Assembly (NCBI GenBank): GCA_050261675.1
Contig: JBLNDO010000055.1
Location: 2,701 to 66,700, forward strand
Direction: 5' to 3'
From: Bacillota bacterium
GTDB lineage: Bacteria > Pseudomonadota > Gammaproteobacteria > Natronospirales > REEB76
DNA length: 64,000 bases
The notes under the pieces were generated by a model. That model did not search any database, was not told the origin of the DNA, and worked only from the letters and a program-made list of their open reading frames with translations. The translations under genes were made by a program, and so were the position numbers. Shown in pieces: positions 1-64,000 of this stretch; the stretch's first letter is position 1, and each line of letters opens with the position of its first letter.

Positions 1-399
1 GACGCCGACCAGGACGTAGACCAGCATCGCCAGCGTCACCGCGGAACCGAGCACCACGAAGACCGCGAAGATCGCGGGCGGCGGCCCCGAGCCGACCGCC
101 TTGCGGCGCCGGTACGGATAGCTCGCCTGAAGCGCCAGCATCGGCACTCCGAACAGCACCCCCGCGATCCGCCACAGACCCGGCTGCGCAAGGTCGAAGA
201 GCGCCAGCAGCGCCGGTAAGATCGCCGCCGCGGTCAAGACGAAGATGTACGTCATGATGGTCCTAGCGATGTAGCGGTCGAGCAGCGACAGCTTCGCTCC
301 CGCGGCCTGCCGGACGACGTACAGAAGCGCCGAGAACCCCGCGAACGTGACCATCACGCCCGCCAAGGTGTACAGAAGGACTGCGCCTTTGATTTCCAT
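1..399 (-). CDS. Hypothetical multi-pass membrane protein (3' end outside the window)
   Basis: Manual translation from ATG at 399 gives MEIKGAVLLYTLAGVMVTFAGFSALLYVVRQAAG..., which is hydrophobic and open to the window edge; RBS GAGGGGA upstream. Not in the ORF track. Confidence 0.7.
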   Translation of the reverse strand, partial: MEIKGAVLLYTLAGVMVTFAGFSALLYVVRQAAGAKLSLLDRYIARTIMTYIFVLTAAAILPALLALFDLAQPGLWRIAGVLFGVPMLALQASYPYRRRKAVGSGPPPAIFAVFVVLGSAVTLAMLVYVLVGV

Positions 400-410
400 G
401 TTATCCCCTC

Positions 411-433
411 AAGAAATCGCGGTCTGTGCCCCT
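411..433 (+). repeat. Short dispersed GTCTGTCCCC-family repeat, copy R1
   Basis: aagaaatcgcggtctgtgcccct; the first 17 nt are identical to R2 at 1980. Confidence 0.8.
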
Positions 434-442
434 GCCATTTTC

Positions 443-1966
443 TCACCAATCCAAATCGCCCATGAGCCCGGCGTAGGTCTCGATGCCATCCCAAAGGTTC
501 TGTAGGCGCAGGTTCTCGTCGTGGGCGTGCTGATTGTCGTCGTGGTTGGCGATGGGCACGCCGATCACCGGAGTCTTGAAGACCTCCGCGAAGAGGTACA
601 TGGGCACGCTGCCGCCGAGCATGGGCTGGAGGATCACCGGCTGACCGGCAGCACGGCCGGCGGCGGCGATCACGGCCTTCGATGCCGGCAGGGACATGTC
701 GGTGCGCCAGGCCGGGTAACCGCTCTCCCACTGCATCCGCAGGAGGCGCGGCGCGGCCATGCGTTCCTCAGGCGTAGGCTCATGGTCGATCAGGGTGTAA
801 CCCTTCGACTTCAGATACGCCTCGACCTTGGCGCGGGCGTCTTCCGGGGTCTGGTCGGGCACGAGACGCAGGTCCAGGGAGACCTTCGCGTCCACCGGTA
901 TGGCATTGGCGGCCTCCGCCCCCACGTGGCCGGAGCTCAAGCCGCGCACGTTGATGGCCGGGCGCATGAGGCTGTCGCCGAGCCTTTCCGTGCCCTCGCT
1001 GCGGCCGATCTCCAGTTCCTTCTTGAGGCCCGTCTCCGCGTCCGGCGTCGCGGCGAGCGCCTCTTTCTCGGCGGTCGTCAGCGGGCGCACGTGATCAGAA
1101 TAGCCCGGGACCAGGATGCGGCCCTCGCTGTCGCGAAGGAACGCCACGATCTCGGCAGCCATCACCGCCGGGTTCGGCACCCAGTTGCCGTAGTGGCCGC
1201 TGTGCATGGCCTTGATGGGACCGTAGACCGTCATCTCGAGGGCAGTGTCGCCGCGCGCGCCGAAGAAGAGCTGCGGCCGGCGGCTCTGGTGCACCGGGCC
1301 GTCGCCGATGATCCAGAGGTCGGACTTGAGCAAGTCCTGGTTGGCGCGCAGGATCGCCTCGATATGCGGCGAGCCCTGCTCTTCCTCGCCGTCGAAGAAC
1401 AGTTTCACGTTCACCGTGGGCTTGCGACCGGAGGCTTTCAGCGCGTCGAGGGCCGAGAGGATTGCCTCCTCCGAATCCTTGTCGTCGCCCGCCCCGCGCG
1501 CATAGAGCCGCCATTCGGGGTCGAGGACGGTGGCCGCGCGCCAGTCCACATCCTTGCCGTCGGGCCCGTCGCGCATCACCGGCGTGAACGGCGGCGAGCG
1601 CCACTGGGAGGGCGTGACCGGCTGGCCGTCGTAATGGGAGTAGTAGACCACGGTGCGCTTGGCGCCGGGGACCTTGAGCTCCCCATAGACATCCGGCGGC
1701 GTGCCGGGGCCGGCCGAGAGGATCCTGGCCTTGAGGCCACGGGCCTCGATCATTTTCACCAGCAGCCTGGCGTTGGCCTCGATGTCGGGCACGTTGGTGG
1801 CCACGTCCGGCAGCGCCAGGAAATCCGTGAACTCGCCCAGGATCTGCCGCGCGTGGGCCTTGCGCCAGGCCTCGACCTGATCGTGGAGCGGCGCGGGTGT
1901 GGATGACGCAGCGGAGGCCGCCGCCACCACAAGCAAGAAAGCGAGCGCGAAAGAAGATCTCATCAT
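443..1966 (-). CDS. Secreted M20/M25/M40 family metallopeptidase
   Basis: Signal peptide; motifs HYDGQP, ARGAGDDK, GEEEQGS and NHDDNQHAHDEN. Confidence 0.9.
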   Translation of the reverse strand: MMRSSFALAFLLVVAAASAASSTPAPLHDQVEAWRKAHARQILGEFTDFLALPDVATNVPDIEANARLLVKMIEARGLKARILSAGPGTPPDVYGELKVPGAKRTVVYYSHYDGQPVTPSQWRSPPFTPVMRDGPDGKDVDWRAATVLDPEWRLYARGAGDDKDSEEAILSALDALKASGRKPTVNVKLFFDGEEEQGSPHIEAILRANQDLLKSDLWIIGDGPVHQSRRPQLFFGARGDTALEMTVYGPIKAMHSGHYGNWVPNPAVMAAEIVAFLRDSEGRILVPGYSDHVRPLTTAEKEALAATPDAETGLKKELEIGRSEGTERLGDSLMRPAINVRGLSSGHVGAEAANAIPVDAKVSLDLRLVPDQTPEDARAKVEAYLKSKGYTLIDHEPTPEERMAAPRLLRMQWESGYPAWRTDMSLPASKAVIAAAGRAAGQPVILQPMLGGSVPMYLFAEVFKTPVIGVPIANHDDNQHAHDENLRLQNLWDGIETYAGLMGDLDW

Positions 1967-1979
1967 CGAACCTCTTCCA

Positions 1980-2046
1980 AAGAAATCGCGGTCTGTCCCC
2001 TATGACGATGGGCCCACTGAACCGTGGTCAGGCCCGATTAATTCCC
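1980..2046 (+). repeat. GTCTGTCCCC-family repeats R2 (1980-2003) and degenerate R3 (2020-2046)
   Basis: aagaaatcgcggtctgtcccctat and aaccgtggtcaggcccgattaattccc. Confidence 0.75.
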
Positions 2047-2131
2047 ATCGATTCGGCCTGAACTTCATAGGTGAGACAAGGTCCGAAAGAATACCCTTTC
2101 GATCGTCACCCTGTCGCCGAGGATTAAGCCT

Positions 2132-2905
2132 ATGTCAAAGCTCGGATTTTCATTGGCTCTGGCTCTCAGTGTGATGGCCTCTGCCGCCTGGGCGGCGGAG
2201 GCGCCCTTCGTGGGCACATGGAAGCTGGACCCATCCAAAACAACGCTGGCCGACGTGATGAAAGTCGAGAGCGCCGGCGGCAACAAATATACCTTCGACG
2301 TCGGCGGAGGTCCGGAGACCGTGACGGCCGACGGCACCGATCAGCCGGGCTACGCCGGGACCACGGTGGCTGTCACCCTCACGGGCCCGGATTCCCTGAA
2401 ATTCGTCCGCAAGCAGGCGGGGCGCGTCCTGCTCACCGCGTACTGGAAGCTCTCCCAGGATGGCAGCACGCTCAACGATGACTTCACGTCTTTTGCGCCC
2501 GATGGGTCTCCCTCCAACGTGAAGATGGTGTTTGCGCGGACAGCGGGGACCTCGGGGTTAATGGGGACCTGGGAAAGCACCAGCGCGGCGGTGAACTTCC
2601 AGCTCACGATCACTATCCAGCCCTACGACGGGAGCGGCCTTTCCCTCATCCCCACCTCGGACAAGCCCAAGAACCTGACATTCGACGGCAAGGACTATCC
2701 GAACTTGAGTTCCAACGCGCCCGCCGGGTCCACGTATTCCGCCAGGCGGGTCAGCGCGCGCAGCTTCGAGATGACCGACAAGGTCGACGGCAAGGTCATG
2801 GACACTCGGGAGTACGTGCTCTCTCCCGATCATAAGACCCTGACGGTGACCATCCACAAGACCGGCGTGCGCAGCCCCAACATCCTGGTGTTCGAGCGGC
2901 TGTAG
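2132..2905 (+). CDS. Secreted protein with two tandem lipocalin-like beta domains
   Basis: Signal peptide; internal duplication FVGTWKL/LMGTWES, ADGTDQP/FDGKDYP, LSQDGSTL/LSPDHKTL. Confidence 0.75.
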   Translation: MSKLGFSLALALSVMASAAWAAEAPFVGTWKLDPSKTTLADVMKVESAGGNKYTFDVGGGPETVTADGTDQPGYAGTTVAVTLTGPDSLKFVRKQAGRVLLTAYWKLSQDGSTLNDDFTSFAPDGSPSNVKMVFARTAGTSGLMGTWESTSAAVNFQLTITIQPYDGSGLSLIPTSDKPKNLTFDGKDYPNLSSNAPAGSTYSARRVSARSFEMTDKVDGKVMDTREYVLSPDHKTLTVTIHKTGVRSPNILVFERL

Positions 2906-3038
2906 ATTTAAAGGGCTCTAATCCCTTTCCCATTTCTCTCCCGAATTAGGGCGGAAACCGTCCTATTAGCTGGTCATCCTGCGCGCCAGTACGGCACCCC
3001 CGCGTCCGTATCCCACTGGCACAGCACGGGAGAAGCCC

Positions 3039-3632
3039 ATGACCACACGCACATTGCTCAAGTTCAGCCTGGCCGCGGCCCTCCTGGGCCTGTCGGGCCT
3101 CAGTCTTGCCACCCAGGACAGCCTGCAGCCGCGACAGGGCAACGACCTCTCCGGCCTCCACGCCTTCGACCTGCGGGCCGGATGCTGGACCATCCACAAT
3201 CATGTGCTGAAGGAGCGGCTGGCCGGCAGCCACGACTGGTTCGATTACGAGGGCTTCCAGCGCCTGTGGATCACCATGGGCGGCTACGGCAACGTGGACG
3301 ACACCGAGCTGCGCAAGCCGGACGGGACCTACTACGGCGTGACGGTGCGTGCCTACGATCCCAAGACCGGCACCTGGTCCATCTGGTGGTACGACGGCCG
3401 CAATCCCTCCGGCGATCTGGCCCCGCCGGTAAAGGGGCGCTTCAAGGACGGCGTGGGCAGCTTCTATTCCGACGACAGCCTGCGCGGCAAACCCATCAAG
3501 GTGCGCTTCACCTGGTCAGGCATCACCGCCACCGCCGCCCACTGGGAACAGGCCTTCTCCGGCGACGGCGGCAAAACCTGGGAGACCAACTGGACCGCCG
3601 ACTTCAACAAGACAGATTGCACGGCCCACTGA
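3039..3632 (+). CDS. Secreted DUF1579-like protein
   Basis: Signal peptide; AFDLRAGCW...YDPKTGTWSIWW...WEQAFSGDGGKTWETNW. Confidence 0.75.
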   Translation: MTTRTLLKFSLAAALLGLSGLSLATQDSLQPRQGNDLSGLHAFDLRAGCWTIHNHVLKERLAGSHDWFDYEGFQRLWITMGGYGNVDDTELRKPDGTYYGVTVRAYDPKTGTWSIWWYDGRNPSGDLAPPVKGRFKDGVGSFYSDDSLRGKPIKVRFTWSGITATAAHWEQAFSGDGGKTWETNWTADFNKTDCTAH

Positions 3633-3666
3633 GCGCGCTGCCCGCGGCCGGTGAAGCCGCGGGCGC

Positions 3667-4200
3667 TCAGCCCTTTTTCTTCCCTCTTCTGGCGCGCGAA
3701 GGGGATCCCCGCAAACGATCCACGAAGGGCATGCGCCGGCAGGCCTGTTCCATCCGCCACAAGGCATCGAAGAGCCCGGGGGCCGCTTCGTCCATCAAGG
3801 CTTGCGAGGTCTCGGCCATGCGCGTCAGCGCCTTGCGCAGGCGCTGGGTCTCGGCGACGCCCTTGGCAGTGAGTTCGACGACCGTCCGGCGCCGATCGGT
3901 CTTGTCGGCGCGGGTCTCCACGAAACCGTGTTGCTGCAGCTGCTTGATCCAGTTGATGACCAGCGGGTGGGATTGACGCAGCAAGGCGGCGATCTCGGTG
4001 ACACCCAAGGGGCCATGTTCATCGAGAGCCAACAAGGTGGAGGTGGTGCGGGGCGGCGCGGTGACGCCCATCTCGGGATACCAGACATCGGCGCCGCGCA
4101 CGAGCTCATCGAAAAGCCGGCCCAGCAAGTGAGCGAGATACGCGGGTCCTTGGCTGCGGATGAAGTCTCTGTCCAGCTGCTCCTCGCGCTTCGCTTGCAT
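3667..4200 (-). CDS. MarR family transcriptional regulator
   Basis: Winged HTH with D-x-R-R motif (DKTDRRRTVVELTAKG). Confidence 0.9.
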   Translation of the reverse strand: MQAKREEQLDRDFIRSQGPAYLAHLLGRLFDELVRGADVWYPEMGVTAPPRTTSTLLALDEHGPLGVTEIAALLRQSHPLVINWIKQLQQHGFVETRADKTDRRRTVVELTAKGVAETQRLRKALTRMAETSQALMDEAAPGLFDALWRMEQACRRMPFVDRLRGSPSRARRGKKKG

Positions 4201-4263
4201 GCCTTGACCGCCCTGATGGAGTTATGTAAGAGTTTACCTATTTTCCACCTTGCGGGACAAGCC

Positions 4264-5598
4264 ATGCGTCTCCTCGCACTCTCCGCCGCCGTGGTCTTGG
4301 CCATGACGGCACCGGCCGCTCACGCCACGGCCGTACCGGACACCCACAGCGGCGATTGCGCCGTGGGCATCTACCAACTGACCGATGGCAGCAAGCTCGA
4401 CGTCGGCATGAGCGATGGCGGTCACCTGCGTTGGCGCCAGGAAGACGGCACCACCGGGCTGCTGAGCGAGGACGGGGAAGGCGCCTGGACCAGCGCCCTG
4501 GGATGGACCGGCCGCCCGGACGGCAAGCGCCTGAGCTTCGATTGCGCCCAGGAGCACGTGAGCTTCGCGGGCGTCTCGGGCAAGCGGATTCCGCTGCAGG
4601 TGACCGATGTGACCTTCCAGGGCGCCGGCGTGCCGCTCGCCGGGCGGCTGGTGATGCCGCCGGGCACCGCCCGGGTGCCCATCGTGGTGCTGATTCACGG
4701 TTCGGAGGATTTCTCGGCTCTGGACTTCTATTCCCTGCAACGGCAGTTCCCCGCCGAGGGTATCGGCGTGTTCGTGTACGACAAGCGCGGCACGGGGAAA
4801 TCCGGCGGCAGCTATACCCAGAACTTCCTGCTGCTGGCGGATGACGCCATCGCGGCGGTGGAGGAAGCCAAGCAGCTGGCCGGCGCACGGGCCGGCCGCA
4901 TCGGCTACCAGGGCGGCAGCGAGGGCGGCTGGGTTGCGCCGCTGGCGGCGAAGATGTCGCCCGTGGATTTCGTGATCGTGGGGTTCGGTCTCGCGGTATC
5001 GCCGCTGGACGAGGACCGGGAGGCCATCGAATACGACATGCGATCCGAAGGTTACGGTCCGGACGTGATGGCCAAGGCCATGCAGGTCGCAGATGCCTCG
5101 GCGGGTATCCTACTCAGCGACTTCCGCTCGGGCTACGACAAGCTCGACGCGCTCAAGACCCAATACGGCAAGGAGCCCTGGTTCAAGCGCGTACGCGGCG
5201 ACGTGACCTGGGCCTTGCTCGCCTGGCCGACGGAACAACTGAAACAGAAGGGACCGATACTCTTCGACGGCGTGCCGGCCCAGTACGATCCCATGCCGGT
5301 GTTGCGAAACCTGGATACGCCGCAACTCTGGATCCTCGGCGCCGAGGATGAGGACGCACCCAGTGAGGAGACCAGCAAACGCCTACAGAGCCTGCAGAAG
5401 ACCGGGCGCCCGATCACGCTCGCGGTGTTCCCGCACGCCGAGCACGGCATCTACGAATACGAGACCACGGCCACCGGCGAACGCCTGGACACGCGCAATC
5501 CGGAAGGTTATTTCGCCATGATGCGCGATTTCATCCTGGACGGACGGATCGGCAATCAGCCTTACGGCAACAGTGCGATCTACCGCTCGACGAAGTAG
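4264..5598 (+). CDS. Secreted alpha/beta hydrolase (S9/CocE-like)
   Basis: Signal peptide from ATG 4264; HGS, YDKRGTG, nucleophile GGSEGG, and catalytic D (GAEDED) and H (AEHG). Confidence 0.85.
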   Translation: MRLLALSAAVVLAMTAPAAHATAVPDTHSGDCAVGIYQLTDGSKLDVGMSDGGHLRWRQEDGTTGLLSEDGEGAWTSALGWTGRPDGKRLSFDCAQEHVSFAGVSGKRIPLQVTDVTFQGAGVPLAGRLVMPPGTARVPIVVLIHGSEDFSALDFYSLQRQFPAEGIGVFVYDKRGTGKSGGSYTQNFLLLADDAIAAVEEAKQLAGARAGRIGYQGGSEGGWVAPLAAKMSPVDFVIVGFGLAVSPLDEDREAIEYDMRSEGYGPDVMAKAMQVADASAGILLSDFRSGYDKLDALKTQYGKEPWFKRVRGDVTWALLAWPTEQLKQKGPILFDGVPAQYDPMPVLRNLDTPQLWILGAEDEDAPSEETSKRLQSLQKTGRPITLAVFPHAEHGIYEYETTATGERLDTRNPEGYFAMMRDFILDGRIGNQPYGNSAIYRSTK

Positions 5599-5835
5599 CC
5601 GCGGACGGAAACGTACAGAACAGCCACTTACCGCGCCTGGGTCGCGATGGCTGGTGGCGGAGAAGCGGGCTTCGGAATCGGGCAAGAGACCGGTTCGATA
5701 ACATATTAGATGAAGACCTAAGCCCCTCGATCTTCCGTCCGGCGTGGTTCATATTTCCTTGGCAGGCGAAGCGGCTCTCCCATTCCATGCGCAGAGCCGA
5801 TTCACGGAAAGGTATGCAAGGCAATCGGAGCCCCA

Positions 5836-6393
5836 ATGAGAAAACTGATCTACGCCATCAACGTGACCTTGGATGGCTGCTGCGACCACAGGAAGGTGAT
5901 CGCGGATGAAGAGCTGCACGATTATTACACGCAGCTCTTGCGGGAGATCGGGACCTTCGTCTATGGGCGCATCACCCATCAATTGATGGTCCCCTATTGG
6001 CCCGAGATGGCAAAGAACCAGTCCGGGTCAAGGGCGGAGAACGCGTTTGCCAAGGGCTTCGACGCGGTCGGCCAGACCGTCGTTTTCTCGCGCTCGCTGG
6101 CCAAGGCCGAGGGAAAGAACACGCGGATCGTCCGGTCGGGCCTTCGAGACGAGATCCTCAAACTGAAGCAGGAACCGGGGAAAGACATCCTGGTGGGCGG
6201 CGTGGACATCCCCTCGCAGCTCATGGCGCTGGACCTCATCGACGAATATCGCTTCGTGGTGCAGCCGATCATCGCGGGGGAAGGGAGACGCCTGTCGGCG
6301 GCCATCAAGCCACAGGAAGGACTGCGGTTGAAGCTCGCTGGGTCGAAGGCTTTCAAGTCCGGCTGCGTGGCGCTGCACTACACCAGACGGTGA
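5836..6393 (+). CDS. Dihydrofolate reductase-like (RibD C-terminal) protein
   Basis: MRKLIYAINVTLDG...GKDILVGG...LIDEYRFVVQPIIAGEG. Confidence 0.9.
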   Translation: MRKLIYAINVTLDGCCDHRKVIADEELHDYYTQLLREIGTFVYGRITHQLMVPYWPEMAKNQSGSRAENAFAKGFDAVGQTVVFSRSLAKAEGKNTRIVRSGLRDEILKLKQEPGKDILVGGVDIPSQLMALDLIDEYRFVVQPIIAGEGRRLSAAIKPQEGLRLKLAGSKAFKSGCVALHYTRR

Positions 6394-6421
6394 AAGGCTC
6401 TTGCTGCCCCGCGATCAAGAT

Positions 6422-6994
6422 TCAGTACACCCAGGGGATGAGGCGCTGGGTGCGGCGCTGGTAGTCCACGTAGCGGTCACCCAAACCCTTTACCAAGGCA
6501 ATCTCCTCCACGTGAATGCGGTAGCCGTAGGAAACGAGCGCCGCCGCGAGCACCACCAGGGCCGAGAGCCAGTTGCCCAGGGCGAAGCCGAAACCGAATA
6601 AAGCCACAATCGCGCCGAGATAGCTCGGGTGACGCACCCAGGAGTAGAGCCCTTTGTCCATGAGCGGATGGTCCGCCTCGATCGCCACCACCGGCATGTG
6701 CAGCCTTCCCAACTGCCGGATAGCGAGGAAGCGGATCCCGATCCCCAACGCCATGACCGCGAATCCGAAGAGCTGCAGCGGCACGGCCGCCGCGCCGAAG
6801 CTTCCGATGGGGCCGTAGGACCGGAAGATGGCCACGGCGATGCCGACCCACAGGACCAGCATCAGCCAGCCGAGGGAGCCGCGGTCGGCGCTCTTGGCGC
6901 GGCGGCTGTACCTGCTGAACACCCAAAGCAAGTCCAGCAGGAGCCAGGCCCAGAGCGAGAAACAGGCGACGTTACGCAAGTCCAGAGACATCAT
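6422..6994 (-). CDS. Isoprenylcysteine carboxyl methyltransferase family membrane protein
   Basis: GLYSWVRHPSY and RIHVEE motifs; start could extend to 7030. Confidence 0.85.
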   Translation of the reverse strand: MMSLDLRNVACFSLWAWLLLDLLWVFSRYSRRAKSADRGSLGWLMLVLWVGIAVAIFRSYGPIGSFGAAAVPLQLFGFAVMALGIGIRFLAIRQLGRLHMPVVAIEADHPLMDKGLYSWVRHPSYLGAIVALFGFGFALGNWLSALVVLAAALVSYGYRIHVEEIALVKGLGDRYVDYQRRTQRLIPWVY

Positions 6995-7207
6995 CGCAAC
7001 CCCCGCGAAGTGCAAAGAGTCTTCGCTCAATCCGCGGAGACCATTATCCGAGCGGCGGCGTGGCCCGGGTAGTGATAACTGTCATCGTTCTTGGCTGATG
7101 GCATGGGACCGGATGCTCTGCCGCCCATCGTCCATCCATATCCCTACGATCCAAACCCAGCTTGACCGCGTGAGCCCCGCGGCCGATGATTTCGCCAAGG
7201 AGCCGAA

Positions 7208-7846
7208 ATGACCATCACCATCACCGCGTTCGAACGCTCCCCCGACGGCGGCAAGGGACTGGCGCGGGACACGCGCGTGCGCTGGGCGCTGGAGGAAGTG
7301 CGGCAGCCCTACGAGGTGCGCTACGTCTCCTTCAAGGCCATGAAGGAAGCCGCGCACCTGGCGGTGCATCCCTTCGGCCAGATCCCCACCTACGAGGAAG
7401 ACGGCCTCGTCCTGTTCGAGTCCGGGGCGATCGTGCTCCACATCGCCGAGCAGCATGCGGGCCTGTTCCCCAAGGACGCCGATGCCCGGGCCCGGGCCAT
7501 CGCCTGGATGTTCGCGGCGCTCAGCACCGTCGAGCCGCCGATCCTCGAGCTCTCCATCGCCAAGTTCCAGGAGGGCGACAAGCCCTGGGGCCCGGAACGC
7601 ATACCGCTGGTCAAGGACCGGATCCGCGCGCGGCTGAACCCGCTCTCGGAACGCCTGGGCAAGGCCGAGTGGCTCGACGGCGCGTTCAGCGCCGGGGACC
7701 TGATGATGGTCTCGGTGCTGCTGAGGCTCCGGGCCTCGGGCCTCCTGGACGAGTTCCCGAACCTGGCGGCCTACGTGGCCCGCGGCGAGGCGCGGCCCGC
7801 CTATCAGCGGGCCTTCGCCGCACAACTGGCGGTCAACGCCCGCTGA
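7208..7846 (+). CDS. Glutathione S-transferase family protein
   Basis: HPFGQIP, LFESGAI and FSAGDL motifs; RBS AAGGAG. Confidence 0.92.
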   Translation: MTITITAFERSPDGGKGLARDTRVRWALEEVRQPYEVRYVSFKAMKEAAHLAVHPFGQIPTYEEDGLVLFESGAIVLHIAEQHAGLFPKDADARARAIAWMFAALSTVEPPILELSIAKFQEGDKPWGPERIPLVKDRIRARLNPLSERLGKAEWLDGAFSAGDLMMVSVLLRLRASGLLDEFPNLAAYVARGEARPAYQRAFAAQLAVNAR

Positions 7847-7896
7847 GCGGGGCTTCCGTATCCAGCGGCAAGGGATGGGTCGAAGCTCAAATCCAC
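7837..7896 (-). pseudogene. 5' remnant of the DpnI-like gene (codons 1-20)
   Basis: 48/60 nt ungapped identity (counted by hand) to 9856-9915; translates VDLSFDPSLAAGYGSPAQRA versus MDLSFDKSLAALYESPAQRA. Confidence 0.85.
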
Positions 7897-7913
7897 GTTT
7901 TCCCGTATTCATC

Positions 7914-7936
7914 AAACGTGGTCTGTCCCCTAATTA
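7914..7936 (+). repeat. GTCTGTCCCC-family repeat R4
   Basis: aaacgtggtctgtcccctaatta. Confidence 0.85.
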
Positions 7937-7984
7937 TAGGGGCTTGCGGCGCTCGATGATCCCCGGCACGAAGAAATGGCTGGG
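7937..7984 (-). pseudogene. Internal remnant of the DpnI-like gene
   Basis: 44/48 nt identical to 9526-9573; translates PSHFFVPGIIERRKPL versus PSHFFVPEIIERRKPL. Confidence 0.9.
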
Positions 7985-8018
7985 CGGAAGCCGGATCCAC
8001 GTTCTGTCAACCCGAAAT

Positions 8019-8042
8019 AACCACGGCCTTTCCCCGATTCCC
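8019..8042 (+). repeat. Degenerate GTCTGTCCCC-family repeat R5
   Basis: aaccacggcctttccccgattccc. Confidence 0.5.
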
Positions 8043-8123
8043 CACGCGATTGCGCGTATGCTGTGAGAAGTCCCGCCTCACCGCCCCGTCGATACGAACC
8101 CCTGCCCTTTCCCTGCCTTCGGC

Positions 8124-8471
8124 ATGGCGACTGCACCGGTAATCGACCACCACCGGAGCCCTCCCATGCCCATGGAAATATTTGAGTTCGTGAACGGTGC
8201 CCAGACCTACCGCATCCAGTTCGACATCGTGGCGCCGCCGCCGAGCGCCCACCCCAAGCCGGGCTTCACCCGCAACTTCGGGCTCAAGCCCCAGTTCACC
8301 GTGGCCAGCATCCGTATCGTCGAGATCACGCAGGGCGTCGGCGAGGACGGCCCCAAGAAGACGCTCAATTTCGCGCGCAGCTTCGACACCGTGGCCCAGG
8401 CCCGCACCGGCGCCGGCGAGTATGCCAAGCGCATCGTGCGCGAACAGATGGCGCCGAAACCGGCCGCTTAG
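8124..8471 (+). CDS. Hypothetical protein (start may be 8166 or 8172)
   Basis: ORF with host-like GC3 codon usage, followed by a terminator; no family recognised. Confidence 0.7.
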   Translation: MATAPVIDHHRSPPMPMEIFEFVNGAQTYRIQFDIVAPPPSAHPKPGFTRNFGLKPQFTVASIRIVEITQGVGEDGPKKTLNFARSFDTVAQARTGAGEYAKRIVREQMAPKPAA

Positions 8472-8497
8472 CCTTCAGCTTTCAGTTCTGGGGGAAT

Positions 8498-8530
8498 CCC
8501 CGTCAGCAGACGAGTGCTGGCGGGGTTTTT
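8498..8530 (+). terminator. Intrinsic terminator
   Basis: Stem ccccgtcagca/tgctggcgggg followed by ttttt; the right arm overlaps the DpnI remnant. Confidence 0.65.
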
Positions 8531-8567
8531 ATATCCAGCGGCGAGGGATGGGTCGAAGTCCAAATGC
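8516..8567 (-). pseudogene. Second 5' remnant of the DpnI-like gene
   Basis: Translates HLDFDPSLAAGYKNPA and then frameshifts; shares atccagcggcRagggatgggtcgaag with the 7837 remnant. Confidence 0.8.
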
Positions 8568-8587
8568 CCGTTGCTTCAGCCCCAAGT

Positions 8588-8612
8588 AAACGTGATCTGT
8601 CCCCTAATTCCC
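8588..8612 (+). repeat. GTCTGTCCCC-family repeat R6
   Basis: aaacgtgatctgtcccctaattccc. Confidence 0.8.
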
Positions 8613-8736
8613 TGCTTACGTGGGCCGAATGCTCGCAGAGCACCGATCAAATAAACAGCCCCTCCCCCATTTCACGTAATGGAGGGGGTGGATATATGAA
8701 TTTTTTGTGACAGACCCCCCTCTATACTTTCGCTCG

Positions 8737-8762
8737 AAACCGTGGGCTGTCCCTTATTATTA
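8737..8762 (+). repeat. GTCTGTCCCC-family repeat R7 (partial inverted copy at 8701-8718)
   Basis: aaaccgtgggctgtcccttattatta; abuts the stop codon of ORF 8760-8939. Confidence 0.7.
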
Positions 8763-8939
8763 TTCGCGCGTGTGAGGCCTCGTATCGCCTTTGTTCAGGC
8801 ACTTTGCAATTCGTGCTGCCCGCTCCTGGGCATCTTCGTGTTCGTCGTAGTCGCCACAGACGCAAATTTCTCGATTTGCGACATTGTCCACGACGACATA
8901 GGTTTCTAAATCAAACTGACTTACGGAATACCGGTTCAT
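8760..8939 (-). CDS. Small low-GC hypothetical protein (59 aa)
   Basis: MNRYSVSQFDLETYVVVDN...; RBS GAGGGGA; ATGA-coupled to the upstream ORF. Confidence 0.55.
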   Translation of the reverse strand: MNRYSVSQFDLETYVVVDNVANREICVCGDYDEHEDAQERAARIAKCLNKGDTRPHTRE

Positions 8940-9148
8940 ACAAGTCCCCTCTTGGTCCACACCTGAAATTCGGGATAAGACTGGCAATCTTGGAAATCCA
9001 TGTCTTTGTCGTCAGCCCAGACTAATTCTGTGAAATTCACATCGTCGTCGCTATATCCCCGGCACATGACCATGAATCCAGGAATGTATTGCTGAGCCCA
9101 CAAAGCGAAGCGAGCGAAAAATGGAGGTACTCGGATAGCCATAGTCAT
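8936..9148 (-). CDS. Small low-GC hypothetical protein (70 aa)
   Basis: Start overlaps the DpnI-like stop codon (ATGA coupling). Confidence 0.5.
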   Translation of the reverse strand: MTMAIRVPPFFARFALWAQQYIPGFMVMCRGYSDDDVNFTELVWADDKDMDFQDCQSYPEFQVWTKRGLV

Positions 9149-9915
9149 ATCACCCTATACCGGCCGCGGCCGATGAATTCCAAATAGCCCGCATCGCGCA
9201 ATACTTGGAGCTGTTGCCTGATCTTAGCTCGAACGTGGCGATTGTGGGCATGGAGTTTCGAAAGACGATCTTCGTAACGGTACGCGTCAGCCAGAGTGAA
9301 CTCAGATGACCCGAGTTGCTCTATGCACCGCATCACATCGAGGGTCCAACCACGAGTCTCGACTTTCTTCTGCTCCCGCAGGAACAAGGTGCGTTTCCAG
9401 GCGGCCAGCACCGAGGCCTTGGGGAGCGGCACGCCCTGCTCCACCAGGCTCACGCTCCCCGCCTGGGGGATCTCCCCCAAGAGGATGTTGCAACCCCGCC
9501 AGCCGGCACGCTTGGCCTTGGGGCCTAAGGGCTTCCGCCGCTCGATGATCTCCGGCACGAAGAAATGGCTGGGGATCACCACGAGATCCAGAACCTTAGC
9601 CTTCTGCAGGTCATAGGTCAGGCCAAAAAGATTCGGGACTTCGCTGCTCCTGAGGCGCCGGAGCATGGTGGCGTATTCCCCGTCTACGATCTTACGGCCG
9701 AAGGCATCCCGCTTGGCCTTGAGCTCGAACTGCTCCGAGCACTTTGGGCAGAAGAAATCCCCTACCGGGTTATTGTTGGGGTACTTCTCGATGGACGCCC
9801 GCCCGCAGTTGGGGCAGAAAACTTCCTGATGAACCCAGGACTCCGTCATCACCCGCGCCCGCTGCGCGGGGCTCTCATATAGAGCGGCGAGGGATTTATC
9901 GAAACTCAAATCCAT
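9145..9915 (-). CDS. DpnI / Dam-replacing family type IIM methyl-directed restriction endonuclease
   Basis: CPNCG and DFFCPKC zinc ligands, ELKAK catalytic motif, DGEYATM, RAGWRGCNI, and C-terminal winged helix KIRQQLQVLRDAGYLEFIGRGRY. Confidence 0.92.
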   Translation of the reverse strand: MDLSFDKSLAALYESPAQRARVMTESWVHQEVFCPNCGRASIEKYPNNNPVGDFFCPKCSEQFELKAKRDAFGRKIVDGEYATMLRRLRSSEVPNLFGLTYDLQKAKVLDLVVIPSHFFVPEIIERRKPLGPKAKRAGWRGCNILLGEIPQAGSVSLVEQGVPLPKASVLAAWKRTLFLREQKKVETRGWTLDVMRCIEQLGSSEFTLADAYRYEDRLSKLHAHNRHVRAKIRQQLQVLRDAGYLEFIGRGRYRVI

Positions 9916-9935
9916 GTTGCGCTATCCCCTATAAC

Positions 9936-10062
9936 GGCGCACAGCCAGCGGCGCCGAGACAAGGCAAAAAGCCTTAGCCAACCCGGAGCGTACTCTTGGT
10001 GTACGTGAGGACTGGCTAAGGCTTTTTAACGCAGTATTCGGCGGCGGCTGGCGAAGCGCCTA
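9936..10062. repeat. ~125-bp nested palindromic element
   Basis: 15-bp arms aaaaagccttagcca/tggctaaggcttttt around the core ggagcgtac-N7-gtacgtgagga; outer arms ggcgc..gccagc..cgccga / tcggcg..gctggc..gcgcc; ends in the nrdJb stop codon. Confidence 0.75.
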
Positions 10063-10821
10063 GCCGCACTTTGAGTCGCCGCAATTGAGACACGTCATAC
10101 ACCCATCCATCATCACCACCGCCGCGGTGCTGCACTTCTGGCAGAGCTGCGCCCCGGCCGGGAACTTGCTCTCGGCGAAGGCGTCGGTCTGCTTCGCCGC
10201 GGCCTCGAACTCGGCGCGCTTCTGGGCGATGAGCTTCTTCTGGTGCTCGTCCAGGCCTTCCTTGTGCATGAGGCCGATGGAAATCAGGTGCTTCTCGATG
10301 ACGTCGCCGATCTCGGCGATCAGCGAGGGCATGAACTTGCCGCCCGGCTTCCAGTAGCCGCCGCGGGGGTCGAACACGGCCTTGAGCTCCTCCACCAGGA
10401 AGGCCACGTCGCCGCCCTTCCTGAACACGGCGCTGATGATGCGCGTCAGGGCCACGATCCACTGGAAGTGGTCCAGGTTCTTGGAGTTGATGAAGATCTC
10501 GAAGGGCCGGCGCTGCTCGTAGGGGGTGCCTTCGTTCAGCACGATGTCGTTGATGGTGATGTACATGGCGTGGTCGGAGACCGGCGTCTTCACCTTGTAG
10601 GTGGAGCCGATGAGCATGTCGGGCCGCTCCAGGGCCTCGTGCATGCGGATGACCTCGGCCTTGTGCTTCTTCTCGGCCCGCTCGGTGACGATCTTCTCCA
10701 CCGGCTTCGAGCTCAGGGCCAGGGCCGCGGCCTGGGTCTCGGCCTGCACGTCCGCCTTGGGCGCGTCCTCGGCTTTCTGGACCGCATACTTGGTTATCTT
10801 CTTCTCGATTTTGATGCTCAT
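10060..10821 (-). CDS. nrdJb: Class II ribonucleotide reductase small part NrdJb (TSCPD domain)
   Basis: RPDMLIGSTYKVKTP, RPFEIFINSK, and C-terminal CQKC...DGCMTCLNCGDSKCG. Confidence 0.93.
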   Translation of the reverse strand: MSIKIEKKITKYAVQKAEDAPKADVQAETQAAALALSSKPVEKIVTERAEKKHKAEVIRMHEALERPDMLIGSTYKVKTPVSDHAMYITINDIVLNEGTPYEQRRPFEIFINSKNLDHFQWIVALTRIISAVFRKGGDVAFLVEELKAVFDPRGGYWKPGGKFMPSLIAEIGDVIEKHLISIGLMHKEGLDEHQKKLIAQKRAEFEAAAKQTDAFAESKFPAGAQLCQKCSTAAVVMMDGCMTCLNCGDSKCG

Positions 10822-10831
10822 AAACTCGCCT

Positions 10832-11693
10832 CTACTTGTTCACGGACCGAGGAATCATCGGCCCAAACGGCCCTATGGCAATTTTAACGTGCCCGCCTGC
10901 GGCCTTGTGGAACGCGTCGTGGCAGCTCTTGCACAGGGTCACTAAATTGCTTACCTCATACTTCAACACAGGAAACCGCTGGAACGGCCACACATGGTGG
11001 GCTCAGCTTCCCGCCCCGGCGACCGCACATCCTGCACGTGTAGTCGTCGCGCCTGAAACAGGCTTCCCGGGCCTCTCGCATGTACATCGACATGCGCTGC
11101 CGGCGCTGCTCGCCGGTGATGCCGCCTTTCCAGTTGTAGCGCTTGGAACCGAGGTTGGCGAGCCTCAGCTTCTCACGCACCCGCGCCGTCGGGCTCTTGC
11201 GCCGGTCGATTCCGGCCTTCTCGAGCCAGGCGCCCACGGTAGCGGCGCTCACACCCAGTTTCTTGCCTATCTCCGGGGTGGAAAGCTGGGACCGCGCGTA
11301 CCACTGGGCGGCACGCGCGGCCAGCTGACCCTCCCGGTCCAGCGACAACCTGTCGCCGATCTTTCGGCGCAACGCATCGGTCACATAGACACGGCGCGAA
11401 TTGCGCTTTAGATTCATCTCCCGGCGCCAATCGAACAACGTCGGTACCGGAATCTTCAGGCGGCGGGCGATGTCCGGTATCGGCACGCCGCTTTCATACA
11501 ACCTCTTCACCTCTTCGCCAAAAACCGTTTTGCGCGGGTCGGGGTTGTTCTTGCCCTTCGGCAGCACACCCCGGCAGTACGTACTTGCCGTGGCCACGGA
11601 GACGCCGGTCAACCGGGCGATCTCCTTGAGGCTTAAGCCTTGCCGGCGCAGCTTCCGCGCCTCGGCGACCTTGCCTTCCCGCCGATCAGCCAA
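10832..11693 (-). pseudogene. Free-standing HNH (homing-type) endonuclease with HTH/NUMOD modules, frameshifted just before the HNH motif
   Basis: The ORF has HTH repeats, NWKGG and RDDYTCRMCG. After a frameshift at ~11004 (ctg a gcc cac cat) it continues AHHVWPFQRFPVLKYEVSNLVTLCKSCHDAFH to TAG at 10834-10832. Confidence 0.85.
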
Positions 11694-11704
11694 AGCCCGG
11701 CGGG

Positions 11705-13852
11705 CTACAGGCGACCGTAGTACCCCTCCTTGAGCGCATCGAATAAATTCGCCGCCGTGTGCATTTCACCGTCGTATTCGATCATCTCATCGCCTCGCGC
11801 TTCCACCACGCTGCCGTCCTCCAGGGTGAACTTGTAGACGGTGTTCTTGAGGTCCTGCTCCTTCACCAGCACACCCTGGAAGGCCTCCGGATTGAAGCGG
11901 AAGGTGGTGCAGCCCTTCAAGCCCGACTCGTAGGCGTAGAGGTAGATGTCCTTGAACTGCTCGTAGGGGTAGCCCGTCGGCACGTTCGCGGTCTTGGAGA
12001 TGGAGGAATCCACCCACTTCTGGGCCGCGGCCTGGATGTCCACGTGCTCCTTGGGGGTGATGTGCTCGGCGGTGATGAAGTACTCCGGCAGCTTCTCCTC
12101 CGGTTCCTCGGAGTTCGGCATGGCCTTCTGGTTCACGAGCTGGCGGTAGGCCAGGAGCTCGAAGGAATACACGTCCACCTTCTCCTTGGACTTCTTGCCG
12201 GAGCGGATCACGTTCCTAAAGTAGTGGTGGGCGAAGGAGGGCTCGATGCCGTTGCTGGCGTTGTTGGCCAGGGACAGGGAGATGGTGCCGGTGGGGGCGA
12301 TGGAGCTGTGGTGGGTGAAGCGGGCGCCCTGGGCGGCCAAGGCGTCCACCAGGTCCGGGGCCACTTCCGCCACCCGCTGCATGTAGCGGCTGTAGTTGGC
12401 GTGCAGCTCCCGGCCCTTGATCTTGTCGCCCACCTTCCAGCCGTCCGCGGCCATTTCGGGGCGCTTCCGGAGCATCTCGGCGGTGACCTCGAACTCCTCC
12501 ACCATGATGGGGGCGGGGCCCTTCTCCTTGGCGAGCTCCAGGGCCTCTTCCCAGCCGGCCACGGCCATTTCCCGGGAGACGTCCTCGGTGAACTTCACGG
12601 ATTCCGGCGAGCCGTATTTCCAGCCCAGCATGGTGATGCTGGACCCGAGGCCGAGATAACCCATGCCGTGGCGGCGCTTGCGGGTGATCTCCCGGCGCTG
12701 CTGCTCCAGCGGCAGGCCGTTGATCTCGACCACGTTGTCCAGCATGCGGGTGAAGACCTTCACCACTTCCCGGTATTCGTCCCAGTCGAAGCGGGCCTTG
12801 GGGGTAAAGGGGTCCAGCACGAACTTGGTGAGGTTCACGGAGCCGAGCAGGCAGGAGCCGTAGGGCGGCAGGGGCTGCTCGCCGCAGGGGTTGGTGGCGC
12901 GGATGTTCTCGCACCACCAGTTGTTGTTCATCTCGTTGACTTTATCTATCAAAACGAAACCTGGCTCTGCGAAGTCGTAGGTGGAGGCCATGATCAGGTC
13001 CCACAGGCGCCGGGCGTGGATGCTCTTATAGATGCGGCAGGCCACGAGCCCCTGCGGGTTCACGATGTAGCCCTCGGTCACGGGCCACTCGCGCCAGACC
13101 ACCTTGGTCTTGTCCGTGAGGTCGATCTTCTCGGACTCCACTTCCTTCTTGTCGTAGGGGAAGGCGAGCTGCCATTCGCCGTCCGCCTTCACCGCTTCCA
13201 TGAAGTCCTTGGTGACCAGCAGCGAGAGGTTGAACTGGCGCAGGCGCCCGTCCTCGCGCTTGGCGCGGATGAAGTCGGTGACGTCCGGGTGGCCCACCTC
13301 GAAGGTGCCCATCTGGGCGCCGCGGCGGCCGCCCGCCGAGGACACGGTGAAGCACATCTTGTCGTAGATATCCATGAAGGACAGGGGCCCGGAGGTGTAG
13401 GCGCCGGCGCCGGCCACATAGGCGCCGCGGGGGCGGAGCGTAGAGAACTCGTAGCCGATGCCGCAGCCGGCCTTCAGGGTCAGGCCCGCCTCATGGACCT
13501 TGTTCAGGATGTTGTCCATGGAGTCCCGGATGGTGCCCGAGACGGTGCAATTGATGGTGGAGGTGGCGGGCTTGTGCTCGAGGGCCCCGGCGTTGGAGGT
13601 GACGCGGCCGGCCGGGATGGCGCCGTGGCGCAGGGCCCACAGGAACTTCTCGTACCACTCCTCGCGCTTCTCGGGGATCTCCACGTCGGCCAAGGCCCGC
13701 GCCACCCGCTTCCAGGTGTCGTCCACGGTCTCGTCGACGATGGTGCCGTCCTTGGCCTTGAGGCGATACTTCTTGTCCCAGATGTCGTAAGAGGCTTCTT
13801 GTACGGGTATCTCGGTCACGGCGGCGGGCGCCTGCTTCAAAACGGTATTCAT
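11705..13852 (-). CDS. nrdJa: Adenosylcobalamin-dependent (class II) ribonucleotide reductase large part NrdJa
   Basis: TINCTVS, ATNPCGEQPLPPYGSCLLGS, IAPTGTIS, DSSISKT and LKGCTTFR motifs; RBS GGGAGG before ATG 13852. Confidence 0.95.
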   Translation of the reverse strand: MNTVLKQAPAAVTEIPVQEASYDIWDKKYRLKAKDGTIVDETVDDTWKRVARALADVEIPEKREEWYEKFLWALRHGAIPAGRVTSNAGALEHKPATSTINCTVSGTIRDSMDNILNKVHEAGLTLKAGCGIGYEFSTLRPRGAYVAGAGAYTSGPLSFMDIYDKMCFTVSSAGGRRGAQMGTFEVGHPDVTDFIRAKREDGRLRQFNLSLLVTKDFMEAVKADGEWQLAFPYDKKEVESEKIDLTDKTKVVWREWPVTEGYIVNPQGLVACRIYKSIHARRLWDLIMASTYDFAEPGFVLIDKVNEMNNNWWCENIRATNPCGEQPLPPYGSCLLGSVNLTKFVLDPFTPKARFDWDEYREVVKVFTRMLDNVVEINGLPLEQQRREITRKRRHGMGYLGLGSSITMLGWKYGSPESVKFTEDVSREMAVAGWEEALELAKEKGPAPIMVEEFEVTAEMLRKRPEMAADGWKVGDKIKGRELHANYSRYMQRVAEVAPDLVDALAAQGARFTHHSSIAPTGTISLSLANNASNGIEPSFAHHYFRNVIRSGKKSKEKVDVYSFELLAYRQLVNQKAMPNSEEPEEKLPEYFITAEHITPKEHVDIQAAAQKWVDSSISKTANVPTGYPYEQFKDIYLYAYESGLKGCTTFRFNPEAFQGVLVKEQDLKNTVYKFTLEDGSVVEARGDEMIEYDGEMHTAANLFDALKEGYYGRL

Positions 13853-13980
13853 CTTAAGTCTCTGCCTCCCTGGGGGCATTTCTTGCTTCTTAAATGGCCG
13901 GCCCGGCCTGCACGCGCGCTTCCATTGCAGACCCTGTTCCTAATCCGTGGATAAACGGTGGAAAAGCTGGGAGGAACAAG

Positions 13981-13996
13981 ACACAACATCTTGTGA
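13981..13996. promoter_or_regulatory. NrdR box 1
   Basis: acacaacatcttgtga matches acaCwAtATaTwGtg upstream of nrdJa. Confidence 0.8.
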
Positions 13997-14069
13997 TACC
14001 CCATCCCGACGATTTCCGCTTTAAGCCTAGACCTAGGTTGACAGCTTGTCAAATAAATTTAATTTTACT

Positions 14070-14082
14070 TATCAAGGACTTA
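14070..14082 (+). promoter_or_regulatory. IHF binding site
   Basis: TATCAAGGACTTA matches WATCAANNNNTTR and is preceded by an AT tract. Confidence 0.65.
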
Positions 14083-14141
14083 CAAGACAAAGCTGAACCT
14101 TCTTCTTGCTGCTCGCCGCCCCTTTGGCGATACAGCAGACA

Positions 14142-14157
14142 CCACAACATCTAGGGT
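14142..14157. promoter_or_regulatory. NrdR box 2
   Basis: ccacaacatctagggt. Confidence 0.7.
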
Positions 14158-14325
14158 TGGCGGGAGTAAATCACAAAGCTTCCTGTAATGGAAGTCCGGT
14201 CTTTACCTGAGCGCGTGTAAGGCACGGCCGATGCTTGAGGGCTTTAAAAGTGCGCGCGGGCAACGCCCCGCTGCGTCAGGCATCGAGCTCCGCCCGCGGC
14301 TTGGGGCGGGGCCGGCGGGTCCGGA

Positions 14326-14393
14326 CTTGGAAATTCCACAGACCGCCTCCAATCACGGCATCGGGGTTGAGAAATTCGCCCCCGGCACCATCT
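14326..14393 (+). promoter_or_regulatory. Tandem sigma-32-like promoters for hsp20
   Basis: cttggaa-N13-cctccaat and ttgagaa-N13-accatct resemble CTTGAAA-N13/14-CCCCATNT. Confidence 0.55.
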
Positions 14394-14435
14394 CTAGGCC
14401 ATCAGACAACCATTGTTTAGAGAGGAGATTCCGCC

Positions 14436-14879
14436 ATGAACATGATCCGCTATCAACCCTGGGGGGCCTTCGACCTCATGGACCGGCTCCTGGCCGGTCA
14501 GGGCGCCCGCCTCGCCCGCTATGACGCCGATCCCACCACGGCCGCCGCCGACTGGGCCCCGGCCGTGGACATCCGCGAGGAAGCCGAGCGCTTCCTGATC
14601 CGCGCCGACATCCCCGGCGTGGACCCGAAGGACATCGAGGTGAGCATGGAGGACGGCGTGCTGACGCTCTCCGGCGAGCGCAAGAGCGAAAGCCGCGAGG
14701 AGAACGAGGGCTGGACGCGCGTGGAGCGCATGACCGGCCGCTTCCTGCGCCGCTTCACCCTGCCCGAGACCGCCGATGCCGAGGGCATCTCCGCCCACGG
14801 CCAGAACGGCGTGCTGGAAATCGTGATTCCGAAGCAGGCGAAAGCCCAGCCGAAGCGCATCACCGTCAAAGTCAGTTAA
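14436..14879 (+). CDS. Hsp20/alpha-crystallin small heat shock protein
   Basis: WAPAVDIRE, ADIPGVD, ERMTGRFLRRFTLP and NGVLEI motifs. Confidence 0.95.
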   Translation: MNMIRYQPWGAFDLMDRLLAGQGARLARYDADPTTAAADWAPAVDIREEAERFLIRADIPGVDPKDIEVSMEDGVLTLSGERKSESREENEGWTRVERMTGRFLRRFTLPETADAEGISAHGQNGVLEIVIPKQAKAQPKRITVKVS

Positions 14880-14889
14880 GTCGCGAAGG

Positions 14890-15026
14890 GCTCGAAGCAC
14901 AGCTTCGAGCGGGCATACAAGGATGTATGCCCTGGACCTGAGCGCGGAACAGGAAGTGCAGCGCGAAGGCGGCCGCATACGGGTTTTGCTTGGTTGCTGT
15001 AATCCGTGTGCGGCCGTTTGTTTTTC
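14890..15026 (+). ncRNA. Candidate CsrA/RsmA-binding structured RNA (3' UTR or sRNA) ending in a terminator
   Basis: Hairpin gggcatac-AAGGAT-gtatgccc, a second site acAGGAAgt, then stem ggccgcatacgg/ccgtgtgcggcc and a U-rich tail. Confidence 0.5.
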
Positions 15027-15090
15027 CGGTTTGACCGGGATAGATGCGCGAGCTGGGAAAATCGTCGCAACCGCCGGAAAAATTAAATCC

Positions 15091-15119
15091 GGAACCCGCC
15101 GCGACCGCCGATGGTCAGA
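15091..15119 (+). promoter_or_regulatory. Sigma-E-like promoter upstream of degQ/degP
   Basis: GGAACC-N16-GGTCAGA. Confidence 0.55.
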
Positions 15120-15336
15120 CACATTAAGGTTAAGCCGCCGCCTTCCCGCAGACCGCTTTTCAGTGTCTCCTGAACCTGCGGGAAGACGGCGCATTTGGGT
15201 CGCGGGAGCGACACGACCGGCGGCGCGGGAGGCGTAAACTATTGCACGGCTCACGCGTTCTTTCCGGTCGAAACCCCGCGCCTCCAGCCGACATCCTTAA
15301 GACAGATCCAGAACGGAATTAGAGAGGGATAACTCC

Positions 15337-16734
15337 ATGAAACGCATCGTCTTCGCCGCCCTGCTGGCGGCCGCTTCCCTGACTTCTCTCCCCGCCTTTG
15401 CCCACATGCCGCCGCCCGCGGTGGCCGGCCAGGCGGTGCCGAGCTTGGCCCCCATGATCAAGCGGGTGACGCCGGCGGTGGTGAACGTCTCCACCCGCGG
15501 CCACGTGCAGATGCAGGTGAACAACCCCTTCATGAACGACCCCTTCTTCCAGCAGTTCTTCGGCGGCCGCAACTTCAACCAGCCCGTGGAACGGCAGTTT
15601 CAGAGCCTGGGCAGCGGCGTGATCGTGGACGCGGACAAGGGCTACATCCTCACCAACAACCACGTGGTGGAGAACGCCGACAAGATCACCGTGACGCTCT
15701 ACGACGACCGCACGTTCAGCGCCAAGGTGGTGGGCAAGGACCCGGAAACCGACGTGGCGCTGCTCAAGATCGACGCCAAGGGCCTGACCGCCCTGCCGCT
15801 CGGCAACTCCGACGCGGTGCAGGTGGGCGACTTCGTGGTGGCCATCGGCAACCCCTTCGGCCTGAAGCACACCGTGACCGCCGGCATCGTCTCGGCGCTC
15901 GGCCGCGCCGGCATCGAGGACGGCAAGTTCGAGAACTTCATCCAGACCGACGCCTCCATCAACCCCGGCAATTCCGGCGGCGCGCTGGTGGACCTCAACG
16001 GCAACCTGGTGGGCATCAATACCGCCATCATCTCCCGCGGCGGCGGCAACATCGGCATCGGCTTCGCCATCCCCATCAACATGGCAAAGGACGTGATGGA
16101 GCAGCTCGTGAAGTTCGGCAAGGTGGAGCGCGGCGTGCTCGGCGTGACCATCGAGAACCTGACGCCGGACATCGCCAAGGGCCTGCACCTGAGCCAGAAC
16201 TCGGGCGTGGTGGTGACCCAGGTGCAGGCGGGCTCCAACGCGGAGAAGGCCGGCATCAAGGCCGGCGACGTGATCGTCTCCCTGAACGGCCAGCCGGTGA
16301 CCAGCAACTCGGAACTCACGAGCGCGCTCGGCGTGATGCGCCTCGGCACCGAGGTGAGCCTGGGGCTCGTGCGCAACGGCGAGAACCTCAACGTCAAGGC
16401 GACCCTCGGCAAGGCGCCCGAGAAATCCGAGGCGGAAAACGGCGGCGCGGGCGGCAAGGCCGACGTCTACCACGGCCTGCACGTCTCCAACCTGGACCAG
16501 AACTCGCCGCTCTACGGCCAGGTGCAGGGCGTGGTGGTCACCGACGTGGACGACGGCAGCGACGCGGCCGAGGCTGGCCTGCAGCCGGGCGACGTGATCA
16601 TCGCGGTGTCGCAGAAGCCGGTGAAGAACGTGGCGGAGTTCCGTGCCCGCGCGGAGGAAGCCGCGAAGTCCGGCACGCTGTTCCTGACGGTGCGCCGCGA
16701 CGATCAGGTCTTTTACGTGCCTTTAGGGGATTAA
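15337..16734 (+). CDS. degQ: DegQ/DegP (HtrA) periplasmic serine protease with 2 PDZ domains
   Basis: LTNNHVV, DVALLK and IQTDASINPGNSGGAL catalytic triad; two PDZ domains. Confidence 0.92.
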   Translation: MKRIVFAALLAAASLTSLPAFAHMPPPAVAGQAVPSLAPMIKRVTPAVVNVSTRGHVQMQVNNPFMNDPFFQQFFGGRNFNQPVERQFQSLGSGVIVDADKGYILTNNHVVENADKITVTLYDDRTFSAKVVGKDPETDVALLKIDAKGLTALPLGNSDAVQVGDFVVAIGNPFGLKHTVTAGIVSALGRAGIEDGKFENFIQTDASINPGNSGGALVDLNGNLVGINTAIISRGGGNIGIGFAIPINMAKDVMEQLVKFGKVERGVLGVTIENLTPDIAKGLHLSQNSGVVVTQVQAGSNAEKAGIKAGDVIVSLNGQPVTSNSELTSALGVMRLGTEVSLGLVRNGENLNVKATLGKAPEKSEAENGGAGGKADVYHGLHVSNLDQNSPLYGQVQGVVVTDVDDGSDAAEAGLQPGDVIIAVSQKPVKNVAEFRARAEEAAKSGTLFLTVRRDDQVFYVPLGD

Positions 16735-16756
16735 TTCCCAACTTAGGTTCAATCAC

Positions 16757-16787
16757 GAAAGGGCTCCGCAAGGAGCCCTTTCTTTTT
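16757..16787. terminator. Intrinsic terminator
   Basis: gaaagggctcc-gcaa-ggagccctttc followed by ttttt. Confidence 0.85.
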
Positions 16788-16789
16788 GC

Positions 16790-16890
16790 CTTGCAACGCG
16801 TCCGCTGTTAACCGTCCCTGGTGCCGCGACCAGTCTGTACCTCCATGTACAGCCGCTCGCCGCTCGCGCGGCTCGCCCCCGAAAGGGGCT
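16790..16890 (-). ncRNA. Candidate CsrA/RsmA-binding structured RNA
   Basis: Minus-strand hairpins ctgtac-ATGGAG-gtacag and acc-AGGGAC-ggt, with the same layout as 14890-14960. Confidence 0.45.
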
Positions 16891-17077
16891 CTTTCATTTT
16901 CTTTAGATGTTTCAAATCCTTGGAAAACCAATCCACAGCGGCGCGTTCAATGGCGTCCGGCGGATTATGTATCGTGTTCAAGGATTTACGACGGAAATGG
17001 CCTATAACTATACGCCCCGGGCCGGACCGGCCCGACCGATTCATCCGTTCCAAACCAATCATTCCAGGGAGACGCAC

Positions 17078-17626
17078 ATGTACAAGATCAACAAGACGCT
17101 CGTCGCCACGCTGGCCTTGGGCCTCCTGGCCGCGGGTTCCGCCTTCGCCGACGGCACCGCCGCCGCGCCCGCCAAGGCCGCCGCCGCTCCGGCCGCGAAG
17201 CCCGCCGCCGCTGCCCCCGCCGCCGCTCCGGCTGCCAGCACCGCGGCCAAGCCCGCCGCGGCCGGCTCGGTGAACAAGGCGCAGTTCACCAGCGCCGTCA
17301 CCAACCATGAGCCCACCGACAACCTGACCACGCTGGACAACAGCCACACGCGCATCTACTTCTACTGCGTGCTGAACAACCTGCAGGGCCAGGAAGTGAC
17401 CTTCCGCTGGAGCTTCAACGACGTGACCCAGGCGGAAGTGAAGCAGACCCCGGCCTACCCCCACTACCGCACCCAGACCAGCAAGGAGCTCGATCCCTCC
17501 AAGCTCGGCACCTGGAAGGTGGAAGTGATGGACGCCTCGGGCAACACGCTCGCCAGCAAGACCTTCGAGTACACGAAGGCCTCGGGTGACGCCACGGCTG
17601 CACCGGCTGCCGCGACCAAGAAGTAA
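17078..17626 (+). CDS. Secreted DUF2914-like protein with an Ala/Pro-rich linker
   Basis: Signal peptide; AQFTSAVTNHEPTD...YRTQTSK...GTWKVEV. Confidence 0.8.
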   Translation: MYKINKTLVATLALGLLAAGSAFADGTAAAPAKAAAAPAAKPAAAAPAAAPAASTAAKPAAAGSVNKAQFTSAVTNHEPTDNLTTLDNSHTRIYFYCVLNNLQGQEVTFRWSFNDVTQAEVKQTPAYPHYRTQTSKELDPSKLGTWKVEVMDASGNTLASKTFEYTKASGDATAAPAAATKK

Positions 17627-17645
17627 TTCTGTTTTGTGATGATTG

Positions 17646-17676
17646 GAGGGGCCGCAAAAGCGGCCCCTCTTCTTTT
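17646..17676. terminator. Intrinsic terminator
   Basis: gaggggccgc-aaaa-gcggcccctc followed by ttctttt. Confidence 0.8.
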
Positions 17677-17697
17677 CCCACACCGCAAAATCACAAA

Positions 17698-18516
17698 TCA
17701 AGAATTCAGAACGCTCGCGATACGCTTGAGCATGTCGGCATCGGGCAGCACGCCTTCGCCGGCGCGCACGAATTCCGCCATGTGGGCGGGATCGCCGGTG
17801 CCGGGGATGACGGCGGTGACTTCCGGGCGCGCGAGGATGAACTTGAGCAGGAGTTCCGCCCAGCTGCCGTAGCCCGCCTCCCGGGCCCAGTCGGGCAGCG
17901 GCCGCTTGGCGAGGCGGCGGATGAGCCCGCCGCCGCCCAAGGGCCGGTTCACCAGCACCGCCATGCCGCTCTCGGCGGCGAGCGGCAGGAGCCGGGCCTC
18001 CGCGGCCCGGTCCTCGAGGGAATAATCCAGCTGCACGAAGTCCCAGTCCGCGGCGCGCATGACGCTCTCGAGCTCCGCGTGGGCCGAGGGCGTGTAGTGG
18101 GTGATGCCGAGGTAGCGGATGCGGCCCTTGTCCTTCCAGGCGTGGAGCGTCGAGAGGTGGGTGCGCCAGTCCAGGAGGTTGTGCACCTGGATGAGGTCGA
18201 GCCGCCCGCCCATGAACTGCTCCGAGCGCTCCATCTGCCGGATGCCCTCGGCCTTCCCTTCGGTCCAGACCTTGGTGGCGACGAAGGCTTTGGGCGCCCG
18301 CGGCAGGGCGGTGAGCAATTCGCCCACGGCGCCTTCCGCCTTGCCGTACATGGGCGAGCTGTCGATGCAGCGGCCGCCGGCGACGAACAGGGTCTCCAGG
18401 ACGCGTTTCAAATCGCCGCGGCGCGGGTCCTTCGTGGCGACATCGAAATTCTCCCAGGTCCCGATGCCAATAACGGGTAGCTCTTCTCCTGATTTCGGTA
18501 TTTTTCTTGCCAGCAT
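17698..18516 (-). CDS. Aldo/keto reductase
   Basis: LPVIGIGTW, IDSSPMYG, ATKVW and DLIQVHN motifs. Confidence 0.92.
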   Translation of the reverse strand: MLARKIPKSGEELPVIGIGTWENFDVATKDPRRGDLKRVLETLFVAGGRCIDSSPMYGKAEGAVGELLTALPRAPKAFVATKVWTEGKAEGIRQMERSEQFMGGRLDLIQVHNLLDWRTHLSTLHAWKDKGRIRYLGITHYTPSAHAELESVMRAADWDFVQLDYSLEDRAAEARLLPLAAESGMAVLVNRPLGGGGLIRRLAKRPLPDWAREAGYGSWAELLLKFILARPEVTAVIPGTGDPAHMAEFVRAGEGVLPDADMLKRIASVLNS

Positions 18517-19850
18517 CAGCCGATGCTCAAGGTTTTGACGTTCACGAATTCGTGTATCCCATGATGGGAAAGTTCCCTGCCGTAACCCGATTTCTTGATA
18601 CCGCCGAACGGCAGGCGCGGATCGCTCTTCACCATGGCGTTCACGAAGGCGCTGCCGCTGGCGAGCCGCCGGGCGAAGGCTTCGCCGCGCTTCAGGTCCC
18701 GGGTCCACACCGAGCCGCCCAAGCCGTAGGCGCTGCCGTTGGCGACGGCGAGCGCCTCCGCCTCGTCCTTCACGCGGAGGACGCTCGCCACCGGGCCGAA
18801 GAGCTCCTCGCTCCAGGCACGCATGCCGGGCCGTACCCCGTCCAGGATGGAGGCGGGATAGAAGGCGCCCTTGCCTTCCGGCTTCACGCAGCCGAGCAGG
18901 GCCTTCGCCCCCTTGGCGAGGGCGTCTTCCACCTGGGCGTGGAGCGTGTCGCGCAGGTCGAGGCGCGCGAGCGGCGCGAGCGCGAGCTTCTCGGCGCCGG
19001 CGCGGAATTCCTTCAGGAAGGCGTCGGCGACCTTGTCCACCAGGATGAAGCGCTTGGCGGCGATGCAGCTCTGGCCCGCGTTCTGGTAGCGGGCGCGCAC
19101 GCCGGTCTGGGCGGCGAGCGCGAGATCCGCGTCCTCCAGCACCACGAAGGCGTCGGAGCCGCCCAGCTCCAGCACGCATTTCTTGAGGGTCTCGCCGGCG
19201 GCGCGGCCCACGGCGACGCCGGCGCGCTCGCTGCCGGTGAGGCTGACGGCGGCGATGCGTGGATCGCGGATGACCTGGTCCACCAGGGGAATGGGAATGA
19301 GCAGGGTCTGGAACACGCCCGCCGGAAAGCCGGCGGCGCGGAACAGCTCCTCGAGGGCCAGCGCGCAGCCCGTGACGTTGTCCGCGTGCTTCAGCACCAC
19401 CGCGTTGCCGGCGGCGAGCGCCGGGGCCGCGGCGCGGACCACCTGCCAGAAGGGGAAGTTCCAGGGCATGACGGCGAGCACTAGCCCTAAGGGTTCGTAG
19501 GCGACCAGGCTTTTCCTGGAGTCCGTCTCGACGATTTCGTCGGCGAGCATGGCGGCGGCGTGGTCGGCGTAGTAGCGGCAGGCGGCGGCGCACTTCTCGA
19601 CCTCGGCCCGGCCCTCGTCGGGGGCCTTGCCCATTTCGCGGCGCATGAGCTCCGCGAACTCGTCGCGGCGCCTGAGCAGCTCCTCGGCGGCGCGCCGCAG
19701 GTGCGCGGCGCGCTCCGCGTGGCCCGTGCCGCTCCAGGCCGGGGCGGCCGCGGCGCTCTCGGAGAGCGCCCGGTCGAGGCGGCCCAGGTCCCAGGCGGGG
19801 TACTCCCGGAAGCGCTCGCCGCTCGAGGGGTCGATGCTGTGAAACGTCAT
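18516..19850 (-). CDS. NAD(P)-dependent succinate-semialdehyde dehydrogenase
   Basis: MPWNFP, LELGGSD, NAGQSC, EELFGP and PFGGIKKSG motifs. Confidence 0.92.
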   Translation of the reverse strand: MTFHSIDPSSGERFREYPAWDLGRLDRALSESAAAAPAWSGTGHAERAAHLRRAAEELLRRRDEFAELMRREMGKAPDEGRAEVEKCAAACRYYADHAAAMLADEIVETDSRKSLVAYEPLGLVLAVMPWNFPFWQVVRAAAPALAAGNAVVLKHADNVTGCALALEELFRAAGFPAGVFQTLLIPIPLVDQVIRDPRIAAVSLTGSERAGVAVGRAAGETLKKCVLELGGSDAFVVLEDADLALAAQTGVRARYQNAGQSCIAAKRFILVDKVADAFLKEFRAGAEKLALAPLARLDLRDTLHAQVEDALAKGAKALLGCVKPEGKGAFYPASILDGVRPGMRAWSEELFGPVASVLRVKDEAEALAVANGSAYGLGGSVWTRDLKRGEAFARRLASGSAFVNAMVKSDPRLPFGGIKKSGYGRELSHHGIHEFVNVKTLSIG

Positions 19851-19922
19851 GGAACCGCTCCTGCCTATGCTTCGCACGCCAAGCATAGCCCCGCCCCGCG
19901 CCCGCGCGGTAACCTATTCAAC

Positions 19923-21917
19923 ATGGGGCGCCCCGTCCTCGTCTCGTTCTGCTTCACCCTCGCCTTGCTCGGCGCGGCGGGCGCGCGTGCGCAAGGCGCC
20001 ACGGAAGAAGCGGTGCTCACGGAGCAGCGCGCCGAGTTCAAGCTCGCCTGGGCCGCCGCGGAGAAGGGCGACATCCGCACGCTCGCGCCCTACCTCGACA
20101 GCCTCAAGGATTACCCGCTCTACCCTTACCTGCGCTACGCCTACCTGGACGCGACGCTCGACACCGAGCCGGACGGGATGGTGGAGCAGTTCCTGGACGA
20201 GAACGCGGACCTGCCGCTGGCGGACGCGCTGCGCGACGACTGGCTGGTGGCGCTGACCAAGCGCGAGGAATGGTCCAAGGTGCTCGCCTACTCCCGCGAC
20301 GACGGGGCCACGCCGGCCCTGCGCTGCGCCGCGGTGAGCGCGCATTTCCTGAAGCAGGACGAGCCGGACCGCAACCAGTGGAAGGCCGCGGCGCAACGGC
20401 TTTGGCTCACGCCCTCGACGCCGGCGGAGGTGTGCAAGCCCCTGTTCGATTACCTGGAGAGCCAGGGCCTCGTGACCGGCGACATGCGCCGCCGCCGCGT
20501 GGAGCTGGCGCTCCAGGCGAAGGACAGCGCCACGGTGCTGGCGCTGCTGCCCTCGCTGCCGTCGGAGGACCGGGCCTGGGCGCTCGCCTGGACCGCCATG
20601 GCGGCGGACCCCGCCCACGTGCTGGAGGACATCCAGGTGCCGGCGGAGCCGCAGTACCTGGACATGCTCATCGCCGGCGTGCGGCAGGTGGCGCGCACGC
20701 AACCGCTCAAGGCGGCGCACCTGTGGACCGAGCTTTCCCGGCGCTACCGCTTTCCCCACGACGACGCCCGCGACATGCGCACCTTGCTCGCGCTGCAGCA
20801 GGCCTGGCACCTCTTGCCGGAGGCGCGCGCGACCCTGAAGCACCTGCACGAATCCTACGACCCGGAGATCCCGGAGTGGCGCGCGCGGCTCGCGCTGCGC
20901 GCCCAGGACTGGCCGGACCTCTTGCACGCGGTGCAGGCGCTCGGCGCCAACGCCGACAGCCCGGAATGGCGCTACTGGCGCGCCCGCGCCTACGAGGCGC
21001 TGGGACGCAAGAGCGACGCCCGCTGGCTGTATTCGATGCTCGCCAAGACGCCGGACTACTACGGCTTCCTGGCGGCGGACCGCCTGGGCGAGCCTTACCG
21101 CATCGTGCAGCACGCGAGCGAGCCGAAGGAGGACGTGATCCAGGGTCTCGCCGCGCGCCCCGGCTTCGTGCGCGCCCGCGAACTCGTGTACCAGGGCCTC
21201 TATCCGCAGGCGGAGGCGGAATGGAACCTGGCGACCCGCGAGCTCTCGGCGGCGTCGCGCTGCCAGGCGGCGCTCCTGGCGGAACGCTGGGGCTGGCACG
21301 GCCGCGCCATCCCGGTGCTCGCCTCGGGAGGCTGCTGGCAGGACCTCTCGCTCATCTACCCGCTGGCCTTCACCGACACCCTGCAGCCGGCCACCGAGCG
21401 CCTCAACCTGGACCTCTCCTGGGTCTACGGCCTGATCCGCACCGAGAGCGTGTTCCGGCCCAACGCCATTTCGCCCGTGGGCGCCCAGGGGCTGATGCAG
21501 CTGATGCCCGCCACCGGCCGCGACGTGGCGGGACGCCTGGGGCTCCCGGTGGACAAGAAGGGCCTGCTGCTCGACCCGGACACCAACCTGGCGGTGGGCA
21601 GCATGTACCTGCACGAGGTCTTGCAGCACTTCGAGGGCAGCGAGACGCTCGCCACCGCCGCCTACGACGCCGGCACGGTGAAGGTGGAGGACTGGCTGCC
21701 GGAGAGCGGTCTCTTGCCCATGGACGTGTGGGTGGACACCATCCCCTACACCGAGACGCGCAACTACGTGCACCGCGTCATGGGCCACACGGTGATGTTC
21801 GACTGGCGCATCAACGGCAAGCCGCAGCGCCTGAGCTCGCGGCTCGGCGCCGCGGTGGACGGCGGCGGCGAATCCTCGGCCACGGCCGAGGTGACGGTCT
21901 CGCCGGTCGGGCGCTAG
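19923..21917 (+). CDS. slt: Soluble lytic murein transglycosylase (Slt70-like)
   Basis: DYPLYPYL, RTES (catalytic Glu), GLMQLMP, AAYDAG and ETRNYV motifs. Confidence 0.88.
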   Translation: MGRPVLVSFCFTLALLGAAGARAQGATEEAVLTEQRAEFKLAWAAAEKGDIRTLAPYLDSLKDYPLYPYLRYAYLDATLDTEPDGMVEQFLDENADLPLADALRDDWLVALTKREEWSKVLAYSRDDGATPALRCAAVSAHFLKQDEPDRNQWKAAAQRLWLTPSTPAEVCKPLFDYLESQGLVTGDMRRRRVELALQAKDSATVLALLPSLPSEDRAWALAWTAMAADPAHVLEDIQVPAEPQYLDMLIAGVRQVARTQPLKAAHLWTELSRRYRFPHDDARDMRTLLALQQAWHLLPEARATLKHLHESYDPEIPEWRARLALRAQDWPDLLHAVQALGANADSPEWRYWRARAYEALGRKSDARWLYSMLAKTPDYYGFLAADRLGEPYRIVQHASEPKEDVIQGLAARPGFVRARELVYQGLYPQAEAEWNLATRELSAASRCQAALLAERWGWHGRAIPVLASGGCWQDLSLIYPLAFTDTLQPATERLNLDLSWVYGLIRTESVFRPNAISPVGAQGLMQLMPATGRDVAGRLGLPVDKKGLLLDPDTNLAVGSMYLHEVLQHFEGSETLATAAYDAGTVKVEDWLPESGLLPMDVWVDTIPYTETRNYVHRVMGHTVMFDWRINGKPQRLSSRLGAAVDGGGESSATAEVTVSPVGR

Positions 21918-21942
21918 GCGCCTGCCAATACTCGCGCGGGAC

Positions 21943-22350
21943 TCAGCCCGAAGCCGGCGCGGTCCGGATCATCCAGGGCGTGCCGTAGCGGTCCACCAGC
22001 ATGCCGAAGGCCTCGGTGAAGAAGGTCTTCTGCAGGGGCAGGTTGATGCGCCCGCCCTCGGCCAGGGCCTCGTAGACGCGCCGCACCTCGGCGGCGCTGT
22101 CATAGACCAGCGACACGTAGAAGCCCTGCTTCTTCTCGTAGGGCCGGTCCGCCATCCAATCGGAACCGGTGAGGACGCCGCCGTTCACGAGGAGGCTCGC
22201 GAACATGATGCGCTTGCCGCCCTGCGCCGCGCCGGGCGCCTCGGACTCGGAGACGAGCTGCTCCAGCTTGCCACCGAGCACGCGCTCGTAGTGGCGCATG
22301 GCCTCGGCGCAGTGGCCGTCGAAGAACAGGAAGGCAGTGGGCGCGGTCAT
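21943..22350 (-). CDS. VOC/PhnB family protein
   Basis: FLFFDGHCAEAM...FGMLVDRYGTPWMI. Confidence 0.88.
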   Translation of the reverse strand: MTAPTAFLFFDGHCAEAMRHYERVLGGKLEQLVSESEAPGAAQGGKRIMFASLLVNGGVLTGSDWMADRPYEKKQGFYVSLVYDSAAEVRRVYEALAEGGRINLPLQKTFFTEAFGMLVDRYGTPWMIRTAPASG

Positions 22351-22403
22351 GGGCGTCTCCCGTGACGGGTCCGTAAGTATGGCACCGCTGATAATATGGC
22401 GGC

Positions 22404-23627
22404 ATGAAGACCTATCTCGTGGGCGGCGCGGTGCGCGACCAACTGCTCGGCCTGCCCGTGAAGGAAAAGGACTGGGTGGTGGTGGGCGCCACGCCACAGG
22501 AACTCCTGGACCAGGGATACAAGTCCGTGGGCAAGGACTTCCCGGTGTTCCTGCACCCGCAGACCCAGGAGGAATACGCGCTCGCCCGCACCGAACGCAA
22601 GACCGGCAAGGGCTACCACGGCTTCGAGTTCTTCGCGGCGCCGGGCGTGACGCTGGAGGAGGATCTCAGGCGCCGCGACCTCACCGTCAACGCCCTGGCC
22701 CAGGGTCCGGACGGGAGGCTCATCGATCCCTACGGCGGCGAGAAGGATCTAAGGGCGCGGATCCTGCGCCACGTTTCGCCGGCGTTCGCGGAAGACCCGG
22801 TGCGGGTCCTGCGCGCCGCGCGCTTCGCCGCCCGCTTCGCACCGCTCGGCTTCAAGATGGCCGGCGAGACCCTCGCGCTCATGGGCGGCATGGTGGAGAG
22901 CGGCGAGGTGGACCATCTGGTGCCGGAGCGCGTCTGGCAGGAGACCCTGAAGGCCCTCGGCAGCGAGCGGCCGTCGGTGTATTTCGAGGTGCTCAAGGAA
23001 TGCGGCGCGCTCGCGAAGGTGTTCCCGGAGCTCAACCGGCTCTGGGGCGTGCCCCAGCCCGCCAAGTGGCACCCGGAGATCGACACGGGCGTGCACGTGA
23101 TGATGGTGCTGGACCAGGCGGCCCGGCTCACGCCGGACCTCAGCGTGCGCTTCGCGGCGCTCACCCACGACCTCGGCAAGGGCACGACGCCCAAGGACAT
23201 CCTGCCCCACCACTACGGCCACGAGGAGCGCAGCCGCAAGCTGGCGGAGGCGCTCTGCGAGCGCCTGAAGGCGCCGCGGGAATTCAGGGAGCTCGCGGGC
23301 ATCGTGGCGGAGTTCCACGGCCTGGTGCACAAGGCGGAGGAGATCCGCGCCGACACGCTGCTGAAGCTCTTGGAGCGGGTGGACGCCTTCCGCCGGCCGG
23401 AGCGTTTCGAGCTGTTTCTCCTGGCCTGCGAGGCGGACCACCGGGGCCGCACCGGCCTCGAGTCAACCCCCTTCCCCCAGGCTAACTACATCCGCCGCGC
23501 CTTCACCGCGGCGCGGGCCGTGACCACGGAATCGCTGGACACCACGAAGCTCAAGGGCGCGGAGATCGGGGAAGCCTTGCGGAAAAAACGCCTGGACGCG
23601 GTACATACCGCGACGGGCCGCAACTAA
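22404..23627 (+). CDS. cca: Multifunctional CCA tRNA nucleotidyltransferase with HD domain
   Basis: [32 protein letters not shown] and HDLGKG motifs. Confidence 0.97.
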
Positions 23628-23822
23628 ACCACTTCAAAAGCTGCTGCGCTTGGCATAGCTTCGTCTGTAGCAGGATGCGTACGTGCCGCGAAGCACAGGG
23701 ATGTGCGAGAGCGGTGAGCGGTCCCACGAACCATCCCTGGTGGATCGCCAGCCTCGCCTTCCCTGGCGAGCCGTTCGCCGCATGCGACGAACCTACGCTC
23801 GCGACGCTTTTGAAGCGGTTTA
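23625..23822. mobile_element. 198-bp MITE-like element with 17-bp terminal inverted repeats
   Basis: TAAACCACTTCAAAAGC...GCTTTTGAAGCGGTTTA (1 mismatch); each end contains the TAA stop of a convergent gene. Confidence 0.75.
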
Positions 23823-24989
23823 CAAAGTTCGACTTAAATCCCTAAGAGTGAATCCCCGCAGAATTGGATCCAGGCCCTTCGTGAAGCCGATGGCCTTGAA
23901 GCGCTCGCCCATTTCCTCGGGTAGCGTCAGGAGCTTCACCTGCCGCACCGCCTCGGGGCCTTCGTTGATGGCCGCTTCGCCGATGCCGAGTGCGAGCAGG
24001 AAATGGGCCTGGGTGCTGTAGCCCGCGAGCTCGAGTTTTTCCACCACGGCCGCTTCCGCCACGGCGGAGAAATCCACGTAAGCGGTCATGTCCTGCAAGC
24101 CCACGTACAGGAACGGATCGCCGTGGGCGCGGTGGCGGTAATGGCACATGAGCGTGCCCATGGAGCGCTCCCGGTGGTAATAGGCGGCGCGGGTGTAGCC
24201 GTAATCCAGGAACAGGAGCGCGCCGCGCTTCAGCACCCCGGCGAGGCTCGCGATGAGGGGAGCCAGCGTCGGGCAGTATTCGGAGACGTAGCCTTCCGCG
24301 AGGGACACGTCCAGACCAGCGTCCAGGGCCTCCAGCGCCTCGGCGAGCTCGTCGGCGGGCTCTGTCAGCTCCCAGCGGAATCCCTCGCCCTCCGCGGCCA
24401 CGGAGAATTCCTGAAAGCCCTGCGCGGACCTGCGGAAGCGCACCACCGGCAGGGCGTCCAGGACCTCGTTGCCCAGGATCACGCCGGTGAATTCCTTCGG
24501 CAGGGTGTCGAGCCAACGGACCCGGGCGGCGAGCTTGGGCGCCCGCTTTTCGATGGTCGCGCGCTGGCGCTGGCGCAAATCGGCGCTCACTTCCATGATG
24601 AGGTAGGCGCGGGGCAGTTTCTCCAGGCGCTCCATTTCGAGCAAGACGTCCGCCGCCATGACGCCGGAACCGGCACCCAGCTCCAGGATGGAGCCGCCAC
24701 CGAGTTCTTCCAGCACCTCGGCGCACTGGCGGGCGACGCAGTGGGAGAACAAGGGCGAGATCTCCGGCGCCGTGACGAAGTCGCCGGCGGCGCCGAACTT
24801 GCGGGCGCCGGCGCTGTAGTAACCCAAGCCCGGGGCGTAGAGCGCGAGCTCCATGAAGCGCAGGAAGGGGATGCGCCCGCCGACGCGCTCGATGGCCGCG
24901 CGGATGAGCGCGCTCACCCGCTTGCTGTGGGCCAGGGCTTCGGCGGACGGTGGCGGCAGTTCCGCGAGAGACTGGGTGATGGTCGACAC
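23820..24989 (-). CDS. SAM-dependent methyltransferase, MidA/NDUFAF7 (DUF185) family
   Basis: FMELALYAPGLGYY, GDFVTAPEIS, ELGAGSG, NEVLDALP, DYG and EMGERFK motifs. Confidence 0.92.
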   Translation of the reverse strand: MSTITQSLAELPPPSAEALAHSKRVSALIRAAIERVGGRIPFLRFMELALYAPGLGYYSAGARKFGAAGDFVTAPEISPLFSHCVARQCAEVLEELGGGSILELGAGSGVMAADVLLEMERLEKLPRAYLIMEVSADLRQRQRATIEKRAPKLAARVRWLDTLPKEFTGVILGNEVLDALPVVRFRRSAQGFQEFSVAAEGEGFRWELTEPADELAEALEALDAGLDVSLAEGYVSEYCPTLAPLIASLAGVLKRGALLFLDYGYTRAAYYHRERSMGTLMCHYRHRAHGDPFLYVGLQDMTAYVDFSAVAEAAVVEKLELAGYSTQAHFLLALGIGEAAINEGPEAVRQVKLLTLPEEMGERFKAIGFTKGLDPILRGFTLRDLSRTL

Positions 24990-25035
24990 GGATTTCTGCT
25001 CTAATGATGCGGGGTCAGGCCTCGGAATCGCCCGC

Positions 25036-25785
25036 ATGAAGGATAAACCAAAGCTCGCCGGCCGGACCGCGCTCGTCACGGGCGCGGCGAAGCGCCTGGG
25101 CGCGGCCATCGCCCGGACGCTGCACGCCGAGGGCATGAACCTGCTCTTGCACTACAACAAGTCGGAAGCCGAGGCCCTGGCGCTCGCCGACGAACTGAAC
25201 AAGGCGCGGCCGGACTCCGCCGCCATCGCCCAGGCCGACCTCGCCAACACCCAGGGGCTGGAGTCCCTGGTGAAGGCGGCGCTGCAGTGGGACAGCCTGG
25301 ACGTGCTCGTGAACAACGCCTCCAGCTTCAAGCCGACGCCCGTGGGCGCGGTGGGGGAGGACGACTGGGACGAGCTCATGGCGAGCAACCTGAAAGCGCC
25401 GTTCTTCCTCGCCCAGGCGGCGGCGGTGCACCTCAAGAAAAACAACGGCTGCATCGTGAACCTGGTGGACATCCACGCCTGGCGCCCGCTCAAGGAGCAC
25501 ACGGTGTACAGCGCCGCGAAGGCGGGCCTGGTGATGCTGACGCTCTCGCTGGCGCGGGAGCTCGGGCCCGAGGTGCGCGTGAACGGCGTGGCGCCGGGCC
25601 CGGTGCTCTGGCCGGACAAGCCCATGGACGCGGCCCTCAAGAAATCCATCCTCGAGGCCACGGCGCTGAAGCGCAAGGGCTCGCCGGAGGACGTGGCCGG
25701 GGCGGTGCTCTACCTGGTGCGCGACGCGGATTATGTGACGGGACAGATCATCGCGGTGGACGGCGGGCGGAGCATCGGCTGGTGA
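25036..25785 (+). CDS. folM: Pteridine reductase (FolM-like SDR)
   Basis: TGAAKRLG, NNASSF, YSAAKAG and VNGVAPG motifs; lies near folK/folB. Confidence 0.85.
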   Translation: MKDKPKLAGRTALVTGAAKRLGAAIARTLHAEGMNLLLHYNKSEAEALALADELNKARPDSAAIAQADLANTQGLESLVKAALQWDSLDVLVNNASSFKPTPVGAVGEDDWDELMASNLKAPFFLAQAAAVHLKKNNGCIVNLVDIHAWRPLKEHTVYSAAKAGLVMLTLSLARELGPEVRVNGVAPGPVLWPDKPMDAALKKSILEATALKRKGSPEDVAGAVLYLVRDADYVTGQIIAVDGGRSIGW

Positions 25786-26576
25786 GTAAAGCACGTCCTT
25801 CCACACCGGCCACCGTGCTGGTGATCCTCGCGCACCACGACGACGAATTCTTCATGGCGGGCGTGTTGCAGACCCTGGTCGCGGCCGGCGAACAGCTACG
25901 CGTCGCCTACCTCACCCACGGCAGCGCCTACGGTGCCAGCAGCGAGTCGCGCATCAACGAGAGCAACGAGGTGTTGACGCGGCTCGGGATCCCGCCGGAA
26001 AGGGTGAGCCAGCTGGGCGTCGAGCATGACATCTTCGACAGCCATCTGCGCCTCAGGCTCGAGGACGCGGCCAGCGCGCTCGCGGCACTTGCGGCGGACG
26101 AGCCCGTGAAGGCGGTGTACGTGCCCGCCTGGGAAGGCGGCCACCCGGATCACGATTGCGCGCACGTGCTCGGCGTGCAGCTTGCGCGCGGCCTCGCGGG
26201 CCGACCGCCGGTGGAAGAAGTTTCGGGCTACAACGGTTGCGGGGCGCCCGGACCCTTGTTCCGTGTGATGCGATTCATCCCGGCGGACACACCGGTACGG
26301 CGCTGGCCCCTCAGCTTCGCGAAGCGCCTCGCCCTGCTGCGCTTCATCGGCCTCTACCGTTCGCAGCGGCGCACCTTCCTCGGACTCCTGCCCGGCATCC
26401 TCGGGCAGCTGTTCGTCACGGGCGCCTTCGAGTCGCGCCCGGTGCCCGCCTTCGACTATGGCCGACCACCGCACTCCGGACAGCTGTTATACGAGAAGCG
26501 CTTTGGCCTGAGGTTCGAGGACCTCAGCCGTTCACTCCGCGACCTGGAGCGCGCGGCCGCGCTCGCCCCGCACTGA
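25782..26576 (+). CDS. PIG-L/LmbE family deacetylase
   Basis: AHHDDE and GGHPDHD metal motifs; GTG start overlaps the folM stop. Confidence 0.88.
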   Translation: MSKARPSTPATVLVILAHHDDEFFMAGVLQTLVAAGEQLRVAYLTHGSAYGASSESRINESNEVLTRLGIPPERVSQLGVEHDIFDSHLRLRLEDAASALAALAADEPVKAVYVPAWEGGHPDHDCAHVLGVQLARGLAGRPPVEEVSGYNGCGAPGPLFRVMRFIPADTPVRRWPLSFAKRLALLRFIGLYRSQRRTFLGLLPGILGQLFVTGAFESRPVPAFDYGRPPHSGQLLYEKRFGLRFEDLSRSLRDLERAAALAPH

Positions 26577-26589
26577 GGTTGGCCGACTG

Positions 26590-27441
26590 ATGCCCGAATT
26601 CAGCCTGCGCCCGGTCACCAGCGACGACGCCGCGCTCGCGAAGTTGGCGGAGCTGTTCGGCGCCACTTGGTCGGACCAACCCCACCTCGACCTCGCCTAT
26701 CTGCGCTGGTTGTACCGCGACAATCCACGCGGCCCGGTCATCGGCTTCAACGCCTGGGTGGGCGGCAACGTGGCGGGGCACTACGCGGTGATCCCGATTC
26801 TCGCCCTCCACGAGGGCGAAACGCGCCACGCCGCCCTTTCCCTCAATACGGCGGTACACCCCGAACACCAAGGCAAAGGTTTGTTCACACGTCTCGCTGC
26901 GGACACGTATGCGCTCGCCGCGCGTCAGGGTGTGCACCACGTTGTCGGCGTAGCCAACGCCAACAGCAGCCATGGCTTCACCCAGAAGCTCGGTTTTCAG
27001 CTGATCAGCCCGCTCAAGGCGCGCTTCGTGAGCACCCCGCCGCGTGAGCCGGCGGCAACAGCCGCCTGGGAACAGGCGTGGAGCCCCGAAGTCTACCGTT
27101 GGCGCCTCGCCCGCCCGCATGCTCGCTATCGCTGGAGTCGCCTGCATGGGTCGCTTTGTTGGTGGTCGGCCACCCACGTGCACGGCATCCAGGCGCTGAT
27201 GCAATACGGTGTGTCTCCCCCGTACGACGAACTGCTCCGCGCCGGCGTGCCCCGCGGTGGATGGAATCCACTCAGGATGTGGATAGGATTGGAACCGGAA
27301 CACGAGCCCCGCGGCTTCGACCTGCCGGCCGCATTGCGACGTTCGCCCCTCAACCTGATTTTCAAGCCGCTGCAGGGCGGCGCGGCCATGCCCGATCCAC
27401 GCCACGTGCGCTTCTCGCTGGCGGACTTCGACGCCTACTGA
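26590..27441 (+). CDS. GNAT family N-acyltransferase
   Basis: AVHPEHQGKGLF acetyl-CoA motif. Confidence 0.85.
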   Translation: MPEFSLRPVTSDDAALAKLAELFGATWSDQPHLDLAYLRWLYRDNPRGPVIGFNAWVGGNVAGHYAVIPILALHEGETRHAALSLNTAVHPEHQGKGLFTRLAADTYALAARQGVHHVVGVANANSSHGFTQKLGFQLISPLKARFVSTPPREPAATAAWEQAWSPEVYRWRLARPHARYRWSRLHGSLCWWSATHVHGIQALMQYGVSPPYDELLRAGVPRGGWNPLRMWIGLEPEHEPRGFDLPAALRRSPLNLIFKPLQGGAAMPDPRHVRFSLADFDAY

Positions 27442-27529
27442 ATCCTCAACGCGCGTCCCTCGCGGGCGTTTTGGTAGACTGGGTGCCGCATCCGGGGCGC
27501 CATCCAGAAGGAATCCAGGGAATATCGGC

Positions 27530-28486
27530 ATGGCAGAGACTCGCATCGCGGTGGTCATCCCCTGCTATAAAGTAAAGGCAAAGGTGAGCCAGGTGATCGC
27601 CGGCATCGGCCCGGAGGTCGCTTGGATTCTCTGCGTTGACGACGCCTGCCCCGAAAAGAGCGGCGACTACATCCGCGATAGCGTGCGCGATCCACGCGTC
27701 TCCGTCATCCGTCTCACCGAAAACCAAGGCGTGGGCGGTGCCACCTGCGCCGGCTACCGCGCGGCGCTTGAGAAGCACGCCGATGTGGTGGTGAAGCTCG
27801 ATGGCGACGGTCAGATGGACCCGAAACTCATCCCAACCCTGGTAAAGCCGATTGCAGCAGGCGCAGCCGACTATGCCAAGGGCAACCGTTTCTACAACAT
27901 GGAAGACGTGGCGGCCATGCCGCTGCTCCGGCTCCTGGGCAACGCCTTCCTGTCCTTCGCTTCCAAGTTCTCCTCCGGTTACTGGTCGGTGGTGGATCCG
28001 ACCAACGGCTACACCGCGGTGCACGGCAAGGTGCTTTCGCTCCTGCCGCTCGACAAGCTCAGCCGTCGCTGGTTCTTCGAAAGCGACATGCTGTTCCGCT
28101 TGAACACCATCGGAGCGGTGATCGCCGACGTACCCATGCGCGCCGTCTACGCCGACGAACGCAGCAATTTCCACGCGTTGACAGTGATCCCGGAGTTCGC
28201 CTGGAAGCACCTGCGCAACTACCTGAAGCGCATCTTCTACAACTACTTTCTGCGCGGCTTCTCCATCGCCTCGGTGGAGCTGCTCGCGGGAATCGCCCTG
28301 CTCACGTTCGGTATCGCCTACGGTGCGGTGGAATGGGAGGCGGCGTTCTCGCGCCAGGCCTATGCATCCGCCGGTACGGTGATGATGGCGGCGCTGCCGG
28401 TGATCCTGGGCTTCCAGCTGCTACTGTCTTTTCTCAACTACGACATACAGGCGGCACCCACCGCGCCGCTCCAAGGCCGCTTATGA
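27530..28486 (+). CDS. GT2 polyprenol-phosphate glycosyltransferase with C-terminal TM helices
   Basis: VVIPCY, VDDAC, NQGVGGA, DGDGQMD and DPTNGY motifs. Confidence 0.9.
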   Translation: MAETRIAVVIPCYKVKAKVSQVIAGIGPEVAWILCVDDACPEKSGDYIRDSVRDPRVSVIRLTENQGVGGATCAGYRAALEKHADVVVKLDGDGQMDPKLIPTLVKPIAAGAADYAKGNRFYNMEDVAAMPLLRLLGNAFLSFASKFSSGYWSVVDPTNGYTAVHGKVLSLLPLDKLSRRWFFESDMLFRLNTIGAVIADVPMRAVYADERSNFHALTVIPEFAWKHLRNYLKRIFYNYFLRGFSIASVELLAGIALLTFGIAYGAVEWEAAFSRQAYASAGTVMMAALPVILGFQLLLSFLNYDIQAAPTAPLQGRL

Positions 28487-28511
28487 GCGGCCGTATCAAA
28501 GAGCCCCGCTT

Positions 28512-28865
28512 ATGAGCGCCTACCGTTATCTGATGGTATTCCTGTGCGTGGCGCTCATCTGCGTGGGCCAGGTGCTGTTCAAGTACGCGGCCATGACCGC
28601 CGATAACCGCTACGGCGTGTTGGGCTTGCTGTGGAACAAGTTCCTGATCCTCGCCGGGTTCATCTACGTGGGCGCTACCTTCCTGTGGGTATGGCAGCTC
28701 AAGTTCGTACCCTTGAACCGCGCCTACCCTATCTACGCCGCCGCATTCGTGATCGTGCCGCTCTTGAGCTGGATATTCTTCCGCGAACGCGTCGGCCTCA
28801 CCTATGGGCTGGGCGCAGCACTGATTGTGGCCGGCGTTGTGCTGTGTACGCGTGATCTGGCCTGA
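28512..28865 (+). CDS. SMR/EamA-like 4-TM protein (ArnE/ArnF-like flippase candidate)
   Basis: GQVLFK, VPLNRAYP and FFRERV motifs. Confidence 0.8.
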   Translation: MSAYRYLMVFLCVALICVGQVLFKYAAMTADNRYGVLGLLWNKFLILAGFIYVGATFLWVWQLKFVPLNRAYPIYAAAFVIVPLLSWIFFRERVGLTYGLGAALIVAGVVLCTRDLA

Positions 28866-28894
28866 ACCCCGACACACTCCGTCCTAAACACCGT

Positions 28895-31375
28895 ATGCCC
28901 GACCTCCTTGAATCCCGCAGCCGGCTCCTTGCGCTCGCTGCCGCCGCGCTCATTCTGCTTTTGACTGCGTTCACGGCCTGGGCGCTGGTAAAGAACCACA
29001 CCTTCGCGACGTATCCGGTCCACGCCCTCGGTCTTTTGCTGGCGCCGGCCTTGCTCTCCATCGCGGTAGGGTTGTTCCGCCCGGTGCGCACCGGCCGCGC
29101 GCTATTGCTCGGCTTGGCGCTCATGTTCGCGGCCTGGATCGTCGGTTACGCGGGCCTTGCCGCCGCCGCGCTGCTGCTTTTCGCGGCACTTTCCGTGGGC
29201 GATTTTGTCGGCCGTCCCGGCGGTATCGGCCGCGACCACGCGGGTCTTCTGGACGCGCTTCTTGCCCTTTCCCTTGGGCTTGGGGTGCTCGCCATCCTGC
29301 TCACCGCCCTCGCACACTACAAGATCAGTGCCGCGCCGGCATACGCGGCGGGGTTATTGGCGCTGGCGCTGGCGGGCTGGCGTCGGAACATCCGCTATCT
29401 TGGCGCACTTGGCGGCTGGCTCTCGGACGATTCGCGCGCGGGACCCGGACTCTGGTTGACCGCGGGCCTGTTTGTGGGGCTCGCGCTCATCAACATCAGC
29501 TATTCGGGCCTTTTCGGGTTCACCGCTGACACCACCAGTTCGCACCTGTATGTATCGAGTTATATCTCGACTTACGGCCAGTGGTCCTTCGACGTTCAGA
29601 AATATGTCTGGGGTGTGGAACCCCTGGCCGCAGACTACCTCTTCGGCACCGTGTACCTGCTGAGCGATGCCAGCGGTGCGCAGTTCCTGAATGTGCTAGT
29701 GACGCTGCTCACCGCCGGGCTGATCTATGCCGCCAGCCGGCCGCGCGCCGGGACGCTGAACGCGCTTCTCGCCGCCACCGCCTGGCTCGCCATGCCGATC
29801 CTGCTGCAGCTCGCCCAGTCGTTGTACGCGGAGGGCTTTCTCGGTCTGTTCGCATTCGCCTGCTTCGTCTACCTGAACGACGAACGTATGACAGAGTCCA
29901 AACCTTGGTGGGCCGGGCTGGTGGCGGGCCTGCTGGCCGGTGCCGCCGTCGCCGTCAAGCTCACCGGCTGGGTGTTCGCGCCCGCCTACCTGCTGTTCGT
30001 GCTGTTGGTACTGCGTCCACGTCACGACTGGAAGTGGGCGACGCGCGTAGCCGTGACCGCGGCCTTGGTGATGATCACGCTCGGCGGAATCCAGTATTGG
30101 TACGCGCTCAGCTACACCGGCAATCCGGTATTCTTCTATTACAACGCCGTCTTCCATTCGCCGTACGGCGACCCGCAGAATTTCTTCGACAGCCATTGGA
30201 CAGGACGTTATAACTGGCACCTGCCCTTCGACCTCACTTTCCACACCGACCGCTTCGGCGAGAACGGCGCGGGCTCCATGGGCTTCCAGTGGCTGGTGTT
30301 CCTCCCCGCGGGACTGCTCCTGATGTTCCTCAAAGACGGATTGCGGGCCCGCTGTTTCGGTCTCACCGGCCTGTTCTACGCCGCGGTGGTGCTGATGCCG
30401 GAGCAGTACCTGCGCTACGCGCTGCCGGCGTTCCCATTCTTGTCGGTGCTGCTGGCGGAGATCGGTACCCAGCCGGTTGCGGCGCTGCAAGTGGCCTATC
30501 GTGCCGGCCTGTATGCCGTCATAGGGGTCAACGTATTCGCCGTGCAGAACATGATGCACCGCTTCGGCGACGTGCCCACCGGCATCGTCTATCACAAAGA
30601 CGTACGCGATGAGTTCCTGCGCGAGGTTGCGCCCACGGTCGCGGCCAATCGGATCATCAACGCACTCGAGCCCGAACCGGTGAACGTCCTGTACGTTTCA
30701 ATGCCGGGCGGCGCGGAACTGCGTGGCACCGCCTATTACCAGAGCTGGTACAACCCGCTCATCGCCAGCGCTTTCACCCGCATCCATTCCCCGGATGACG
30801 TGGGTGCCATTGTGGCCGCCAATGAGATCCGCTATATCGTGCTCGATCCCGCCTTCCCCCACACGCGCGGGATTCTGCAGGTGTCGATGTACTGCGAGCA
30901 TCATGCCCAACTAATCGCGAAGATCGGCACACTCAGTCTCTATCGTGTCAACCCCGGCGCGACCTACGTCCACGACGTGGTGGACAACCCGGATCTCGCG
31001 GACGGGGCCCAGGGCTGGAAATTCCTTCACGGCGCGGTGCCCAGACTATTGCCCGGTCGCGGTTACCTGCTGGCCCGAGAGAACACCATCTCGCAACAAC
31101 TGCACGTGACGAATTTCACCGCCGGCCAGCCGATCTCCTTCAACGCCAGCCTGAAATGCCTTCCGCCGCAGGGGAAGCTGACTGTCTTGATCCACTGGAA
31201 GACGGGGCCGGATGAGTACAAGGATTCGTTCGCCTACTACTATTGCCTGCACCCGGGACCCCGGACCGTTAGCGAGATGTTTTATGCACCACCGGGCACG
31301 TTATCGGGCGTAGCGGAGCTCAGCGTGGAGGAGAAGACGCGGGTGGCGGTGTCGCAAATATCCGTTCGCGATTGA
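28895..31375 (+). CDS. GT-C-like multi-pass membrane protein with a C-terminal periplasmic domain
   Basis: Many TM helices, AVKLTG and TGNPVFFYYN motifs; paralog of 37894-39960. Confidence 0.75.
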   Translation: MPDLLESRSRLLALAAAALILLLTAFTAWALVKNHTFATYPVHALGLLLAPALLSIAVGLFRPVRTGRALLLGLALMFAAWIVGYAGLAAAALLLFAALSVGDFVGRPGGIGRDHAGLLDALLALSLGLGVLAILLTALAHYKISAAPAYAAGLLALALAGWRRNIRYLGALGGWLSDDSRAGPGLWLTAGLFVGLALINISYSGLFGFTADTTSSHLYVSSYISTYGQWSFDVQKYVWGVEPLAADYLFGTVYLLSDASGAQFLNVLVTLLTAGLIYAASRPRAGTLNALLAATAWLAMPILLQLAQSLYAEGFLGLFAFACFVYLNDERMTESKPWWAGLVAGLLAGAAVAVKLTGWVFAPAYLLFVLLVLRPRHDWKWATRVAVTAALVMITLGGIQYWYALSYTGNPVFFYYNAVFHSPYGDPQNFFDSHWTGRYNWHLPFDLTFHTDRFGENGAGSMGFQWLVFLPAGLLLMFLKDGLRARCFGLTGLFYAAVVLMPEQYLRYALPAFPFLSVLLAEIGTQPVAALQVAYRAGLYAVIGVNVFAVQNMMHRFGDVPTGIVYHKDVRDEFLREVAPTVAANRIINALEPEPVNVLYVSMPGGAELRGTAYYQSWYNPLIASAFTRIHSPDDVGAIVAANEIRYIVLDPAFPHTRGILQVSMYCEHHAQLIAKIGTLSLYRVNPGATYVHDVVDNPDLADGAQGWKFLHGAVPRLLPGRGYLLARENTISQQLHVTNFTAGQPISFNASLKCLPPQGKLTVLIHWKTGPDEYKDSFAYYYCLHPGPRTVSEMFYAPPGTLSGVAELSVEEKTRVAVSQISVRD

Positions 31376-31390
31376 CCAGTAATTCATGGT

Positions 31391-33070
31391 TCATTGGCAA
31401 TAGGTCGGGCGCATGGCCTTCTCCAGCATGGCGCAGATGACCGCGCCCCCGCGAGGCGCCTGGCCGTAATCACCCGGCGCATAGGCAGAGAGGTCCGTGC
31501 CGGCGGGCGCATAAGGCCTGAGCCAGTCCCGGTCCAGCACGCGCATCGCCCCGTTGGGCGCGTAATCCAGCACCAGCACCTTGTCATAGGATGCAAAGGT
31601 GTTGGCGCGGTTGACCCGGATCGTCTGCACCGCCGCCATCTCACCGTCCCGGAACTGGAACAGCGGCCCGCGGATGGGCGTGAAACTCGCCCGCAGGCTG
31701 CGGTCGCCGTACATGAGGCGCAGGGCGAGCTCGAGCGTGTGGCGGCGGTTGTAGAAACCCCCGAGGCGCTTCGCCTGGGGTCCGTCGTGCAGGTGGATGA
31801 CGAACATGGTGCCGGGCGGCGGTTGCGGTACGGTGGCGGCGATGGACGCGAGCAGCCGCTCCTCGCCGCGATAGCCCTCGGTCCAGCCGGCGCGCTTCTC
31901 AAGGCCCGTGAGCGTCACGAAACCCGCCAGCAGCGCCACCAGGAGCCAGGGCAGCTGCGGCGCGTTGAGGCGGCGCGGCAGCCAGAAGAACAACGGCATC
32001 AGCATGAGCATGTAAAGGAAGATGCCGGCGGCGAAGAGCTGCCGCTGGGCGCCCAGGCGCACGCTGGAGGTGGCATAAGGCAGGTAACTGGCGGCGGCGA
32101 GCGCCACGAGCCCCAAGCAGAGCACCAGGTACCAGCGCGCGTTGCGCCCCGCTTCCCCGCCCTCGCCTTCGGCCGCGGGGAGCGCGCGCGCCACGGCGAG
32201 CCCGAGCACCGCGGGCGGCAGGGCCCAGAGGAAATACACCGGCCGGAAATCGGCGAGCGTGAGCGCGCTGCGGGTGAAGAACAAAAGCGTCTCGTGGGCG
32301 TAGCCCGCGAGGATGCCGCCGAGGTGCAGGTCCGCCACCTGGGCCTCGTGACCCCCGGCGTGCTTCAGGACCAGCACCACCTGGAAGACGTTGTACGCCA
32401 CCGGCAGCCAGCCGGCCTTGATGAGCCAGGTCCAGGAGGTCTTGCCGCCTTCGAGCCGGTGCAGCAGCCACACGCCCACCGGAAAGGCGAGCATCAGCAC
32501 CAGGAAGGCGCTGTAGGTGAGGCAGGAGGTGAGCTGGAACAGCAGCATGGCGAACAGCGCCGCCCGGCTGCCGGTCTGCAGGTGCACGAGCGCGCACAGG
32601 CAGGCGGCCAGCGTGAGCACCAGGCCCATGTGCACGCCGGTCACGTCCACCCAGAAGTACACGGAATCCGCCGGGTGGAACAGGGCGACGAGGCCGCAGC
32701 CCACGGCGAAGGCGGCGCGCGCCGGGAACAGCCGCCGCACGATCCCGTAGAACAGGCCGGCGCGCAGCACCGCGAACAGGAACAGGAAGGCCTGCCAGCC
32801 CTGGAAGCCGCCGTCGCCGAGGCGCATGCCGATTTCCCGCGGCACGCTGCCGAACACGCGCGTGGTGGAGATGGCGTAGATGCGCGCGTTGCTCAGCAGG
32901 GTCTCGAGCTTGATCCAGCCGTCGTTGGTGGGCCCGATGTTGAAGCCGTCCGGCAGCCACACCATGAGCGCCGCCAGCGTGAAGAGCGTGTACGGGTGCA
33001 GGAGCACGCGCTTAAGCGCCGCGAGGGCGGCGCCCGAGCGGGCGCGGTCGAGGGGGGCCGGGGTCAGCAT
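31391..33070 (-). CDS. Multi-pass membrane protein, putative GT-C glycosyltransferase
   Basis: Starts MLTPAPLD; TM1 followed by an acidic loop (NDGW), ~11 TMs and a periplasmic C-terminus. Confidence 0.65.
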   Translation of the reverse strand: MLTPAPLDRARSGAALAALKRVLLHPYTLFTLAALMVWLPDGFNIGPTNDGWIKLETLLSNARIYAISTTRVFGSVPREIGMRLGDGGFQGWQAFLFLFAVLRAGLFYGIVRRLFPARAAFAVGCGLVALFHPADSVYFWVDVTGVHMGLVLTLAACLCALVHLQTGSRAALFAMLLFQLTSCLTYSAFLVLMLAFPVGVWLLHRLEGGKTSWTWLIKAGWLPVAYNVFQVVLVLKHAGGHEAQVADLHLGGILAGYAHETLLFFTRSALTLADFRPVYFLWALPPAVLGLAVARALPAAEGEGGEAGRNARWYLVLCLGLVALAAASYLPYATSSVRLGAQRQLFAAGIFLYMLMLMPLFFWLPRRLNAPQLPWLLVALLAGFVTLTGLEKRAGWTEGYRGEERLLASIAATVPQPPPGTMFVIHLHDGPQAKRLGGFYNRRHTLELALRLMYGDRSLRASFTPIRGPLFQFRDGEMAAVQTIRVNRANTFASYDKVLVLDYAPNGAMRVLDRDWLRPYAPAGTDLSAYAPGDYGQAPRGGAVICAMLEKAMRPTYCQ

Positions 33071-33083
33071 GCGTGGCCCGCGC

Positions 33084-34541
33084 TCATGGCTTCGTGTCCT
33101 GACGCATGAAATTGAGGCGGTGCTCCGCGAGCAGGCGCGTGCCCTCGTCGCAGGCCTGGCGGTCGGGGCAATACCAGGCGGGATAGGGCTGCTTGCCGCC
33201 CGCGAGCCGCGCCTTGGCCGCCGCCACGCCGAGTTCCTGGGCATGGACGCCGAAGCGCAGGTTGACGGCGGCGGTGTAGACGTTGAACGCTTCCACGGAT
33301 ACCACCGTGAGCGTGAGGCCGGCGAGCAGCGCGGCCGCGGCGCGGCGGCGGCCGGCGCGGTGCCAGCCCCGCGCAAGATCCGCGAACACCAGTACGCAAC
33401 CGAGAATCAAAAGATGATCGGTGTAGACGTAGCGCGGCGAGCCACCGTTCAGGGTGCCCTCGCCGTAACGCCCCACCAAGAGCTCGCCGAGATACAGCGC
33501 CACGAAGACCGCGAATGCGATGGGCAGCACGCTGCGCCGGTACAGGCGCGTGCGCAGGTACACCACGAGCGCGCCCCCGGCGGCGGCCAGCACCACGCCT
33601 CCCAGGAGCGTGAGCAGCAGCGACTGGCGGGCGGGCGCGAGGCCCAGGAAAGCATCGGTGTTCACCAGGCTCGCGCCGAGGGCGTGCAGCACGTAATCGA
33701 GGGCGCTCCATAGGTCCCGGAACGTGGCGGCCAAGAGCGCGCCCAAATCCGGCGAGGTTACGTTGCCTTTCCAATAGACGAGTTCGGCGAGCAGCGTCGC
33801 CGCGGCGATCCAGGCGAAGCGCGCGAGCCGCGTGCGCGGAGGTACGTCAGGCCGGAATGTCGCGAGCCCGGCGGCCACGAGGGTCGCGACGGCGAGCGCC
33901 GGGTTCTTGCCAGCGCCGAACAGGACAAAGGCCAGCAGAGAGGCGCATGCCAGCGCCGCGTCGCGCCAACCTGCGTCGGCGCGGCGCCCGGAGTCGAGGC
34001 GCATCCAGAGCGCGGCGAAGATCACGCTGCCGGGGATGGTGAACACCGCCAGGAGTTCGTAGCTGTAGGCGTGGGTCTGGGCGAAGCTGAAGACGGCGAG
34101 CGCCGCCGGCAGGAAGGCGTAATGGTCGAAGGCGGTGGCGGGTTCCGGGCGCAGACGGAGGTGATGGCGGTAGAGGAGCCAGGCGAACGCGCCGAGGGCC
34201 AGGGCGCCGAGCCAGCAGCCCAGGCGCACGTCGAGGCCGAACCACAGCGCGTTCACCAGCAGGTACAGCTTGTAGGGCGGCGTGCGGTGCGCCGACTGCA
34301 CGGTGTTGGGATCGAACAGGTCCTGCACGTAGAAGTGGCCCGCGTACCACTCGCGCAGCATGGGCAAGAAGCGCCATTCGTCGCGGCTGACCGTGTCCAC
34401 CACCGCCGCGCCCACGTAGAGCATCACCCCGAGGGTGGCGAGGCCGATGACGCTCAGCACCACGCGCCGCGCCGTTCTGGGCTCGGCCAGGAGGCGCGGC
34501 AAGGCCTGCAGGGGGCGGACGTATTCGGCGGGGATATACAT
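33084..34541 (-). CDS. Multi-pass membrane protein, putative GT-C glycosyltransferase
   Basis: TM1 followed by RDEW, then HR and SPRY motifs typical of GT-C-like proteins. Confidence 0.7.
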   Translation of the reverse strand: MYIPAEYVRPLQALPRLLAEPRTARRVVLSVIGLATLGVMLYVGAAVVDTVSRDEWRFLPMLREWYAGHFYVQDLFDPNTVQSAHRTPPYKLYLLVNALWFGLDVRLGCWLGALALGAFAWLLYRHHLRLRPEPATAFDHYAFLPAALAVFSFAQTHAYSYELLAVFTIPGSVIFAALWMRLDSGRRADAGWRDAALACASLLAFVLFGAGKNPALAVATLVAAGLATFRPDVPPRTRLARFAWIAAATLLAELVYWKGNVTSPDLGALLAATFRDLWSALDYVLHALGASLVNTDAFLGLAPARQSLLLTLLGGVVLAAAGGALVVYLRTRLYRRSVLPIAFAVFVALYLGELLVGRYGEGTLNGGSPRYVYTDHLLILGCVLVFADLARGWHRAGRRRAAAALLAGLTLTVVSVEAFNVYTAAVNLRFGVHAQELGVAAAKARLAGGKQPYPAWYCPDRQACDEGTRLLAEHRLNFMRQDTKP

Positions 34542-34545
34542 GGCT

Positions 34546-35592
34546 TCAGCCGCCCGCCGGCGGTGGCGGCTCCACCGGACCGCCGCTGAACATGCGCAGC
34601 GACCAGACCGCGCCCACGGCGGAGATCAGGAACAGGGGCACGAGCCCCATGAGGGCCGCGCCGGTGACCTCCGCCTGGGGCACGCCCATGCCCGTCAACA
34701 CCACCACCAGGGTGCCTTCCCGCACGCCGAGGCCGTTCAGGGACACGGGCGTCATGGAGGCGAGCCAGGCCAGGGGCGCCGCCAGCACCACCGAGAACAC
34801 CGAGGTGCGGGCGCCCAGGCTCGTGAGGAAGCACCAGAACATGGCGATGTAGCAGAGCTGGAACACCAGGCTGTAGACGAGCCCGATGACGACGCTCTTG
34901 GGCGACAGCGCGTAGCGGATGAGATGGCCGCTGCCCTCCTTCAACCCGCGCAGGAACCGGGCGAGGCGCGACTCGCCCGCGAGCGGTGCGTGGCGCGCCA
35001 GGTGCACGAGCCAGAGCCCCGCGAGGATGGCGCCCACGATCACCGCGGCCACGATCATGAAGCGCCAGTCGCCAAAATTGAGTCCGCGCCACACGGCGCC
35101 GGCGCAGGCCAGGAAGGCGATGGAGCCGATGCCGCAGAGCCGCTCGAACACCACGCTGGCGTAGAGCTGCGGCTTGTGCACGGTGGCGGCGCCGTAAAGG
35201 ATGATGGGCCGCACCACGTCGCCGCCCGCCACGCCGGGGAGGAAGTTGCTGGCGTACATGCCCACGGTGTTGGCCCGCAGCACCGGCAGGAAGCGCGGCC
35301 GGAAGCCGCTCATGAGCAGGAGGGTGTGCCAACGCTTCGCGGCGGTGAGCTGCCCCAGCATGTAGGCGGCGATGCCGAGGCCGACGTACAGGGGATCGGT
35401 GTGGGCCAGCACCTCCCCCACCCGGTACTTGCGCCCGAGGTACACCAGGCCGCCGATGAGCGCCGCACTGACGAGGAGGCGCAGCAGTTTACGCAACCCG
35501 TGCCGCTGCGCCGCTGGCGGCTTCAGGGCGTGCAGCCGCGCGCGCAGCCCGCTGTCCCTGTCCACGGCCGGGGTCTTGGGCTCGCCGGTCAT
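34546..35592 (-). CDS. Lysylphosphatidylglycerol-synthase TM domain (flippase-like) protein
   Basis: RWHTLL, NFLPGVAGGDVVR, ERLCG and PVSLNGLGVREG motifs. Confidence 0.85.
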   Translation of the reverse strand: MTGEPKTPAVDRDSGLRARLHALKPPAAQRHGLRKLLRLLVSAALIGGLVYLGRKYRVGEVLAHTDPLYVGLGIAAYMLGQLTAAKRWHTLLLMSGFRPRFLPVLRANTVGMYASNFLPGVAGGDVVRPIILYGAATVHKPQLYASVVFERLCGIGSIAFLACAGAVWRGLNFGDWRFMIVAAVIVGAILAGLWLVHLARHAPLAGESRLARFLRGLKEGSGHLIRYALSPKSVVIGLVYSLVFQLCYIAMFWCFLTSLGARTSVFSVVLAAPLAWLASMTPVSLNGLGVREGTLVVVLTGMGVPQAEVTGAALMGLVPLFLISAVGAVWSLRMFSGGPVEPPPPAGG

Positions 35593-35596
35593 GGAG

Positions 35597-36574
35597 TCAG
35601 AATTCCTTGCGGAAAATGTAGAACTGCAGGTTGGTGGAGGATTCCTGGACCAGGCGGCCGATGTACTCGCCGAGCACACCCAAGGCGAGCAGCACGTTGC
35701 CCGAGAAGAACGAGATCAGCACCGCGAGCGACGGCCAGCCGAGCACGCCGGTGTGATGGCCGAAGAGCACCCGCAGGATCACGTACACCGCGAACAGGAG
35801 GCTGGCGATGCTCACCGCCGTGCCCCAGAAGATCATGAAGCGCAGCGGGATGAAGGAGTGGTTGATGAGCAGGTACGAGGCGAGCTTGAAGAGCTTGCCC
35901 AGGGTGTAGGTGCTCCGGCCGTGGTGGCGCGGCTCGTGGCGCACGTCGATGTTGACGATGGACGCGGTGGGCACCGCGCTCAGGATCAGGGCCGGGAGAT
36001 AGGGGTGCACGCCCTTGTAGGCGGCGATGGCGTCCACCGCCTGCCGCGACAGGCCCCGGTAGCTCGAGAACGCCAGGTGCTTCGGCTTGCCGAGGATCAC
36101 GTTGGTCATCGCCTGCACGGAGCGGCTGCCGAAGTTGCGGAACCAGCCGTGCTTCTTCTCCCCGGCGATGCGGCCGATGACGATGTGGTGGCCCTCGCGC
36201 ACCGCCTTCACGAAGCGCGGAATCTCCTCCGGCGGATTCTGCAGGTCGTCGTCGAGCGTGATCACCACCTTGCCGCGGCTGTGCTGCAGGCCGCAGAGCA
36301 CCGCGTGGTGCTGGCCGTGGTTGTGGCCGAACTGGATGAGCTTGACCCGCGGATCCTTGGCGCGGAGCCGCTGCAGCACCTCGAAGCTGTCGTCGGTGCT
36401 GCCGTCGTCCACCATGATGAGTTCCCAAGCGCGGGTCGCCGAGTCCAGCACGGGCTGGGTGCGGCGGAAGAACTCCTCGAGGCCGCCCCGGTTCATGTAC
36501 ACGGGCACCACCACGGAGAGCTCGATGCTGCCCGGGGAGGCGGCTTTGCGGGCGGCAGGGCGGCGCGCGGCCAT
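35597..36574 (-). CDS. GT2 undecaprenyl-phosphate glycosyltransferase (ArnC/GtrB-like)
   Basis: VVVPVY, VDDGSTD, NHGQH, DDDLQNPP and LGEYIGR motifs. Confidence 0.9.
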   Translation of the reverse strand: MAARRPAARKAASPGSIELSVVVPVYMNRGGLEEFFRRTQPVLDSATRAWELIMVDDGSTDDSFEVLQRLRAKDPRVKLIQFGHNHGQHHAVLCGLQHSRGKVVITLDDDLQNPPEEIPRFVKAVREGHHIVIGRIAGEKKHGWFRNFGSRSVQAMTNVILGKPKHLAFSSYRGLSRQAVDAIAAYKGVHPYLPALILSAVPTASIVNIDVRHEPRHHGRSTYTLGKLFKLASYLLINHSFIPLRFMIFWGTAVSIASLLFAVYVILRVLFGHHTGVLGWPSLAVLISFFSGNVLLALGVLGEYIGRLVQESSTNLQFYIFRKEF

Positions 36575-37734
36575 CAGCGGGCCGCTTTGCGCGGTAAGGT
36601 CTTCGCGAGCGCCGCCTCGATGGAGCCGGTCACCCGCTCCACGTCCGCATCCTTCATGTCCGGCCACAAGGGCAGGCGGATGAGGCGCGCGTAGATGTCA
36701 TCCGTCACCTTGAGCTCGCCGTGGGTGCGGCCGTAGCGCCGGCCGGCGGGCGCGCTGTGCAGGGGGATGTAGTGGAACACCGCCATGATGCCCTCGGCTT
36801 TCAGATGATCGAGGATGCGGTGCTGCTCCTCGGCGTTCGCCGCCAGGATGTAATAGATGTGGCCGTTATGCTCGCAGTGGGCGGGAACGGTCGGTCCGGT
36901 GATCCGGCCGGCATCGCGCAAGGGCTTCAAGGCCGCGTGGTAGCGGTTCCAAATCTCGAGCCGACGCTTGCAGATGACGGCGGTGTCCTCCAGCTGCGGC
37001 CAGAGGAAGGCGGCGATGATCTCGCTCGGCAGGTAGGAGGAGCCGATGTCTACCCAAGTGTATTTGTCCACCTGGCCGCGGAAGAACTTGGAGCGGTTGG
37101 TGCCCTTCTCCCAGATGATCTCGGCGCGCTCGGCGAAGCGCGGATCGTTGATGAGCAGCGCGCCACCCTCGCCGGAGATCACGTTCTTGGTCTCGTGGAA
37201 GCTCAGGGCCGAGAGGTGGCCGAGGCCCGCCAGCGGCTTGCCCTTGTACTTGGCGTGGATGGCCTGGGCCGAGTCCGCCACCACCAGGAGCTTGTGGCGC
37301 TTGGCGATGGCGTCGATGGCGTCCATTTCGCAGGCGACGCCGGCGTAGTGCACCACGGCAATGGCCTTGGTGCGCGGCGTGACGGCCGCTTCGACGAGTT
37401 TTTCGTCCAGGTTGAGGGTGTCGGGGCGGACGTCCACGAACACCGGCTTGGCACCGCGCAGCACAAAGGCGTTGGCGGTGGACACGAAGGTGTAGGACGG
37501 CATGATGACTTCGTCGCCCGGCCCCACCTCGGTGAGCATGGCGGCCATCTCGAGGGCGGCGGTGCAGGAATGGGTGAGCAGCGCCTTGTGGGTGCCGATG
37601 GTTTTCTCGAGCCAGCCCTGGCAGAGCTTGCCGTAGGGACCGTTGCCGGAAAGGTGGCCCTTCTCTATGGCGTCGCGGATGGCGTCCAGCTCGCGCCCGG
37701 TGGCATGCGGATAATTGAAACGCAGCTTGTCCAT
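36574..37734 (-). CDS. wecE: dTDP-4-amino-4,6-dideoxygalactose transaminase
   Basis: SCTAALE, PSYTFVSTANAF, SFHETKN, EKGTNRSKFFRGQVDKYTW and FHYIPLH motifs. Confidence 0.92.
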   Translation of the reverse strand: MDKLRFNYPHATGRELDAIRDAIEKGHLSGNGPYGKLCQGWLEKTIGTHKALLTHSCTAALEMAAMLTEVGPGDEVIMPSYTFVSTANAFVLRGAKPVFVDVRPDTLNLDEKLVEAAVTPRTKAIAVVHYAGVACEMDAIDAIAKRHKLLVVADSAQAIHAKYKGKPLAGLGHLSALSFHETKNVISGEGGALLINDPRFAERAEIIWEKGTNRSKFFRGQVDKYTWVDIGSSYLPSEIIAAFLWPQLEDTAVICKRRLEIWNRYHAALKPLRDAGRITGPTVPAHCEHNGHIYYILAANAEEQHRILDHLKAEGIMAVFHYIPLHSAPAGRRYGRTHGELKVTDDIYARLIRLPLWPDMKDADVERVTGSIEAALAKTLPRKAAR

Positions 37735-37893
37735 GGTTTCGGGGCGTCAGGATTGGAGATAAAGCCGGCATTTTACCTGCATGGACGTCGCTTGGGCACG
37801 CCGTCATTCTTAAGCCACCCTGCCCGGATCCAGGCACACCGGGACCCAAAACAGCTTGTTAGACTGGCATGGGGCAACTAACCGTCACGACCT

Positions 37894-39960
37894 ATGCTCG
37901 CCATCCCGGAAGCGAAAGGAAAACCCTGGCTCATGCTCGGCTTAGCGCTTGCCGTTCTCATGTCGCTGTGGACGCTGATTCGGCTCATCCGACAGGAATA
38001 TTTCGCTGCCTTGCCGCTCTATGGTTTGACAGCGTTCTTGCTGCCCGCGGTTCTTACCTGCATCGCCGGATGGGTCCTGCCCGCCCGGATTGCGCGCGGT
38101 TTCGTGGTGACCGCCCTGCTGGGTTTCGCGGTGTTCGTGGTCGGTCCCGCTGCGGTAATCGCCGTCTCCTTGATGTCGCTCGCCGCGCTATCCTTCGGCG
38201 GGTTGATGGGGCGAGTGGGCGGACTCTCGGGAGAAGGCCTGTTGCCCGCATTGCTAGAGTTAGCGCTCGGGCTCTCCGCCCTCGTGCTTTTGCTCACCGT
38301 GGCTGGCCACTTTCCGGTGAACCGGCCATTCGTTTACGCCTCTGCGCTGCTCGCATTCACGGTCTTCGGATGGAAGGGGTTGCGGGTCCGCGTCGCCGCG
38401 CTGGGGAGCTGGTTCAACGACCCCGATCCCGTGCCATTCAAGACATGGCTCGGTGCCAGTTTGCTGATTGGATCCGTGGCACTGAACATTTGTTATGCGA
38501 GCCTGATTGGCTTCACGCCCGACACACTGGTCATGCATCTCTACGTCGCCAGCTATACGGAAACCTTCAGCCAATGGTCGTACGACTTCCATAAGTACGT
38601 CTCGGCCCTAGAGCCCATGGGATCCGATCTCTTGTTCGGGGTGGCTTATCAGCTGAGCGACACCCTGGGCGCACAGCTGTTGAACGCAGCTTGTTCGGTA
38701 AGCACCGCTGGTCTTCTCTATTCGGTATGCCGGCGCCGTATACAAACCTTCGATGCATTGCTCGCCGCAGCAGCCTGGCTGTGCATCTCGTACATCCTTT
38801 ACCTTTCCGGTTCCCTCCATGCCGAGGGCCTGCTCACGTTGCTCCTATTCGCTGCCTTTATCCACCTCGAGAGCTTAGGCGATGGCGAAACACAGGCCTG
38901 GAGGGCGGGGCTTGTCGCGGGACTGTTCAGCGCCGCCGCCTTGTCCGTTAAGATGCTCGCGCTCATCATGGCTCCGGCGTTCGCGTTATTAGTGCTACTC
39001 ACGCTTGCGCCCCGGCGCGGCCGTGTCTGGACGACCAAATTCCTGACGATAGCCGCTGTCGTCGTGATCGTGGGAGGCGGACTCCAATACGCGTACGCCT
39101 ACGTCGAGACCGGGAACCCGGTTTTCTTTTTCTATAACGGCGTCTTCCACTCACCCTACTTCCAACCAATAAATTTCGTCGACGACCACTGGACGGGGCA
39201 ATACGGTTGGAACCTGCCCTTCGGCCTCACTTTCAACACTCAACATTATTCCGAGACTGGTGCGGGAAGCGCCGGCCTGCAGTGGTTCATGCTCCTGCCC
39301 TCCGCGCTCCTGTGCCTGCCGCTCAGAGACTCCGTTCAAGCTCGCCGTTACGGTTTCGCGGGACTGTGGTTCGCGGCAGTGGTACTCGCTCCGGAGCAAT
39401 ACCTGCGCTACCTCCTGCCTGCGTTACCGTTCCTGGCGGTGCTTCTGGCAGAACTTGGGGCACAACCCGGACGCTTGCCGAAGATGCTGCACCGCACCTG
39501 CATGCTGGCAGCGCTCGGCTTCAACCTGACAGCAATGCAAAGCGCGTTGCTGCGCTTCTCCGACCTGCCGGCGGAGCAGGTTTTTCGCAAAGACACACGC
39601 AGCGCCTACTTGCTGCAAGAGGCGCCAGAAGTGGCTGCAAACCTTCTGATAAACAGCTTGGAAAAACAGCCTGTAAACGTGTTGTACATATCGCACGCCT
39701 GGGGCGCGGAACTCCGCGGCACCGCTTACTATCAGAATTGGTACAACCCCGCCTTGAATGTCGCGTTCACACACCTGAATGACCCGGAGGACCTAGGTCC
39801 GATTCTCACCGCGAACCACATCCGGTACATAGTGCTGAATCCCGACTTCAAACACACAATCAAAGCGGACGAGGCGCTCGCCTATTGCCGGGCGCACTGC
39901 GAGAAGGTCGCGAACCTGGGCTCGGCTACCCTCTACCGGGTGTCTGGCACCTTACCCTGA
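37894..39960 (+). CDS. GT-C-like multi-pass membrane protein, paralog of 28895-31375
   Basis: Shared blocks TGNPVFFFYNGVFHSPY, PEQYLRY and AELRGTAYYQNWYNP; lower GC. Confidence 0.75.
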   Translation: MLAIPEAKGKPWLMLGLALAVLMSLWTLIRLIRQEYFAALPLYGLTAFLLPAVLTCIAGWVLPARIARGFVVTALLGFAVFVVGPAAVIAVSLMSLAALSFGGLMGRVGGLSGEGLLPALLELALGLSALVLLLTVAGHFPVNRPFVYASALLAFTVFGWKGLRVRVAALGSWFNDPDPVPFKTWLGASLLIGSVALNICYASLIGFTPDTLVMHLYVASYTETFSQWSYDFHKYVSALEPMGSDLLFGVAYQLSDTLGAQLLNAACSVSTAGLLYSVCRRRIQTFDALLAAAAWLCISYILYLSGSLHAEGLLTLLLFAAFIHLESLGDGETQAWRAGLVAGLFSAAALSVKMLALIMAPAFALLVLLTLAPRRGRVWTTKFLTIAAVVVIVGGGLQYAYAYVETGNPVFFFYNGVFHSPYFQPINFVDDHWTGQYGWNLPFGLTFNTQHYSETGAGSAGLQWFMLLPSALLCLPLRDSVQARRYGFAGLWFAAVVLAPEQYLRYLLPALPFLAVLLAELGAQPGRLPKMLHRTCMLAALGFNLTAMQSALLRFSDLPAEQVFRKDTRSAYLLQEAPEVAANLLINSLEKQPVNVLYISHAWGAELRGTAYYQNWYNPALNVAFTHLNDPEDLGPILTANHIRYIVLNPDFKHTIKADEALAYCRAHCEKVANLGSATLYRVSGTLP

Positions 39961-40446
39961 AGTGAACCCAGGCAGCCCCACAGCAACCAAGCCTGTCCTG
40001 ACTCCCGAAAATTCCTCCCAGTGCCGTGCGTAGGTCTTACCGGTCTGCGGGTGGCGGCGGTTCGGATCGAGGTCTGCAAGGGGCTTCAGCACGAAGGCGT
40101 ATTTCAGGATCTCGGGCCGCGGGAGCCGGGGCGCATCGCTCACGCGCTCGCCGTAGAGCAAGAGATCCAGGTCCAGGGTGCGGGGAGCGAAACGCGCGGC
40201 GCCGCGCTCGCGCCCGCAGTGAAGCTCGATGGCGTCCAGGGCATCGTTGAGTTCCGGCACGCCCAGGCCGGTCTCGAAGGCCGCCACGCCGTTGAGGAAG
40301 TCCTCGCCCTCGAAGCCCATGGCCGGGTTGCGGTAGAAGGGGGAAAGCCGCAAGGCTCCGAACCGGGCACGCAGCAGCTCCACCGCCCGTCGCACGTGCT
40401 TCTCCGGCTCCACATTGGAACCGATGCCGACGAAGACCTCGGTCAT
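39952..40446 (-). CDS. folK: 2-amino-4-hydroxy-6-hydroxymethyldihydropteridine diphosphokinase
   Basis: GIGSN, FLN and PRTLDLDLLLYG motifs. Confidence 0.93.
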   Translation of the reverse strand: MTEVFVGIGSNVEPEKHVRRAVELLRARFGALRLSPFYRNPAMGFEGEDFLNGVAAFETGLGVPELNDALDAIELHCGRERGAARFAPRTLDLDLLLYGERVSDAPRLPRPEILKYAFVLKPLADLDPNRRHPQTGKTYARHWEEFSGVRTGLVAVGLPGFTSG

Positions 40447-40447
40447 G

Positions 40448-40804
40448 TCAGCTTTTTTCGCCGCGTTCGATGATGACGCCGACGGATTTCGATCCGCTCA
40501 CGGCGCCCGGCTTGTTGAGGCTGACCTTGATCCAGCGCACCTTGAATTCCTTCATCACGAGCTCGGCGACTTTTTCCGCCAGGGTCTCCACGAGTCCGAA
40601 CTCGGCGCCGGCGACATAGTGGCTGACGCGCTTGGCCACCGCCTTGTAGTCCAGCGTGTCCTCGATCCTGTCGCTCTTCGCGGCCTTCGTGACATCCCAC
40701 GCCATCTCCAGGTCCAGGACCACGTGCTGGCGGATGCGCCGCTCCCAGTCGTAGATGCCGACGACGGTGTCGACCTTGAGTTCGCGGATGAAAACGATGT
40801 CCAT
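40448..40804 (-). CDS. folB: Dihydroneopterin aldolase
   Basis: GIYDWER, LDYK, LVETLAE and KPGA motifs. Confidence 0.95.
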   Translation of the reverse strand: MDIVFIRELKVDTVVGIYDWERRIRQHVVLDLEMAWDVTKAAKSDRIEDTLDYKAVAKRVSHYVAGAEFGLVETLAEKVAELVMKEFKVRWIKVSLNKPGAVSGSKSVGVIIERGEKS

Positions 40805-40814
40805 ACCTGAGACC

Positions 40815-41822
40815 TCAGGGTGCGGTGAGCGAATCGAGGGCCCAGCGGGCGGTGACCTGGGCGTCCTTCGATCCGCCGGACTTCAGGCGCATGGCGCCTG
40901 CGTAGGCGATCATGGCGCCGTTGTCGGTGCAGAATTCCGCGCGGGGATAGAACACCTCGCCGCCGAGGGCCGCGACCCGCTCCTTCAACTGCGCCCGCAG
41001 GCGCTGGTTGGCGCCCACGCCGCCCGCCACCACCAGGCGCCGGTGGCCGGTCTCCTTCAGCGCGCGCTCGCACTTGATGCACAAGGTATCCACCACCGCC
41101 TCCTCGAAGGCGCGGGCCACGTCGGCACGGGTCTGCGCGTCGTCCGGCAGGGACTTGAGCAGCACCAGCACCGCGGTCTTGAGTCCGCTGAAGCTGAAAT
41201 CGAGGCCGGGCCGGTCGGTCATGGGCCGAGGGAGTGAATATTTTCCGGGACGGCCCTGCTCCGCGAGCTTGGCGAGGGCCGGACCGCCGGGATAGGGGAG
41301 CTTCAGGAGCTTCGCCACCTTGTCGAAGGCTTCGCCGGCGGCGTCGTCGATGGATTCCCCTAGGGTGCGGTAGCGCCCCACCCCTTGCACTTCCACCAGC
41401 AGGCTGTGGCCGCCGGAGACTAGCAGCGCCACGAAGGGGAACGCCGGTTTCGGGTCCTCCAGCATGGGCGCCAGGAGATGGCCTTCCATGTGGTGCACGC
41501 CGAGGGACGGCACGCCCCAGGCATAGGCCAGGGACCGGGCAAGGCAGGCTCCCACCAAGAGGGCCCCCACCAGCCCGGGTCCCGCGGTGTACGCGATGCC
41601 GTCCACCTGCCCGGCCTCCGTGCCGGCATCCTTCAGGGCCTTCTCGACCATGGGGAGAAGCTTCTGGACGTGGTCCCGGGAGGCCAATTCCGGCACTACC
41701 CCGCCGTACTCGGCGTGGAGCTTCACCTGGCTATAGAGGGCATGGGACAGCAGCCCCCGGGCGCTGTCGTAGACGGCCACCCCGGTCTCGTCACAGGAGG
41801 TTTCTATGCCAAGGACTCGCAT
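40815..41822 (-). CDS. tsaD: tRNA N6-adenosine threonylcarbamoyltransferase
   Basis: [26 protein letters not shown] and CTDNGAMIA motifs. Confidence 0.97.
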
Positions 41823-41848
41823 TTTTCGGGGGTTCTGGGGGTCGGACT

Positions 41849-41877
41849 TTGCAATTCTACACGCCGGTCAGTACAAT
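41849..41877 (+). promoter_or_regulatory. Sigma-70 promoter of the rpsU operon
   Basis: TTGCAA-N17-TACAAT. Confidence 0.7.
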
Positions 41878-41934
41878 TCCGCCCCTTTGCGGGGTCCCTA
41901 AGCCCCTGAAAACCCTAAATTAAGGTACTTGCGA

Positions 41935-42150
41935 ATGCCCAGCGTACGCGTGAAGGAAAACGAGCATTTCGACGCCGCCCTCCGGCGCTTCAAGCGCGCC
42001 TGCGAGAAGGCCGGTGTGATGACCGAGCTGCGCCGCCGCGAGTTCTACGAGAAGCCGACCCAGGAGCGCAAGCGCAAGCAGGCCGCGGCCGTGAAGCGCC
42101 ACATGAAGAAGCTCTCGCGCGAACAAGCCCGTCGCACGCGCCTGTACTGA
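41935..42150 (+). CDS. rpsU: 30S ribosomal protein S21
   Basis: [27 protein letters not shown]...RREFYEKP. Confidence 0.98.
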
Positions 42151-42178
42151 TCCGGTCTTCCGGTTCCCTATCCAAGAC

Positions 42179-42212
42179 ACGGCGCTTCCGAAAGAAAGCG
42201 CCGTTTCTTTTT
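42179..42212 (+). terminator. Terminator/attenuator after rpsU
   Basis: Stem acggcgctt/aagcgccgt followed by ttctttt. Confidence 0.7.
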
Positions 42213-42235
42213 CCACTGTTGATTGAGGTGCATCC

Positions 42236-42682
42236 ATGGCTCTGAAAGAACAGATCACCAATGACATGAAAGAGTCCATGAAGTCCGGCCAAAAGGACCG
42301 GCTCGCCGTCATCCGCCTCATCCTCGCCGCCATCAAGCAGAAGGAAGTGGACGAGCGCATCACGCTCGATGACTCCCAGGTGCTCTCGGTGCTGGACAAG
42401 ATGCTGAAGCAGCGCCGCGAGTCCGTGGCCCAGTTCCAGCAGGGCGGGCGCCAGGACCTGGTGGACAAGGAGAACGCCGAGATCAAGGTGATCCAGGGCT
42501 ACATGCCGGCGCAGCTCTCGGAGGCCGAGCTGGACCAGCTCATCGCCGCCGCCGTGGCCGAGACCGGCGCCGCCACCGTCAAGGACATGGGCAAGATCAT
42601 GGGTGTGCTCAAGCCCAAGGTGGCCGGCAAGGCCGACATGGGTGCGGTCAGCGCGAGGATCAAGTCCAAGCTGGGCGGCTGA
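42236..42682 (+). CDS. GatB/YqeY domain protein
   Basis: KQRRES, YMPAQLS and DMGKIMG motifs. Confidence 0.93.
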   Translation: MALKEQITNDMKESMKSGQKDRLAVIRLILAAIKQKEVDERITLDDSQVLSVLDKMLKQRRESVAQFQQGGRQDLVDKENAEIKVIQGYMPAQLSEAELDQLIAAAVAETGAATVKDMGKIMGVLKPKVAGKADMGAVSARIKSKLGG

Positions 42683-42719
42683 GACGGCGCGCCCGCGCCC
42701 GTCGTCTATCCTTTAGACC

Positions 42720-44480
42720 ATGCCCAGAATTCCGCAGCCATTCATCGAAGAGCTGCTCAGCCGAGCCGACATCGTCGCGCTCATCGATTCCCGCGTGCCC
42801 CTGAAGAAGCAGGGCCGGGAATACGCCGCCTGCTGCCCCTTCCACAACGAGAAAAGCCCGTCGTTCTTCGTGAGCCCCGCGAAGCAGTTCTATCACTGCT
42901 TCGGCTGCGGCGCCCACGGCACCGCCCTCTCCTTCCTCATGGAATACGACCACATGGAGTTCCGCGAGGCGGTGCAGACGCTCGCGGATCTGACCGGCAT
43001 GGAGGTGCCGGTGGAACAGGGCGAAGACCGGGGCAGCAGCCTGGCGCCGCTCTTCGAGGTGCTGGACAAGGCGGCCGGCTATTACCGCGATCAGCTCAAG
43101 GAATCCCAGGTGGCCATCGATTACCTGAAGGGCCGGGGCCTCACGGGCGAGATCGCCAAGGAATTCGGCTTGGGCTTCGTCCCCGGCGGCTGGGACAACC
43201 TGCTGAAGGCGGTGGGCAAGGACGAGGCGGCGGTGAAGGCCCTCCTGGGCGCCGGCATGCTCATCGAGAAGGAAGGCGAACACCGCTACCACGATCGCTT
43301 CCGGGAGCGGGTCATGTTCCCCATCAAGGACACCCGCGGCCGCATCATCGGTTTCGGCGGTCGCGTGCTTGGCAAAGGCGAACCGAAATACCTGAATTCC
43401 CCGGAGACGGCGCTGTTCCACAAGGGCCGGGAACTCTACGGCCTTTACGAGGCCCGCCAGGCTCTGCGCGATATTCCGAGATTGCTCGTGGTGGAGGGCT
43501 ACATGGACGTGGTGGCGCTCGCCCAATACGGCGTGCGCTACGCGGTCGCGACCCTCGGTACCTCCACCACCGAAGAACACCTGAAGAAACTCTTCCGGGT
43601 GGCGCCGGAAGTGGTGTTCTGTTTCGACGGCGACCGGGCCGGCCGCGCCGCCGCCTGGCGCGCTCTCGAAAATGCCTTGCCGGAAGCCCAAGACGGCCGG
43701 CAGATCCGTTTCCTGTTCCTGCCGGAGGGCGAGGACCCGGACACCCTGGTCCGAAAGGAAGGGAAAGATGCTTTCGAGCAGCGCGTCATAAAGGACGCTC
43801 TGCCCCTGTCTGCCTATCTGCTCGATAGCCTCGAGGCCGAAACCGACATGCGAACGCCGGACGGCCGGGCCCGTCTCGTGAACCTGGCCACCCCCCACCT
43901 GAACCGCCTGCCCAAGGGCGTGTTCCGGGACATGCTGCGGAACGAACTGGCCCGTCGCGCCCAGGTGGATTCCGGAAAGTTGACTATGCTTAACCAGAGC
44001 CCGGGGGCCAAAGAGGCCGGGACCCCCAAGACCCCCGGGAGACCGCAGTTGAACAGCCCGGTGCGCAAGGCCATCGGCTACGTGCTCTATCGGCCGGCCC
44101 TGGCTGGCTTGGCGGGCGACCCCCGCGCCTTGAGCGGCGAGCCGGGCCTAGTGATGCTCCGGGAATTGCTGGAATTCGCCCAGGGGCACCCCCATATCAA
44201 TGGAGCGGCCATCCTGGAGCACTGGCGGGACACGGAGACCGGGGGCCATCTGGAGAAGCTGGCCCAGGCAGAGATCGTGACTCCGGATGAGGCCCTGGAA
44301 TCGGAGTTCCGGGCCCTGATGGCGGACCTCCTGGCCCGCCGGCCGGCGGAACAGCGGCGGGATGAGCTCATTGCCGAATCCCGCAAGAGGGCCCTAAACG
44401 CCGCCGAAAACGAGGAATTGAAGCGGCTCCTGGAGGATTTGGCCCGGAAACCGCGTGCGGATAGTGCCAAAAGCAGTTGA
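42720..44480 (+). CDS. dnaG: DNA primase
   Basis: CPFH zinc finger, KYLNSPET, VEGYMDV and FDGDRAG motifs. Confidence 0.97.
   Translation: MPRIPQPFIEELLSRADIVALIDSRVPLKKQGREYAACCPFHNEKSPSFFVSPAKQFYHCFGCGAHGTALSFLMEYDHMEFREAVQTLADLTGMEVPVEQGEDRGSSLAPLFEVLDKAAGYYRDQLKESQVAIDYLKGRGLTGEIAKEFGLGFVPGGWDNLLKAVGKDEAAVKALLGAGMLIEKEGEHRYHDRFRERVMFPIKDTRGRIIGFGGRVLGKGEPKYLNSPETALFHKGRELYGLYEARQALRDIPRLLVVEGYMDVVALAQYGVRYAVATLGTSTTEEHLKKLFRVAPEVVFCFDGDRAGRAAAWRALENALPEAQDGRQIRFLFLPEGEDPDTLVRKEGKDAFEQRVIKDALPLSAYLLDSLEAETDMRTPDGRARLVNLATPHLNRLPKGVFRDMLRNELARRAQVDSGKLTMLNQSPGAKEAGTPKTPGRPQLNSPVRKAIGYVLYRPALAGLAGDPRALSGEPGLVMLRELLEFAQGHPHINGAAILEHWRDTETGGHLEKLAQAEIVTPDEALESEFRALMADLLARRPAEQRRDELIAESRKRALNAAENEELKRLLEDLARKPRADSAKSS
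44169..44197 (+). promoter_or_regulatory. Sigma-32-like promoter inside dnaG, for rpoD
   Basis: CTGGAA-N15-CCCCATAT; analogous to the heat-shock rpoD promoter within dnaG of enterics. Confidence 0.5.
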
Positions 44481-44578
44481 TTTACCTGGAAAAAACCGAG
44501 ATTTCTGATAAACTAGAGCGTTTCACTCCGGCTCTTGGTCTGACATAAGGCTTAAGGGCCCCGGTACCGCGAGACACC

Positions 44579-46510
<1,932 letters not shown>

Positions 46511-46532
46511 AAAGCGGAAGTTTGAAGCAAAT

Positions 46533-46560
46533 AAAAAGGCCGCCTTCGGGCGGCCTTTTT
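46533..46560. terminator. Bidirectional intrinsic terminator
   Basis: aaaaaggccgcc-ttcg-ggcggccttttt. Confidence 0.9.
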
Positions 46561-46562
46561 AT

Positions 46563-47462
46563 TTATCGCATCACCCAGTGGGTGACTTTGTGTTCCTTCA
46601 GGAATTTCTCGGCACCCTTACCCTGCAGGATCGCCAAGGTCGAGAGCAGGCCCGCCTGGGTGCAGCTGGACTCCAGCACCGTCACCGAGCGCGGCGCGTC
46701 CTTCACCGGCCAACCGTCGCGCGGGTCCAGGATATGACCGTAGCGCACCCCGTCCTTCAACAGGAAACGGCGCGCGTCGCCGCTGGTGGTGACGCCGCCG
46801 CGCTTCAGTTCGATGCGCGGTGCGAGATCGCCGGGGACGGCGCTCTCGATGGCCACGGTCCAGGGTGCGCCGTCGCGGCGCGCGCCGCTGGCGTAGATAT
46901 CGCCGCCGAAGTTGATCAGCAAGGGCGCGCCGCCCGCCTGGACCGCGAGCTCCGCGGCCCGATCCACGGCGTATTCCTTGCCGATGCCGCCGAAGTCGAT
47001 CTCCATGCCCGGCAGGAGCTTCAGGCTCGGGTTCCTCCATTCCACCTTGCCCCAGCCCACGAGCTTCAGGACCTCGCGCACCGCCTGCGGGCGCGGCAGA
47101 CGGTCGCTGCCGTCGAACCGCCACACCCGGCGCAGCACGCCGGAGGTCAGGTCGAACAGTCCATCGCTCATCTCCCAGCACTGAGCGGCGAAATCCAGGA
47201 GCCGCGCCGTCTCCCCGTCCACTTCCACGGGACGGCCTTCGGCGTGGTTGATGGCGTGGACCAGGTTGTCGTCGCGGTAACGGCTGTACTTCTTCTCGAT
47301 GCGCCAGGCTTCGGCGGCGGCGGCCGAGGCGGCCCGGCGCGCGCTCATTTCGTCGGGCGTGTCCACCAGCACTTCGCAAGGACAGGCCATGGCGCTGAAG
47401 CGGCCGCGCCAAAACTCGCCATCGCGCGCCACTTCGAGCCCCGCTGGCAGCCCGGCGGCCAC
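46563..47462 (-). CDS. apbE: FAD:protein FMN transferase (ApbE family), no obvious signal peptide
   Basis: FDLTSG, IDFGGIGKEYAVD, NFGGD, TSGD and HILDPRDG motifs. Confidence 0.92.
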   Translation of the reverse strand: MAAGLPAGLEVARDGEFWRGRFSAMACPCEVLVDTPDEMSARRAASAAAAEAWRIEKKYSRYRDDNLVHAINHAEGRPVEVDGETARLLDFAAQCWEMSDGLFDLTSGVLRRVWRFDGSDRLPRPQAVREVLKLVGWGKVEWRNPSLKLLPGMEIDFGGIGKEYAVDRAAELAVQAGGAPLLINFGGDIYASGARRDGAPWTVAIESAVPGDLAPRIELKRGGVTTSGDARRFLLKDGVRYGHILDPRDGWPVKDAPRSVTVLESSCTQAGLLSTLAILQGKGAEKFLKEHKVTHWVMR

Positions 47463-47463
47463 G

Positions 47464-48765
47464 TCAGAAGCTGTAGTCGATCTGCACGATGTTGGCGGAC
47501 AGACCCGGGAACAGGTCGTAGTGCTGCTGCTCGCCGATATTCACGTGCGGGTCGCTGCCGCCGCCCTGGCTGTAGTGCTCGAGGCGCAGGCTCAAGACCT
47601 GCCCGCCGTTGAAGCGGGTGCCGTACTCCACACCCACGGTGCGGGCCGTGAACGCCGACAGCCGGTAATCGGCACTCACGAACTGCGGCACAGTGTCGGA
47701 GTCCAGGAGGCCCCGGTGGTAGAAATCCGCGGCGCTCTGCCGGTACCAGCGCAGGTGCGGCTGCAGGTAATGCCCTTTGCCGAAGCTCCAGCGGTAGCGC
47801 AACTCCACGGTGTTGGAATGGATGTCCCAGTCATCCCAACTGTAACGGTAGGAGAGGTCCAGCACGTCGCCATCCAGGTAGACCTTGTGCTGCATGAACA
47901 GCGCTTTCTCATGGCGCGTGTCGGGGCGGTTCTCGTAGATCGAGGCGATGGGCTCGCCGATGGGCGGCCCGAAGATACCGATGCCGCCGACCGGGCTGCC
48001 CCCACCCAGGTGGGTATTGAGGATGGAGACGACCTTGTAGGGGTCGTTCATGTAGCCCTCGGAGAAGCCGTAGGACAGGTTCAGCTTCATGACCCAGTCG
48101 TGACTCATGACCTGGGTGAGCCCCAGCAAGGCTCCCTTCACGATCTTGGTGCGGTCGGCGGCGATGGGCGCCGCCTGGGGTGCGAAGCTCAGGGGCTGGG
48201 GGATGCCGCCGATGGGATAGACGTCGTCGTACTCGTAGAACAACCCGGCCGAGAGGGTGGTGTTGTGCCGGTCGAAATCCCGAGCGAACAGCGTGTTGGC
48301 GCCCAGGGACTTGAAGTCGTGCTCGATGGAATAGTTGGCGCCGGCGTCCCAGCTCCAGACTTGCGCGAAGGGCTGGGACCAGGTGGCGCTCACCGCCTTG
48401 CGCAGGTCGTGGAAATTCGGGTCCACCGGCGTGGTGCCTGCAGTCTGGGTGCCGCTGCTGTTGCCGGAGGCCCCGGTCACCGTCTGGGACTTGCTGGAGG
48501 GCATGGCGCCCGTGGGCGTCGCGCCGGTCAGGGAATCCACGGCGAAATTGAGCTTGAGCTTCGCGGCGTCCGCAAACTCACGCACGGCCAGCAGGTCCGG
48601 TTCCTTGGCCGTGATGCCATCCACCTCGGTGTAATACAGAAGCCCCGCATCGAAGTTCCAGTCCCCGGTATCGGCGTGGGCATGCTGGGCGGTGCCCAGG
48701 AGCGCGCAGCTCGAGACCAGGAGGCTGCGCTTCAGACCGCGGCGGCGCTTGCGCTTCAGTTGCAT
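47464..48765 (-). CDS. DUF3570-like outer-membrane beta-barrel with a flavinylation-type motif
   Basis: Signal peptide, VDSLTGAT, GYMNDPY, ENRPDTR, SADYRL and C-terminal YSF. Confidence 0.82.
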   Translation of the reverse strand: MQLKRKRRRGLKRSLLVSSCALLGTAQHAHADTGDWNFDAGLLYYTEVDGITAKEPDLLAVREFADAAKLKLNFAVDSLTGATPTGAMPSSKSQTVTGASGNSSGTQTAGTTPVDPNFHDLRKAVSATWSQPFAQVWSWDAGANYSIEHDFKSLGANTLFARDFDRHNTTLSAGLFYEYDDVYPIGGIPQPLSFAPQAAPIAADRTKIVKGALLGLTQVMSHDWVMKLNLSYGFSEGYMNDPYKVVSILNTHLGGGSPVGGIGIFGPPIGEPIASIYENRPDTRHEKALFMQHKVYLDGDVLDLSYRYSWDDWDIHSNTVELRYRWSFGKGHYLQPHLRWYRQSAADFYHRGLLDSDTVPQFVSADYRLSAFTARTVGVEYGTRFNGGQVLSLRLEHYSQGGGSDPHVNIGEQQHYDLFPGLSANIVQIDYSF

Positions 48766-48974
48766 CCGCAACCTCCGCCGGCGAAGTCACGCCCGCCGAC
48801 CACCGCCTCCTTGGAGAAATAGATGTGGTCATCGTAGGCGAGCGTCACAGGCTCGCAATCGAAGGCCATCTCGGGCTTGGCGAGGTTGCCCTTCTGCCAG
48901 GGCTGCACGTCGGCGCAACCACCCAGGGCCGCCGCGGCGAGCAAGGCGAGCAGCGCCGTTCTCAGGATCTTCAT
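48756..48974 (-). CDS. DUF4266-like small lipoprotein
   Basis: Lipobox LGGC; VQPWQKGNLA; C-terminal GGGCGCN. Confidence 0.85.
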   Translation of the reverse strand: MKILRTALLALLAAAALGGCADVQPWQKGNLAKPEMAFDCEPVTLAYDDHIYFSKEAVVGGRDFAGGGCGCN

Positions 48975-49005
48975 GATGATCTCCCTCTTCAATCCGGTCG
49001 AAATT

Positions 49006-49446
49006 CTAGGGTTCGCCCAGGGCGGTACGGATCTCGGCCTCGAATTGTGCCGGCGAAGTGTCGAAGAAACCCTCGTGTTTCTTGATGACCGTGCCGTCCC
49101 TTCCGATGAGGAAGGAACTGGGCATGCCGATGAGCCGGTACCGCTCCGCGAGCTTGCCCTGGCTATCGTAAATGACGGTGAAGTCCGCCGGCACGTCCTT
49201 CAGGAACTTGTCCGCGTCCGCGCGTTGCTCGTCCAGGTTCACGGCCACGATGACCAGGCCATCGCCGGCATATTTCTGTTCCATGGCATCCATCCACGGG
49301 AAGGACTGGCGGCAGGGTTTGCACCAAGAGGCCCAGAAATCCAGGTACACCACCTTGCCCTTGTATTGATTCAGGTCCAGGTCGGGCGCGGCGGTATAGG
49401 CGGGCAATAGCCAGAAGAACAGGCATAGCGCGGCAATGAGACGCAT
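49006..49446 (-). CDS. TlpA/ResA-like thioredoxin
   Basis: DFWASWCKPCR and GMPSSFLI motifs. Confidence 0.92.
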   Translation of the reverse strand: MRLIAALCLFFWLLPAYTAAPDLDLNQYKGKVVYLDFWASWCKPCRQSFPWMDAMEQKYAGDGLVIVAVNLDEQRADADKFLKDVPADFTVIYDSQGKLAERYRLIGMPSSFLIGRDGTVIKKHEGFFDTSPAQFEAEIRTALGEP

Positions 49447-49603
49447 GGAACCCCGCGAAGTGTTGACCGGTGAGCGCATTCTTAGGGTCTCTAAAGGGCT
49501 TTGATGCAGCAGGTGGATAGTGAAAAGATGCGATTTGTTCCAATCAGCACCGACAACCCATGACGAAGCCGAGTTCAACGGCTAAAATTTACCCGCCGAA
49601 TAT

Positions 49604-49679
<76 letters not shown>

Positions 49680-49771
49680 CATAAGCACTTCGTCGAACCA
49701 ATATCAGTTCACCCATCCTTTCCCTTGTCCCGCCGCGCTCCCGGCGCGGCGCTCACGGCTTCGCCGTTCGC

Positions 49772-49787
49772 CCTGGCAGGCCCACCA
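49772..49787 (+). repeat. Exact 16-bp duplicate of the tRNA 3' end (att-like)
   Basis: cctggcaggcccacca is identical to 49664-49679. Confidence 0.85.
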
Positions 49788-49882
49788 AAATTGCGCTATG
49801 AAAGTTTGACCGGCGGCACCTGCTCTTTACTCCCGCGCGACGCGCGTCTTCCCTGACGCGCGTCCCGTCGGGGGTGAAACGG

Positions 49883-51298
49883 TTACCGGCGGCGACGCAG
49901 AGCCGTCAGGCCGGCGAGCAGCGCCAAGCACAGCAGGTCGATGTCCCCGAGGCCGCCGGAGGATCCCGCGGAGTGGGCAGTCGACGCCGGCTCACCGAGA
50001 CGGTGATCTTGCTTCAAACCCTGCATGATCATGTTTCCGCCCTTGAATTGGACTTGGGCGCCGGTGCCCGCAGCGAGCGCGCCTGGAGCCATGAAGAAAC
50101 ACACATTGATCGGCGGGGGCGTGTAGGCCTGGGCGGGCGCGAAGCTGCCGTCGCCGTTGTTGAGCAAGAGGCTCTGGGTGCCATCGTTGTTGTCGGTGAC
50201 GATGTCCTCCCAGCCGTCGCCGTTCTCGTCGAACGACCAGACGTCGGCGGGTCCTACGCCCACCGCATAACTCGCCGGCGTGCCGAAGGTTCCGTCGCCG
50301 TGTCCGAGCAGCACCGTCACCGTGCCGCCCGCGGTGCTCACAGCGGCCAAGTCGGGCACACCGTCGTTGTTGAAGTCGTCGATGTCGATCGCGTCCGCCG
50401 GCACCTGGGTCCAGGCGACCGGGGCGTAGGTGCCGTCGCCGTGGGCGAGCATGACGCCGACACCGGACGTTCCGCCGTAGAGGATGAGGTCCGCTTCGCC
50501 GTCGCCGACCAGGTCGCCGGTGGTGACGGTCGAGAAGTCGCCGCCCGCGTAGGTCGCGGCCGGGGCGAAGGTGCCATCGCCGTTGTTGAGCAGGATGGTG
50601 AGGCTGCCGCTCGAGTTCAGGAACAGGTCGGGCATGCCGTCGTTGTTCAAGTCCTGACTCACCAGGTTGCCCGTGTTGCCACCCGTCGGATAGCTCACGG
50701 CCGGGGCGAAGGTGCCGTCACCGTTGTTGACGAACACGCTCACACTGTCCGCGCTGCCATCGGCCGTCACGATGTCGTCCCACCCATCGCCGTTCACGTC
50801 CGCGGTCAGGACGGAGGCCGGGCTCGAGCTCGCGCCGGTCGCGAGCGTGGCTTGGTACACCACGATGCCGCTGCCGGTGCCGTCATTCATGAGCACCTGG
50901 ACGCCGGCACCGCCGGTGGCGGAGCTGTTGACTCCGAGGATCAGGTCCGGGAAGCCGTCACCATCCACGTCGTCGATGGTGACGGAGGTGATGTAGCTGA
51001 GATCGAGGTTGCTGGGGTTGGAGAAGCTGAAGCCGAAGGTGCCGTCGCCGTTGTCGACGACGCTGAAGACGAGATCGCTACCCGGGTAAGTGACTGCGGT
51101 ATCCACGGTGGTTGAGCTGCCGCCCGCAGTCGTCGTCCCGCCGGTGCAGGGGTCGCTGCATATCACGACGCCACCGCCCGAGATGACGATGGGCCCGACG
51201 ACGATGCCGCTGCAGGGGTTGATCGGATCGGCAAACGCCGCCTGGCTCACCGCCCATCCGATACAAAGACCGATCACGCTGGCGAATTTAAGCTTCAC
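49883..51298 (-). CDS. Secreted FG-GAP/VCBS repeat protein with a GlyGly-CTERM (rhombosortase-type) anchor
   Basis: Six D-x-D/N-G/N-D-G-x-x-D repeats and NNGDGTF motifs; C-terminus GSSGGLG-TM-RRRR. Confidence 0.88.
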   Translation of the reverse strand: MKLKFASVIGLCIGWAVSQAAFADPINPCSGIVVGPIVISGGGVVICSDPCTGGTTTAGGSSTTVDTAVTYPGSDLVFSVVDNGDGTFGFSFSNPSNLDLSYITSVTIDDVDGDGFPDLILGVNSSATGGAGVQVLMNDGTGSGIVVYQATLATGASSSPASVLTADVNGDGWDDIVTADGSADSVSVFVNNGDGTFAPAVSYPTGGNTGNLVSQDLNNDGMPDLFLNSSGSLTILLNNGDGTFAPAATYAGGDFSTVTTGDLVGDGEADLILYGGTSGVGVMLAHGDGTYAPVAWTQVPADAIDIDDFNNDGVPDLAAVSTAGGTVTVLLGHGDGTFGTPASYAVGVGPADVWSFDENGDGWEDIVTDNNDGTQSLLLNNGDGSFAPAQAYTPPPINVCFFMAPGALAAGTGAQVQFKGGNMIMQGLKQDHRLGEPASTAHSAGSSGGLGDIDLLCLALLAGLTALRRRR

Positions 51299-51385
51299 GT
51301 CACAACCCCCTGGGCTCTAGTCTGCCCATGACAATGGACCCTCGACCCGCACCCGCGACCACTCGCAGGTGGCTTACGATTGTTA

Positions 51386-51412
51386 TTACGCCAGAATGCC
51401 TCGGTAGGTTCC
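51386..51412 (-). promoter_or_regulatory. ECF promoter P1 (FG-GAP gene)
   Basis: GGAACC-N16-CGTAA on the minus strand. Confidence 0.8.
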
Positions 51413-51463
51413 CTTTCCGGTCAATTTATTCGAAATGCGGCCGGAATCCAGCCCTCAAGCCTT

Positions 51464-51490
51464 GGAACCTTTTGCCCGGCGCGGCCGTTA
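51464..51490 (+). promoter_or_regulatory. ECF promoter P2 (autoregulatory)
   Basis: GGAACC-N16-CGTTA, followed by AAGGAG and ATG 51510. Confidence 0.8.
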
Positions 51491-51509
51491 CACTATAAGG
51501 AGTACGGGC

Positions 51510-52097
51510 ATGCTCCGGGGTTTGCCGTTGGCTACGGACCAGGACAAGAGGCGTGCGGAATTCGAGGCGCTGGTGCGACCCCATCTGGAATGGCTGTACC
51601 GGCTCGCCTACCGCTATACCGCGCAGGCGCAGGACGCGGAGGATCTGGTGCAGGAGCTCCTGGTACGCCTATACCGCAATCCCGGGAACCTGATGCAGCT
51701 CAGCGCCCCCCGGCCCTGGCTCATCCGGGCGCTGTACAACCTGTTCGTGGACCAGTGGCGCCATCGGCGCCGCACGCCCTTCGGTCATCTGCATCCGGAA
51801 CCCTGGGACACCCTGTTCGTGAACGAAGGAGGCGTCGACACCCCGGAAGACGCGCTGCAAGCGGCAGGCATGCGGCGCACGGTGTTGGACGCACTTTACC
51901 GTCTCGATGAGGAGCATCGCGCACTCCTGGTGCTGCACGACGTGGAGGGGCATACCCTGCCGGAGTTGGCGGATACATTGGGACTCCCGCTCGGTACCCT
52001 CAAATCCCGGTTGTTCCGGGCCCGGCGCAAGCTTCGCCGGCATCTCGAGGGCGGGAACCCTTTAGCGGATAGAGACGTGATAGTTGCCGAGGGCTGA
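51510..52097 (+). CDS. ECF RNA polymerase sigma factor
   Basis: DAEDLVQE, WLIR and LGTLKSRLFRAR motifs. Confidence 0.93.
   Translation: MLRGLPLATDQDKRRAEFEALVRPHLEWLYRLAYRYTAQAQDAEDLVQELLVRLYRNPGNLMQLSAPRPWLIRALYNLFVDQWRHRRRTPFGHLHPEPWDTLFVNEGGVDTPEDALQAAGMRRTVLDALYRLDEEHRALLVLHDVEGHTLPELADTLGLPLGTLKSRLFRARRKLRRHLEGGNPLADRDVIVAEG
52054..52080 (+). promoter_or_regulatory. ECF promoter P3 (internal, for the anti-sigma and downstream genes)
   Basis: GGAACC-N16-CGTGA. Confidence 0.75.
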
Positions 52098-52101
52098 ACC
52101 T

Positions 52102-52779
52102 ATGGATTGCAGAAGCGTCATCGAGCATCTGGACAGCGGCGGCCCCGGCGAGCCGGCGGCGGAGCTGCGCGAGCATCTCGCCCACTGCGCCGCCTGCCGT
52201 AAGGCCTGGGAGGCCGGGCGCGTGACGGCGCATACCCTCAAGGCCCTGCCCCTTGCCCCGGTGCCGGCTGGGTTCGCCGAGCGGGTGCTCGCCAACGCCT
52301 ACCGCCAGGCAGAGCGGATGGACGGTCGCCGGCGCCAGCTACGGGATTGGGGTCTCGCGCTCGCGGCCACGTTCGTGCTTGGCCTCGGTGTCGGCCTCGC
52401 CTTCACCTGGAACGCCGGCGATCGGGCGGACGGCTATCGGACGCTCGCCGACGGCACGCTCCTGCTCACGCCCGGCGACAGGACGACCGTGCGCATCGCC
52501 CTCGACGCAGAGCGTCCGATCGGGAACGTGGATTTCGTGATCGACCTGCCAGCGGGCATGGAGCTCGCGGGACACCCAGGCGAGCGCGAAGTGGCCTGGA
52601 ACGGCGAACTGAAGCAGGGGCGGAACGTGCTCGGCCTGCCGCTCATCGCCCAGGCGGGAGCGAGCGGTGAATTGACGACCAAGCTGCGCCATGATGCACA
52701 TGACAGTGTTTTCAAGCTGCACGTCATGGCCGCCGGCGGGCCCGCCTGGTGGGCCGCGCTCCGGCGGTTGTGGACGTGA
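52102..52779 (+). CDS. Zinc-finger (HxxxCxxC) membrane anti-sigma factor
   Basis: HLAHCAAC, one TM helix and a periplasmic beta-rich domain. Confidence 0.88.
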   Translation: MDCRSVIEHLDSGGPGEPAAELREHLAHCAACRKAWEAGRVTAHTLKALPLAPVPAGFAERVLANAYRQAERMDGRRRQLRDWGLALAATFVLGLGVGLAFTWNAGDRADGYRTLADGTLLLTPGDRTTVRIALDAERPIGNVDFVIDLPAGMELAGHPGEREVAWNGELKQGRNVLGLPLIAQAGASGELTTKLRHDAHDSVFKLHVMAAGGPAWWAALRRLWT

Positions 52780-52808
52780 CGGGGTCTTAAGCCCCGGAGG
52801 AGTTGACC

Positions 52809-53243
52809 ATGCGGTTGCGCGATTCTGTTCTTCTTCTACTGGGCGCCGTATTCGCCTCGGCCGCGAGCGTGGCGCTCGCGGATACGCCCGCCCCGGCAGT
52901 CTCCACCGGTGGGGACGTGACCATGACGGTGATCCCGAGCGGCCAGGATGTGGTGAAGACGGTGGTGCAGACCATCGTCGTGCCGGCGAATGCCAACAAG
53001 CTCGCCAAAGGCAAGAGCGCCGAACCGCAGAAGGCCAAGCCCGCCACCGGACAAGACAGCGAAGCCGCCGCGCAGACCGCGCAGCAGTTGGCGGAGGCGG
53101 CAGCCGAGCACCAGGCCGGCCAAACCCAACAGCAGGTGCAGCAACAGGCGCTGCAGGCGCAGCAAGCGGCACAAGTCGCTGCCGCCAAAGCACGGAACCC
53201 CTCGCCCCCGCCACCTCCCCCTCCGCCGCCACCCCGGGGGTAA
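52809..53243 (+). CDS. Small secreted protein with a Gln/Ala-rich helix and a poly-Pro tail
   Basis: Signal peptide (ALA-D), DVTMTVI, QQQVQQQALQAQQ and SPPPPPPPPPPRG; RBS GGAGG. Confidence 0.75.
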   Translation: MRLRDSVLLLLGAVFASAASVALADTPAPAVSTGGDVTMTVIPSGQDVVKTVVQTIVVPANANKLAKGKSAEPQKAKPATGQDSEAAAQTAQQLAEAAAEHQAGQTQQQVQQQALQAQQAAQVAAAKARNPSPPPPPPPPPPRG

Positions 53244-53524
53244 CGCCGAGCGAGCGCGAGGTGTCGTTGATGCGCTAAATTCCGCAACCGTCTAGCACAC
53301 TTTGCGATAGAGAAAAAAGAAACGGGGTGGCTACGCCACTCCCCGGCTGCGCTTCCTGCTTCGCCGGCCGGCCCGCCCGTGCTTTCCCCGCACGGGCGTC
53401 CGCGGCATGCCGCGGACCCGGACAGACCGCAGCCGCGGCCGGTCCGGTTTTTATTGATTTTTCGTCTGGGGTACTCACAATACGAATAACCCGCCCCTAC
53501 GGCGGGACAAAAGGCGGACGGATC

Positions 53525-54853
53525 ATGCGGCGACTGCTTGCGGTTCTCATCGCCGGCTTGTCGTATCTGGTCCACCCCGACGGTCAGGCTCAGGGGCAGG
53601 CGCCGGAGGGCGTGAGCCAGGCCGAGGTTGCCTATGCGGCGGGGGTGGCGGCCTTCCAGCGCGGCGATTACGCCGCGGCGCGCACCGATTTCCTCGACGC
53701 CCGCGCCGAGGGTTATGCGGGTGTGCAACTCGACTACAGCCTCGGCGCCACGTGCTATGAGCTCGGCCTCTATGAGGACGCGAAACAAGAGTTCACGCGC
53801 TTGCTGGGCGACACGCAGATCGCGCCGCTCGCCCACTACAACCTGGGACGCATCGCCGTCAGGCAGGGAGATGTGGATACCGCGCGGGACGAGTTCCTGG
53901 CGGCGTATTCTCAGGCGGCGACACCCGAGATCCGGCAGCTCGCGGCGGCGGAACTCGCGCGCCTGCCTCCGCCCGCCGCGGAACGCTGGTACGGGTATGC
54001 GGACCTCTCGACGGGCTACGACGACGACGTGGCGCCTCTGCCGCTCGCAAGCCTCGAACCGCCGGAGAGGCAGGGTTCGCCGCTCGTCTCGCTGCTCGCG
54101 GGCGGGGGCGGCCGGCTTACCGGTTCCCATGACGACGGCTGGCAACTCCAAGGCAGTGTCTACCGGGCGGATTACTCACGCCTCTCCAGTCACGACGAGA
54201 CGCTGCTGCTGGCCGGTCCGGGATACCGGCTCGCCACCGACGGCTGGAGGTCGACATTCGACCTTCTCGCGAGCCACGTCATCCTCGGCCGGGCGACGTT
54301 GGAGGACTCCCTGTTGGGGCGCGTCGAGGAACTGCGGGATCTCTCGCCGGCGAATTCCCTGGGGGTCGGCTACGAATACGAGCGTGTCGTCGGGGGAAGC
54401 GGGTTCGACTACCTGACAGGTGGGCGACAGGCGCTCTTCCTCGAGGACAGGTTCAATGGGGACGCCTACCAGGCGCTGCTCAGCTACCAGCACGAGTCCA
54501 ATCGCCGCAACGACCTCTCGACGGGGGGCGAGTTCTTCAGTGCGTCACCGCTGCGCAACCGCTTCCACGGCGAGCTCACCCTGAAATACACGGACGCCGT
54601 GAACCTGCGCACCGCGGCGAGCTACGAGAAGAGCCTCTACGGCAAGTCCGATGTGGTATTCAACGGGGCGGGCTTTTTCGTGGCGACGCGCGATGATGAC
54701 CTCTATACCGGCTCCATCGGCGGCAGCTATGAATTCACGAAGCAGTGGAGCCTGCTCCTGGAGTTCCGTTATCTGAAGAACGCTTCCAACGACCCCGTCT
54801 ACAGCTACCAGAGCCATCGCCTGACTCTCACGCTGCAGCACCTCTTTCTCTAG
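53525..54853 (+). CDS. TPR domain plus outer-membrane beta-barrel protein
   Basis: Signal peptide, TPR motifs (YSLGATCYELG, AHYNLG), GYDDD barrel start, and C-terminal YSYQSHRLTLTLQHLF. Confidence 0.8.
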   Translation: MRRLLAVLIAGLSYLVHPDGQAQGQAPEGVSQAEVAYAAGVAAFQRGDYAAARTDFLDARAEGYAGVQLDYSLGATCYELGLYEDAKQEFTRLLGDTQIAPLAHYNLGRIAVRQGDVDTARDEFLAAYSQAATPEIRQLAAAELARLPPPAAERWYGYADLSTGYDDDVAPLPLASLEPPERQGSPLVSLLAGGGGRLTGSHDDGWQLQGSVYRADYSRLSSHDETLLLAGPGYRLATDGWRSTFDLLASHVILGRATLEDSLLGRVEELRDLSPANSLGVGYEYERVVGGSGFDYLTGGRQALFLEDRFNGDAYQALLSYQHESNRRNDLSTGGEFFSASPLRNRFHGELTLKYTDAVNLRTAASYEKSLYGKSDVVFNGAGFFVATRDDDLYTGSIGGSYEFTKQWSLLLEFRYLKNASNDPVYSYQSHRLTLTLQHLFL

Positions 54854-55190
54854 CCACCTGCGGCGGTCACGAACTTCGCCTGGCTGCTACGCTCCCTGCT
54901 CCGCATCCAGTCCAACCCGCACGTCCAGTGCGGCCGTTTGCCGCTCCGCGGCAGTGCCGCGAACCCTGGCATACCTGCCCACTCGTAGTACGTCGAATTC
55001 CCATCCGTCGGCCCACCTCTTGGGTTAGACGCGCCTGTCCCTGAGGGGCATCTCAGGTAATCCCTGATGCCCAATTTGGGACTCCTGAACCATAGTGACG
55101 CACCCCGCCAGGATGTGTCGCAACAGGGAAGTCTTCGCATAAGGACATGCGGCATCCTGGCCGGGGGATTCAAACATCGGATCATCAAGG

Positions 55191-56837
55191 ATGGCGTCCA
55201 TGGACGTACGCGCAGATTTCCGCACCGTCACACCCATGCCGCCATTAGGGCGGGCGGACTCGCGCTCCATGCTTTTGCAGGTCGGCCTGGACCGCCGGCC
55301 CTCGTCCGCCAAGAAGCTGGTGAGAGCCGTCTCGTCTCTCTGGGCCGCCATGGCGGCGGTGTCGATGAGCGCGATCGCGGTGCTGGGGGTCGCGGGCTTC
55401 TACGGCTTCACCACCGACCAATTCCCCCTCGCCCGCTCCGCCCTCATTGCCTCGCTCGCCGGGCTCGTGGCGGTGCTGTTCCTGGCCTGGCGGAAAACCC
55501 TTCAGAACGTCCGCCGCACGCTCGACATACTGCATCGCACCGCCGTTCTGCGCGAGCAGACGGAAGCGGAGCTCAGGACCCTGGAGATCGAATACCGCGA
55601 TGTCTTCAAGGCCCACCCGACGCCGCTGTGGATCTTCGACCGGGAGAGCCTGCACATCATCGCGGTGAACGACGCGGCCATCAACCACTACGGTTACAGC
55701 CGGAGAGAATTCCTGAAGATGACCATCAAGGACATCCGGCCCGAAACGGATGTGGCCACCTTGGGAGGTCACTTCCTGGAGCGCCTCCCGAACCTCTCCC
55801 ACTCCGGGACCTGGAAGCACAAGAAGAAGAACGGCTCGCTCATCGACGTGGAAATCGTCGCCCACGAACTCGACTGGCACGGCCGCAGGGTGCGCATCGT
55901 CTCGGCCACCGACGTGACCAAACGTATGGCCGCCGAGCGGGAACTGATGGCGCTGACGGCGTCCCTCGAAAACCAGGTGAAGGAGAGGACGGAGAAGGCC
56001 CGACGTTATGCCCGCAACCTTCGCGAGCGCAAGCACGAGTTGGAACTCGCGAACCGGGATCTCGAGATGTTCTCCTATTCGGCCTCCCATGACCTGAAGA
56101 CGCCGCTGGCGGTCATGAAGATCTACGCCATGCTGCTGCAAACCGATTTCGGCGCTACCCTGCCCCCGGCCGCCCGCGACCACGTCGAGAAGATACTCGC
56201 GGCCACCCAGGGCATGTCCGCGCTGGTCGACGACCTGATGAAACTCGCCAAGCTGTCGAAGCACGTCGTCCAGAAGCAGACAGTCAATCTGAGCAAGTTG
56301 GCCGCTACGCAGATCGCCCTGCTCCAGGCCAAGGATCCGGCCCGGACGGTCGAAGTGAAAATCCAGGGCGACATCACGGTACACGCCGACCCGGGCCTGC
56401 TCGGGATCGCGCTGGAAAACCTCATCGGCAATGCCTGGAAGTACAGCACCCACGCCGCCAAGCCGCGGATCAAGCTGGGAGTGAAGTCCAACGGCGCGGA
56501 GCAGATCCTGTACGTGCGCGACAACGGCGCCGGCTTCGACATGCACTGCGCCGAGGGCCTGTTCAAGCCCTTCCGCCGCCTGCACAGCAACGAGGAGTTC
56601 GAGGGCACGGGCATCGGCCTCGCCATCGTGCAGCGTGTCGTCGCGCTGCACGGCGGCTGCACCTGGGCCTACGGCGAAGTGGGCCAGGGCGCCACGTTTT
56701 ATTTCACCCTTGCGCCGGCCTCCTCGAACGCCCTGGCCGCACCGACGAGCGACGACGAGGCGGCCGCCGCCGTTCCGGGCGGACGGCTCGGACTGGCGCT
56801 GCGGCCGGAAGCCGCCTACGGATCCAGCGGCGCCTGA
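55191..56837 (+). CDS. Membrane PAS-domain sensor histidine kinase (start uncertain)
   Basis: 2 TMs, PAS (VNDAAINHYGYS), H-box SHDLKTPL, NLIGNAWKY, DNGAGF and GTGIGL. Confidence 0.93.
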   Translation: MASMDVRADFRTVTPMPPLGRADSRSMLLQVGLDRRPSSAKKLVRAVSSLWAAMAAVSMSAIAVLGVAGFYGFTTDQFPLARSALIASLAGLVAVLFLAWRKTLQNVRRTLDILHRTAVLREQTEAELRTLEIEYRDVFKAHPTPLWIFDRESLHIIAVNDAAINHYGYSRREFLKMTIKDIRPETDVATLGGHFLERLPNLSHSGTWKHKKKNGSLIDVEIVAHELDWHGRRVRIVSATDVTKRMAAERELMALTASLENQVKERTEKARRYARNLRERKHELELANRDLEMFSYSASHDLKTPLAVMKIYAMLLQTDFGATLPPAARDHVEKILAATQGMSALVDDLMKLAKLSKHVVQKQTVNLSKLAATQIALLQAKDPARTVEVKIQGDITVHADPGLLGIALENLIGNAWKYSTHAAKPRIKLGVKSNGAEQILYVRDNGAGFDMHCAEGLFKPFRRLHSNEEFEGTGIGLAIVQRVVALHGGCTWAYGEVGQGATFYFTLAPASSNALAAPTSDDEAAAAVPGGRLGLALRPEAAYGSSGA

Positions 56838-56843
56838 ACGAGC

Positions 56844-57416
56844 TCAGCCCGCGGCGGCGTGCGGCCAGAAGCTTGCGAACACCGCGCCGATAACCAGGCC
56901 GTAGACCAGGCCGTCCACGATGTCCTTGAAACTGGCGCGCCAGGGCTGACCCCACCAGATGGACTGGGGAAAGGCGCCGAAGGCGCAGGCCATGAAGGCC
57001 GTGGTGCTGACGACGCGCAATACCTGCATGGAGGCGGTGCCGGCGCCGAACGTGCTCGCCGCCACGTAACCCGCGAACAGCGACACCAGCACGCAGAACG
57101 CGAACCATTGGCCCAGGCTCTTGCCCATGTTGTAGAGGCCACTGGGCCGAAGGATCATGAAGCCCACCGGCCCCTGCACGAACTTGTCCTTGAACTCCTG
57201 CTTCTTCATGTCCTCGGGTTTGCAGTAGGGGAACAGGTACATGCCGGGCGCGGCGTTGCCCTTGCGCATCGCGGCGCGGACCTCGTCCTCGTTGGGGAAC
57301 TGATGGTAATCCGGGTTGTGCCAGAACTGCAGGGCCATGTGGATGATGCTGCTGGCGACGAACATGCCGATGCCGCCGAGCAGGATGGGTAGCCAGAGTT
57401 GGGCCAGTGAAACCAT
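56844..57416 (-). CDS. Hypothetical membrane protein
   Basis: 4 TM helices; PGMYLFP and SIWWG motifs. Confidence 0.8.
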   Translation of the reverse strand: MVSLAQLWLPILLGGIGMFVASSIIHMALQFWHNPDYHQFPNEDEVRAAMRKGNAAPGMYLFPYCKPEDMKKQEFKDKFVQGPVGFMILRPSGLYNMGKSLGQWFAFCVLVSLFAGYVAASTFGAGTASMQVLRVVSTTAFMACAFGAFPQSIWWGQPWRASFKDIVDGLVYGLVIGAVFASFWPHAAAG

Positions 57417-57517
57417 GTCGGACTCCCTTGTGGGTTCGTTTTGTGGATTCGGCCGGGACGTGTTAATTCTAGTCCGCCTTTCCCGGATTGCCGCCCTCCC
57501 ACCGTCCCGGAACCCAC

Positions 57518-58513
57518 ATGAAAATCGCCGCCGCCGCGTTTGCCCTGCTCACCTTGTCCCGCCCCCTGCAGGTCCCGGCGGATCCCCTTCCCGGATCGAC
57601 GGACATGCACTGGGACCCGGGCGCGGAGAACTGCGCCGCCCAGCCTCACGCCCCGCTGGAAGTGCATGCTTATGACAAGAACACCTGGATCCTGCGGGAG
57701 AACCTCTGCTCCACCTGGGAGGCGCCGTTCCTGTACCTCCTGGTGGGCAGCCAGAAGGCGCTGCTCATCGATACCGGCGACGTGGCGGACCCGAAGCTCA
57801 TGCCGCTGGCGGTGACCGTCTTGGGTCTCCTGCCCAATGCCGGCAATGCCCGGCTGCCGCTGCTCGTGGTGCACAGCCACACCCACCTGGACCACCGCGC
57901 CGGCGACCCGCAATTCACCGGCCTGCCCGGCGTGCAACTCGTCCCCGCCCAGCTGAAGGATGTGAAGAAATTCTTCGGTTTCGACCAGTGGCCGGAAGGG
58001 CAGGCGCAAATCGACCTGGGCGGCCGCATGGTGGACGTGCTGCCGGCGCCGGGCCACAACCCGGCCCACGTGGTCTATTACGACCGCAACACCGGACTCC
58101 TGCTGACGGGCGATTTCCTGATGCCGGCGCGGCTCCTAGTGGACGACTACGCCGCCTACGAGGCCAGCGCCGAGCGCGTCGCCGCTTTCGTGAAAGACCG
58201 GCCGGTGACCCACGTGCTCGGCGGCCACGTGGAGAAGAACGCGGTGGGCCAGCTCTTCGACTGGCAGTCCACCACGCATCCCGACGAGCATGCCCTCCCG
58301 CTGGGTAAACAGGACGTGCTGGGCCTGCCGGCAGCGCTCGCGAAATTCAACGGCTTCTACACCGAGACCGGGGACTACGTGGTCATGAACCCGATGCATA
58401 ACCTGGAAGCCTTTGGCGCCGCGGCGGTATTGCTGCTCGGGGGCCTTGGTTACCTGATCGTCCGGTTCATCCGCAAACGCCGGGCTGCGCGCCGCGCCAA
58501 GGCCAGCGCCTAA
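57518..58513 (+). CDS. Exported MBL-fold metallo-hydrolase with a C-terminal TM anchor
   Basis: IDTG, HSHTHLDHRAG, PGH, TGD and GGH motifs; TM followed by RKRR. Confidence 0.88.
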   Translation: MKIAAAAFALLTLSRPLQVPADPLPGSTDMHWDPGAENCAAQPHAPLEVHAYDKNTWILRENLCSTWEAPFLYLLVGSQKALLIDTGDVADPKLMPLAVTVLGLLPNAGNARLPLLVVHSHTHLDHRAGDPQFTGLPGVQLVPAQLKDVKKFFGFDQWPEGQAQIDLGGRMVDVLPAPGHNPAHVVYYDRNTGLLLTGDFLMPARLLVDDYAAYEASAERVAAFVKDRPVTHVLGGHVEKNAVGQLFDWQSTTHPDEHALPLGKQDVLGLPAALAKFNGFYTETGDYVVMNPMHNLEAFGAAAVLLLGGLGYLIVRFIRKRRAARRAKASA

Positions 58514-58523
58514 AACCCCAGGA

Positions 58524-58575
58524 TTGACAGCACCCAAAAGCCTGCTATATTAAGCAAGTATTTACTTGCTTAATA
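58524..58575 (+). promoter_or_regulatory. Sigma-70 promoter overlapped by a perfect 28-bp palindromic operator
   Basis: TTGACA-N16-TATATT; TATTAAGCAAGTA-tt-TACTTGCTTAATA at 58548-58575. Confidence 0.85.
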
Positions 58576-58589
58576 AACCGGAGGCGACC

Positions 58590-58955
58590 ATGTTTCTCAT
58601 CTACGCTGCAATCCTGTTCGCGCTGGGGGCGCTCGGCGGCCTCTACATGGCCCTGCAGGCCTTCCAGGGCAAGCCCCTGCCGGTGCCGGTGGCCGTGCTG
58701 CACGGCCTGTTCGGCGCCACGGGCCTGGTGCTGCTCATCGTCGGCGTGCTGGCCGGCATGGGCGACGGCCTCGCCCGCTACGCGCTCATCATCCTGGTGG
58801 TGGCGGCCTTGGGCGGCTTCTACCTGTTGAGCTTCCACATCAAGAAGCAGCAGCACCCCAAGGCGGTGATCGTGGTCCACGCCCTGGTGGCGGTGACCGG
58901 CTTCCTGACGCTGCTCACGGCCATTTTCCAGAACAGCTCCACGGCCGCGCCCTGA
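58590..58955 (+). CDS. Small 4-TM protein with two intramembrane His
   Basis: Internal repeat ALGALGG...VLHGL / AALGG...VVHAL. Confidence 0.8.
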   Translation: MFLIYAAILFALGALGGLYMALQAFQGKPLPVPVAVLHGLFGATGLVLLIVGVLAGMGDGLARYALIILVVAALGGFYLLSFHIKKQQHPKAVIVVHALVAVTGFLTLLTAIFQNSSTAAP

Positions 58956-58968
58956 TCCAAGGATCGCT

Positions 58969-59415
58969 GTGGAAGGCTTGAAGCTCGGCGGGCATCCGCT
59001 GCATCCGGCGCTGGTGCACTTTCCCGTCGCCTGTTGGACGGCGGCACCGGCGCTGGATGCCCTCTATCTCGTATGGGGCAACCCGGCCTGCTGGCAGGCA
59101 TCGTTCTGGTGCATCGCCGTGGGCGTCGGGATGGGTGTGCTCGCCATGACGGCAGGGCTCATGGACCTCGTGGCCCTGCCGGCGGAGCATCCCGCCCAGG
59201 ACACGGCCCAACGGCACATGCTCCTGGTGGGTTCCGCCTGGTGCGTGTTCGCCGTGAGCCTCTTGTTCCGCCCGCTGCACGGGACGCCCACGGATGCCCA
59301 GGCCTGGCTCGCGCTCGGGCTTTCGGCGGGCGGCTGGCTCCTACTCGGCCTCGGCGCCTATGCCGGCGCGAGGCTGGTATACGATTTCGGCCTTGGCCAG
59401 ACGCGCAAGACCTGA
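58969..59415 (+). CDS. DUF2231-like membrane protein
   Basis: GHPLHPALVHFP...RH...GARLVY. Confidence 0.85.
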   Translation: MEGLKLGGHPLHPALVHFPVACWTAAPALDALYLVWGNPACWQASFWCIAVGVGMGVLAMTAGLMDLVALPAEHPAQDTAQRHMLLVGSAWCVFAVSLLFRPLHGTPTDAQAWLALGLSAGGWLLLGLGAYAGARLVYDFGLGQTRKT

Positions 59416-59428
59416 ACTCCCGTCCCCC

Positions 59429-60130
59429 ATGAAAAAAGCCAAATCCTCTTCGCCGAATTCACGGCGCGCCATGCTGCAATTGCTGAAGCGGGAAGGTGCA
59501 GTCACCGCGGGAGATGTGGCGGAGCGCCTGGGGATGACCCGCGAAGGCGCCCGTCAGTGGCTGCAGACCCTGGAGAAGGAAGGCGCCGTGGCGCGCATCG
59601 CGCCGCGGGAAACCACGGGCGCCGGTCGGCCGGCCGTGAGCTTCGCGCTCACGCCCGAAGGCGAGCACCTGTTCGCCAAGAACTACGACAACCTCGCCGT
59701 ATCCCTGGTGGACGCAGTGGCGGACCAGCTGGGACAGGAAGCCCTGGTGAAGCTGCTCACCGCCATCACCGAGCAGCAAGTGAAGGAATGGGAACCGAAG
59801 CTCGCCGGCAAATCCTTGCCGGAACGCATCAAGGCCCTGAAGGGCATCTACTTCGAGGACGACCCGCACACCTCGGTGCGCAGGGATTCCCAGGGCTACG
59901 TGCTGGTGGAGCGCAACTGCCCCTATCTCAACGTGGCGCTGCGCCGGCCGCACCTCTGCAGCGTCACGGTCTCGACGCTCACCCGGCTCCTGGGGGTGCG
60001 CGTGGTGCGCGAAGCGCGCTTCCAGGACGGCGACGGCCGCTGCGTGTTCCGCGTGCTCGAAGACCAGCCGGTGAACGTGAGCCGCTTCACGTTCGCCCTC
60101 GAACGTTCCGAATCCAAGGTCGCGGACTAA
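59429..60130 (+). CDS. SufR-like HTH transcriptional regulator with C-terminal cysteines
   Basis: HTH, GRP, LTPEGEHLF, ERNCPY, LC and RCVF motifs. Confidence 0.82.
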   Translation: MKKAKSSSPNSRRAMLQLLKREGAVTAGDVAERLGMTREGARQWLQTLEKEGAVARIAPRETTGAGRPAVSFALTPEGEHLFAKNYDNLAVSLVDAVADQLGQEALVKLLTAITEQQVKEWEPKLAGKSLPERIKALKGIYFEDDPHTSVRRDSQGYVLVERNCPYLNVALRRPHLCSVTVSTLTRLLGVRVVREARFQDGDGRCVFRVLEDQPVNVSRFTFALERSESKVAD

Positions 60131-60158
60131 CCGCCGGCCTGCCCACAAAGGCGCCAAC

Positions 60159-61673
60159 ATGGCCAATATTTCCGGTCCCGATTTCGCCGCTGGCGTTCCC
60201 GCCGCGGACCTCAAGCCGGGTGAGCCGCTGCTGGGGCACGCGGGCAAGGACCCGGTGATTCTGGTGCGCCACGGCCGGGAGGTTTCCGCGGTGGGCGCGG
60301 TCTGCACCCATTATCACGGACCGCTGGAGCAGGGGTTGGTGGTGGGCGACAGCATCCGCTGCCCCTGGCATCACGCCTGCTTCAGCCTGAGAAGCGGCGA
60401 GGTGCTCGGTGCCCCGGGCCTGACTGCCCTGCCGCGCTGGAAGGTGGAGGAGCGGGACGGGCGCGTGTTCGTGGGCGAGAAGCTCCCGGCCCTCACCCGC
60501 TCCCCGCGCACCGCGGGCGCGAAGGCGCCCGAATCGGTGGTGATCGTGGGCGGGGGCGCGGCCGGCGAAGCCGCCGCCACCGCCCTGCGCTTCCACGGAT
60601 ACCAGGGCCCGGTGACCATCCTCAGCGCCGAGGACAGCCTGCCTCCGGACCGCCCCAACCTGTCCAAGGACTATCTGGCCGGGACCGCTCCTAAGGAATG
60701 GGTGCCGGTGCGCAACGCCGCCTATTACGACAAACAGGGCATCACGCTGCTGCGCGGCGCGAACGTCACGCAGCTCGATCCCGCGAAGAAGAAGCTCGTC
60801 ACCGCCGACGGCCGCGAATTCGGTTTCGGCGCGCTCCTGCTCGCCACCGGCGCGGAGCCGGTGCGCCTCACGACGCCGGGAACGGACCTGCCTCACGTGC
60901 ATTATCTCCGCACCCTCGCCGACTGCGACGGCATCATCCAGGGCATCCAAGGCGGAGCGAAACGCGCGCTCGTCATCGGCGCGAGCTTCATCGGCCTCGA
61001 GGTGGCGGCGGCGCTGCGCGCTCGCGGCCTGGAGGTGCACGTGGTGGGCCCGGAAGCGCGCCCCCTGGAGCGGGTGCTCGGCCCCGAGCTCGGCGAGCTG
61101 GTGCGTTCGCTGCACGAGAAGAAGGGCGTGGTGTTCCACCTGGGCGCCACCGTCAGCGCCATCGGGGCGAAGGAAGCGACCTTAAGCAGCGGCGGCACGC
61201 TCTCCGCGGACCTGGTGGTGATTGGCGTGGGCGTGCGGCCGGCGACCGACCTCGCGGGCACGGCGGGCCTCGCCCGGGACAAGGGCATCCGCGTGGACGA
61301 ATACCTGGAGACCAGCGCGCCCGGCATCTACGCCGCCGGCGACGTGGCCCGCTGGCCCGACAAGCGCAGCGGACTGCCGCTGCGCGTGGAGCACTGGGCC
61401 GTGGCCCAGCGCCAGGGCCAGACCGCGGCCCGCAACATGCTCGGCTTCCACGAACCCTACACCGCCGTGCCCTTCTTCTGGAGCCAGCACTACGAGGTGG
61501 CCATCAACTACGTGGGGCACGCGGAGGGCTGGGACCGCCTGGACGTGGACGGCGATCCCATGAAACTCGACTGCAGCGTCAGCTACCGGCGTGATGGCAG
61601 GCTGCTGGCGCAGGCGACGGTGTTCCGCGACCGGCAGAGCCTCGAAACCGAGGCGGCCATGGAACTGGAATAG
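60159..61673 (+). CDS. Rieske [2Fe-2S] / FAD-dependent ferredoxin reductase fusion
   Basis: CTH...CPWH Rieske motif; GGGAAG, GASFIGLE, AAGD and VPFFWS. Confidence 0.93.
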   Translation: MANISGPDFAAGVPAADLKPGEPLLGHAGKDPVILVRHGREVSAVGAVCTHYHGPLEQGLVVGDSIRCPWHHACFSLRSGEVLGAPGLTALPRWKVEERDGRVFVGEKLPALTRSPRTAGAKAPESVVIVGGGAAGEAAATALRFHGYQGPVTILSAEDSLPPDRPNLSKDYLAGTAPKEWVPVRNAAYYDKQGITLLRGANVTQLDPAKKKLVTADGREFGFGALLLATGAEPVRLTTPGTDLPHVHYLRTLADCDGIIQGIQGGAKRALVIGASFIGLEVAAALRARGLEVHVVGPEARPLERVLGPELGELVRSLHEKKGVVFHLGATVSAIGAKEATLSSGGTLSADLVVIGVGVRPATDLAGTAGLARDKGIRVDEYLETSAPGIYAAGDVARWPDKRSGLPLRVEHWAVAQRQGQTAARNMLGFHEPYTAVPFFWSQHYEVAINYVGHAEGWDRLDVDGDPMKLDCSVSYRRDGRLLAQATVFRDRQSLETEAAMELE

Positions 61674-61693
61674 AACCAACCGAGGATACGCAC

Positions 61694-62251
61694 ATGAGAC
61701 TCTCCGCTCCTTCGAAGGCCCCCGAACTTCCGCTGCGCGACATCTACGGCGAGCCCGTGCACATCGGCAACGGCCGTCGCACACTGCTGTGCTTCTTCCG
61801 CGACGCCGCCTGCCCCTTCTGCAACTACCGCATCTACGAACTGACGCAGCAGCATAAGGGCCTCCTGGCCTTGGGCCTCGACATCGTGGCGGTGTTCGCC
61901 TCCACAAACGAGGAGGTAAAACGTTTCGTGGCGCGTCACCCGCGGCCGTTCACGGTGGTGGCGGACCCGACGGCGACGGCCCACCTGCGCTACGGCATCG
62001 AGCGTTCCTTGCTGCGCAAGCTCAAGGCCGTCGTGACCCGCGTCCCGACGCTCATCAAGGGCCTGCGCATCGTGGGCCTGGCGGGGTTCAAGACCAACAA
62101 CCTGATGCCGGCGGACTTCCTCATCGACGAGGAAGGCCGGATCGTCGAGACCTATTACGGCAGCGACGCCGGGGACCGCATCCCCTTCGAGCGGGTGGAA
62201 TTGTTCCTGGCCCGCGGCCTGGTGAAGCGCGGCTTGGCCTCCGCCGCCTGA
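61694..62251 (+). CDS. AhpC/TSA peroxiredoxin-like protein
   Basis: FFRDAACPFCN and MPADFLIDEEG motifs. Confidence 0.85.
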   Translation: MRLSAPSKAPELPLRDIYGEPVHIGNGRRTLLCFFRDAACPFCNYRIYELTQQHKGLLALGLDIVAVFASTNEEVKRFVARHPRPFTVVADPTATAHLRYGIERSLLRKLKAVVTRVPTLIKGLRIVGLAGFKTNNLMPADFLIDEEGRIVETYYGSDAGDRIPFERVELFLARGLVKRGLASAA

Positions 62252-62264
62252 ATCAGGGCGCGCT

Positions 62265-62987
62265 TCAGGGTTTGAAAAGGCTGTCGAAAGCCTGACCCCG
62301 GCTCACTTGGGTAAGCAAGTCGGCGACGGCGTGCGGCCCGCCGTGGGAGTCCATCCACATGACCGTCTTGCAGGCGGACTGGGCGTAGAGGACATCGCCT
62401 TCCTGCTCCAGTTCATCACGCCACTCGGAGGGCGTCGCCGGCATGTCCGGGAAGGAGCCGGCGAGGCATCGGCTCTGATGGCTCGGCGGCCTGATATAGA
62501 GGGGATCGTCGGCCGCCACCACCGCCACGCCTTGCTCGAACCACTCCGGGATCGCGCCCATCTGGATCTTCCATAGGCCGACCCGCACCCGCAGTTCCAC
62601 ATGGGCGAACTCCTCGGTCAAGGCGACCGTGTTCACGGCCTTCGGGGCCACCATCATGGCGAAACCGCCCAGGGAACCCGTGCCCGCCCCCGGATCGCCG
62701 CCGAGGCGGTGGAAACAGGCGTCATCGGCGCAGACCAGCAGGCGCGGGTGGGCGCGCTGCTCGCCGTAGAACTCGCGTATCTGCCGCTCGGATTCCGCCA
62801 GCACGGACTGCACATGCGTGCGGGCCTCGGGGGTCATGCTGGATTGGAGATAGAGACCGTCCGCCACGCGGCTGAAACCGAAGCACGCGGGACAAGTGGC
62901 CGCGACGGCCGGCCGCAGGATCAGGAACGCCACGCCCACGGTGAGCAGAGCCAGCGCCGCCAGCCAGAAAAGCGTCTTCCAGATCAT
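62265..62987 (-). CDS. Membrane-anchored peptidase-MA-like protein with a degenerate zinc motif
   Basis: N-terminal TM, CPACFG, EEFAH in place of HExxH, and PEWFEQGVA. Confidence 0.6.
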   Translation of the reverse strand: MIWKTLFWLAALALLTVGVAFLILRPAVAATCPACFGFSRVADGLYLQSSMTPEARTHVQSVLAESERQIREFYGEQRAHPRLLVCADDACFHRLGGDPGAGTGSLGGFAMMVAPKAVNTVALTEEFAHVELRVRVGLWKIQMGAIPEWFEQGVAVVAADDPLYIRPPSHQSRCLAGSFPDMPATPSEWRDELEQEGDVLYAQSACKTVMWMDSHGGPHAVADLLTQVSRGQAFDSLFKP

Positions 62988-63149
62988 CCCTGCCCCTTTG
63001 TCGCATAAACGAAGTGGAATCGCGGTGCAGGGATGCTCCGCGCGCGAATTGAGCATGAACGTGCTCGATTCGTCGGAGGTGAGTCCGGACATGTGCCGGA
63101 CTCGCCGAGTCTGAAAAATCCAGGGATGGATTTTTCAGAAAGCTTCAGA

Positions 63150-63770
63150 TCAGTTCGCCCGTAAGCGCACCACGGCACCGAGGGTGCCGCGGCTGTGGGG
63201 CATCACCATGAGGCTCGCGAGGCCCTCCTGCCCCGCTTCCACCGGCAGCCACACGCTCTCCTCCGAATCCAGCTGCCATTCGCTGGCGCCGGGCATCTTG
63301 AGCACCAGGGTCCCGGAGATGCTGAGGCAGAAGAGCGTCTCGAAGCCCGGCTCCCACACGAATTCCGTGGGCATGCCGGCGATCTCCAGGCACTCGTGTT
63401 CCACGCGGCCGCGGGCGGTCATGACGTTGAAGTCGCGCACCGGACCGTCGAGAAGGTGGCAGCGGGCGGGCCAGTCGCCGGAGAACTGGGCCGCCTGGCC
63501 GGGACGGCGCAGGCGCTGGGGCGCCGAGGCGGCGGCGAAATCGAGTTCCAGGCCCTTGCCCGTGGCGAGCATCAGGGTGCGGTCGTAGCCGGGATAGAGG
63601 GAGAAGTCCCCGTCGCTCACCACGTCCGCCATGCTGAGCCGCCAGTCGAAACCATCGAGGCCAGCGCCGGCCGGCTCCACCGCGAGTTCCGTGGTGAAGC
63701 CCATGCCGTTCTTCCAGGGCATGACGCGGTAGTCGGAGGGGACCAGTTTTCTGGCGCGGAGCGCAGGCAT
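63150..63770 (-). CDS. HutD/Ves family protein
   Basis: MPWKNGMGFTTEL, FDWRLSMA, FSLYPGYDR and DFNVM motifs. Confidence 0.9.
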   Translation of the reverse strand: MPALRARKLVPSDYRVMPWKNGMGFTTELAVEPAGAGLDGFDWRLSMADVVSDGDFSLYPGYDRTLMLATGKGLELDFAAASAPQRLRRPGQAAQFSGDWPARCHLLDGPVRDFNVMTARGRVEHECLEIAGMPTEFVWEPGFETLFCLSISGTLVLKMPGASEWQLDSEESVWLPVEAGQEGLASLMVMPHSRGTLGAVVRLRAN

Positions 63771-63774
63771 CTTT

Positions 63775-64000
63775 TCAGTTTATCGTCATCAGGCGGTAGG
63801 CGATAGCAGCGGTCCAGCGGCGCGGCGTGAAACGGGTGGTCCAGGCGATGAGTGCGTTGAGACGGCCGGAAATCACGCTGGGCCTGCGCTTCAGCATGGA
63901 TTTAATTCCTACACGAACGACTTCCGGCGGCTGCATCATCAGAAGCCGCTGGTAGAGACTTGCCTTCTGCCCCGCCACTTTCAGAAAATCCGTGGCGGTG
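63775..64000 (-). CDS. C-terminal end of a probable short-chain dehydrogenase (5' end outside the window)
   Basis: TATDFLKVAG...MMQPPEVV...SVISGRLN. Confidence 0.6.
   Translation of the reverse strand, partial: TATDFLKVAGQKASLYQRLLMMQPPEVVRVGIKSMLKRRPSVISGRLNALIAWTTRFTPRRWTAAIAYRLMTIN

Follow-up and report, generated by a model that had tools for sequence, protein, structure and literature searches.

The window, by which is meant the whole 64 kb stretch of DNA that was analysed, carries copies of a short repeat, a variable gene block and an intact gene for a DpnI-family (Dam-replacing) restriction endonuclease within its first 10 kb (Table 1). The block was annotated with Pfam and comprises genes for an M20 peptidase (−), two unknown exported proteins (+), a MarR protein (−), an alpha/beta hydrolase (+), RibD_C (+), ICMT (−) and GST (+). 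The DpnI gene forms a three-gene module with the small ORFs 8936–9148 and 8760–8987; this module follows TSCPD, is syntenic in three genomes (that of the window, G050 and G021) and shows no sign of movement. Three to four times in the window, the repeat recurs together with the 5′ end of the DpnI gene.

Table 1. Positions in the window of the repeat copies, DpnI-family genes and fragments, and variable block
Feature	Position	Strand	Evidence
Putative TIR copy A (GGGGCACAGACCGCGATTTCTT)	409–431	−	17.1 bits, E 3e-4 (covariance model)
Variable gene block	443–7846	both	Pfam
Putative TIR copy B	1978–2004	−	25.6 bits, E 5e-7 (covariance model)
Putative degenerate TIR copy b	2017–2045	−	E 2.7, not significant
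DpnI-family 5′ fragment 1	7837–7899	−	Repeat family D1; 81% identical to 9856–9918
Putative TIR copy C	7913–7934	−	21.8 bits (covariance model)
Internal DpnI-family fragment	7937–7984	−	Repeat family D3; 92% identical to 9526–9573
Putative degenerate TIR copy c	8012–8040	−	9.7 bits (weight matrix); not significant in covariance model
DpnI-family 5′ fragment 2	8510–8572	−	Repeat family D1; 70% identical to reference copy
Putative TIR copy D	8582–8610	−	23.8 bits (covariance model)
Putative TIR copy E with ~90 nt conserved downstream stretch	8640–8766 (copy 8735–8763)	−	24.2 bits
Intact DpnI-family (Dam-replacing) restriction endonuclease gene	9145–9915	−	Pfam DpnI 7.8e-70, DpnI_C 7.4e-30
Putative degenerate TIR remnant F (TATAGGGGATAGCGCAAC)	9918–9935	−	Directly upstream of DpnI ATG; missed by model

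Repeat copies and gene boundaries in the window

On the minus strand the motif reads GAATAATn-GGGGACAGACCACGrTTTCT. A covariance model trained on 35 copies was run over both strands of the whole 64 kb with filters off. Five significant matches were obtained, every one on the minus strand and within the first 8.8 kb; the remaining ~55 kb contained no significant copy, and beyond the five no match in the window had an E value below 2.7. The window copies are part of the model's own training set, so that this result is partly circular, and two independent controls meet this point: the plain pattern GGGGACAGAYCRCG occurred four times genome-wide versus zero times for the reversed control, and a weight matrix with a threshold of 17 bits gave 11 matches in the real genome versus none in the reversed genome and none in three Markov genomes. 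GGGGACAG is found in four of the five significant window copies, with the variants GGGGCACAG (copy A) and AGGGACAG (copy E).

An earlier sequence-only reading had reported at least seven copies plus a weak one, all on one strand and none elsewhere in the window. The strand and the restriction to this end were borne out; five copies were significant, but those at 2020, 8019 and 9918 (b, c and F) were degenerate and not significant. These appear to be decayed copies, a view that for 8019 and 9918 rests on the DpnI-family gene start or remnant that comes after each, as after the copies at 7914 and 8588. By eye, copy b matches GAATTAATCGGG..GACCACGGTT once a single deletion is allowed for; a few substitutions also set it apart from the consensus. 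It stands in tandem with copy B and, on the minus strand, lies ~36 nt upstream of it. Remnant F is supported by its position, as in G050 a 30.6-bit copy precedes the start of the DpnI homologue by ~20 nt.

The copies lie in intergenic DNA at gene boundaries, as had been described. Copy A lies between the stop codon (443) of the M20 gene and the RBS and ATG (399) of a membrane-protein gene, and in G007 a copy is found 16 nt upstream of the ortholog of the latter; copy B is followed by the RBS and ATG (1966) of the M20 peptidase gene (assigned by Pfam), and copy E comes after the stop codon (8760) of the small ORF there. On the minus strand copy C is followed by a remnant of the DpnI-family gene 5′ end, copy c by a DpnI-like start and copy D by 5′ fragment 2. 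The ~90 nt stretch downstream of copy E contains a partial inverted core (GGTCTGTC) and a hairpin, and 8644–8752 is matched at 77–79% beside other genes in G010:C37, G002:C12 and G010:C32. The genes separating the copies are functionally unrelated, in agreement with the earlier description, and lie on both strands, seven of them between copies B and C; no recombinase is encoded in the window, as had also been stated. The internal DpnI fragment breaks off right where copy C has its outer edge. DpnI 5′ fragment 1 adjoins the 3′ end of the GST gene (7208–7846), overlapping its last codons; GST homology in relatives extends to 7849, and the junction is a ~10 nt microhomology away from any repeat.

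Distribution and arrangement of the repeat

About 12 copies (11–14) were found in the genome of the window (G000), 11 of them in three clusters (C55, C41 and C44). Within the family, for which per-genome counts were made at E values up to 0.1, copies are present in 33 of 41 genomes (27 of 35 without unpublished ones) at 1–11 each. A neighbour lies within 10 kb of 62 of the 117 family copies, and the orientation is the same in 30 of the 33 neighbouring pairs. For 25 of 65 copies a co-oriented ORF stops within the preceding 30 nt, versus 7 of 65 in a mirrored control.

In the relative G023, ten co-oriented copies extend over 16 kb at kb-scale spacing, mostly with one ORF per interval. The ORF is co-oriented in eight of the ten intervals, ORF stops touch the repeat and 100–280 nt separate a copy from the next start; the repeat together with a thioredoxin gene is reiterated four times. 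Copies of a GFA gene and one fragment of it lie beside repeats in G010, and the order stop, repeat, RBS, ATG was observed in G010:C37 and G000:C41. Arrays are situated downstream of the ribonucleotide reductase (RNR)–TSCPD genes in two genera (the window, G023:C13, G050:C34 and G011:C3).

Public genomes were scanned with ATNGGGGACAGACCACGNTTT, giving at least 120 stretches with titles mostly of Beta- and Gammaproteobacteria MAGs. Among the matches listed, tandem direct pairs are spaced 31–47 nt apart, up to eight copies occupy 350 nt as a tandem run, and 45 of the 87 long loci are of mixed orientation, inverted doublets being the usual form in other taxa. No cargo family recurs beside the repeats of the 120 public loci listed, the largest group being four loci with generic families. 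GC skew was positive for 12 and negative for 5 family loci, which are not independent, and 19 versus 23 for the public loci among the matches listed; no replication-strand explanation was demonstrated. An inverted doublet of the motif folds into a long hairpin (−28 kcal/mol, z −8.3). Three single copies, folded as DNA, had z values of −2.3, +0.8 and −0.9 and formed no stem-loop; the value of −2.3 is due to a palindrome that flanks copy C.

Relatives within the genus have the same genes in another order with the orientation kept, all 26 matched segments on six contigs retaining their relative orientation. Array genes include low-GC ORFans, one of which recurs in no other of the order's 66 genomes, and truncated genes stop at the outer edge of a repeat. 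Breakpoints at the repeats had been expected from such a comparison: gene order was indeed not conserved, but four of nine relatives' loci with the same genes reordered have no repeat at all, and one junction is the microhomology noted above. Scattered repeats with no orientation bias, or a gene order kept in relatives, had been named as observations against the cassette idea; what was found were clustered, co-oriented repeats and an altered gene order. A look for an enzyme to the left of the window had been proposed; the 2.7 kb there encode neither a Y1 transposase nor a tyrosine recombinase.

A cognate transposase and related systems

In G023:C4 two inverted copies of the motif lie 788 nt apart around an ORF of 237 amino acids, one copy 57 nt upstream of the ATG and the other, downstream, overlapping the stop codon. 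The ORF was matched by Pfam Y1_Tnp (4e-16), and its best NCBIfam model was 'REP-associated tyrosine transposase' (77.6 bits, just below the cutoff of 80); NCBIfam IS200 gave only 29 bits (cutoff 55). HVHLL and YIELNPVRA are visible in the translation, and the Pfam scan returned the Y1_Tnp domain only, with no match to the C-terminal HTH of subclass 2.1. Among the public matches listed, 14 loci have convergent pairs 600–1400 nt apart and 11 of these enclose a homologue 60–70% identical to the G023 enzyme; a homologous gene lies within 150 nt of a copy in 19 of the 120 loci listed. These inverted flanks support the association of GGGG(A/T)CAG repeats with Y1 HUH/RAYT-like transposases that the earlier reading had named.

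Six paralogous TIRYT loci (~50% identical) have inverted repeats that begin GGGGTCAG and have different tails; since enzymes at ~50% identity carry other tails, repeat and enzyme co-vary. A flanking pair of the motif is lacking at 21 of the 22 other Y1 loci of the family, three of these 21 having a single weak match (11.8–17.8 bits). The cognate enzyme is encoded in one of the 66 genomes of the order and is absent from all 15 genomes of the window's genus. The genome of the window has no PF01797 match and no TIRYT homologue, and its copies are therefore orphans.

TIRYT genes flanked by TIRs with the consensus GGGGWSAS, the TIRs being single, dimeric or grouped, have been described (PMC3733652), and elements of the TIRtron/TIRYT kind are treated in the available text of both PMC3733652 and PMC6006769. 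The present motif begins GGGGACAG, fits GGGGWSAS and is a member of this published class; the nearest known system is the TIRtron of Di Nocera et al. (2013; PMC3733652), which is probably subclass 2.1 TnpA-REP of Quentin et al. (2018; PMC6006769). The present family and TIRtrons both have inverted copies at a fixed distance around a RAYT-like Y1 HUH gene (G023:C4 and 11 of the 14 listed public pairs here), moderate abundance, single, dimeric and grouped copies of which the single ones are non-palindromic, and cognate pairs, in that enzymes 60–70% identical carry this repeat. In contrast to TIRtrons, the genome of the window has orphan copies and no enzyme gene, and in this bacterial family nearly every copy is direct, the copies lying kilobases apart with genes in between, at a single conserved locus. 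The accessible text of the literature searched contained no description of this direct, kb-spaced arrangement and, with PMC3733652 and PMC6006769 included, no biochemical test of any TIRYT; the exact repeat may be given in the figures or supplements of these two papers.

REP and REPIN–RAYT systems (Nunvar et al., 2010, PMC2817692; Bertels & Rainey, 2011, PMC3116915) are, in the portions consulted, similar in having short extragenic repeats cognate to a single-copy Y1 transposase with inverted flanking copies, inverted doublets that form hairpins, a placement just after genes and clusters reiterated with flanking DNA. A classical REP was rejected: the single unit has no stem-loop in three folds, the 35-copy alignment shows no GTAG or CGTC tag, and about 12 copies (11–14) stand against the >100 per genome quoted in PMC2817692. 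The copies here are, moreover, restricted to a few loci. IS200/IS605 elements (IS608, ISDra2) have a related Y1 HUH enzyme that acts on single strands. Their ends are recognized on the same strand, which offers a model for the processing of direct TIRs. Here, however, there are no subterminal hairpins and there is no tnpB, TIRtron ends are inverted rather than direct, and TIRtron transposition is putative.

With integrons the locus shares oriented repeats at gene boundaries, a fixed place and unrelated, often foreign genes with a content that varies among relatives. attC sites are imperfect palindromes of 57–141 nt with RYYYAAC / GTTRRRY cores, whereas the repeat is ~30 nt long and unstructured, its consensus has no GTTRRRY core and some whole intergenic spaces measure ~40 nt. 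A search of the genome gave no IntI, attI or attC-type imperfect palindrome; of its four PF00589 genes one is XerD-like, one is XerC-like and two, located at contig ends, are phage-type, and none lies in or beside a cluster. Many gene boundaries have no repeat and the window genes lie on both strands, G023 alone coming close to an integron in this respect. The proposal that the repeats are integron-like cassette recombination sites was not upheld, as no integrase, attC-like structure or Y1 gene was found and four of nine shuffled loci of relatives lack the repeat. The earlier reading is partly supported, in its link to HUH transposases; an integron-like function is unlikely.

Origin of the repeat copies

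We consider it probable that the repeats are solo and decayed ~30 nt TIRs of a TIRtron, that is, of a Y1 HUH TIRYT gene with inverted flanking copies. Related Y1 enzymes act in trans on single-stranded DNA, and a TIRYT would have spread the copies in the same manner. The insertions would have been into intergenic DNA, in a fast-turnover region of gene-poor constraint downstream of the RNR–TSCPD genes; local duplication, deletion and illegitimate recombination may later have copied repeats with adjacent DNA, and the copies would now be orphan relics, vertically inherited and decaying. Copy A occupies the same place in another species. Cautions are the rarity of the enzyme in the order and its absence from the genus, a copy number (~12 per genome) far under classical REP numbers, and the strict local co-orientation, kb spacing and one gene per interval, which differ from what inverted doublets would predict.

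A regulatory role, as a portable promoter or as an operator for a local regulator driving downstream accessory genes, is suggested by copies A, B and those of G010, L010 and L018, which lie 13–25 nt upstream of an RBS and ATG, by the similarity of the outer AATAAT to a −10 box and by the upstream TIRtron copy, 57 nt before the transposase ATG. It is nevertheless improbable: there is no conserved −35 element (0–0.5 bits upstream of the motif), a sigma-70 scan gave no minus-strand promoter at the five copies, a start follows within 60 nt in 13 of 65 cases versus 10 of 65 in the mirrored control, the gaps in G023 amount to 100–280 nt, and inverted doublets and tandem runs of eight copies in 350 nt are unlike a promoter. 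A Xer/dif-like core site of a tyrosine recombinase, with 11 nt arms and a 5 nt spacer, is very improbable. A weak dyad can be drawn by eye at 7 of 11 positions (AATAATCGGGG / ACAGA / CCACGGTTTCT) and XerC- and XerD-like proteins are encoded in the genome, but a dyad this good is to be expected of any short AT/GC pattern, no cluster has one of the four tyrosine recombinase genes near it (the closest is 27 kb away) and the link to Y1 transposase genes accounts for the motif.

IS608 ends are cut and rejoined by the element's own Y1 transposase. By analogy, a TIRYT, acting in trans or intermittently, would cut and rejoin two direct TIRs on one strand and move or duplicate the gene between them; each gene, together with one TIR, would be released as a single-stranded circle and inserted at another TIR, building an integron-like array at a fixed locus. 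The arrays downstream of RNR–TSCPD in two genera, the ten co-oriented copies of G023 with a co-oriented ORF in eight of ten intervals, the stop, repeat, RBS, ATG order, the low-GC ORFans, the shuffled but orientation-preserving segments (26 of 26) and the truncations at the outer edge of repeats all speak for such cassettes. We regard this route as unlikely, given that the genome of the window has no Y1 gene and its genus no cognate enzyme, that four of nine shuffled loci have no repeat, that window genes lie on both strands, that the DpnI fragment/GST junction is a microhomology distant from repeats, that three genomes have the DpnI module in synteny and that no cargo family recurs across the public loci listed. 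There is only a small chance that in this family TIRs have come to delimit an array of gene cassettes in the chromosome, at the fixed locus downstream of RNR–TSCPD; if they have, a 'domesticated' enzyme of the REP type would underlie an integron-like system that captures genes as single strands.

Repeat copies in the window

The window occupies positions 2701–66700 of contig C55 and was searched over its whole length using a sequence-only covariance model with filters off. Five copies of the repeat (A–E) were significant, all on the minus strand, and no other window match had an E value under 2.7, which confirms the repeat cluster claimed in the sequence-only reading. Three further copies of that reading, at 2020, 8019 and 9918 (b, c and F), were not significant alone, but their context looks like that of decayed copies. 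The minus-strand consensus from a 35-copy alignment is GAATAATn-GGGGACAGACCACGrTTTCT. An Rfam scan of window 1–12 kb with E values up to 1 matched no family.

In the window's own genome (G000) the 14-mer pattern occurs four times versus none for the reversed control, and a weight matrix at ≥17 bits gave 11 matches, with none in the reversed genome and none in three Markov genomes. The genome total is about 12 copies: 5–8 in the window, four on contig C41 (within 3.6 kb), two on C44 (within 1.1 kb) and one on C26, the C41 and C44 clusters each being co-oriented.

Genes of the left part of the window (Pfam map, read left to right) and significant repeat copies (covariance model)
Feature	Order or position	Strand
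Membrane protein	1st	minus
M20 peptidase	2nd	minus
Two unknown exported proteins	3rd–4th	plus
MarR	5th	minus
Alpha/beta hydrolase	6th	plus
RibD_C	7th	plus
ICMT	8th	minus
GST	9th	plus
Unknown 115-aa ORF	10th	plus
Two small low-GC ORFs	11th–12th	minus
DpnI-family endonuclease	13th	minus
TSCPD protein	14th	minus
HTH-rich ORF	15th	minus
Class II-type ribonucleotide reductase	16th	minus
Copy A	409–431	minus
Copy B	1978–2004	minus
Copy C	7913–7934	minus
Copy D	8582–8610	minus
Copy E	8735–8763	minus

The first 60–75 nt of the DpnI gene lie after copy C and again after copy D; a DpnI-like start or the DpnI gene itself follows the weak copies c and F, and the outer edge of copy C is the exact end of another, internal DpnI piece. 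Because DpnI 5′ ends stand behind these repeats, three of the copies in the sequence-only reading are part of a larger reiterated unit (repeat plus DpnI 5′ end). The DpnI module (8760–9915, minus strand) consists of a methyl-directed endonuclease gene and, after it, a pair of small conserved ORFs (70 and 75 aa). Neither small ORF has a Pfam or NCBIfam match; both are kept together with the endonuclease gene in the relatives G050 and G021 and encode uncharacterised partners.

The cognate transposase and the orphan copies

Of 41 relatives, 12 carry the 14-mer pattern, each with one to three exact matches, and the covariance model found copies in 33 of 41 family genomes (27 of 35 when the unpublished genomes G020 and G052–G056 are set aside). 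On contig C4 of the relative G023, a 237-aa ORF is enclosed by two inverted repeat copies 788 nt apart. It matches Pfam Y1_Tnp at 4e-16, and its top NCBIfam match is 'REP-associated tyrosine transposase' (77.6 bits, slightly below the cut-off). The translation contains HVHLL and YIELNPVRA, which correspond to the HUH motif and the tyrosine motif of RAYTs. Inverted repeats that start with GGGGTCAG and differ in their tails flank six paralogues from the same order (about 50% identical).

A public scan for ATNGGGGACAGACCACGNTTT, with one genome per species, returned at least 120 stretches, whose titles are mostly beta- and gammaproteobacterial with some Desulfobacterota. Among the 120 matches listed, convergent copy pairs 600–1400 nt apart were found at 14 loci, 11 of which enclose a homologue of the G023 enzyme (60–70% identical), and such a homologue adjoins a copy at 19 loci. 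Inverted doublets 30–60 nt apart occur at many other public loci; one of them folds at −28 kcal/mol (z −8.3), and no fold was found for single copies. A 976-nt public stretch from a gammaproteobacterial MAG (L142) carries a tandem run of eight co-oriented copies in about 350 nt, with a period of 32–70 nt.

The link to HUH transposases proposed in the sequence-only reading was borne out by the G023 element and by the 11 of 14 convergent pairs among the public matches listed. RAYT-like TIRYT genes flanked by terminal inverted repeats (TIRs; consensus GGGGWSAS), with the repeats single, dimeric or grouped, are described in PMC3733652, and the motif and the inverted copies around a Y1 gene (a TIRtron) agree with this description. 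These TIRYT genes probably correspond to TnpA-REP subclass 2.1 as presented in PMC6006769. The element in the window is a cluster of orphan TIRYT-type repeats, a kind already in print.

No PF01797 match and no homologue of the G023 enzyme were found in the G000 assembly (2.59 Mb, 65% GC, 103 contigs, completeness 96%). Its four tyrosine recombinases are Xer-like or phage-type and all lie far from the repeat clusters. In the genus, two of 14 relatives have Y1 genes, which are only distant (36% identity), and the cognate enzyme is present in one of 66 genomes of the order. In the relative G007, the orthologous membrane-protein gene has a counterpart of copy A 16 nt upstream, and decayed traces of copy A were seen by eye in four more species; at least some copies are thus old and vertically inherited.

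Orientation, placement and neighbouring elements

Of the 117 copies in the family, 62 lie no more than 10 kb from another copy. Orientation is the same in 30 of the 33 neighbouring pairs with a spacing of 150 nt to 10 kb; leaving out the unpublished genomes gives 29 of 32, and leaving out G000 as well gives 22 of 25. The TIRtron itself is one of the three exceptions. Four inverted doublets were found in the family, two of them in unpublished genomes. Strand-specific insertion at replication forks, which is known for IS608-type Y1 enzymes (PMC6006769), may explain the shared orientation; the GC skew of contigs and loci had no consistent sign relative to repeat orientation.

With crude ORF calling, 25 of 65 copies have the end of a co-oriented ORF no more than 30 nt upstream, versus 7 of 65 for the mirrored control. 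In two genera, repeats are present at the locus downstream of the ribonucleotide reductase (RNR) and TSCPD genes (the window, G011:C3, G023:C13 and G050:C34). On G023:C13, ten co-oriented copies are spread across 16 kb, mostly with one ORF per interval; a thioredoxin gene occurs four times in G023 with a repeat ahead of each, three of the genes being truncated or broken. Between the small low-GC ORFs on contig C37 of the relative G010, the order is stop, repeat, RBS, ATG; the contig also carries GFA gene copies and a GFA fragment.

At 8640–8766 (minus strand) copy E is joined to about 90 nt of conserved sequence (CCCCTCCC..TTGTCACAAAAGATTCATA followed by a hairpin). In other species this unit recurs with 77–79% identity beside different genes (G010:C37:3356–3463, G002:C12:5363–5469 and G010:C32:6764–6833) and may be an old decayed doublet retained for some function.

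A second repeat family, unrelated to the TIR repeat, is represented between the TSCPD and DpnI genes by a 75-nt hairpin element (9960–10034) with a 15-bp AT/GC stem. Its conserved 32-nt core (9983–10014) has many copies of 94–100% identity in every genus relative and four copies with at most three mismatches in G000, of which C41:23518–23590 adjoins the second repeat cluster.

The HTH-rich ORF between the reductase and TSCPD genes (10956–11693, 245 aa) has three helix–turn–helix units with IS630/IS21-like N-terminal matches, a low coding score and a single copy. Relatives have no DNA matching the stretch, and L204, the nearest metagenome contig, is without the ORF, which may be what is left of a homing or transposase gene. 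The ORF was rejected both as an array recombinase and as a relative of the TIRYT C-terminus, as no similarity was found.

The RNR gene matches in two parts about 1.1 kb apart at L034 4863–8132 (G023:C13), L201 10106–13381 (G050:C34) and G007:C12:552494–555910. In G023 the split match forms a single ORF of 1089 aa, suggestive of an intein; the window RNR (724 aa) is without the insert. Locus L203 (G021:C18:3036–3485 and 6611–7060), in the variable region next to the G021 DpnI module, has a different Y1 transposase gene (33% identical to TIRYT) in two copies of equal score.

Alternative readings and significance

The integron-like cassette system proposed in the sequence-only reading, with the repeats as its boundaries, was judged improbable. 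The arrays do look like integrons, repeat edges coincide with the ends of truncated genes, the genes of window 1–8.5 kb are reordered in genus relatives and relative orientation is kept in all 26 segments matched on six contigs. However, four of nine reordered loci (L023, L025, L026 and L028) have no repeat at a matrix score ≥10, copies B and C are separated by seven genes that lie on both strands, and at the junction of DpnI fragment 1 with GST the two homologies overlap by about 10 nt, at a distance from any repeat. In G000, G050 and G021 alike, the unit that comes first after TSCPD is the DpnI module; on account of this synteny the module was rejected as a moving cassette. Cargo beside the repeats has no recurrent family among the 120 public loci listed, where only the transposase recurs, and the G000 assembly lacks the enzyme.

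The TIR-flanked ORFan of G010, sought in other contexts, is unique in the order. No public sequencing runs matching window 300–10200 were listed in a search for excision joints. Among metagenome contigs with the TSCPD gene, the closest (L204, about 91% DNA identity) has no repeat. In the main texts of the literature consulted, no RAYT- or TIRYT-bounded cassette arrays were found.

It is also unlikely that the repeat is a promoter or operator: a conserved −35 element is absent, no sigma-70-like site is predicted at the copies and start codons within 60 nt downstream are not enriched (13 versus 10 in the mirrored control, 65 copies, crude ORF calling). Sigma-54, sigma-32 and sigma-70 promoters were rejected, with no fit by eye or in a sigma-70 scan, as was an Xer/dif-like site, for which the dyad is weak.

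The orphan TIRYT-type repeats have an unusual organisation, in which genes and co-oriented copies are interspersed at a single conserved, variable locus, a family-wide pattern in which they are reiterated with neighbouring gene pieces. In annotation, such arrays can be mistaken for integrons. RAYT and TIRYT enzymes are widespread, and their biological role and the spread of their repeats are still unsettled. The locus gives an exact cognate repeat–enzyme pair for a lineage across Beta- and Gammaproteobacteria and is a clear case of orphan repeats lasting long without their enzyme; the arrays offer a concrete, testable setting for the question of host-gene reshuffling by Y1 enzymes.

Follow-up and report, generated by a model that had tools for sequence, protein, structure and literature searches.

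Why should an intact restriction gene be accompanied by broken pieces of its own kind? The window analyzed here, a 64,000-nt stretch of a single contig, comes from a metagenome-derived assembly (G000; 103 contigs, 2.59 Mb, 96% complete) and holds one complete DpnI-family gene together with three short, diverged DpnI fragments, all of which, as originally predicted, lie on the strand of the intact gene (-) and within 2 kb. That prediction further held that different DpnI alleles had been inserted, broken and replaced one after another at this site, through recombination at a CCCCTA core within a short repeat found beside the fragments. Here, we ask what the fragments are, which genes they came from and what part the repeat played.

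Results

The resident DpnI cassette

The intact gene (9145..9915, - strand; 256 aa) matches both DpnI domains over their full length, the catalytic domain (Pfam DpnI, PF06044, E 7.8e-70, positions 1-181 of the 183-position profile) and the C-terminal winged-helix domain (DpnI_C, PF17726, E 7.4e-30, residues 186-254), and is also matched by PADLOC mREase_II (E 1.9e-98). The structure of S. pneumoniae DpnI, 4ESJ, aligns with it end to end (E 1.4e-76), including the D...FELK motif (pvgDFfCpkCseqFELKaK against PVADFYCNHCSEEFELKSK), residues that we take to be the PD-(D/E)XK catalytic motif of the solved enzyme. The gene is predicted to encode a Type IIM (methyl-directed) restriction endonuclease of the DpnI family, which would cut GATC sites only where they carry m6A. 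A live DpnI requires a host without Dam (GATC) methylation, and no match to the Dam family (PF02086) was found in the source genome, for which, at 96% completeness, absence is no proof; a control search with PF02086 gave matches in 6 of 14 named genomes.

Two small genes complete the cassette on the same strand. The first, orf70 (8936..9148, -), overlaps the DpnI stop codon, and its homologues lie directly downstream of DpnI at 21/80 genome loci and 29/80 metagenome loci and are also present in the related genomes G021 and G027; orf70 is a conserved small partner of DpnI, linked to it across phyla. The third cassette gene, orf75 (8760..8939, -; probable start MNRYSV), has homologues after orf70 in G021 and G027 and after DpnI in L141, an independent metagenome contig from the same genus, and was found at none of the 80 genome loci elsewhere. 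Neither of these genes, nor the neighboring orf115 described below, matched a family in Pfam, NCBIfam or PADLOC. GC content dips to 46-53% across the cassette, against 63-73% in the flanks.

Three truncated DpnI relics

Self-comparison of the window placed the fragments at 7837-7899 (81% identical to 9856-9918), 8510-8572 (70% identical to the first fragment) and 7937-7984 (92%, or 44/48 nt, identical to 9526-9573 of the intact gene, as predicted). Local alignment scores were 43-81 against shuffle maxima of 26-33, and all three are far above chance. Relic A (7837..7896, - strand) consists of a GTG start and DpnI codons 1-20, with the predicted 48/60 nt match to the intact gene. Relic B (8490..8569, - strand) is present as had been proposed, but its limits needed revision: it extends to about codon 28 (~8490), and GGG has taken the place of its former start codon, so that a 31-aa ORF is left from a TTG two codons further on. 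The internal relic (7940..7984, - strand; PSHFFVPGIIERRKP) corresponds to codons 115-129. N-termini read VDLSFDPSLAAGYGSPAQRA in relic A, GHLDFDPSLAAGYKNPAS in relic B and MDLSFDKSLAALYESPAQRA in the intact gene. The fragments are truncated pseudogene relics of DpnI, of 20, ~28 and 15 codons, with significant collinear similarity to the gene.

The entire head of an intact DpnI gene from another genus (G027) can be followed collinearly in relics A and B, from an upstream motif, here termed R, through a ~20-nt spacer and a GTG start to the N-terminus, and the same head arrangement is found in L061. Because the resident gene has no head of this type (it has an ATG start, no spacer and no R detectable by PWM upstream), relics A and B come from other alleles. 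For relic A, this distinction derives mainly from the upstream head and the first 51 nt, since the 60 coding nt give 48 matches to the intact gene and 47 to G027: over the first 51 nt, 43 positions match G027 and 39 the intact gene, and with the head included the alignment score is 81 for G027 and 66 for the intact gene. Relic B matches G027 at 41/60 nt and the intact gene at 36/60, and its alignment to the head of the G027 gene runs unbroken through motif, spacer, start and coding sequence, scoring 54 (shuffle maximum 30). When the 105 nt spanning relic A and its own copy of R were compared with 41 genomes of the family, just two matches appeared besides the query's own position: relic B, at 78% over 94 nt, and the head of the G027 gene, at 79% over 85 nt. 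Full-length alleles with SLAAGY/AAGY N-termini do exist, among them those of G027 at the same locus and of L141 in the same genus. These comparisons support the view, also put forward at the outset, that the fragments derive from DpnI alleles other than the resident one.

The internal relic matches the intact gene in frame at codon 115 at 42/45 nt, G027 at 38/45 and L141 at 39/45 (alignment score 75, shuffle maximum 31). Because relic B and the internal relic are collinear, three fragments need just two former copies.

A candidate fourth relic at ~8000-8050, an R-like motif and GTGGAT fused to the internal piece, was missed by the PWM, and its score was reached by 301/500, 32/500, 31/500 and 5/1000 shuffles; GTGGATCC is equally readable as codons 111-113 of the internal relic. 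In L141, no DpnI fragments follow the copies of R, and two sets of 80 DpnI loci from other phyla contained neither a second DpnI match nor a DpnI-associated R motif near their DpnI genes. A single regex match at these loci was unrelated. The relics are seen in this single assembly, and no intermediate strain was found holding a full-length relic-type allele at the exact position.

A defense-gene hotspot beside nrdJb

Variable DNA begins at the base of a ~125-nt hairpin (9936..10060, - strand) that directly follows the nrdJb stop codon and sets a fixed boundary on the left. The hairpin folds at -69.7 kcal/mol (z -6.5; 0/200 shuffles as stable) and is kept in six genomes of three genera, with compensatory changes in 21 of 31 pairs; Rfam returned no match at E up to 1 anywhere in 7700-10200, hairpin included. 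While nrdJb and the hairpin form a conserved left flank, what follows varies: a dCTP deaminase in G007; ImmA, PurA-like and DUF7002 genes in G011; an AAA_15/21 ATPase and then DpnI in G037; Mrr-NACHT and, after it, a remnant of the DpnI C-terminus containing an in-frame stop in G023; and Fic followed by a DpnI cassette in G027. Different defense genes thus occupy the site just after the nrdJb hairpin in every relative examined, supporting its description as a defense-gene replacement hotspot. On the other side, the boundary in genus g2 is a thioredoxin gene (ORF translations of G019, G023 and G027), and in the genus of the window the right flank is rearranged. The order of the ICMT, DHFR-like, GST and orf115 genes is permuted among G000, G012, G011 and L141, so larger rearrangements are also at work.

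DpnI itself was found in 5 of 61 genomes, full-length in G000, G027, G021 and G037 and as the remnant in G023, and in none of 14 other genomes of the same genus; in L141, it lies directly after nrdJb. Between G000 and L141, nrdJb is 94.2% identical in nucleotides (98.9% in amino acids) and DpnI 70.2% (74%); between G000 and G027, nrdJb is 85.1% identical in nucleotides and DpnI 73.1% (75% in amino acids). Judged by these identities, the divergence of DpnI is evidently decoupled from that of the core gene, and because L141 has a 70% allele beside a 94% nrdJb, alleles are indeed exchanged at the site. The original proposal of serial replacement is supported in part, for the hotspot and the other-allele relics.

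The same data bear on a simpler history, in which one resident DpnI cassette was locally duplicated in tandem and the extra copies decayed, with nothing acquired or replaced. All copies are co-oriented within 2 kb, relic A is as close to the resident gene (48/60 nt) as to any other allele, and the resident gene is the best match of the internal relic. We nonetheless regard tandem duplication as unlikely: the relic heads carry R, the spacer and the GTG start as in G027 and L061 while the resident gene does not; random decay would not raise likeness to G027 in the first 51 nt or upstream; and the L141 comparison indicates a site that exchanges alleles.

The R motif is widespread in related genomes

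The repeat singled out by the original prediction is 22 nt long (7914-7935 and 8588-8609), and its closeness to the fragments was borne out: 18-20 nt separate it from each of the 5' fragments, and the internal fragment adjoins it directly. Its two copies are 95% identical over 22 nt, the window contains these two matches against 0.00 expected (100 shuffles), and nowhere else in the 2.59-Mb genome does the 13-nt core recur. They belong to a ~26-nt intergenic motif that 29 of 37 related genomes carry (74 matches against 5 for a reversed control), with the consensus AATAATAGGGGACAGACCACGATTTCTT, which is not palindromic. R1 (7910..7939, - strand; PWM score 26.3) heads relic A and R2 (8584..8613, - strand; 29.3) heads relic B. 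In the same window, an M20 peptidase gene and a gene for a membrane protein also have R 15-17 nt upstream, and in G027 and L061 it forms the region upstream of intact DpnI, collinear with R1. Because the 5' fragments are gene heads, their position beside repeats follows trivially. A CCCCTA recombination core, and one specific to DpnI, finds no support, given the spread of the motif through related genomes, its place before ordinary genes and its position in the upstream region of intact DpnI genes.

A third copy, R3 (8734-8763), scores 33.0 by the PWM trained on relatives and belongs to a composite host repeat (8640..8763, - strand) in which it is followed by a TGTCACAAAAAAT element with a G/C hairpin; this TGTCAC element has 9 copies genome-wide, and the same composite occurs in G013 and on contig C41. 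R3 (8738-8759) was considered as a further DpnI cassette head and set aside, since it is part of the composite and nothing DpnI-like follows it. 'R0' (9916-9935), upstream of the live gene, is R-like by eye and was likewise discarded, as the PWM does not detect it. A sigma-70 promoter scan found no promoter-like site for the live DpnI gene or in R.

Junctions and native neighbors

The relic field is bounded on the right by a native glutathione S-transferase (GST) gene (7208..7846, + strand; Pfam GST_N and GST_C), whose orthologues in relatives are 74-82% identical and whose 3' end, AACGCCCGCTGA, is identical in G012. The last 9-10 nt of relic A overlap the GST stop codon, forming a GC-rich microhomology in which the repeat is not involved. 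Other junctions overlap by at most 1-3 nt. The proposed microhomology at the repeat thus gives way to this one, the sole real case. At the internal fragment, the junction reads AAGCCC-CTATAA-TTAGGGG; the original prediction had this piece joined to the repeat by microhomology, but the CTATAA still in place would have been lost had the two been joined at the TTAGG they share.

Between the relics lies orf115 (8050..8471, + strand), a native small gene with its own upstream box. It is 67-83% identical in nucleotides to nine relatives, only over ~8054/8085-8468, with differing flanks in 9/9, and was found in 14 of 61 genomes, a tally that takes in the unpublished genome G020. A hairpin with a T-run, resembling an intrinsic terminator (8498..8525, + strand) and built from relic B sequence, lies 27 nt after the orf115 stop, its 11-pair stem followed by TTTTTATATC; it folds at -31.9 kcal/mol (z -2.35; 4/200 shuffles as stable) and may serve as the orf115 terminator.

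These junctions, together with the distribution of R, also weigh on a bolder idea, namely that an undescribed cassette-shuffling system in this order of uncultured Gammaproteobacteria, one that has no linked recombinase, uses R as its crossover or junction site, the relics being heads left behind. If true, it would explain the same-strand clusters of R, the permuted gene order and the gene heads and tails stranded by R, and single genes (DpnI cassettes, the M20 peptidase) would be inserted, exchanged and permuted at R. Clusters of R on one strand do occur in variable regions (five copies in 8.3 kb here, four in 3.6 kb on C41, 5 on G010:C37 and 3 on G013:C239), and relics A and B are homologous precisely from the 5' edge of R onward. 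R3 comes immediately after the last cassette gene, and in L141 a copy of R also comes after its last cassette gene; G010 has a lipocalin-like gene, an R-like motif and a membrane gene against the R-M20 peptidase-R-membrane gene order of G000, and two copies of R in G010 are each followed by the same piece of the end of a GFA gene. We consider such a system distinctly improbable. R is not palindromic, the contig carries no recombinase and the genome no Y1 transposase, and the distance of R from the start codons of the ordinary genes that follow it, 14-55 nt, is that of a promoter or 5'-UTR element. The truncation points of the relics lie away from R, the internal junction misfits a crossover in the motif, the live resident cassette has no R head, and the intergenic regions of G000 and G010 are too diverged for breakpoints to be placed.

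That the relics are assembly artefacts, chimeric joins of strain variants in a metagenome-assembled genome, is extremely improbable even in a 103-contig assembly in which the corresponding contigs of G010, G015, G041 and G044 break at or near the locus, as the fragments are 8-30% diverged from the live gene and just 45-80 nt long where strain-collapse chimeras yield near-identical repeats, the sequence on either side of them, from the GST end and from the orf115 block, is native and unique, and the independent contig L141 also has DpnI directly after nrdJb in this genus.

Discussion

Between the nrdJb terminator hairpin and the GST gene lies what is probably a fast-turnover defense hotspot. 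It holds a live three-gene cassette and, behind it in the same orientation, an internal scrap and the dead heads of two or more former DpnI cassettes from a different allele lineage. This is ordinary defense-gene turnover of a known kind, and not a new mechanism, in which the relics happen to be unusually legible. Under such turnover, the first resident would have been a cassette with a G027-like head (R motif, spacer and GTG start), and recombination with the conserved nrdJb side as its anchor would have brought in newer DpnI DNA. Older copies, by then redundant, may have been trimmed afterwards by illegitimate, microhomology-mediated deletions, which would have halted where native neighbors (GST, orf115) would have been damaged, and relic B has possibly been retained because it now provides the orf115 terminator. 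Observed directly are the relics, the difference between their alleles and the resident one, the hotspot, the decoupled divergence and the single 9-10 nt microhomology junction; the order of events is inferred, as is the route of recombination, whether by transformation or by homology-facilitated illegitimate recombination. The position of orf115 between relic B and the internal piece is not explained by a simple serial-insertion model.

Microhomology-mediated deletion and homology-facilitated illegitimate recombination are established concepts. The GC-rich 9-10 nt overlap of relic A with GST and the long anchor that nrdJb offers (85-94% nt identity) are in keeping with them, with the difference that here the process is read from sequence and that the other junctions have at most 1-3 nt of overlap. 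Two repeat-based systems were also considered and rejected: an integron/attC cassette array, as contig C55 has no PF00589 integrase match (the four matches in the genome are all on other contigs), R is not palindromic and surrounding genes lie on both strands; and a REP/RAYT repeat system, as the source genome has no match to the Y1 (RAYT) transposase PF01797 and R is, again, not palindromic.

The closest comparison is the dpn locus of S. pneumoniae, where DpnI, DpnII and DpnIII cassettes alternate at one syntenic site between conserved flanks, the DpnI cassette comprising the endonuclease gene dpnC and a small gene, dpnD, without a methylase (PMC4471560, PMC3812788). As there, a DpnI homologue and a small partner gene lie at a site that varies between relatives, although orf70, which has no detectable Pfam family, is comparable to dpnD as a small partner gene and not as a demonstrated homologue. 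Unlike at the dpn locus, alleles of the same enzyme and unrelated defense genes replace one another here, only one flank is conserved in this genus (nrdJb with its hairpin), and dead heads of earlier copies persist; the word 'remnant' is absent from the passages of PMC4471560 consulted. In Neisseria, drg is described as an inserted, lower-GC gene for a DpnI-family, GmATC-specific endonuclease at a fixed locus in a host without Dam activity (PMC516771, PMC4269198). The loci are alike in that cassette GC lies below that of the flanks and no Dam family gene was found here, and unlike in that drg replaces dam itself, whereas the site here lies between genes, downstream of nrdJb, with no trace of dam seen. 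Defense-island hotspots carry variable cargo at a fixed, core-gene-flanked position, with the mode of mobilization unclear for some islands (bioRxiv 10.1101/2022.06.09.495481). The variable defense cargo beside a core gene is shared; differences are the size of ~2 kb, the contig without a mobility gene, and an edge formed by a conserved structured hairpin as opposed to a tRNA or plain gene boundary.

In conclusion, the by-products of this analysis, a conserved, covarying 125-nt hairpin at the hotspot edge, a lineage-wide 26-nt intergenic motif and orf70, are perhaps more interesting than the relics themselves. The locus is a compact, readable record of defense-gene turnover, with a live cassette, the heads of at least two dead predecessors and one clear microhomology scar. 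It suggests that a single-enzyme, methylase-free system, too, gets repeatedly replaced by other alleles of itself, and it offers a small natural case for cargo exchange at hotspots without mobility genes.

The resident DpnI cassette and its hotspot

The intact DpnI-type gene (9145–9915, minus strand) encodes a 256-aa product in which Pfam recognizes both DpnI domains (E 7.8e-70 and 7.4e-30). This product also fits PADLOC's Type II methyl-directed restriction enzyme model (E 1.9e-98) and aligns end to end with the solved S. pneumoniae DpnI (4ESJ; E 1.4e-76), the D...FELK motif included. A live DpnI needs a host without a Dam-family methylase, and none was found in the window's own genome (G000), which is 96% complete. 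Behind the gene lie orf70 (8936–9148, minus strand, 70 aa) and orf75 (8760–8939, minus strand), a three-gene module also present in the related genomes G021 and G027; GC content is 46–53% over 8600–9300 vs 63–73% in the flanks. Of 80 genome loci, 21 have an orf70 homologue directly after DpnI, as do 29 of 80 metagenome loci (50 of 160 in total); these span many phyla, mostly other than that of the window, and are for the most part from Patescibacteria. orf70 is a conserved DpnI partner without a known family; its protein, like those of orf75 and of the neighboring orf115, matched none in Pfam, NCBIfam, or PADLOC. The pneumococcal DpnI cassette is described as comprising dpnC and dpnD of no known function (PMC4471560, PMC3812788), and orf70 is possibly an analogous DpnI partner to dpnD.

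The locus is a replacement hotspot, as the DNA downstream of nrdJb (10060–10821) differs in every relative examined: a dCTP-deaminase-like gene in G007; ImmA-like, PurA-like/AAA, and DUF7002 genes in G011; an AAA_15/21 ATPase and then DpnI in G037; Fic and then a DpnI cassette in G027; and Mrr-NACHT and then a C-terminal DpnI remnant with an in-frame stop in G023. DpnI is found in 5 of 61 genomes, G000 included, and in none of the 14 other same-genus genomes. The same-genus metagenome contig L141 is 94.2% identical to G000 in nrdJb (98.9% aa) and its DpnI is 70.2% identical to the live gene (74% aa), no closer than the allele of G027, from another genus (nrdJb 85.1% nt; DpnI 73.1% nt, 75% aa).

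The exact start of the variable DNA is the base of a ~125-nt hairpin (9936–10060, minus strand) directly after nrdJb, common to six genomes of three genera (the window and loci L029, L031, L033, L034, and L038). It folds in the window at -69.7 kcal/mol (z -6.5), and compensatory changes at 21 of 31 pairs keep pairing via changes on both sides. The hairpin is not present in G002, G017, G019, G023, G037, or L141, and its region has no Rfam match.

Between nrdJb and nrdJa (11705–13879), a segment (10832–11693, minus strand) carries a 245-aa multi-HTH ORF and then a separate 53-aa ORF whose HNH motif is matched by Pfam (HNH, E 1.8e-4). The pair resembles a free-standing homing-endonuclease-like gene broken by a frameshift, and no homologue was found in the ten relatives' loci examined. 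In G027, G023, and G016 (L034, L036, L038), the nrdJa match is itself interrupted for some 1 kb at around residue 300–332 of the window's protein, which suggests an intein or other insertion in the reductase gene.

Relics of DpnI genes

Three DpnI fragments had been claimed beside the live gene, and a repeat finder recovered all of them: 7837–7899 is 81% identical to 9856–9918, 8510–8572 is 70% identical to that first fragment, and 7937–7984 is 92% identical to 9526–9573, with local alignment scores of 43–81 above shuffle maxima of 26–33. All share the strand of the live gene. Relic A (7837–7896, minus strand) preserves 20 codons, GTG start included (VDLSFDPSLAAGYGSPAQRA; 48/60 nt identical to the live gene), relic B (~8490–8569, minus strand) has GGG at the ancestral start position with similarity extending to about codon 28, and the internal relic (7940–7984, minus strand) corresponds in frame to codons 115–129 (42/45 nt). 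The original prediction proposed looking for full-length FDPSLAAGY alleles; among the 120 best homologues AAGY occurs in three and SLAAGY in two, so relic-like N-termini exist, but FDPS occurs in none and the relic allele itself was not recovered. An independent DpnI relic (L036 8069–8161; residues 225–255, in-frame TAG) occupies the same hotspot in another genus, in G023, downstream of the Mrr-NACHT gene.

The 3' end of GST is exactly as in the related genome G012 (AACGCCCGCTGA), and the DpnI similarity of relic A overlaps it by 9–10 nt (TCAGCGGGCG, minus strand), the signature of a microhomology-mediated deletion halted at the stop codon of GST. The internal relic meets R1, the repeat copy heading relic A, as AAGCCC-CTATAA-TTAGGGG with an overlap of at most 1–3 nt; the join once proposed at a shared TTAGG does not fit here, since it would lose the CTATAA that is retained. 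About 20 nt separate the end of relic B from the stop codon of orf115; on the plus strand, the relic B sequence forms an 11-pair hairpin with a T-run 27 nt past that stop (-31.9 kcal/mol, z -2.35), so relic B may persist as the orf115 terminator.

The native orf115 block (~8050–8471) is conserved in nine relatives with flanks that differ in 9/9, and orf115 itself occurs in 14 of 61 genomes, a tally that includes the unpublished genome G020 and on which nothing else here depends. Within one genus, the order and relative orientation of the small native ICMT, DHFR-like, GST, and orf115 genes vary among G000 (window 5836–8471), G012 (L040/L051), G011 (L031/L045/L056), and L141, implying that larger rearrangements also shaped the region.

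A widespread motif at gene heads

A 22-nt repeat lies beside each 5' relic (7914–7935, 8588–8609), its exact string only at this locus. The repeats of the original prediction are present at both 5' relics but are not free-standing. The same motif (R) lies upstream of intact DpnI both in G027, where the gene occupies this very locus, and on contig L061, in the order R motif, ~20-nt spacer, GTG start; relics A and B align unbroken with the whole of this head. Queried against 41 family genomes, the 105 nt of R1 plus relic A retrieved, apart from itself, nothing but relic B (78% identity across 94 nt) and the head of the G027 gene (79% across 85 nt). The third copy noted (8738–8759) is part of a composite host repeat that also contains a 'TGTCACAAAAAAT' element, of which the genome has nine copies. 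This element (~8640–8735, minus strand; nine copies in G000, on contigs C21, C24, C26, C30, C41, C55, C74, and twice C88) contains CTGTCACAAAAAAT(T/A)CATAT, then a G/C-rich hairpin, then GGGAGGGGCTAG; R sometimes lies 30–140 nt ahead of such copies. The element is also present past the GST gene of G007 and at two places in G013.

The R motif (consensus about AATAATAGGGGACAGACCACGATTTCTT; ~26 nt, non-palindromic, intergenic) is distributed much more widely than DpnI: 29 of 37 related genomes contain the pattern GGGRCAGAYCRCGWTT with at most one mismatch, and it was matched 74 times in total, the reversed control 5 times. A weight matrix trained on relatives only found 11 strong sites in G000, five of them on one strand within the window's initial 8.8 kb (405–434, 1975–2001, 7910–7939, 8584–8613, and 8734–8763, minus); R also occurs on contigs C41, C44, and C26. 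Two of the window's sites precede genes for an M20 peptidase and a membrane protein by 15–17 nt, and R forms same-strand clusters, often just past one stop codon and 14–55 nt before the next start codon. Promoter or leader element and recombination site are the candidate roles. The matrix detected no R just upstream of the live gene, indicating that the head of the live cassette differs from those of the relics. In G010 (contig C37; L221 2230–2300, 2928–2990), one and the same ~40-nt piece from the 3' end of a GFA-family gene lies behind each of two R copies; in one case it belongs to an intact gene and in the other it is apparently a stranded remnant, a parallel to the DpnI relics.

Probable cassette displacement and its significance

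The best-supported reading is that at least two earlier G027-like DpnI cassettes stood at the site first, were displaced by the present one, and were trimmed through illegitimate deletions; a single former copy may account for both relic B and the internal relic. Local duplication is a rival account of the fragments. Relic A is 79–84% identical to the G027 head, close to the nrdJb level between G000 and G027 (85%), and on this similarity relic A and the G027 gene may be vertical orthologues, with the live gene the newcomer. An R-based site-specific system is another rival, as is an assembly artefact. We found no integrase on contig C55 and no Y1 transposase in G000, which fits general recombination, with nrdJb as its anchor, as the route of exchange rather than a dedicated mobile element.

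The pneumococcal dpn locus, described as one site with alternative DpnI, DpnII, and DpnIII cassettes (PMC4471560, PMC3812788), the reported replacement of dam by drg in Neisseria (PMC516771, PMC4269198), and the defence hotspots on record between core genes (bioRxiv 10.1101/2022.06.09.495481) together, as described, already cover the principle. Particular to this locus are the replacement of alleles within one family with legible heads left behind, a structured hairpin bounding the hotspot, and a lineage-wide motif at gene heads.
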